From: Raja brachyura
Lineage: Eukaryota
DNA: 64,000 bases
NCBI GenBank assembly: GCA_963514005.1
Contig: OY740782.1
Location: forward strand, 151,032,001-151,096,000
Direction of reading: 5' to 3'
Shown here: piece after piece, positions 1 to 64,000 of the stretch
How the letters are laid out: every line of letters begins with the position of its first letter
How positions within the stretch are numbered: position 1 is the first letter of the stretch
Made by a program: the position numbers and the translations under genes
Notes under the pieces: generated by a model
Databases searched by the model: none
Told to the model about the DNA's origin: nothing
Seen by the model: the letters and a program-made list of their open reading frames with translations, nothing else

Positions 1-303
1 CGCCCAGAGAATTCAGAAGTTTGGTGACATTCGCTTCTCTCTCGTAGGTGTTAGTAACAAATCGAGCGGCCTGTCTTTGGACATGTTCGATGGGTGAAAT
101 GTTTTTACCTGTGTATGGGTCCCAAGCTGCAACTGCGTAGTCCAGATGAGGTCTAACGAGGGTGAAATGCAGCCTCTCCTTGACAGAAGCTGAACAATGA
201 TGGAAGTTGCGCCTCAGGAAGTTTAGGACACCTGTTGCTTTCACTGTTGCATGATGAGTCTGACCATTCCAACGTAGATCATTCTGCAATTTGATGCCAA
301 GAT
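1..303 (-). mobile_element. LINE RT 3' fragment, same family as 27460-28790
   Basis: Reverse complement of ~28155-28450. Confidence 0.85.
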
Positions 304-845
304 GCAATATGGGTAGAACTGTGAAATAGCCAAGGGCAGAAAACGCTTGTTGGAGTGGTGTACAGACCCCAAACAGCAGGATGGAGGTTGGGGATAGCAT
401 CAAGCAGGAAATTAGGGATGCGTGCAGCAAAGATACAGTGGTTATCATGGGTGACTTTAATTTACCGATAGATTGGGCCAATCAAATTGGGAACAGCGCT
501 GAGGAGGATTTCCAGGGATGTACACGGGAAGGGTTTTTAAACCAATATGTAGAGGAACCGACTAGAGGGCAGGCTGGGTATTGTGTAACGAGGAAGGATT
601 AGTTAGCGATCTTGTTGTGATAAGCCCCTTGGTCAACCGTGACCATAATATGGTGGAATTCCACATTAGAATGGACAGGGACACGGTTAATTCAGAGACC
701 AGGCTCCTGAACTTGAATAAAGACGACTTTGAAGGTATGAGACGGGAACTGGCTCGGAGAGACGGGCACATTTTACTTAAAGGGTTGACAGTGGAGATGC
801 AATGGTGAAGATTTAAAGACCGCTTAGATAAACTCCAGAAATTGT

Positions 846-2145
846 TAGTCACAGAGTCATCGTGTACCTCAGTGTGGAAACAGGCCCTTTGGCCCAACGT
901 GCCCAGATCGGCCAACATTATCCCAGCTATACTAGTCCCACTTACCTGCGCTTGGTCAATATCCCTCCAATCCATGTCATATCAATGTACCTGTCTAACT
1001 GTCTTTGAAACAATGGGATAGTCCCAGCCTCAAGGAAGGAAGGAAAGGAAGGAAAACTTTTATTGTCATTCAGACCTTTCGGTCTGAACGAAATTTCGTT
1101 GCCTGCAGTCATACATATAGTAAAGACCAAAACCCACAATAAACACATATTTAACATCCACCACAGTGAGTTCACCAGACACCTCCTCACTGTGATGGAA
1201 GGCAAAATCTTAAGTCTTTGTCTCTTCCCTTCTTGTTCTTCCTCTTCCTCTGCGCTGAGGCGACCCAGGCCTCCGATGTTGTGACCGCACCGGGTGATGT
1301 AAATAAGTCCCGCGGCTGAACCGCGCTCCGTGAACGGGCCGGTTCAACTCCGCGGCCCGGGGCGGTCGAAGCTGCCGAAGCTGCCGCCCTCCAGTCCAGC
1401 GGACGCAGCTGTTGCCGCGGGAGCTCCGGAAAAACAGGTCACCAACCTGTGACCTGCGAGCTCCCGACGATGTCGTCCCCTGGGCCCGCGGCCGGGCCTC
1501 CGAAGTTGCTGCCGCCGCCACCGCCACCGGAAAACCGCCACAGCTCCGAGTCGGGCCGCCGGAACGCCGGAATGTCTGGACCCGCCGCAGCCCCGAAGTC
1601 GGCCAGCCCCGCGCTGGTAAATCCTGGCTGGCTCTGCCTCAGGAGCCTCGAGGTCGGTCGCAGTTGGAGGCTGTCAGCTCCGCCATTAGGCCTCAGCGCA
1701 GACGGAGACGGAGACGGGGGATACGACAGGAAAAGTCGAGTCCCCCCCCAAAGGAAGAGACTAAAACGTTTCTCCCACCCCTCCCACACACATACACTAC
1801 ATGATAACTCAAATTAACACGCTAAAACAAGACAAGAAAACAACAACAAAAGAAAACCAGACGGACTGCAGGCGAGCCGCTGCTACTACGAGCGCCGCCA
1901 CTTCCCAACTACCTTCTCTGGCAGCTTGTTCCATACACCCACCACCCTTTGTGTGAAAACGTTACCTCTCGCGTTCCTTTTAAATCTTTCCCCATTCACC
2001 TTGAAACCATGTCCTCTGGTCCTCGATTCCCTCACTCTGGTCACAAGTCTCGGGGCATCTTCCCGACCTATTCCTCTCATGATTTTATACACCTCTATAA
2101 GATCTCCCCTCATCATCCTCCTGCGCTCCATGGCGAAAGAATAAA
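846..2145 (-). mobile_element. CR1 3' end (846-1032 and 1906-2145) interrupted by a non-autonomous element
   Basis: RGDLIEVYKIMRG...SRTRGH...FTQRVVGVWNKLP C-terminus and CR1-type 3' UTR. Confidence 0.8.
1033..1905 (-). mobile_element. GC-rich non-autonomous retroposon-like element, related to 33841-34250
   Basis: Minus-strand (TTCC)n tail near an AATAAA; shares CACAGTGAGT...ACACCTCCTCACTGTGATGGAAGGCAAA with the second copy; cleanly splits a CR1. Confidence 0.6.
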
Positions 2146-2470
2146 ACTGGGAAGGAGGCTTAACCGTGGCTGAGGAGGGAAGACAATGATAGTGTTAAAG
2201 CCAATGTAGAGGCATATAAATTGGCCGGAAGAAGCGGCAAATCAGGGGACTGGGAGAAATTTGGAACTCCAACAGAGGAGGACAAAGGGGTTAATTAAGA
2301 GGGGGGAAGAGCATGAAAGAAAGCTTGGGGGGAATATAAAAACTGGCTGTAAAAGTTTATTCAGGTATGGAAAATGAAAAAGATTAGCAAAGACATATGT
2401 AGGTCTCTTACAGTCAGAGACAGGTGAATTTATAATGGGAAACAAAGAAATTGCAGAACAGTTAAACGAG

Positions 2471-4812
2471 TAACCATATAACCATATAACAATTACAGCA
2501 TGGAAACAGGCCCTCTCGGCCCTTCCAGTCCGTGCCGACCATTTATTTTCCCCTAGTCCCATCTACCTGCACTCAGACCATACCCCTCCATTCCCTTCCC
2601 GTCCACATACCTATCCACTTTACTTTTAAATGTTAAAATTGATCCTGCCTCCATCACTTCTGCTGGAAGCTCATTCCACACAGCCAACACTCTCCGAGTA
2701 AAGAAGTTCCACCTCATGTTACCCCTAAACTTCTGTCCCTTAATTCTCATGTCATGCCCTCTTGTTTGAATCTTCCTTACCCTCAATGGGAAAAGCTCAT
2801 CCACGTCAACTCTGTCTATCCCTTTCATCATTTTAAAGACCTGAAACAAGTCCCCCCTTAACATTCTGCGCTCCAAAGAATAAAGACCTAACTTATAACC
2901 ATATAACAATTACAGCACGGAAACAGGCCATCTCGGCCCTTCAAGTCCGTGCCGAACAACTTTTTTCCCTTAGTCCCACCTGCCTGCACTCATACCATAA
3001 CCCTCCATACCCTTCTCATCCATATGCCTATCCAATTTATTTTTAAATGATACCAACGAACCTGCCGCCACCACTTCCACTGGAAGCTCATTCCACACCG
3101 CTACCACTCTCTGAGTAAAGAAGTTCCCCCTCATGTTACCCCTAAACCTCTGTCCCTTAATTCTAAAGTCATGTCCTCTTGTTTGAATCTTCCCTATTCT
3201 CAAAGGGAAAAGCTTGTCCACATTAACTCTGTCTATCCCTCTCATCATTTTAAAGACCTCTATCAAGTCACCCCTTAACCTTCTGCGCTCCAGAGAATAA
3301 AGACCTAACTTATTCAACCTATCTCTGTAACTTAGCTGTTGAAACCCAGGCAACATTCTAGTAAATCTCCTCTGTACCCTCTCTATTTTGTTGACATCCT
3401 TCCTATAATTGGGCGACCAAAATTGTACACCATACTCCAGATTTGGTCTCACCAACGTCTTGTACAATTTTAACATTACATCCCAGCTTCTATACTCAAT
3501 GCTCTGATTTATAAAGGCTAGCATACCAAAAGCTTTCTTTACCACCCTATCTATATGAGATTCTACCTTCAAGGAACTATGCACGGTTATTCCCAGATCC
3601 CTCTGTTCAACTGTATTCTTCAATTCCCTACCGTTTACCATGTACGTCCTATTTTGATTTGTCCTGCCAAGGTGTAGCACCTCACATTTATCAGCATTAA
3701 ACTCCATCTGCCATCTTTCAGCCCATTTTTCCAACTGGCCTAAATCACTCTGCAGACTTTGGAAATCCTCTTCATTATCCACAACACCCCCTATCTTGGT
3801 ATCATCTGCATACTTACTAATCCAATTTACCACCCCTTCATCCAGATCATTGATGTACAAACCTTCTCTGTAACTTAGTTGCTGGAACCCAGGCAACATT
3901 CTAGTAAATCTCCTCTGTACTCTCTCTATTTTGTTGACATCCTTCCTATAATTAGGTGACCAAAATTGTACACCATACTCCAGAATTGGTCTTACCAATG
4001 CTTTGTACAATTTTAACATTACTTCCCTACTCCTATATTCAATGCTCTGATTTATAAAGGCCAGCACACCAAAAGCTTTCTTTACCACCCTATCTACATG
4101 CGATTCCACCTTCAGGGAACTATGCACAGTTATTCCTAGATCCCTCTGTTCCACAGCATTCCTCAATTCCCTACCATTTACCATGTACGTCCTATTTTGA
4201 TTTGTCCTGCCAAGATGTAGCACTTCACACTTATCAGCATTAAACTCCATCTGCCATCTTTCAGCCCACTTTGCCAATTGGCCCAAATCTCTCTGTAGAC
4301 TTTGAAAAATCTACTTCATTATCCACAACACCACCTATCTTAGTGTCATCTGCATACTTACTTATCCAATTTTCCACCCCATCATCCAGATCATTGATGT
4401 ATATGACAAACAACAGTGGACCCAACACAGATCCCTGAGGCACCCCACTGGTCACCGGCTTCCAACCTGACAAACAGCCATCCACCATTACTCTCTGGCA
4501 TCTCCCATTTAGCCACTGTTGAATCCATCTTCCTACTCCGCCATGAACACCCAAAGATTGAACCTTCTTAACCAACCTTCCATGGGGAACCTTATCAAAG
4601 GCCTTACTGAAATCCATATAGACAACATCCACTGCTTTACCCTCATCAATTTCCCTAGTAACCTCTTCAAAAAATTCAAGAAGGTTTGTCAAACATGACC
4701 TTCCAGGCACAAATCCATGTTGACTGTACCTGATCAGACCCTGTTTATCCAGATGTTTATATATATTATCTCTAAGTATCCTTTCAATTAATTTGCCCAC
4801 CACTGACGTCAA
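2471..4812 (-). mobile_element. Three stacked young CR1 fragments (~2471-2895, 2895-3860, 3860-4812) with (ATATGGTT)n tails
   Basis: Repeated YADDTKIGG and RPxLEYGVQFWSP blocks; AGRWD C-termini. Confidence 0.9.
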
Positions 4813-6334
4813 AGTGCTTTGATTCTGTACTTTGATTCTGTCTTCAATGAGGAAGATACAAACAATCTCCCAGAAATACTAGGGGACCGAGGATCTAGTA
4901 GGAGGCAGAATCTGAAGGGAATCCACATTAGTCAGAAAATGGTGTTAGGTAAACTGTTTTTTGACTGAAGGCAGATAAATCCCCAGGGCCTGATGGTCTG
5001 CATCCTAGACACCACAAGAAGTTGACCCTAGGATGCATTAGTCATCATTTTTCACTGTTGTCTGGATCAGTTCCTGTGGACTGGAGGGTAGCCAATGTAA
5101 CTCCACTTTTTAAGAAAGGAGAGAGAAAACGGGGAATTATAGACCAGTTAGCCTTACATCGGTGGTGGGGAAGATGCTGGAGTCGAATATTAAAGATGTT
5201 ATAGCAGCACATTTGGAAAGCAGTGACGGGATCGGTCAAAGTCAGCAAGGGGAAACCATGCTTTACTAATATTTTGGATTTTTTTGAGGATGTAACAAGT
5301 AGAATGGATAAAGGAGAGGCAGTGGATGTGGTGTATCTGGACTTGCAGAAAGCCTTTGACAAGGTCCCACTAAAGAGATTAGTGTGCAGAATTAGAGCAC
5401 ATGGTATTGGGGTAGAGTATTGACATGGATAGAGAACTGGTTGGTAGACAGGAAGCAAAGAGTAGCAATTAACGGGTCCTTTTCAGAATGGCAGGCAGTG
5501 ACTAGTGGGGTGCTGTAAGGCTCGGTGCAAGGTCCCGGTTGTTTACAATATATATCAACAATTTAGACAAGGGAATTAAATGTAACATCTCTAAGTTTGC
5601 AGGTGATACAAAGCTAGGTGTCAGTGTGGGCTGCGAGGAAGATGCTATGCGGCTGCTGGGCTTATAGCATCTTGTACAGGTTGGGTGAGTGGGCAGAAGC
5701 ATGGCAGATGCAGCATAATGTGGATAAATGTGAGGTTATCCACTTTGGTGGCAAGAACAGGAAGGTAGATTATTATTGGAATGGTGTCATTGTTATTAGG
5801 AAAAGGGGAGGTGCAACGAGACCTGGGTGTGCTTGTACATCAGTCACTGAAAGTAAGCATGCAGGTACAGCAGGCAGTGAAGAAAGCTCATAGCGTTGGC
5901 CTTCATAGCGAGAGGATTTGAGTTTAGGAGCAAGGAGGTCCTACTGCAGTTGTCCAGAGCCCTGGTGAGACCACACCTGGAATATTGTGTGCAATTTTCG
6001 TCTCCTAATTTGAGGAAGGACATTCTTGCTATTGAGGGTGTGCAGCGTAGGTTCACCAGGTTAATTCCCAGGATGGTGGGACTGACGTATGATGAAAGAA
6101 TGGGTTGACTGGACTTGTATTCGCTGTAATTTAGAAGGATGAGAGGGGATCATGTAGAAACATATAAAATTCTTAGAGCATTGGACAGGTAGATGCAGGC
6201 ATAATGTCCCGATGTTGGGGATGTCCAGAACTAGGGGTCACAGATTAAGTTTTTTATGGATGGGCCATTTCGGACTGAGATGAGGAAAAACGTTTTCACC
6301 CAGAGAGATGTGAATCTGTGGAATTCTCTGCCAC

Positions 6335-7222
6335 ATAAACATGGAAACATAGAAAATAGGTGCAGGAGTAGGCCATTCGGCCCTTCGAGCTTGCACCGCC
6401 ATTCAATATGATCATGGCTGATCATCCAACTCAGTATCCTGTACCTGCCTTCTCTCCATACCCCCTGATCCCATTAGCCACAAGGGCCACATCTAACTCC
6501 CTCTTAAATATAGCCTACAAACTGGCCTCAACTATCTTCTGTGGCAGATAATTCCACAGATTCACCACTCTCTGTGTGAAAAATGATTTTCTCATCTCGG
6601 TCCTAAATGACTTCCCCCTTATCCTTAAACAGTGACCCCTTGTCCTGGACTTCCCCAACATCGGAAACAATCTTCCTGCATCTAGCCTGTCCAACCCCTC
6701 AAGAATTTTGTAAGTCTCTGTGAGATCCCCTCTCAATCTTCTAAATTCCAGCGAGTACAAGCCGAGTCTATCCAGTCTTTCTTCATATGGAAATCCTGCC
6801 ATCCCAGGAATCAGTCTGGTGAACCTTCTATGTACTCCCTCTATGGCAAGAATCTCCTTCCTCAGATTAGGAGACCAAAACTGTACGCAATGCTCCAGGT
6901 GTGGCCTCACCAAGACCCTGTACAACTGCAGTAGAACCTCTCTTCTCTTATACTCAAATCCTTTTGCTATGAATGCCAACATACCACTCGCTTTCTTCAC
7001 AGCCTGCTGCACCTGCATGCCCAATTTCAATGACTGGTGTACCGTGACACCCAGGTCTCGTTGCATCTCCCCTTTTCCTAATCGGTCACCATTCAAATAA
7101 TAGTCTACTTTCCTGTTTTTGCCACCAAAGTGGATAACCTCACATTTATCCACATTATACTGCATCTGCCATGCATTTGCCCACTCACCCAGCCTATCCA
7201 AGTCACCTTGCAGCCTCCTAGC
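6335..7222 (-). mobile_element. CR1 3' fragment
   Basis: ORF 6515-7390 RT C-terminal region; (CTATGTTT) tail. Confidence 0.9.
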
Positions 7223-7490
7223 ATTTAAGACTGAGGTGAGAAAAAACTTTTTCACCCAGAGAGTTGTGAATTTGTGGAATTCCCTGCCACAGAGGGCAGT
7301 GGAGGCCAAGTCACTGGAATAATTTAAGAGAGAGTTAGATAGAGCTCTAGGGGCTAGTGGAATCAAGGGATATGGGGAGAAGGCAGGCACCGGTTATTGA
7401 TTGGGGACGATCAGCCATGATCACAATGAATGGCGGTGCTGTCTCGAAGGGCCAAATGGCCTCCTCCTGCACCTATTTTCTGTGTTTCTA
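7223..7490 (+). mobile_element. CR1 3' end
   Basis: FFTQRVVNLWNSLP and GATCAGCCATGATC 3' UTR stem. Confidence 0.88.
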
Positions 7491-7978
7491 AAATCAATGA
7501 TTCAATGATACTTTATTGCCACATGCAGCTAGATACAGTGAATTTCGCTATTTTTGCATATAATCTAGTAAAATCGCACAGCAGACCTCACCTAGGTAAT
7601 GCACAAATAGTCGCCATGTTTCTGCCACCGAGAAAGTTACAACATGTCTATTGAACTGACATCGATGACAGGTCAGTCAAAAGTCAATTTCTTTGCACCG
7701 ATAGAATCCGTCCTTGATTTAACCATTTAATCACACTAAGCATTATCGGTATATCCACTGGAGTCACTCCGCGGGCAATGACACCACTGGTAAATACATG
7801 GTTATCTCCATAAACATTGCTCGTTCCAATTCTACAAGGGCAGAGGGATGTACTGCTAATATACTGAGCAAAGCCCTCGCGACTGTTTTACAGACAAATA
7901 TTATAGGGGAGGGTAACCCTTGACGAGACCCAATGACAGTTCACTAGACTCTCTCCCATGAAATGCACTGGGACAAAT
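7491..7978 (+). repeat. Direct repeat of 15076-15607 (diverged local duplication)
   Basis: Shared blocks such as GTCAAAAGTCAATTTCTTTGCACC and TTCCAATTCTACAAGGGCAGAGGGATGTACTGCTAATATACTGAGCAAAGCCCTCGCGACTG. Confidence 0.9.
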
Positions 7979-8094
7979 GCAGCGTTGGTTGGATGCGGAG
8001 ACGAGATCCATCAATACGCTATAAAGCGCACAGAGCGTGTATTTAGTGTGGTGCTCCTGCTCATGTCCTAATCTGCACACTGCCACACAGTTGC

Positions 8095-8930
8095 ACAGAT
8101 CCAGGTTCGATCCTTACCTCGGGAGCTGTCTGTGTGGAGGTTGCGACCACGTAGATTTCCTCCGGGAGCTCCGGTTTCCTACCACATCCCAAAGATATGC
8201 GGGTCTGTAGGTGCAATGGCCTGTGTATTATTGCCTTTTATATGTTCGATGTGGATGAGAAAGTGGGATAACAATAAACTAGTGTGAACGGCAGGTCGAT
8301 GTTCGCCCATGGACTCGTGCAAAGAGTAGGAGTAAATGGGCCCTTTTCAGAATGGCAGGCAGTGACTAGTGGGGTACCGCAAGGCTTGGTGAGACCACAC
8401 CTAGCGTATTACGTACAGTTTTGGTCTCCTAATCTGATGAAAGACTGGGTAGACTCAGCTTGTACTCGCTAGAATTTAGAAGATTGAGGGGAGATCTTAT
8501 AGAAACTTACAAAATTCTTAAGGGGTTGGACAGGCTGGATGCAGGAAGATTGTTCCCGATGTTGGGGAAGTCCAGGACAAGGGGTCACAGTTTAAGAATA
8601 AGGGGGAAATCTTTTAGGACCAAGATGAGAAAAACATTTTTCACATAGAGAGTGGTGAATCTGTGGAATTCTCTGCCACAGAAGGTAGTTGAGGCCAGTT
8701 CATTGGCTATATTTAAGAGCGTTAGATGTGGCCCTTGTGGCTAAAGGAATCAGGAGGTATGGAGAGAAGGCAGGTAAGGGATACCGAGTTGGATGATCAG
8801 CCATGATCATATTGAATGGCGGTGCAGGCTCGAAGGGCCGAATGGCCTACTCCTGCACCTACTTTCTATGATTCTATGTTTCTATGTTAGGCACAAGGGC
8901 CTGTATCCATGCGGCATCTCAAAAATTAAC
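8095..8930 (+). mobile_element. tRNA-derived V-SINE (HE1-like), 8095-8320 and 8889-8930, interrupted by a deleted CR1 (8320-8888)
   Basis: B-box GGTTCGATCC, V-core TTTCCTCCGGGAGCTCCGGTTTCCTACCACATCCCAAAGA, CR1-type tail. Confidence 0.7.
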
Positions 8931-8934
8931 ATTA

Positions 8935-11900
8935 AAGGGGACAGGGTGAGGGGCAAGAGGCAGTGAAGGGAAGCAGTCGGACCCAAAATGTAGGCGAGAA
9001 AGAGGAAAAAGATAATAAACAGAGAATAAGGGATGGTGGGTTTCTAAAATGTGTATATTTTAATGCTAGGGGCATTGTAAGAAAGGTGGATGAACTTAGA
9101 GCCTGGATTGACACCTGGAAATATGATGTTGTGGCAATCAGTGAAACATGGTTGCGGGAGGGTTGTGATTAGAAACTAAATATTCCATGATTTCATTGCT
9201 TCAGGTGTGATAGAATTGGAGGGACCAGAGATGGAGGGGTTGCATTGCTTGTCAGAGAAGATATTACAGCAGTGCTTTGGCAGGATAGATTAGAGGGCTC
9301 GGCTCGGGAGGCTATTTGGGTGGAACTGAGAGGTGGGAACGGTGTAGCAACACTTTTAGGGGTGTATTATAGACCGCCAAATGGGGAGCGAGAAATGGCA
9401 GAGCTAATATGTAAGGAGATAGCAGATATTAGTAGTAAGCACAAGGTAGTGATTGTGGGAGATTTCAATTTTCCAAAAATAGACTGGGAAACACATTCTG
9501 TAAGTGGGCTGGATGGTTTGGAGTTTGTTAAATGTGTGCAGGATAGTTTTTTGCAGCAATACATAGAGGTATCGACCAGAGAAGGGGCAGTGCTGGACCT
9601 CCTGTGAGGAAATGAGGCAGGTCAGGTGACGGAGGTATGCGTTGGTGAGCACTTCGGGACCAGTGATCACAATACCATTAGTTTCAATATAATTATGGAG
9701 AGAGTCAGAACTGGACCTAGGGTTGAGATTTTTGATTGGAGAAAGGCTAACTTTGAGGGAATGCGTAAGGATTTAAAAGGAGTGAATTGGGACATTTTGT
9801 TTTATGGGAAGGATGTAGAAGAGAAATGGAGGACATTTAAAGGGGAAATTGTAAGAGTACAGAATCTTTATGTCCCTGTTCGTTGAAAGGAAATAGTAAA
9901 AATCGGAAAGAACCATGGTTTTCAAGGGAAATTGGATACTTGGTTCGAAAAAAGAGAGATATCTACAATATTTATAGGAGGCATGGAGTAAATGAGGCGC
10001 TAGATGAGTATAAAGAATGTAAAAAGAATCTTAAGAAAGAAATAAGAAAAGCTAAAAGAAGATATGAGGTTGCTTTGGCAAGAAAGGTGGAAGTAAATCC
10101 AAAGGGTTTCTACAGCTATATTAATAGCAAAAGGATAACGAGGGATAAAATTGGACCATTAGAGAGCCAGAATGGACAGCTATCTGCAGAGCCAAAAGAG
10201 ATGGGGGAGATATTGAACAATTTATTTTCTTCGGTATTCACCAAGGAGAAGGATATTGAACTCTGTGAAAAAGTAGAGGAAAAAAGTAGAGTAGCTATGG
10301 AAACTATGAGATTCAAAGAGGAGGAAGTACTGACACTTTTGAAAAATATAAAAGTGGATAAGTCTCCAGGTCCTGACAGGATATTCCCTAGGACATTGAG
10401 GGACGTTAGTGTAGAAATAGCAGGGGCTATGACAGAAATATTTCAAATGTCATTAGAAACGGGAATAGTGCCGGAGGATTGGCGTACTGCGCATGTTGTT
10501 CCATTGTTTAAAAAGGGTTCAAAGAATAAACCTAGCAATTATAGACCTGTTAGTTTGACGTCAGTGGTGGGCAAATTAATGGAAAGGATACTTAGAGATA
10601 ATATATATAAGCATCTGGATAAACAGGGTCTGATCAAGAACAATCAACATGGATTTGTGCCTGGAAGGTCATGTTTGACAAACCTTCTTGAATTTTTTGA
10701 AGAGGTTACTAGGGAAAGTGATGAGGGTAAAGCAGTGGATGTTGTCTATATGGATTTCAGTAAGGCCTTTGACAAGGTTCCTCATGGAAGGTTGGTTAAG
10801 AAGGTTCAATCTTTGGGTGTAAATGGCGGAGTAGCAAGATGGATTCAAGAGTGGCTGAATGGGAGATGCCAGAGAGTAATGGTGGATGGCTGTTTGTCAG
10901 GTTGGAAGCCGGTGACCAGTGGGGTGCCTCATGGATCTGTGTTGGGTCCACTGTTGTTTGTCATGTACATCAATGATCTAGATGATGGGGGTGGAAAATT
11001 GGATAAGTAAGTATGCAGATGACACTAAGATAGGTGGTGCTGTGGATAATGAAGTAGATTTTCAAAGTCTACAGAGAGATTTGGGCCATTTGGAAGAGTG
11101 GGCTGAAAGATGGCAGATGGAGTTTAATGCTGATAAGTGTGAGGTGCTACATCTTGGCAGGACAAATCAAAATAGAACATACATGGTAAATGGTAGGGAA
11201 TTGAGGAATGCTGTGGAACAGAGGGATCTTGGAATAACTGTGCATAGTTCCCTGAAGGTGGAATCGCATGTAGATAGGGTGGTAAAGAAAGCTTTTGGTG
11301 TGCTGGCCTTTATAAATCAGAGCATTGAATATAGGAGTAGGGAAGTAATGTTAAAATTGTACAAGGCATTGGTGAGACCAATTCTGGAGTATGGTGTACA
11401 ATTTTGGTCGCCTAATTATAGGAAGGATGTCAACAAAATAGAGAGAGTACAGAGGAGGTTTACTAGAATGTTGCCTGGGTTCCAGCAACTAAGTTACAGA
11501 GAAAGGTTGAACAAGTTCGGTCTTTATTCTTTGGAGCACAGAAGGTTAAGGGGGGACTTGATTGAGGTCTTTAAAATGATGAAAGGGATAGACAGAGTTG
11601 ACGTGGATAAGCTTTTCCCATTGAGGGTAGGGAAGATTCAAACAAGAGGGCATGACATGACAATTAAGGGACAGAAGTTTAGGGATAACATGAGGGGGAA
11701 CTTCTTTACTCCGAGAGTGGTGGCTGTGTGGAATGATCTTCCAGTAGAAGTGGTGGAGGCAGGATTGATTTTAACATTTAAAAGTAAAGTGGATAGGTAT
11801 ATGGACGGGAAGGGAATTGAGGGGTATGGTCTGAGTGCAGGTAGATGGGACTAGGGGAAAATAAATGGTCGGCACGGACTGGAAGGGCCGAGAAGGCCTG

Positions 11901-11935
11901 TTTCCGTGTTGTAATTGTTATGTGGTTATATGGTT
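8935..11935 (+). mobile_element. Near-complete CR1 ORF2 (APE endonuclease plus RT) with a few stops and frameshifts
   Basis: YFNARG, ISETW, YRPP, GDFN, SDH; [19 protein letters not shown]; 3' UTR with ATATGGTT tail. Confidence 0.95.
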
Positions 11936-12653
11936 AAATATATTCACAAGGATAGATACCTAAAGGGGCTATTTCCATGATTTCTCATGAATGCTTCTCT
12001 TGCACTGCTCACTCTTCCACGCCCGAAAATATTCTCAGCTCATTGAAAATGTAGATCATGAAGATCATGTTATATCCAATAAAGAGCCATAAAAATTGGC
12101 CAGAGGAAGCAGTAAACCGGAGGTCTGGGAGACATTTGGAATTCATCAGTGGAGGACAAACGGTTTAATTGGGGGGGGAAATAGAGCATGAAAGAAAGCT
12201 TGCGAAGAATTTAACAACTGACTGTAAACACTTTTTAAGATATGTGAAGAGGGAGAGATTAGTGAAGGCAAATATAGGTCTGTTACAGTCAGAAACAGGT
12301 GAATTTATAATGGGAAACATGAAATGGCAGACCAGTTAAACGAGTACTTTAGTTTTGTCTTCACTAAGGACGACACAAACAATCTCCCGGAAAAACGAGG
12401 GGAGCGAGGATCTACTGGCAGGCCGAGACTAGTGGGGTGCCGCAAGGCTCGCTGCTGGGACCCCCGTTGTTTACAATATATATTAACGATTTAGACGATG
12501 GAATTAAATGTAACAATAAGTTTGCGGGTGACACAATGCTGGGTGGCAGTGTGGGCTGCGAGGAAGATTCTATGAGGCTGCGGGATGACTTGTATAGGTT
12601 GGTTGAGTGGGAAGAAGCAGGGCAGTGCTGTATAATGTGGATTCATGTGACGT

Positions 12654-12942
12654 TGATCCCACTGTACACGTGAAAGCTAATCCCAATCAAACACAGAAGC
12701 CGGGATTTACATGATCAGAATGTGTACTCCTGACAGTTTAACCAAAATGATGCAGCATGTAACCAATAAGATTGGTAGCTGGAATTTGCGAGATCTGTTG
12801 CTAGGTAGTTTTTTATTTTGTTAGTTGCTATTCACCATCAGAGTTTTCAGTGTTTGAGCAGCAGATTGAAAGTGCCTGATTAATTTGGTCTGATTAAATG
12901 GACTATAGTCATGTACTAGAAATGGAGAAGATGATCGATATG
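12654..12942 (-). repeat. Inverted near-identical copy of 14411-14643 joined to an inverted copy of ~14072-14125
   Basis: Direct reverse-complement match read from the sequence; sits inside a CR1 copy. Confidence 0.9.
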
Positions 12943-13263
12943 TGACGTAAAAAAAAAAAAAATTGGATAGGCATATGGAGGAGAAGGGTATGGAAGGTTA
13001 TGGTATGAGTGCAGGCAGGTGGGACTAAGGGAAAAAAGTTGTTTGGCACGGACTTGAAGGGCCGAGATGGCCTGTTTCCGTGCTGTAATTGTTATATGGT
13101 TATATGGTTATCCACTTTGGTGGCAAAAACAAGAAGGCAGATTATTACCCGAATGGCGTCAGATTGTGAGAAGTGGAGGTGCAACGATACCTGGGTGTGC
13201 TTGTACATCAGTCACTGAAAGTGAGCATGCAGGTACAGTAGGCAGTGAAGAAAGCTAATGGCA

Positions 13264-13354
13264 GGGTACACAAAAGGCTGGAGAAACTCAGCGGGTGCAG
13301 CAGCATCTATGGAGCGAAGGAGATAGGCGACGTTTCGGGTCGAGACCCTTCTTC
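13264..13354 (-). mobile_element. Short Penelope-derived terminal-repeat insert with hammerhead-like core and 13-bp target duplication
   Basis: AAAGCTAATGGCA at 13251-13263 and 13355-13367; minus TGAAGA-AGGGTCTCGACCC-GAAA-CGTC. Confidence 0.75.
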
Positions 13355-14491
13355 AAAGCTAATGGCATGTTGGCCTTCATGGCGAGAGGATTTGAGTTTA
13401 GGAGGTTCTACTGCAGTTGTACAGAGCCCTGGTGAGACTGCACCTGGAGTATTGTGTGCCATTTTGATCCCCTAATTTGAGAAGGACATTATTGCTATTG
13501 AGTGAGTGCAGCGTAGGTTCAACGTGTTAATTCCCAGGATGATGGGACTGACGTATGATGAAAGACTGCATCGACTGGACTTGTATTCGCTGGAATTTGG
13601 TAGGATGAGAGGGGATCTTATAGAAACATATAAAATTATTAGGGCATTGGACAGGGTAGATGCAAGCATGATGGTCCCGATGTTGTGGGAGTCCAAAACC
13701 AGGGTCACAGTTTAAGATTAAGGGATAGGCCATTTCGGACTGAGATGAGGAAAAAGATGAGGTGTGAATCTGTGGGATTCTCTGCCAGAGGAGGCAGTGG
13801 AGGCCAAGTCACTGGATGTTTTCAAGAGAAAGTTAGATTTAGCTCTTAGCGCTAACGAATTCTAGGGATATGGGGAAAATGCTGGTACTGATTTTGAATG
13901 ATCTGCAATGATCATATTGAATGGTGGTACTGGCTCGAAGGGCCGAATGGCCGACTCCTGCACCTAATTTCTATGTTTCTAACCTGTAATCTGAGATCGA
14001 ACGGCCCACTCATGCAATTTATCTGTAACCTTTTGTCTGCCCATGTAATATCAAATTCATTTTAATTCGGTAACATATCGATCATCTTCCCCATTTCTTC
14101 TACAAGACTATAGTCCATTAAATCAAAGTGGGGAAAACTAAATGAACTTTATTAACGCCTCACACTTCCCTCTAATTGTTTGTGTTTATGTGGCTCTGCA
14201 GAGATAGTCCTTATTATCATAAGAATGCGCATTGAATAAATGATAAAATGACTAATAGTGTAAGGAATGAATGCATTTAAGATTCTGCCGAATCAGAATA
14301 TCCCCCCTCTTCCACATTTTCTGTGGCCGACGACAAAACATTTCATTATGAATGATGGGCAAGAGCTCACCATGTAACCGAAAGGAAACACCTGTGTCGG
14401 CCGTGCTGCTAAATTGATCAGGCACTTTCAAACTGCTGCTCAAACACTGAAAACTCTGATGGTGAATAACAACTAACAAAATAAAAAACTA

Positions 14492-14534
14492 CCTAGCAAC
14501 AGATCTCGCAAATTCCAGCTACCAATCTTATTGG
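14492..14534 (+). promoter_or_regulatory. X1-Y (RFX/NF-Y) module resembling MHC class II promoters
   Basis: CCTAGCAACAGAT (14492-14504) then ATTGG (14530-14534); inverted copy at 12763-12805. Confidence 0.5.
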
Positions 14535-15609
14535 TTACATGCTGCATCATTTTGGTTAAACTGTCAGGAGTACACATTGTGATCATGTAAATCCCGGCTG
14601 CTGTGTTTGATTGGGATTAGCTTTCACGTGTACAGTGGGATCAATCTCTTAGATTCTGTATGGAATCTGTTTAGAGATTATCTGACACAGAGTTATCAGG
14701 TAGTTCATATAGTGGGTATGATTGCTAGTCACGCACCACACAGATAGTGACCTGAGCAAAACAGAGTAAAATACCGAATGGATGCTCATTATCTTCCAGT
14801 TTAGCGAAGGCCAGAGGTGTCCACATTGTTTCCCTTTGCACACTGAAGCCGAGTACATGAAGTGAACGCTTCTGCGTGAAGGTCACTGGGTGATATAATG
14901 TAGGCGTGTGTGAAAATGTAAAACATATCTGGGATGATCAGTGGGGTCTGGATTCCATGTACTTTAGCCAGAGCACACAGACGTTTTACAAATCGACCAA
15001 TGCTGCGATCCATGTGTTCCCCGCGTATTGTATATTTCACTTTGTTTCAGCAAATTAATGCACCGCAATGCAACAAAATCAATGATTCAATGATTCAATA
15101 TTTGATTGCCACGTGCACCTAGGAATAGTGACATTCTTTATGTTTGCATACAATCTAGTAAAATCCCACAGCAGACCTCACCTAAGCAGTGCACAAAGAG
15201 TCGCCATGTTTCTGCCGCCGTGAAAGTTACAAAATGTCTATCGAACAAACACCAATGATGACAGTTCAGTCAAAAGTCAATTTCTTTGCACCTATAGAAT
15301 CCGTCCGTGAATTAACCATTTACCCATTTAACCTTAGCTGTGATTAACCATTTAATCACAGCTAAGCAATATCGGTATATCCGCTGGAGTCACTCCGCGG
15401 GCAATGACACCACCGGTAAATACATGGTGGTTATCTCCATAAACATTGTTCGTTCCAATTCTACAAGGGCAGAGGGATGTACTGCTAATATACTGAGCAA
15501 AGCCCTCGCGACTGTTTTTTCTACAAATATTATAGGGGAGGGTAATCCTTGACCAGACCCAATGACAAAGTTCACTTGGCTCTTTCGCATGAAATACATA
15601 GGGACAGAC

Positions 15610-16980
15610 TAATCTTCTGGAATCCTTTGAGGATGTAACAAGTAGAATGGATAAGGGAGAGCCTTTAAGATGGAACTGCAGATGCTGGAAAGTCGAAGGT
15701 AGACAAAAGTGCTGGAGAAACTCAGCGAGTGCAGCAGCATCTAAGGAGCGAAGGAAATAGGCAATGTTTCGGGCAGAAACCCTTCTTCAGACTGAAGGGA
15801 AAGCCAGTATCTGGACTTTCAAAAAGGCCCCACATTAGTGTGCAGAATTGGAGCACATGGTATTGGTGGTAGGGTATTGACACGGATGGAGAACTGAAAG
15901 AAAGCAAAGAGTAGGAATTGACGGGTCCTTTACAGAATGGCAGGGAGGGAGTTGTGGGTTGCCACAAGGCAGTGCTGGAACCCCATTTATTTACAATATA
16001 TATTAACGAATTAGACGATGGGAATTGAATGTAACATCTCCAAGTTTACGGATGACAAAGGTAGGTGGCAGAGTGAACTGAGAGGAAGATGCTATGAGCC
16101 TGCAGGGTGACTTGGATGGGTTGGGTGAGTGGGCAGATAGATGCATGGCAGATGCAGTATAATGTGGATAAATGTGCGGTTATCCACTTTGGTGTCAAGA
16201 TCACGAAGGCAGATATATTATCTGAATGGTGTCAGATTAGGAAAAGGGTAGGTGCAACAGAACCTGGGTGTGCTTGTACATCAGTCACTGAAAGTAAGCA
16301 TGCAGGTACAGCAGGCAGTGAAGAAAGCGAATGGCATGTTGGCCTTCATTGCGAGAGAATGTGAGATTAGGAGCAAGGAGGTCCTACTGCAGTTGTACAG
16401 AGCCCTAATGAGACCACACCTGGAGTTTTGTGTGCAGTTTTGGTCTCCTAATTTAAGGAAGGACATTCTTGTTATTGAGAGGGTGCAGCGTAGGTTCCCC
16501 AGATTAATTCCTAGGATGGCGGGACTGACATATGATGAAAGAATGGGTCAACTGGGCTTGTATTCACTGGAATTTGGAAGGATGAGAGGGGATCTTGTAG
16601 AAATATATACAATTCTTAAGGGATTGGGGAGGCTAGATGCAGAAAAAATGTCCCCTTTGTTTGGGGAGTCCAGAACCAGGGGTCACAGTTTATGAATAGG
16701 GTATAGGCTATTTATTACTGAGATGAGGAAAACCTGTTTCACCCAGAGAATTGTGAATCTGTGGACATCTCTGCCACAGAAGGCAGTGGAGGCCAATTAA
16801 TTGGATGTTTTCAAGAGAATATTAGATTTAGCCCCGATGGCTAACGGAATCAAGGGATATGGGGAAGAAGCAGGGACGGGGTACTGATTGTGGATGATCA
16901 GCCACGATCATGTTGAATGGCGGTGCTGACTCGAAAGGCCAAATGTCCTAGTCCTGCACCTATTGTCTATGTTTCAATGT
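15610..16980 (+). mobile_element. Old CR1 RT/3' fragment with a Penelope-derived insert at ~15665-15794
   Basis: ORF 16252-16695 CR1 C-terminal region; insert flanked by AAGGGA(G/A)AGCC. Confidence 0.85.
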
Positions 16981-18009
16981 TTCTCAGCCTCATCACGCAC
17001 AACCAGGCCAAGATCATCATGGGTCAGCTTCAGGCTACTTTACTTCCATCCGATAACTGAATGCACATATTACATGTTGATACAAGTCTCCCGCCTGACA
17101 CTATCCTCAGCCTTTCAGGCAGAACATGGTTTCCTTCACATTGACATTCGGGTATTGACAGTTCTGGGAGACGTGGCGAGGTTTATTAAAGAGTGAGTTG
17201 GTATGGAGAGAGCGCTGGGTCAAGGAACTCCCCTCTCCCCATTCCAGCCTTCGGAATGTTTGCACAAACTACCAGTTCTGGATTTCTTTACCTGAAGGGA
17301 ACGTGGATATAATCTCCATTATATTATCAAATGACGAGCAGAAAACCATCTGAAACATTCACCATGCTTTTGAATCGGTTGAAGATTTGCATGGTGCACG
17401 GCCTAATGCTGTACTGCGTTGGTCGGGACAATTAGATGCTGTTTCTGTCTGTCAGTGTTCTAATCTGGGACTTCTATTTCTGAGATTATTTACATCAATG
17501 CGTCGGTCACGTCCAGCTGCGCTCACATCTAAAATAAACACAAAAAACAATGTTCCTCAATGTGTTTTTCGCAACTGACCAGAGGGATTCCTTTCTGGCT
17601 ACTGGCAGCAATAGTAAAATGACCTGAGATTTCCCAGACAGGATTATCAGGTTTTATTTTGTGCAAAGGGGACTTCCCTGCAATACGATGGCAGAGAATA
17701 ACGCGGCGTTTGTGTGAGGGCAATGCAAGTGTGCGACACCACTTCTGGAGAGCAGGCTGCTCTTCCACAATGTCCATTTGCAAGAGGATTGAAACCATTT
17801 GAACTCAGCACCTTTCATCTTGACCAAAGGACACTCGGACTGACCCAAACATGCCGCATTATTTAACGTCCACAGATTTAACTGCAAAACGTTTACATTT
17901 CAAGATTGAAAATTGAAACATTTCAGATTGGGTCACAATATGTACTTTCCACAGTCTCAATGTCCTAAATAACCCCACAGCCACTCCGAGCTTTAAAAAT
18001 GCTTCCCTG

Positions 18010-19055
18010 GTCAGAATTTACCATATATATTAATGATTTGGAAGAGGGAATTAGGAGGAACACTAGCAAGTTTGCGGATGACACAAAGCTGGGTGGCAGT
18101 GTGAACTGTGAAGAGGATGTTAGGAGGTTGCAGGGTGAGCTGGACAGGTTGAGTGAGTGGGCAGATGCGTGGCAGATGCAGTATAATATAGATAAATGTG
18201 AGGTTACCCACTTTGGGGGAAAAAACAAGGGGGCAGATTATTATCTCAATGGGGTTAGGTTAGGTAAGGGGGAGGTGCAGCGAGACCTGGGTGTCCTTGT
18301 ACACCAGTCACTGAAAGTTGGCTTACAGGTACAGCAGGCAGTGAAGAAAGCTAATGGAATGTTGGCCTTCATAACAAGAGGATTTCAGTATAGGAGTAAA
18401 GAGGTTCTTCTGCAGTTGTATAGGGCTCTGGTGAGACCACATCTGGAGTATTCTGTACAGTTTTGGTCTCCTAATTTGAGGGAGGACATCCTTGTGATTG
18501 AGGCAGTGCAGCGTAGGTTCACGAGATTGATCCCTGAGATGGCGGGACTGTCATATGAGGAAAGATTGAAAAGACGAGGCTTGTATTCACTGGAGTTTAG
18601 AAGGATGAGGGGGGATCTTATAGAAACATATAAAATTATAAAAGGACTGGACAAGCTAGATGCAGGAAAAATGTTCCCAATGTTGGGCGAGTCCAGGACC
18701 AGGGGCCACAGTCTTAGAATAAAGGGGAGGTCATTTAAGACTGAGGTGAGAAAAAACGTTTTCACCCAGAGAGTTGTGAATTTATGGAATTCCCTACGAC
18801 AGACGGCAGTGGAGGCCAAATCGCTGGATGGATTTAAGAGAGAGTTAGGTACTCTAGCAGCGAGTGGAATCAAGGGATATGGGGAGAAGGCAGGCACGTG
18901 TTATTGATAGGGGACGATCAGCCATGATCACAATGAATGGCGGTGCTGGCTCGAAGGGCTGAATGGCCTCCTCCTGCACCTATTTTCTGTGTTTCTACTG
19001 AGTTGGATGATCAGCCATGCTCACAATGAATGGCGGTGCTGGCTCGAAGGGCCGA
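18010..19055 (+). mobile_element. Young 5'-truncated CR1 with a partial second 3' UTR
   Basis: Open 302-aa frame with FADDTKLGG through GYGEKAG. Confidence 0.93.
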
Positions 19056-19893
19056 ATAGAAACATAGAAAATAGGTGCAGGAGTAGGCCATTCGGCCCTT
19101 CGAGCCTGCACCGCCATTCAATATGATCATGGCTGATCATCCAACTCAGTATCCCTTACCTGCCTTCTCTCCATACCCCCTGATCCCTTTAGCCTCAAGG
19201 GCCACATCTAACTCGCTCTTAAATATAGCCAATGAATTGCCCTCAACTACCTTCTGTGGCAGAGAATTCCACAGACTCACCACTCTCTGTGTGAAAAATG
19301 TCTTTCTCATCTCGGTCTTAAAAGATTTCCCCCTTATCCTTAAACTGTGACCCCTTGTCCTGGACTTCCCCAACATCGGGAACAATCTTCCTGCATCTAG
19401 CCTGTCCAACCCCTTAAGAATTTTGTTAGTTTCTATAAGATCCCCCCTCAATCTTTTAAATTCTAGCGGGTACAAGCCCAGTCTATCCAATCTTTCTTTA
19501 TATGAAAGTCCTGACATCCCAGGAATCAGTCTGGTGAAACTTCTCTGTATTCCCTCTATGGCAAGAATGTCTTTCCTCAGATTTGGAGACCAAAACTGTA
19601 CGCAATACTCCAGGTGTGGTCTCACCAAGACCCTGTGCAACTGCAGTAGAACCTCCCTGCTCCTATACTCAAATCCTTTTGCTATGAATGCTAACATACC
19701 ATTTGCTTTCTTCACTGCCTGCTGCACCTGCATGCCTACTTTCAATGACTGGTGTACCATGACACCCAGGTCTCGTTGTATCTCCCCTCTTCCTAATCGG
19801 CCACCATTCAAATAATTGTTTACTTTCCTTTCTTTGCCACCAAAGTGGATAACCTCACATTTATCCACATTATACTGCATCTGTGATGCATTT
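19056..19893 (-). mobile_element. CR1 3' fragment, tail-to-tail with the previous copy
   Basis: ORF 19146-19961. Confidence 0.92.
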
Positions 19894-20166
19894 GCAGAGA
19901 AAACATGACATACATATTTAAAATGCATAAGTATAAATACAAGTATACAGTCCCTGTACATAAACTCGCAATAGGCCTATAGTCCTCTATTGATTGCTAC
20001 ACGCTCTTGCAGCTGTAAGCAGTACAACAGAATAGCAAGTTTAGCAATTCAATATTAATTTCTTAGTGTCAGTTAATCTCAATTAGTGTGTGCGTGCATA
20101 TTGGTCATTCACCGTCTCTCAGGTTATGGCATGCTGTAATGTATTGTGCACCAAGATGGGCCGTAT

Positions 20167-20800
20167 TTCTCTCTCTCTTCCCTTCTCTCTCTCTCTTCCC
20201 TTCTATCTCCCTCCCTTCTCTCTCTCTCTCTCTCTCTCTTCCCTTCTCTCTCTCTCCCTCCNNNNNNNNNNNNNNNNNNNNNNNNNNNNNNNNNNNNNNN
20301 NNNNNNNNNNNNNNNNNNNNNNNNNNNNNNNNNNNNNNNNNNNNNNNNNNNNNNNNNNNNNNNNNNNNNNNNNNNNNNNNNNNNNNNNNNNNNNNNNNNN
20401 NNNNNNNNNNNNTCCTCTCGCTCTCTCTCTCCCTCCTCTCGCTCCCTTCCTTNNNNNNNNNNNNNNNNNNNNNNNNNNNNNNNNNNNNNNNNNNNNNNNN
20501 NNNNNNNNNNNNNNNNNNNNNNNNNNNNNNNNNNNNNNNNNNNNNNNNNNNNNNNNNNNNNNNNNNNNNNNNNNNNNNNNNNNNNNNNNNNNNNNNNNNN
20601 NNNNNNNNNNNNNNNNNNNNNNNNNNNNNNNNNNNNNNNNNNNNNNNNNNNNNNNNNNNNNNNNNNNNNNNNNNNNNNNNNNNNNNNNNNNNNNNNNNNN
20701 NNNNNNNNNNNNNNNNNNNNNNNNNNNNNNNNNNNNNNNNNNNNNNNNNNNNNNNNNNNNNNNNNNNNNNNNNNNNNNNNNNNNNNNNNNNNNNNCTCCT
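20167..20800. repeat. (CT)-rich microsatellite with assembly gaps
   Basis: CT runs flanking N blocks. Confidence 0.9.
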
Positions 20801-21089
20801 CGGGGAGACGCGGTGATCTATACAGGGAGGGCCGGGCCACTGATACTAGCCAGTGCCTCCCGAGCCATTGACCTCACCGCACGTCACTGATGACAGTAGC
20901 ATCTAGATATGTGAGGAATGGAGAGATATAGCACACGTGCGACCAGAAACGATGAGCTTTAGGTGGCGCCGTGTTCGGCAAGGATATTAAGGGCCGACGC
21001 GCTTGTTCCCATGTTGTACTGTTCTACGTTGCCACAAGTGAACATGTCAAAATGTCGATAGTTTAGTACAATGTGTTTCACAACCTTAC

Positions 21090-21620
21090 ACCAATCCACC
21101 TTGGCCTACGTGATATCCCGGTTGCTAAACACTTTAACTCCCCCCCATTCCCACACAGAGCTCTGTCCTGGGCCCCTCTACTGTCAGAGTGAGGCCCAAC
21201 GAACATTGGAGGAACAGCGCCTCATATTTCGCTCGGGCAGCTTACACCCCAGCGGTTGTAAATATTGATTTCATGAACTTCAAGTAACGCTTGCTTTTCC
21301 TCTCACTCTGTCCCTCCCTATCCTAGTTTTCCGATGTTTCACTGTCCTGATTAATTTCACTGCTTGTATGCTTTCTTGTCAGCTTCCCCTCAGCCAACAA
21401 TTAACCATTCTACATTCCCTTAGCATCGTTTGCTTTGATATGCCATTTTCACACCTTGCCCTTCCATACCTCTAAACTGTCTCTTCCCCTGACTACCAGA
21501 CCTAAGAAGGATCCCGACCCCAAACGTCTCCCATTTGTTCAGTCCGGAGATGATGCCTGTCCCACTGCGTTATTCCAGGAATTATTGCCGGTGTAAATCA
21601 GAACTTGCAGTTCCTTCATT
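21090..21620 (+). mobile_element. Penelope-like element 3' fragment (GIY-YIG C-terminus and terminal repeat)
   Basis: PVAKHFNSPPHSHT...CQSEAQRTLEEQRLIFRSGSLHPSG...NIDF; degenerate hammerhead at ~21500-21528. Confidence 0.8.
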
Positions 21621-21671
21621 GACAAATCCATGCCTCGGTTAAGTTAAAATCAGCATTGTTTCAGGTGATTA

Positions 21672-24660
21672 GACATAGAAACATAGACAATAGGTTCAGG
21701 AGGAGGCCATTCGGCCCTTCGAGCCAGCACCACCATTCATTGTGATCATGGCTGATTGTCCCCAATCAATAACCCGTGCCTGCCTTCTCCCCATATCCCT
21801 GATTCCACTAGCCCCTAGAGCTCTATCTAAATCTCTCTTAAATCCATCCAGTGATTTGGCCTCAACTGCCCTCTGTGGCAGGGAATTCCACAAATTCACA
21901 ACTCTCTGGGTGAAAAAGTTTTTTCTCACCTCAGTCTTAAATGACCTCCCCTTTATTCTAAGACTGTGGCCACTGGTTCTGGACTCACCCGACATTGGGA
22001 ACATTTTTCCTGCATCCAGCTTGTCCAGTCCTTTTATAATTGTATATGTTTCTATAAGATCTATAGATCTTATAAACTCTACACTCCTTCTGCAGAGTCC
22101 CTGCTTTCTCCACACTGCCTGCCCCTCCATCTATTTCCGTATAGTATCTAATCTTGGCCACAAAACCTTCAATCCCCTCATTCAAATCATTAATATACAA
22201 CGTGAAGAGTAGCGGCCCCCAGCACCGAGCCCTGCGGAACTCCGCTAGTCACTGGCAACCGGCCAGAAAAAGCCCCTTAATTGCCACTCATTGTCTTCTG
22301 CCATCCCTCCAACCTCCTAGACATGCGAGTATCTGCCCTTTGATATCGTGGTCTCTCAGTAGCAGCCTCACGTGTGGCACCTTATCAAAGGCGTTCTGAA
22401 AATCTAAGAATAATATCTATTGACTGTCTATCTTTGTCTGTCCTGCTAAATACTTCTTCAAAGACTTTCAGCAAATTTGACAAGCAAGATCTCCCCTTCA
22501 CAACGCCATGCTGACCGGCCGATTTTGTCGTCAACTTCAAAGTACTCTGTGAACTCATCCTTTATAATGGACTCTAAAATCTGACCAAACACTGAAGTGA
22601 GACTAATCGGCCTACAGTTCCCACTATTCTGCTTTGCTTCCTTCATGTGCATCGGGGTAATATTGGCAATTTTCCAATCATCTGGGACCTCTCCTGACTC
22701 TAGTGATTCCTGAAATATCACTATCAGCGCCTCCACAATCTCTAAAGCCAACACTTTTATAACACTTCGAGGATGCAGTCCGTCCGTTGCAGGTGACATC
22801 CACCTTCAGCCCTGTCAGCTTCCCAAGCACCTTCTCCAAAGTACTCAGCATTGGCGCTCTTTGTATAAATTACTGGGGTCCTATATTTAGTAAACAGTGC
22901 AGGCTACGGACGCTGTACATTTGGCGTTATGTCTGATATTAAGTTCATCAATTCATGTGAAGAGAGCAGAATTAGTCCATTCGGTACATCAGGTGTACTC
23001 CGCCAGTTAGTAATGGCTGATCTATCTCTATCTCCCAACCCCCCAATCGCCTGTCTTCTCCCCATAACTCCTTACATCCGTACTAATCGAGAATCTATCA
23101 ATCTCTTCCTAAATATAGCCATTCATTTGGCCTCCACAGCGTTAAGTGGCAAGGCATTCCACAGATGATCCACCCTGTAACTTACGAAAACCCTTCTCGT
23201 CTCCTTCCTCAAGGAACGTTCTTTAATTCTGAAGCTAGGACGTCTGTTCGTAAACTCTCCCACTGGTGGAAATATCTTCTCTCCATCAAATCTATCCAAG
23301 CCTTTCACTATTCGGCAACTTTCAATAGCCCCCTCCACACACATCCTTCTAAACACCAACGAGTACAGGCTCAGTGCCGTCAAACTATCATCATTTCTAT
23401 AACCCACTCATTCCCGGCATCATTCATGTAAACCTCCTGTGGACCTTCTCCATAGCCACCACACCCTTCCTCCGATATGGGGCCCGGAATTCCTCTAAAT
23501 GTGGCCTGACCAGCGCCTTATCGACCCTCAGCATTACATCGCTGCTTTTGTATTCTAGTCCTCTTGAAATAAATGTAGCAGAGTCCCTGTTTTCTCTACA
23601 CTAGCTGCCCCTGTAAATATTTCCGTATAATCTGCAAACTTGGCCACAAATCCTTCCATCCCCTCATCCAAATCATTGATATACAATGTGAAGAGTAGCG
23701 GCCCCAACACCGATCACTGCGGAACTCCGCTAGTCACTGGCAGCCAACCAAAGAAAACTCTTTATTCCACTCATTGCCTTCTGCCATCCAGCCAAACTGC
23801 TCTCCATGCTACTATCTCCCCTTTGATACCACAAACACTCGTCTTCCTTCGCAGTCTCGCCTGTGACACTTTATCAAAGTCCTTCTGAAAATCTAGGTAA
23901 ACACCATTCACTGACTTTCCGTTTCAAAGAATTCCAGCAGATACGTCAGGCAAGATCTCCCCTTCACAAACCCATGCTGACTTTGGCCTATTTTGTCATG
24001 AACTCCGTAACCTCATCCTTTATAATGGACTCTTATAAAATCTTCTCATCCTTTACACAATCTTACCAAGCAGTGACGTCAGACTGACCGGCTTAACGTT
24101 TCCACCATTCTGCTTTGCTCCCTTCTTGTACAGCAGAGTACTATTGGCAATTTACCAATCATCCGGAACCGCTCCTGACTCTAGTGACTCTTGAAATATC
24201 ACTATTCATGCCCCCACAACCTTTAAAGCCACCTCTTTCAGAACCTTGGGTGCACTCCATCTGGCCCAGGTAACCTATTCACCTTCAGATCTTTCACTTT
24301 CCCAAGCATATTCTTACTAATAGCCACTTGACTAACTTCCACCTCCTGACTCTCTTGAATTTCAGGCATGTTCTGTGGTCTCCCAGTGTGAAGACTGATG
24401 CAAAAAAAGTTATTCATTCTTCTGCCATTTCTTTATTCCCCATTATCACGTCTCCTCCACTATTCCAGCGGTCCAAAGTCCACTCTTGATTCTTTCTTAC
24501 TCTTTATATATCTGAAGAAACTCTTGCCATCCTATTTTATATTATTGGCAATCTTACCTTCGTATTTCACCTTTTCTCCCCATCTTGCCTTTTTATTTAT
24601 CTTCTGTTGTTCTTTAAAAGCTTCCCAATCCTCTGGCTTCCCACTAATCTTTGCAATGTT
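21672..24660 (-). mobile_element. Series of CR1 fragments (young 21672-22060; older 22070-22840 and 22960-24660)
   Basis: Reverse-strand RT motifs (DGLHPR, DWKIANITP, KAFDKVP). Confidence 0.85.
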
Positions 24661-24675
24661 ATCTACCTTCTATTG

Positions 24676-24725
24676 GGAGGGGGAGGGGGAGGGGGGAGGG
24701 GGAGGGGGGAGGGGGAGGGGGGGGG
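24676..24725 (+). repeat. (GGGGGA)n tract, G-quadruplex-capable
   Basis: Repeated G4-G6 runs separated by single A. Confidence 0.85.
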
Positions 24726-51519: not shown

Positions 51520-51826
51520 AATGTGTGTGAGAAAGAGTGTGCATATGTGCGTGTGTGTGCGAGTGAGTGTGCGAGAGAGTGTGTGTGTGAGAGAGCGAGT
51601 ATGTATGTGAGAGTGTGTGAGTGTGTGTATGTGTGTGAGAGAGTGTGTGTGTGAGTGTGTGTGAGTGTATGTGTGTGAGAGTGTGTGTGAGAGTGTGTAT
51701 ATGTGTGAGAGTGTGTGTGAGCGAGAGCGAGTGTGAGTGAGAGTGTGTGTGTGTATGTGTGTGAGAGAGAGAGCGAGAGAGAGTGTGTGTGTGTGCGTGT
51801 GCGAGAGAGTGTGTTGTGTGTGTGTG
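51520..51826. repeat. (TG)/(AG) compound microsatellite
   Basis: Directly visible beside a gap. Confidence 0.9.
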
Positions 51827-52205
51827 TTTATATTGTTAAATCCTCATGCAATAGTGTTCATATATATTGAGTGCATGGCACGATGTAAACGTTTGAGATC
51901 CTGCCTCAGGTCTGAATGGATTGGAAACAGGAGAAGGAGGGACACGGAGATCCAAAGGCATGGACCCATATCTGCCCAGCAAGAGCAGTAATGTTGAAGT
52001 GTGTCCGCGATGCGTGCGGTGGTGCAGTTGTGACTTATCTCCAAAACCCCGTTGTTACTGTGTGTGCAGTCTGCATCCGTTTTCCGTGAATTGTGGCCAA
52101 GATTTTCAAGTATCAACGTTAATATATAGTCATCGTTTTGGCAGAATGTTTTATATAATTAATTGGGTGGCCATGTGTCCAGCTCAAGATTGGAGGTTAA
52201 AGATA

Positions 52206-52221
52206 TTTATTAGTATTTATT
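52206..52221 (-). terminator. Candidate polyadenylation signals for the secreted form
   Basis: Two AATAAA hexamers (52216-52221, 52206-52211) about 30-40 nt after the tailpiece stop. Confidence 0.5.
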
Positions 52222-52248
52222 TCAGAGAAACTTGCAAGGAATTCATTC

Positions 52249-52640
52249 TCATTGACAGGAATTGACAGTGTCCATCAATACAAGGGAAACGTTGACAAAA
52301 CTGGGTTTACCGCTGGACTTATTGACCGTTCTGACGATGGTCTTCATGGGGAGTGCTTCGTGCCCCACCAGACAGGAGAAGGAGGCTCCGCTAGCCCACT
52401 GCTCTGCACCAACGGATAACAGGCTGTAGGTGAAGAAGGTGTCATTGCCGTTCTCCGCCTCCACCTCGGTGTTCCTGTACTTGCTCCAATGCACCCGCTT
52501 GTCATCAACTGTCCATGTGACGAAGACCCTGCGAGGGGAGAATCCTCTCACAAAGCAGGTGAGGGTGATAGTCTTGTGAGCGGAGATCTCTTCTGTCGGC
52601 GGCAGAAGGACTGAGACGGACGGTGCCAGCAGATGTTGAG
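52249..52640 (-). CDS. IGHM: IgM CH4 exon plus secretory tailpiece (...[19 protein letters not shown]|[20 protein letters not shown])
   Basis: CCGTAG acceptor; HEALP motif; internal G|GTAAA donor after 52311 for the membrane form; tailpiece with NVS sequon and penultimate Cys, diagnostic of IgM. Confidence 0.97.
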
Positions 52641-53184
52641 CTACGGGACAATTCAAATGGCGTTTATTATACAAGACGGTTAAAGCGATTAAAAGCTAAT
52701 ATATTCGTACGTGAGTAAACTGCCAACCGACAGTATTAACGGCATTGCTTTCCCCTTTTGTGACTTGTCTCTTTGTTCAGACATATACACCTGAACGTGC
52801 GTCTCTCCTGTGCACGGCAGAAGATTTGTATGAATCACTTCACACACTCACAACACAAGATCAAGCTATTCGCCGTCTCTGGTCCGTGTTATTTCTGATG
52901 ACCATGGTTGTCTCCTGCTCCTTTTGTCATTTATTACTAAATGCAGTTCTACCTTGGTTCATCTGTCTCACGCAATTCCCACCTCATATTCATGCAAAGT
53001 CATCTCGTATTCTCTCTTTTCCAGCTCTGACCAAGGACTCAGTGAAGTCTTAGCACTATTTCATTTTGCATATATTGCTTCGCCGACTGAGTGATCTCAA
53101 TCATTACATTTAGATTTATCTCAGAAGAAAAGTGCACCAGTCACCTCTGGCCCACAGGACCCCTCTGCAGCTACCCCGGCTCAC

Positions 53185-53487
53185 CTTTCTTCCAGTTGAT
53201 TCGTCCAGTTTTTGGAGACGGCAGATCATCATGGCTCACCACGCATTCGAAATAATCCCCACTCAGCCAGTCACGAGTCGAAATGTTGACTTTGCTCTCT
53301 ACGATATCCCCATGTTCTGTGGGCTGGATCTCTGATTCCAAATGTTCCTTCTTGTGGTTCCAAGATACTGTGATACCATAAGGTGCATTGGATACCCGAC
53401 AGGTTAACGTCACGGTCATCTCCATTAACTCTTGTTCAACAGGTGGTGGAAGGATTGTAATCTTCGGTTCATCGCAGGAATTAGGAT
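53185..53487 (-). CDS. IGHM: IgM CH3 exon (DPNSCDEPKITILPPPVEQ...TLTCRVSNAPYGITVSW...FECVVSHDDLPSP...WKK)
   Basis: CACAG acceptor, GTGAG donor, 303 nt, C1-set motifs. Confidence 0.95.
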
Positions 53488-53709
53488 CTGTGGCACAATA
53501 ATTAATGTGAACATAAGCATTTGCAGGAGTAACCGGGATCGAAGGTTTACACCAAGCATCCGCCCCCAAAACCTTAATATGTACATGACCCCTTCTGAGT
53601 AGTGATTTTGGGAACATGGGTCGTAAATCGTCATGAACTGCCTTTTGTCTGTGTGCAGTGAACGACACAATAAATGAAATGAGAGATCGCACCATGGGCT
53701 ATAGCACGA

Positions 53710-54275
53710 TAGGCACACAATGCTGGAGTACTGTATCTCAGCGGGTCAGGCAGCGGGTCAGCATCTCTGCAGAAAATGAATACGTGCCGTTTCGGGTCCA
53801 CACCCTCCTTTAACAGGTATTAACAGGAACAAATAAAAAAATAAGGATCTCCACCTCCTTGCCAGTGATGACCCACCTATACCGTCTCCACTAGCTTCCT
53901 CCTCTTGGACTTGCATTCCATCTCTCTCCGGCCACCCCCCACCCTCGTCATCCGACTAGTTTCACTGCGGTCCTGTTTCGTTTCACTCTTTGTATCTACT
54001 CGTTATCACCATTTCCAGAGCAACAACGGACCAATGTGGCCTCGACCTTTCCTCGTTCATCGTTGCTGGCTTTGATTTGTTCTTTTCATTCATTTGTTTG
54101 TCCATTCTCATACCTCTAGTTTCCCTCTCCTCTGATTCCAACTCGGAAGATGAGTCTCGACCCGAATCGTCACCTATTCCTTTTCTATGCAGATGCCTAA
54201 CCCGCTGTTACTCCGGAATTATGTTTCTATTTTTAGTGCAAACCAGCATCTGCACTTCTATTCTACACATAGGCT
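53710..54275. mobile_element. Penelope-derived terminal-repeat fragments in the CH2-CH3 intron (both orientations)
   Basis: Same motifs as 21300-21620 and 63286-63465. Confidence 0.7.
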
Positions 54276-54359
54276 TTCACAATGTCAGTGAAGTACTACC
54301 ACCGTGAGCGCTAATGTTTACACTAATATCCCGAGACATACCACGGATGTATTTCTTAC

Positions 54360-54677
54360 CTGGAGACCTACTGATGTTTTGGCTTATCAAATCTTTTTCA
54401 TGGTTGACTTGGCAGGTATAGACGGAACCTCCGAACCACTCTGCAGCTGAGAATGTCAACTGGCTGGTCGCCGAGAAGTTACCGTTACCGTTCACCTGGA
54501 AGGCGGGAGAGGTGACGATGCCAGCATGCAATGGCTCGCCATCCTTCAGCCAGTTCACAGTAAATTTCGCTGGGGTGAAATCGTTGACCAAACACACGGC
54601 GGTCGCTTTTCTGCTGTGCTTGATTTCCTCAAGGGCAGTTATGGTAATGGCGAGGGTAGGATGATGTACCTCGCGGT
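54360..54677 (-). CDS. IGHM: IgM CH2 exon (DREVHHPTL...ATAVCLVNDFTP...NWLKDG...YTCQVNHEKDLISQNISRSP)
   Basis: TTTCAG acceptor, GTAAG donor, 318 nt, C1-set motifs. Confidence 0.95.
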
Positions 54678-54799
54678 CTGAAAGAAAATAAACTTCATTG
54701 GAATTGCTCATAAACTATCGTCGATTAATAAAGACACCCAATATTTTGTCCAAGAAAAAGAAAATCACTTTTTCTGATTAAAAGTAGCCGTCCACTCAC

Positions 54800-55104
54800 C
54801 TGGACTTCCCGAGATGCTGCTATATTCTTTGTTTATCACGGTACGTCGAGTGCTCGTAAATGGGGAAATTAGAGCTCGGTAACTCGTTGTCACAGGGATG
54901 TAATGGGCCGACTGTTTTGCCTTTGTCCTCTATGACTGTGTCTGTGCTTTTAATACTCTTGTAATGTTCTCAACATGGTGCACTCAGCCGCTTCGATTGT
55001 TCGCGAGTTAAAATGTAACTTATCTACGGATAGAGCAGTTCCTCGCGAATTATATGGATGTGCTCGTGATGATAATAAATTGACCAGCACTCTTTTCAAG
55101 CTCT
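54800..55104 (-). pseudogene. Possible vestigial CH exon between CH1 and CH2
   Basis: CCTGTAG acceptor and CCAG|GTGAGT donor 305 nt apart; ends ISGSP|G like CH2 ISRSP|G; interior has stops/frameshifts. Confidence 0.4.
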
Positions 55105-55589
55105 CTACAGGGAAATTTTTGTTTTTTTTTAATGATTTTGTAAATGGTGAATTGTCGCGATATTTGAAGCACCGCCTTTCGTTCCGTCCCAAGAACGAAA
55201 TACGGCAGTGCTTCCGTATTGTGAATATCGCTCTCGCCCCTCGGTGCCAGGAAACAAAACTCACCGTTTTATCGAAACAACAACAGTAGATGTTGTTTGA
55301 TTCAAAATAGAAACAAAGGGCTGGAATAATTTGGCGGGTAAGGCATGTGTCACTTTCTATTGAGACTTTAAGCCTTTGGTAGTTACGTTCAGATGGAGTT
55401 TCATCAGTGTTCCAGATGTTACATGACATCTGTGGATGCAGCCGCATTTTCACATCACTATATAGACATGAATTACCTGTCTTTGAATAGGTGGATCGTG
55501 GAGCTCAGATAAGCGTTCGACATTCAGTATGACATGAAGATTAAAACCAAACAGGGCACATTAAGTCAAGTACTTGTCTTCAATTGTCA

Positions 55590-56045
55590 AATCCCGTGAA
55601 TTATATGGATTGCATCATGGCCTGGTTCGGCAACTTGAACATCCAGGAGCGGAAAAGATAGCAAAATGTTGTGACCACTAGCCCATTCCATAACCGGCTC
55701 GGACCCCCCATCATCAAAGGGATCTATCGCAGTCGCTGCCTCAATAAGGCAGCCAACATCAGAGACCCACACCATCCTGGCCACACACTCATCTTACCAC
55801 TGCCACCGGGAAGAAGGTACACGAGCCTGAGAACTGTCACGTCCAGGTTCAGGAACAGCTACTTCCCTACAGCCATCAGGCTATTAAACTCTGCAATCTC
55901 ATATGCTCTGAACTACAATAGACTATTATTATTATTATTATTATTGCACTGTTATTGTTTGTTTTTTGAGTATGTGTGCATGTATACATGCAAACATTTC
56001 ATTGTTCTATCTGGGACATATGACAATAAAACATTCTTGACTCTC
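55590..56045 (+). mobile_element. Rex1/Babar-type LINE 3' fragment in the CH1-CH2 intron
   Basis: CIMAWFGN...DPHHPGH...GRRY.SL...TSRFRNSYFPTAIRLLN. Confidence 0.85.
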
Positions 56046-56091
56046 GACTCTCAACTCCACCCTCGGCCTCGCGGTGCACCCCAACACGAAC

Positions 56092-56388
56092 CTGGTACTT
56101 TCACTTGATACTCTTGTTGGCCGTGTTGAACCACGCAGAAGATGTCGCTTCCTCCTGCCTGCGCCTCGGTGATGGTTAACTCGCTGCTCTGGGTGTAAGT
56201 TCCCAACTTATTGAACACTGCCGGGTATTCCTTCACTCCGCTGGTCAGTTGTTTATCATCTTTCTTCCAAGAAACACTGGCGCCCGCAGGGGAATAGCCC
56301 AACGCCAAACAACCATAGGTGAACGAACCACTGGAGCCGTGATCCTCGCAGGTGAAGAGAATGAAGGAGCTGGGCGCGGAATCAGCCG
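56092..56388 (-). CDS. IGHM: IgM CH1 exon (ADSAPSSFILFTCEDHGSSGSFTYGCLALGYSP...SWKK...IFCVVQHGQQEYQVKVP)
   Basis: TTGCAG acceptor, GTTCGT donor, 297 nt phase 1-1, C1-set C/W/C pattern plus the early light-chain-linking Cys. Confidence 0.93.
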
Positions 56389-56734
56389 CTGCAAGGCAAA
56401 GGACACATGAATGTTAAACTCTCTCTCTTGCTCGTTTTGCAAAATATTCAGTGCGAGGAATCATTATACAGCAATTCGTTACGCAGTTTTCTATTTCATG
56501 CAACTTCACCTGAGTATCATAAACTATTAGTTAATCATTCTGTCTTGATCCCACCTTGGAAAACATTGGCTGAAAACTTCTTGGGGTGCCAATATCCGGC
56601 AGTTACTGTCAAATGTACGCACAATTTCGAGTTGGAAATATATTGATAGGCCTCCAGTATTAATTACTGTAACATTCCCAGGGTTTCTCAGGAATGGTCA
56701 ATGCTCAGTGGCTATAACTAACATTGGCGTATGG

Positions 56735-57218
56735 GTTACAATCTCACCAAACTCCTTGTTGCGACTGGGGTTGATGGAGCAAGGGCGGAACTACGGGATA
56801 CAGTGTAGACACGTGTGAGAGCCTCATCTATGGTAAAAGTGGGGAATACCCGCTCTCCAAAGAATGAGGACCTCGGATATCCTGGTATGGAACAACTCAT
56901 CTTGGGAGCAGTTGCGCGGAGACGGATGAATTTGGGAGTAGGACATAGAGTCTTTGCAGGAGGCACGGTTGGAAGAGATGTAGTCCTGATAGCTGTGGGA
57001 GTCCGTAGATTTGTAATTTATATCAGTCGGTAGTCTATCTCCTGCGATGGAGACGGTGAGATCAACAAAGGGGAGGTATGTGTCGGGGATGGACCCGGTG
57101 AATTTGATCGTATGGTCAAAGTTTGTAGATAATGAGGTCAATGAGTTCTACATGGGTACAGGACGAAGAGTTCGGGGATAGGGCCAGTCTGTGTCAGGGT
57201 TGTCCCATGTACCCAACT
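56735..57218 (-). mobile_element. Penelope RT fragment in the J-C intron
   Basis: IKFT...LPFVDL...YKSTDSHSY.DY.S....CKDS..YSQ. Confidence 0.85.
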
Positions 57219-57393
57219 AAATGGAAATTGGTGAAATGATGTGCAATGTTGGAAACAAAATTTTCTCTGCTATTTGAATTACAGAACAGGTATACCACTA
57301 ATCCATGAACAGAGTGGGAATTGAAATCAATGGTTCAAAGGAGGGTTTGACTGACGTTCACAATTACATTTGCATTTATTTATTTAATTAAAA
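57219..57393 (+). repeat. Left arm of inverted duplication in J-C intron (octamer ATTTGCAT 57368-57375)
   Basis: Reverse complement aligns with 58329-58645. Confidence 0.85.
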
Positions 57394-58328
57394 TTAAATA
57401 ATTTAGGTAGGTTTCGCTTGGGCCATTGAGAGTGCCCGTGGCTAAACTTTTGATTTGGAGGAAGAGGGAAGAGTTTTTGTTTTATAAATGGTTCAGAGAT
57501 TATCCGATAAAATCACAGAAAATGGAAGGATAAAGGGTTTTCCATGTCGGGCTCCCGAACATAATTTGGGAGAAGACAAAATAAACAATCACAATCTTGT
57601 TAGTGAAATTTGCCCTTAAATGTGTCCATCGAACGAAACCAACTAAGGCGGTGGATGGGATTGAAATGGTAGCTCTGTTATTTAACCACAAATAACACAC
57701 TTAAAATGTCACTTTTTAACTGTATTTTGTTGCCCCATAACTCACGAAAATATACCGATCATTTATATGCCGACAGTAATTGCAAGTAAATTCCGAAAAG
57801 CAAACCAGCCGACAAGAACATTACATTCATACCAGATTAAACCCATGTATGAGATTGCATTGGTAAGGATTACAAAGAACTGTCTCAATATAACATCGGA
57901 ATTAATAAAGGTTATGTACCACAACTTCTGGAAACTAAATGTAACATTTAAATTGTAAGAATATGTTAATACTCCGTAATTAAATAAATTGGCACAGGTT
58001 TTAAATGTTTGTCTGTGTGCACCATTGCCTTAATGAATTCAATATAATCAATTAAAATTAATGTTTATGCAATGACGCTCAGTTCAGTTTCCAGCATCTT
58101 TAAAACGAGTTTACGTATACAATGTCATCGGCACTGAAGAACGAATGATTAACATTGTATCACTGTCCGATAGGAAACGAATAAAAAGATACCAATTATA
58201 AATTACAACCTGCAATCTATAAAAAATATCCGAGTTTGCTTCGTGACTTCAACAGGAAAGGGCATTAATTCATATAGAGGAACTTCTACTTTTAATGGTG
58301 AAAATTCCCAAATTTTGCTAAATCAATG

Positions 58329-58645
58329 TTTTAATTAAATAAATGCAAATGTAAATTTGAACGTCACTCAAACCCTCCTTTAAGTCATCGAGTTCAATTC
58401 CCACTCTGTTCAAGGATTAATAGGATACCCTGTTTTATAATTAAAATTAAGATAGCGGAGTCAGGGGATATGGGGAGAAGGGAGGAACAGGGTACTGATT
58501 GGGGATGATCAGCCATGATCACATTGAATGTCGGTGCTGGCTCGAAGGGCCGAATGGCCTCCTCCTGCACCTATTGTCTATTGTCCAAAATAGCAGAGAA
58601 CATTTTGTTTCCAACATTCCATTTCCTAATTTTTCATCATTTTTT
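58329..58645 (-). repeat. Right arm of inverted duplication (octamer ATGCAAAT 58343-58350), interrupted by a CR1 3' end at ~58448-58586
   Basis: Alignment to left arm resumes after the CR1 tail; AAAAT on both sides of the insert. Confidence 0.85.
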
Positions 58646-58979
58646 ACCGTAACTATTCGCAAAACTGACATTTGTCATTAGCAATTTACTAAATAGAGGA
58701 ACATTTTATGTTTAAATGACATTGGGAGCCAGAGACAAACACAAATTCAAATTCTCTTTCTAATAAATCCATGGATTAAAAGTTATTCCCAAACTACAGC
58801 TGTTCCGAAATCTCCCCATTTTACATTCAACGCATTTTCCAAATGGGTAAACTCGTGATCTTTGATATAAACAGAGCGATGGGGTCATTGGGCTAGGCAG
58901 CATTTGTGGAAAGAGAAAACCAAGCATTTTCCAGCTCGACTGTCGTTGGGAGACTAAACCATGGCAAATCAGTTTCGAT

Positions 58980-59230
58980 TAGAGATATAGCATAGAAATA
59001 GATCCTTCTGCCAACCAAATCCAGGGCGACACACAAGTTCCACTTTATCGCACTATCGCATCCACCCCCGACCCACTAGGGTCAATCACCCGGGTCAATT
59101 AACCTGCAAACCTGCACTCTTTTGGGTTGTGGGTGGAAAACAGAGCACCAGTAAGAAACCACAGGGACAACGCACAGTTCTCACAGTCTGCGCCTGATTT
59201 CGGGAACGATGTCGGGTCTCTGGCGCTACC
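58980..59230 (-). mobile_element. Degenerate V-SINE
   Basis: Reverse complement of the V-core seen at 8095-8320. Confidence 0.55.
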
Positions 59231-59686
59231 AGCCGTCATTCGGCTCCCCTCTATGGGATTTGTCTTTCGCCACAGGCTGCGTGACCCTCTAGGTGTTTGC
59301 AACATTTACTGTTCCTATTTATCATTTCTAGTAATTTATTCTTATTTTTATTTTTAAACATATATCTTCTTTGCGTTTATTGAAATAACATAATCCGACC
59401 CTTCATACAACAGCAATACCCGGTCGCTGCCACTCGAATTGAACGTACAAACACGTCAAATTTGTGCAACAATATCGTCTCCCGCAATGACCGGCTGAAT
59501 CATACCGCCGATGGGATGAATTGCATAACACACATTTGCTGAAACTCTTCACAAAATCCAAATATCTTTGTCCAAAGACCACCAAAATTCATTGTCCCAA
59601 TGACCACCGCGCCAATCATTGTTGAAATAACGACGAATAACACAATACACATGGATTACATAGATAACATTCCAATATAATGTGAA

Positions 59687-59768
59687 TTTCCTTCAGTTCC
59701 TCCGTCACCCTAGTTCCTCTGTCCCCTAGTACACCCGGTACATTGCTATTCTATACATCGCGTTTCAC
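59687..59768 (-). pseudogene. Decayed second JH segment with relic RSS
   Basis: Minus strand TACTAGGGGACAGAGGAACTAGGGTGACGGAGGAACTGAAGGAAA aligns with JH (Y-W-G-x-G-T-x-V-T) with insertions and a lost GT donor; TACATTG plus 23 nt resembles the functional JH spacer. Confidence 0.6.
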
Positions 59769-60334
59769 GGACTTAGCTTTGCTGTATCATTGGTTCACAT
59801 GGCCAACTCATTGTACTTCAATATAGATTAAAAAAAAGGTTGCAGTAACTCAGCGGGACAGGCAGAGTTACTCCAGCTTTTTGTGTCAATCGCCAGCATA
59901 AATCAGCATCCACAGTTCCTTCCAATTCATTCTACTTCAAGATATATAACTGCGCAATTAACCCTGACGCTGAGCCTTGCATTTCTGTGTTTTGCGGCAA
60001 GAACATTTTACTTCTTCCATGCAAGTTTTGTTAGCGATTGGATTAAAGGTGGCAAGGTGATTCCACCAATTAATACATACACTTTAAAAACTTGAAAATG
60101 TTACACCCATGATTTATCCGTTTCTGTCGTTTGTGTCATATGCGCTGATAAGAAACAAACTGAGACAAAGTACCTGCTGTTGATCAGAAAATACAGTTCG
60201 ATGCATCACAGACCAAGGACCACAACAATCTCAAACAATTAGAAAGCAGTGAAAGCAAATTGATGCACATTTTCCCACTAATTTGGAACTAAACCGCATC
60301 CGTTTCATAGTCAAAGGATCGAACGTCATAGCAC

Positions 60335-60790
60335 ATAGAAACATAGAAAATAGGTGCAGGAGTAGGCCATTCGGCCCTTCGAGCCCGCACCGCCGTTCAA
60401 TATGATCATGGCTGATCATCCAACTCAGTATCCTGTACCTGCCTTCTCTCCATACCCCCTGATCCCTTTAGCCACAAGGGCCACATCTAACTCCCTCTTA
60501 AATATAGCCAACGAACTGGCCTCAACTACCTTCTGTGGCAGAGAATTCCACAGATTCTCCACTCTCTGTGTGAAAAATGATTTTCTCATCTCGGTCCTAA
60601 AAGATTTTCCCCTTATCCTTAAACTGTGACCCCTTGTTCTGGACTTCCCCAACATGGGAACAATCTTCCTGCATCTAGCCTGTCCAACCCCTTAAGAATT
60701 TTGTAAGTTTCTATAAGATCCCCCCTTAATCTTCTAAATTCCAGCGAGTACAAGCCGAGTCTATCCAGTCTTTCTTCATATGCCATCCCA
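60335..60790 (-). mobile_element. Young CR1 3' fragment about 190 bp downstream of JH
   Basis: ORF 60425-60655, (CTATGTTT) tail. Confidence 0.92.
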
Positions 60791-60981
60791 AGTCATAAGG
60801 CAAGTTTAAATCGGGAATCTCACTGGAGCGGAATCACATAACATTCTAAATCACAACATCGATCCAACATTGCAATGAATGGGTAATTAATGTAGAAGAA
60901 CAATTTAATACAATTATTGGAAATATAGAGTAAAATTACAACTGGATACATCTAGATACTGAATAGGATGAAGTTTCTTAC

Positions 60982-61029
60982 CGCTGGTTACCGTCACCAT
61001 GGTGCCTCCTCCCCAGTAGTCAAGATAGT
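60982..61029 (-). CDS. IGHJ: JH segment YLDYWGGGTMVTVTS
   Basis: WGxG motif, phase-1 GTAAG donor at 60977-60981. Confidence 0.96.
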
Positions 61030-61068
61030 CACGGTGTTACATTCTATGGATCTCTTCACACAACAACA
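61030..61068 (+). other. JH RSS, 23-bp spacer
   Basis: CACGGTG (61030-61036), 23 nt, ACAACAACA (61060-61068). Confidence 0.85.
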
Positions 61069-61396
61069 TGATCTGCACCAGGCAGGCAAAAAAGAACAAA
61101 AATCCTGTAAATTATTCGTATTTCACATCAAAGGCGAATGCCTTATTGCTCTTTGAAAACAATGAATGCGTTAAAAAAATCATTTCCAACAATAATCAAG
61201 TAACACGGCGGCGTGTATTAAACAGGGCAGAGAAATGTGATAAGAATCATCTACATATAAAATATAAATTGCCTCGAGTTACCTATACAATAAAATGTGC
61301 GAAAATATTCCTGGACATGTTTATGGTCCTGTTGTATGAAATATTGAATTGAAAATATCATATACTGGCCCAGATCACAGTATTATGGGTTGTGGA

Positions 61397-61424
61397 TGTT
61401 TTTGTATTGGTAGGAACCGCTGTG
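61397..61424 (-). other. D2 J-facing RSS, 12-bp spacer
   Basis: CACAGCG (61418-61424), 12 nt, ACAAAAACA (61397-61405). Confidence 0.88.
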
Positions 61425-61432
61425 CCAGTATA
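61425..61432 (-). CDS. IGHD: D2 diversity segment TATACTGG
   Basis: 8 nt flanked by two 12-spacer RSSs, as in the shark/skate V23-12D1(22)-12D2(12)-23J layout. Confidence 0.9.
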
Positions 61433-61460
61433 CACAGTGAAACATGTCATGTCAAATACT
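61433..61460 (+). other. D2 V-facing RSS, 12-bp spacer, weak nonamer
   Basis: CACAGTG (61433-61439), 12 nt, TCAAATACT (61452-61460). Confidence 0.8.
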
Positions 61461-61703
61461 TCGCTCTTCAAGAACTGATGCATGTACTGCTCACAGAGGA
61501 TATGTCCCCACTCTTGGTACTCTTGGTGTCATAAAGCTAAACGGTGTTCTTCTAAAGCTCATATAAAATAACGTGAATTGGTCGGAAGACAGTTGGACAT
61601 TTCTCAAAACAATCCATGTAACTTTGCTTTTGAATTTGAATTTGCTTCACTCGGCCTCTCCTACGGTGCTTGTGGGTTCGAAGAGGAGAAAACTAGGTGT
61701 GGG

Positions 61704-61741
61704 GGTTTTTGTACGGGGAAGTCGCTGTATGCAGCACCGTG
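61704..61741 (-). other. D1 J-facing RSS, 22-bp spacer
   Basis: CACGGTG (61735-61741), 22 nt (61713-61734), ACAAAAACC (61704-61712). Confidence 0.93.
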
Positions 61742-61755
61742 ACCCACTGTTGTAT
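61742..61755 (-). CDS. IGHD: D1 diversity segment ATACAACAGTGGGT
   Basis: 14 nt between two outward-facing RSSs; resembles elasmobranch IgM D1 cores. Confidence 0.93.
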
Positions 61756-61783
61756 CACAGTGAGATAGACCCGCACAAAAACC
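61756..61783 (+). other. D1 V-facing RSS, 12-bp spacer
   Basis: CACAGTG (61756-61762), 12 nt, ACAAAAACC (61775-61783): perfect consensus. Confidence 0.96.
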
Positions 61784-62131
61784 TCCCATACAGTTCACAC
61801 TCAGGTTTCATTTGAAACGGCCTTCGACACGATTTAAAATGGTCCAGCACTTCACAGAGAACACAGTAAATGTACACAACACCAACAATCCCCCTTCATC
61901 TCACTTGCCTAATGGAATGAGCATATTTTCCTGGTCTATGATTTTGCACAACGCTATCGGTATGCGTGAAGCAAATTATAAACCTCACACGAATGCGCTG
62001 GTTACATTTTTGAATATCGTGTTGGATTTGTGAATGGTAGTTTGCACTCCATTTCCCAACTGTTATTATAGCTGTTGAAATAATTGCTCACCTCTCGTCT
62101 TTGATGGTAAAAGCTGGACTTCCTAACGTGC

Positions 62132-62170
62132 CGTTCTTGTACGGGTCTGACACTGAATCCTCACACTGTG
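62132..62170 (-). other. VH 3' recombination signal, 23-bp spacer
   Basis: CACAGTG (62164-62170), 23 nt (62141-62163), ACAAGAACG (62132-62140). Confidence 0.93.
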
Positions 62171-62471
62171 TTTCTCGCACAGTAATAGACAGCGGTGTCT
62201 TCGATCCTCAGGTTCCTGGCGATCACGGTGAACATATTCGAACTGTCTTTGGACGGAGTAAATCGGCTCTTTATCCCCGGAGCATAGTACTCGCTACCAG
62301 AACTGTAGTAGGTAAGCAGCCACTCCAGCCCCTGCCCGGGGACCTGACGGACCAAAGCCATAGAGTAGCTGCTAAGAGTGAACCCGCTGGTTTGACAGGT
62401 CAGTGTGATGGAGCCTCCAGGAACGGCGGTCCCTGTCTTGGGCTGAGTTAGAACGACATCGGAATGGACAC
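62171..62471 (-). CDS. IGHV: Germline VH segment: [96 protein letters not shown]
   Basis: TTGCAG acceptor; both conserved Cys, GQGLEW and DTAVYYCAR motifs; no stops; followed directly by an RSS. Confidence 0.97.
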
Positions 62472-62646
62472 CTGCAAGTTAAAAAAGGCATGAATGGTGA
62501 GAATAAATTATTGACCATGAATCCCCCGATTCTAATTATCAATAGGAAATAAATTGGGAGGGTTCTAGAGTGGGTAGAAGGGGAACGGTGTAGTGGATAT
62601 ACCACTGAGAAACTTGCGTGAGGAATTTGTCCAACTCATTACTCAC

Positions 62647-62692
62647 GGACTATTAGCGCCAGGAACAGACTCAGTGAAACCGCCGACCTCAT
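62647..62692 (-). CDS. IGHV: IgM heavy chain leader exon (MRSAVSLSLFLALIV+1 nt)
   Basis: ATG at 62692, 15 hydrophobic codons plus 1 nt, then GTGAGT donor (62641-62646); phase 1 joins in frame to the V exon (R-V-H-S|DVVLTQ). Confidence 0.93.
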
Positions 62693-62694
62693 CC

Positions 62695-62855
62695 CGCTGG
62701 GAAGTGTGACCCGGTTTGTTTCTGTACAGAACCTCGCAACAAACCAACTGCAAGGAAGTTGGACTTCGGACCATCTTAGAGAGGATTAAATACCCGGCAA
62801 AAGAGGGTGCGGCTTTGGGCGGGACTTGTAAACCGAGAGGTGCAGCGGGCGGAGC
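62695..62855 (-). promoter_or_regulatory. Putative VH proximal promoter
   Basis: TATA-like TATTTAAT at 62785-62792 about 95 nt upstream of ATG, GGGCGG boxes near 62817 and 62847, ETS-like GGAAGT near 62700 and 62753; no ATGCAAAT octamer seen between the ATG and the gap at 63119. Confidence 0.5.
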
Positions 62856-63285
62856 TGAGACACGGCTCCCAACTCAACAGCAAGATGGACTCACGCTTTC
62901 ACATCTATTAACTGATACAGATGCACAAGAGGTTAATAAAACAGCGTGCTTTTCCGCCCCTTACACAATATAAACTCATGGTATAGTTGTAAATAAGATG
63001 GTGGAAAGATAGTGCAGGTTTTTCTTAAAATAACTTCGGAATTCCTCAAATTTATATTAAAATGCATCTGGGTGTGCGTGTGCTTGCGTGTGTGAGAGGG
63101 AGAGAGAGGAGAGGTGAGNNNNNNNNNNNNNNNNNNNNNNNNNNNNNNNNNNNNNNNNNNNNNNNNNNNNNNNNNNNNNNNNNNNNNNNNNNNNNNNNNN
63201 NNNNNNNNNNNNNNNNNNNNNNNNNNNNNNNNNNNNNNNNNNNNNNNNNNNNNNNNNNNNNNNNNNNNNNNNNNNNNNNNNNNNN

Positions 63286-63465
63286 GACACAAAATGCTGG
63301 AGAAACTCAGCGGGACAGGCAGCATCTCTGGAGACAAGGAATGTGTGACGTTTTGGGTCGAGACTCTTCTTCAGACCTCCAGAGATGCTGCCTGTCCCGC
63401 TGAGTTACTCCAGGAATTTGTGTCTAGCTTCGATTTAAAGCAGCATCTGCAGTTCTTTCCTACAC
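63286..63465. mobile_element. Penelope-derived inverted terminal-repeat pair upstream of the VH promoter
   Basis: CTCAGCGGGACAGGCAGCATCTCTGGAG followed by its reverse complement. Confidence 0.75.
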
Positions 63466-63489
63466 ATTCCAATATCAACATACATTTAT

Positions 63490-64000
63490 TTGTCACATGT
63501 CCCTCATTTCCCAATGTTCAATAGATTCAGGGGGAGTTCCTGTAGATTGGAGGATAGCTAATGTTGTCACACTTTTCAAGAAAGGAGCGAGAGAGAAAAC
63601 GGGGAATTACAGACCAGTTAGCCTGACTTCGGTGGTGGGAAAGATGCTGGAGTCGATTATTAAAGATGTTACCGCGGCACATTTGGAAAGCAATGACAGC
63701 ATTGGTCAAAGTCAGCATGGCTTTATGAAAGAGAAATCATGCTTGACTAATCTGGAATTTTTTGAGGATGTGACAAGTAAAATGGATGAAGGGGTGCCAG
63801 TGGATATAGTGTATCTAGACTTTCAGAAAGCCTTTGATAAGGTCCCACACAGGAGACTGGTGACTAAAATTAAAGCACATGGTATTAGGGGTAGGGTGTT
63901 AACATGGATAGAAAATTGGGTTGGCAGACCGGAAGCAAAGAGGAGGAGTGCCGCAAGGCTCGGTGTTGGAGCCGCGACTGTTTACCATATATAGTAATGA
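63490..64000 (+). mobile_element. CR1 RT fragment running off the window
   Basis: [29 protein letters not shown]. Confidence 0.9.

Follow-up and report, generated by a model that had tools for sequence, protein, structure and literature searches.

The mammalian E-mu enhancer carries a single octamer that lies outside its core, according to the passages of PMC1800861 that deal with it, and the same source, in its catfish sections, describes the octamer variant ATGTAAAT as functional in the catfish E-mu3' enhancer. Shark immunoglobulin heavy-chain (IgH) promoters have been reported to be without an octamer in the part of PMC2435157 that treats them, and an excerpt of PMC13043367 describes orthologues of OCA-B as present in cartilaginous fish. 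Germline inverted templated insertions with 2-12 bp of microhomology are known in humans from portions of PMC8421209, where the template search was confined to within 100 bp. The literature that we searched, from outside the main shark IgH papers, contained no description of an intronic IgH enhancer in a shark or skate, or of the repeat that is the subject of this report. This repeat consists of two inverted, octamer-bearing arms in an IgM J-C intron; a preliminary description had put it forward as a candidate duplicated intronic B-cell enhancer, with the terminal inverted repeats of an old DNA transposon as the alternative.

RESULTS

An inverted repeat between JH and Cmu1

At its end, the 64,000-nucleotide stretch of DNA that we analyzed (the window) carries a minus-strand immunoglobulin heavy-chain cluster, with the VH leader near 62692. 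From its V-D-D-J-C layout and tail sequence, we take this to be an IgM cluster and its bearer to be a cartilaginous fish, most probably a skate. The segments that frame the J-Cmu intron are as follows:

62171..62471, minus strand: VH exon; open frame, V-set match (E 3.5e-14), 23-bp RSS at 62170
61742..61755, minus strand: D1 segment; RSS on each side
61425..61432, minus strand: D2 segment; RSS on each side
60982..61029, minus strand: JH segment
56092..56388, minus strand: Cmu1 exon; Ig C1-set match (E 6.5e-12)

More C exons, the secretory tail, and the transmembrane exon lie at lower coordinates than Cmu1, the last of these within an open frame at about 49125-49394 of the window. The JH RSS (61030-61068) has a non-canonical heptamer, CACGGTG, and the nonamer of the VH RSS (62132-62170) has two mismatches; in clusters L042 and L043, a deletion shortens the VH RSS spacer. 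Elsewhere in the window are presumably L1-like fragments (about 45400-47150). A (GAGTTT)n-like satellite of 5.7 kb, extremely skewed in G/C (34248-39975), lies downstream of the IgM cluster. Two related 86-bp stretches (1127-1212 and 33916-34003) each carry two inverted RSS-like heptamers 24-26 bp apart, with no RSS nonamer at either heptamer stretch.

The site of the arms is the J-Cmu intron of this IgM cluster, which is about 4.4-4.6 kb long and includes the following parts:

56700..57221 (start approximate), minus strand: retroelement remnant to the left of the insertion; dispersed family
57222..57404, no strand assigned: left (Cmu-proximal) arm; very probably a derived inverted 183-bp copy of the right arm, within the retroelement remnant
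57405..57475, minus strand: retroelement remnant to the right of the insertion; same element continued
57476..58317, no strand assigned: spacer; unique, found in IgM clusters only, collinear wherever kept
58318..58452, no strand assigned: core of the right (JH-proximal) arm; probable template, flanked by unique IgM-intron sequence
58453..58587, plus strand: 3' tail of a presumed CR1-type LINE; in the C2/C4/C5/C17 lineage and not in C3, C30, or C15a
58588..58640, no strand assigned: outer part of the right arm, separated from the core by the CR1 tail

With the CR1 tail omitted, the left arm matches the reverse complement of the right at 150 of 178 positions (84%), and arms and flanks together are identical at 167 of 203. 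A blastn comparison of one arm core with the other gave an E value of about 2e-32, which places the repeat far beyond chance. These values bear out the preliminary description, which had two inverted arms of about 170 bp, roughly 80-85% identical. It had set them about 940 bp apart; the inverted arrangement holds, and the distance is refined to about 910 bp between the inner ends, the arm limits being 57219-57406 and about 58318-58640 when shared junction bases are included. The splitting of the second arm by a CR1 tail was also seen correctly, as 58453-58587 matches a family with eight copies in the window, its CR1 class being presumptive. Since the tail is missing from the right arms of the C3, C30, and C15a clusters, it was inserted after the duplication.

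At its AT-rich end (window 57376-57404; paralogues L031-L038), the left arm is composed of a slippage-prone unit of about 20 bp. The stretch ranges from 23 to 103 bp among nine C2 clusters and from 23 to 24 bp in the others measured, and each unit carries a MEF2-like pattern.

The arms are confined to IgM J-C introns

Genome-wide searches with the arms returned matches within IgM J-C introns only and revealed no dispersed family. For the left arm there were 46 matches (50 candidates, 40 scored), all 46 of them in IgM J-C introns, and the same was true of all 40 scored matches among the 48 candidates for the right core. A search with Cmu1 identified 27 places, and a 28th cluster, on C17, has no Cmu1 match. 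When these 28 clusters were mapped, each arm match fell between JH and Cmu1 or in the corresponding intron remnant. Left arms were present in 25 of the 28 clusters and right cores in 24, and the resulting total of 49 arm cores accounts for the candidate numbers; partial arms occur in clusters C24, C9, and C3far. The spacer and the JH-side flank likewise matched IgM clusters only, apart from nine 45-bp retroelement hits, in a DNA search that passes over very common words and so does not strictly prove absence elsewhere. The pattern CRE-N10-octamer had 31 matches across the genome, compared to 22 for a control pattern; 23 of the 31 are IgM arms and eight are elsewhere, so that the pattern is not enriched at other loci.

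Six IgW clusters, located through a VH search, gave no arm match by blastn or with an arm-core profile (best E 5.8), and no consensus octamer was present in their J-C introns (6.7-12.5 kb). These IgW-type clusters (L071-L087; one each on C283, C9, C8, and C15 and two on C10) have long C-exon arrays; C10a, C9, and C8 have an extra C-type exon beyond the secretory-tail exon, and the number of duplicated exons varies. In contigs from three other species, depth over the arms was about that over the spacer, and the CR1 tail exceeded both by orders of magnitude, depth being a rough guide. One contig of another species contains both arms in opposite orientation, indicating that the pair is common to related species.

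Some clusters are joined in the germline. V-D joints are found in L032, L036, and L044, and VDJ joints, several of them out of frame, in L039, L040, L041, L045, L048, L052, L054, L055, and L057/L058. Most of the germline-joined clusters are found close to contig ends, at a distance from the C2 and C3 arrays.

The left arm very probably arose as a templated inverted copy

The element that surrounds the left arm was first spotted through the nine 45-bp hits. We tentatively take it to be Penelope-like on the basis of RT and GIY-YIG motifs; a Pfam search of seven fragments of the dispersed copies gave no significant hit (one at E 0.13 was disregarded). In four of six dispersed copies (L067-L070), the sequences that flank the left arm are directly contiguous. 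The other two consist of L066, which retains only the last ~14 bases there, and L065, which has other sequence; a seventh copy, L117, is contiguous at lower identity. Because uninterrupted copies of the retroelement exist elsewhere, 57222-57404 is an insertion in an older element, and because the left arm lies inside the retroelement and the right arm is flanked by unique intron sequence, the left arm is the copy and the right arm the template.

The ends of the insertion coincide with the ends of its similarity to the right arm. Three bases are shared at one junction (57219-57221) and two at the other (57405-57406); being short, AT-rich, and old, they are weak proof of mechanism. No target-site duplication was found at the junctions of the left-arm insertion. 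In a tree of the arms, the right arms formed one clade against the left arms (92% bootstrap) on a short branch, which points to a single event shortly before the clusters diverged.

The C3far cluster served as a control. It holds an independent 180-bp copy of plain retroelement sequence (L112, C3, about 1501-1680; window equivalent 57032-57211), which lies about 1.1 kb from its source, in the same orientation, in an (AT)n tract of the Cmu1-Cmu2 intron. This copy is 95% identical to the source in its own cluster and at most 90% identical to the other clusters. As a second copy, made of motif-free sequence, it demonstrates that templated events of this kind occur here without any motif.

We conclude that the pair very probably arose once, by inverted templated duplication. 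A broken end in the remnant may have primed by microhomology on intron sequence about 0.9-1.1 kb away, whereupon a polymerase would have copied 183 bases of the opposite strand and returned to the remnant. Template switching during germline DNA repair would thus be the likely writer of the left arm, and the copy would then have been carried along as the IgM cluster duplicated, likely without a function of its own.

Motifs in the arms

The preliminary description had placed an octamer, TGACGT, and TGGGAA in both arms, and all of them are present:

57368..57375, minus strand: consensus octamer, left arm; intact in 23 of 25 left arms
58343..58350, plus strand: consensus octamer, right arm; intact in 20 of 24 right arms
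58349-58356: variant octamer ATGTAAAT, overlapping the right octamer; C2-type lineage only
57352..57357, plus strand: CRE half-site TGACGT, left arm; 17 of 25 left arms
58361..58366, minus strand: CRE half-site TGACGT, right arm; 14 of 24 right arms
57315..57320, plus strand: TGGGAA, left arm; 12 of 25 left arms
58398..58403, minus strand: TGGGAA, right arm; 10 of 24 right arms

Since one arm was copied from the other, the twin motifs amount to one event and not to independent sightings. The octamers of the two arms are 970 bp apart, 5' of Cmu1. The sole consensus octamer of the ancestral intron sits within the copied stretch, and the octamer is doubled because it happened to be there. In simulated sequence of the same composition, the chance of at least one consensus octamer was 35% per 4.4-kb intron and 3.7% per arm-sized stretch. 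The VH promoter, described earlier as being without an octamer, has none with one mismatch or fewer in 62693-63118 (426 readable bases; 63119-63285 is N).

With consensus patterns, we found no match to CAGGTG/CAGCTG, muE3, kB, Runx, or EBF in the arms. The nearest CAGGTG (56507) and the nearest CAGCTG (58797) are both beyond them. One match to GGAAnnGAAA, of Ets or Ets-IRF type, is present at 57317 in the left arm and is missing from the C3 and C30 lineages.

The arms change at the rate of their surroundings

We estimated rates of change on a tree of the clusters (length 0.85). Changes per unit tree length were 0.80 for the left arm, 0.85 for the right core, and 0.80 for the retroelement remnant (101, 63, and 298 changes, respectively). 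With CpG sites left out, the rates were 0.70, 0.75, and 0.59, so that the arms were the faster. The ratio of left arm to remnant was 1.0, with a range of about 0.8-1.25 calculated from the change counts and ignoring overdispersion, making a module-wide slowing by one third unlikely. The JH-side intron changed at 0.9-1.2, somewhat above the arms; the remnant and the arms therefore share a slower region, and nothing sets the arms apart. When C2 was compared with C3 among the 13 unjoined clusters, the arms had identities of 0.911 and 0.891, the remnant 0.912, and the spacer 0.890.

The best-kept motif is the octamer, intact in 43 of 49 arms, compared to 31 for the CRE half-site and 22 for TGGGAA. 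The latter two change at or above the background rate (1.2-2.7), and both are absent from both arms of all six unjoined C3 clusters. Three substitutions were counted in the octamer pair against about seven expected, a count that misses one C47 change and a 1-base insertion in two C2 right arms. A level of three substitutions or fewer was reached by 11-12% of random 8-mer pairs from the intron (P ~0.11-0.12), which is not significant in a test whose power is low at 8 bp, given a tree length of 0.85 and the many branches that belong to pseudogenes. The idea that motif positions would be more conserved than neighboring bases thus found little in its favor: the arms keep pace with the remnant, the octamer is conserved weakly and non-significantly, and neither the CRE half-site nor TGGGAA is conserved.

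Unjoined clusters have not lost the octamer through point changes any less often (4 of 26 arms) than the remaining clusters (2 of 23), and the intron of one unjoined cluster, C2d, is without a consensus octamer. Both arms persist in each of the 13 unjoined clusters, always with one or more octamers of consensus or ATGTAAAT form, and 5 of the 15 joined or broken clusters have lost one or both arm cores; since the 13 stem from two expansions, their retention of the arms counts as about two observations. Among the differences listed for four other species there was no octamer substitution, compared to 13 variable places in 57323-57361 (39 contigs, with thin cover at the octamer end).

A scan of 56500-58450 placed the slowest window at 57622-57664 (permutation P 0.12). 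A 17-bp run at 60061-60077 is without change in the clusters that keep it. These two stretches are alternative places in which to seek a regulatory site.

DISCUSSION

On comparative sequence evidence, the left arm is probably a neutral, inverted, repair-type copy of the right arm with no function of its own. A pair of inverted arms, each about 185 bp long, on either side of a spacer of about 910 bp could also be what an old DNA transposon leaves as its terminal inverted repeats, or be copies of some small dispersed element, but such an origin is hardly credible here. The retroelement outside the supposed element runs on at the start of its interior, which rules out terminal inverted repeats. 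In a DNA search that passes over very common words, arm, spacer, and flank have no match beyond the IgM clusters other than the 45-bp retroelement hits, and contig depth in three other species, rough guide though it is, resembled that of unique spacer over the arms and was far under that of the CR1 tail. The preliminary description's alternative is contradicted both by this absence of dispersed copies and by the empty site, at which the left arm's own two flanks join, not the outer flanks of the pair. Another proposal is that the arms act by pairing: a long hairpin, formed in the pre-mRNA or in transcribed DNA that is single-stranded, would influence splicing, editing, hypermutation, or switching between clusters. 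A structural role has been proposed for the inverted repeat around the hs1.2 enhancer in the mammalian 3' regulatory region (3'RR), in the part of PMC9936319 concerned with it, and our arms could pair over a long stretch (-142 kcal/mol with the core by itself), but such an energy is expected of any inverted repeat with this identity. Three substitutions within eight columns are common to both arms and lineage-specific, more than expected without conversion (P 0.005-0.022, simulation); set against these three sites that group by cluster are seven that group by arm and two that follow neither, and one of the three arose again independently in C3f-h. This gives a hint of occasional gene conversion between the arms, which would explain the presence of TGGGAA in both arms of this cluster; it is only a hint, since one of the shared sites recurs and they cannot all be placed on a single branch. 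Left-right identity has fallen to 84-89% in most clusters, matching the age of the pair, a CR1 tail is tolerated within the stem, and the spacer is inverted in no cluster, all of which makes a pairing function very unlikely.

A more serious competitor to the neutral copy, although still an unlikely one, sees the right arm as all or part of an intronic B-cell enhancer that depends on Oct factors and was doubled by the templated copy. The origin would be the same, and the pair would have been kept by raising IgM transcription or accessibility where VH promoters are without an octamer. Like mammalian E-mu, the site lies between JH and Cmu1, and the VH promoter of this cluster does lack an octamer. 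The octamer's persistence in 43 of 49 arms and the presence of both arms in every unjoined cluster are consistent with such a role, as are the large intron deletions of unjoined clusters, which fall in the JH-side half and spare the arms. Three C2 right arms without the consensus octamer still carry ATGTAAAT, and an arm-sized stretch would hold an octamer by chance in only about 4% of cases. Against this stand the lack of module-wide constraint, the non-significant constraint on the octamer relative to other intron 8-mers (P ~0.11-0.12), and rates for the CRE half-site and TGGGAA at or above background. The arms have no match to CAGGTG/CAGCTG, muE3, kB, Runx, or EBF by consensus patterns, the unjoined cluster C2d has no consensus octamer in its intron, and the six IgW J-C introns show neither arm similarity nor a consensus octamer. 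That the enhancer keeps any weight is due to the difficulty of testing an 8-bp site on short branches. What stands of the duplicated intronic B-cell enhancer first proposed is a duplicated, IgM-specific, non-dispersed J-C module; the motif conservation named in its support largely fails. Its most far-reaching form, which we regard as rather improbable, would make the right arm an octamer-centered intronic IgM enhancer of cartilaginous fish that compensates for octamer-less VH promoters. One repair-born inverted copy would have doubled it in the ancestor of all present IgM clusters of the lineage, and the doubling may have helped this ancestral cluster to supplant older ones.

Read as a neutral scar, the left arm marks lineage cleanly: one or both arm cores are present in 26 of the 28 IgM clusters, and these 26 have a common intron history since an event that can be dated. 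Templated insertions of about 180 bp arose in the germline at least twice in these introns. If, on the other hand, the octamer is functional, the module would offer a small, testable IgH enhancer candidate in cartilaginous fish and would be relevant to how a B cell activates one of its many IgH clusters.

Comparison with known systems

Microhomology-mediated templated insertion (MMB-TI), as described in portions of PMC8421209, resembles the left arm in being an inverted nearby copy with short shared junction bases that became fixed in the germline. The present copy differs in its length of 183 bp, in the distance of about 0.9-1.1 kb to its template, in its ancient age, and in its multiplication by Ig cluster duplication. 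The terminal inverted repeats of MITEs and DNA transposons are alike in that inverted arms flank a spacer; here, the arms are not dispersed, have no target-site duplication, and enclose the continuation of the host retroelement. The palindrome of the mammalian IgH 3' regulatory region is also an inverted duplication in an IgH locus, but, going by the part of PMC9936319 that deals with it, it flanks hs1.2 3' of the locus and is kept across mammals, whereas the arms described here are 185 bp long, intronic, and decaying at the background rate.

As far as its sequence features were tested, the module is outside the E-mu and E-mu3' families. It shares with mammalian E-mu a site in the JH-Cmu intron, a consensus octamer, and AT-rich surroundings; in contrast to E-mu, it has no muE2, muE5, or muE3 boxes and no conserved Ets site, it is an inverted pair, and its conservation is not above background. 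Catfish E-mu3', in the sections of PMC1800861 that describe it, is similar in having two octamer sites, and ATGTAAAT recurs in the right arm of one lineage here. That enhancer, however, lies 3' of the mu gene and has a core with muE5, whereas the arms of the present repeat lie 5' of Cmu1 and are without muE5.
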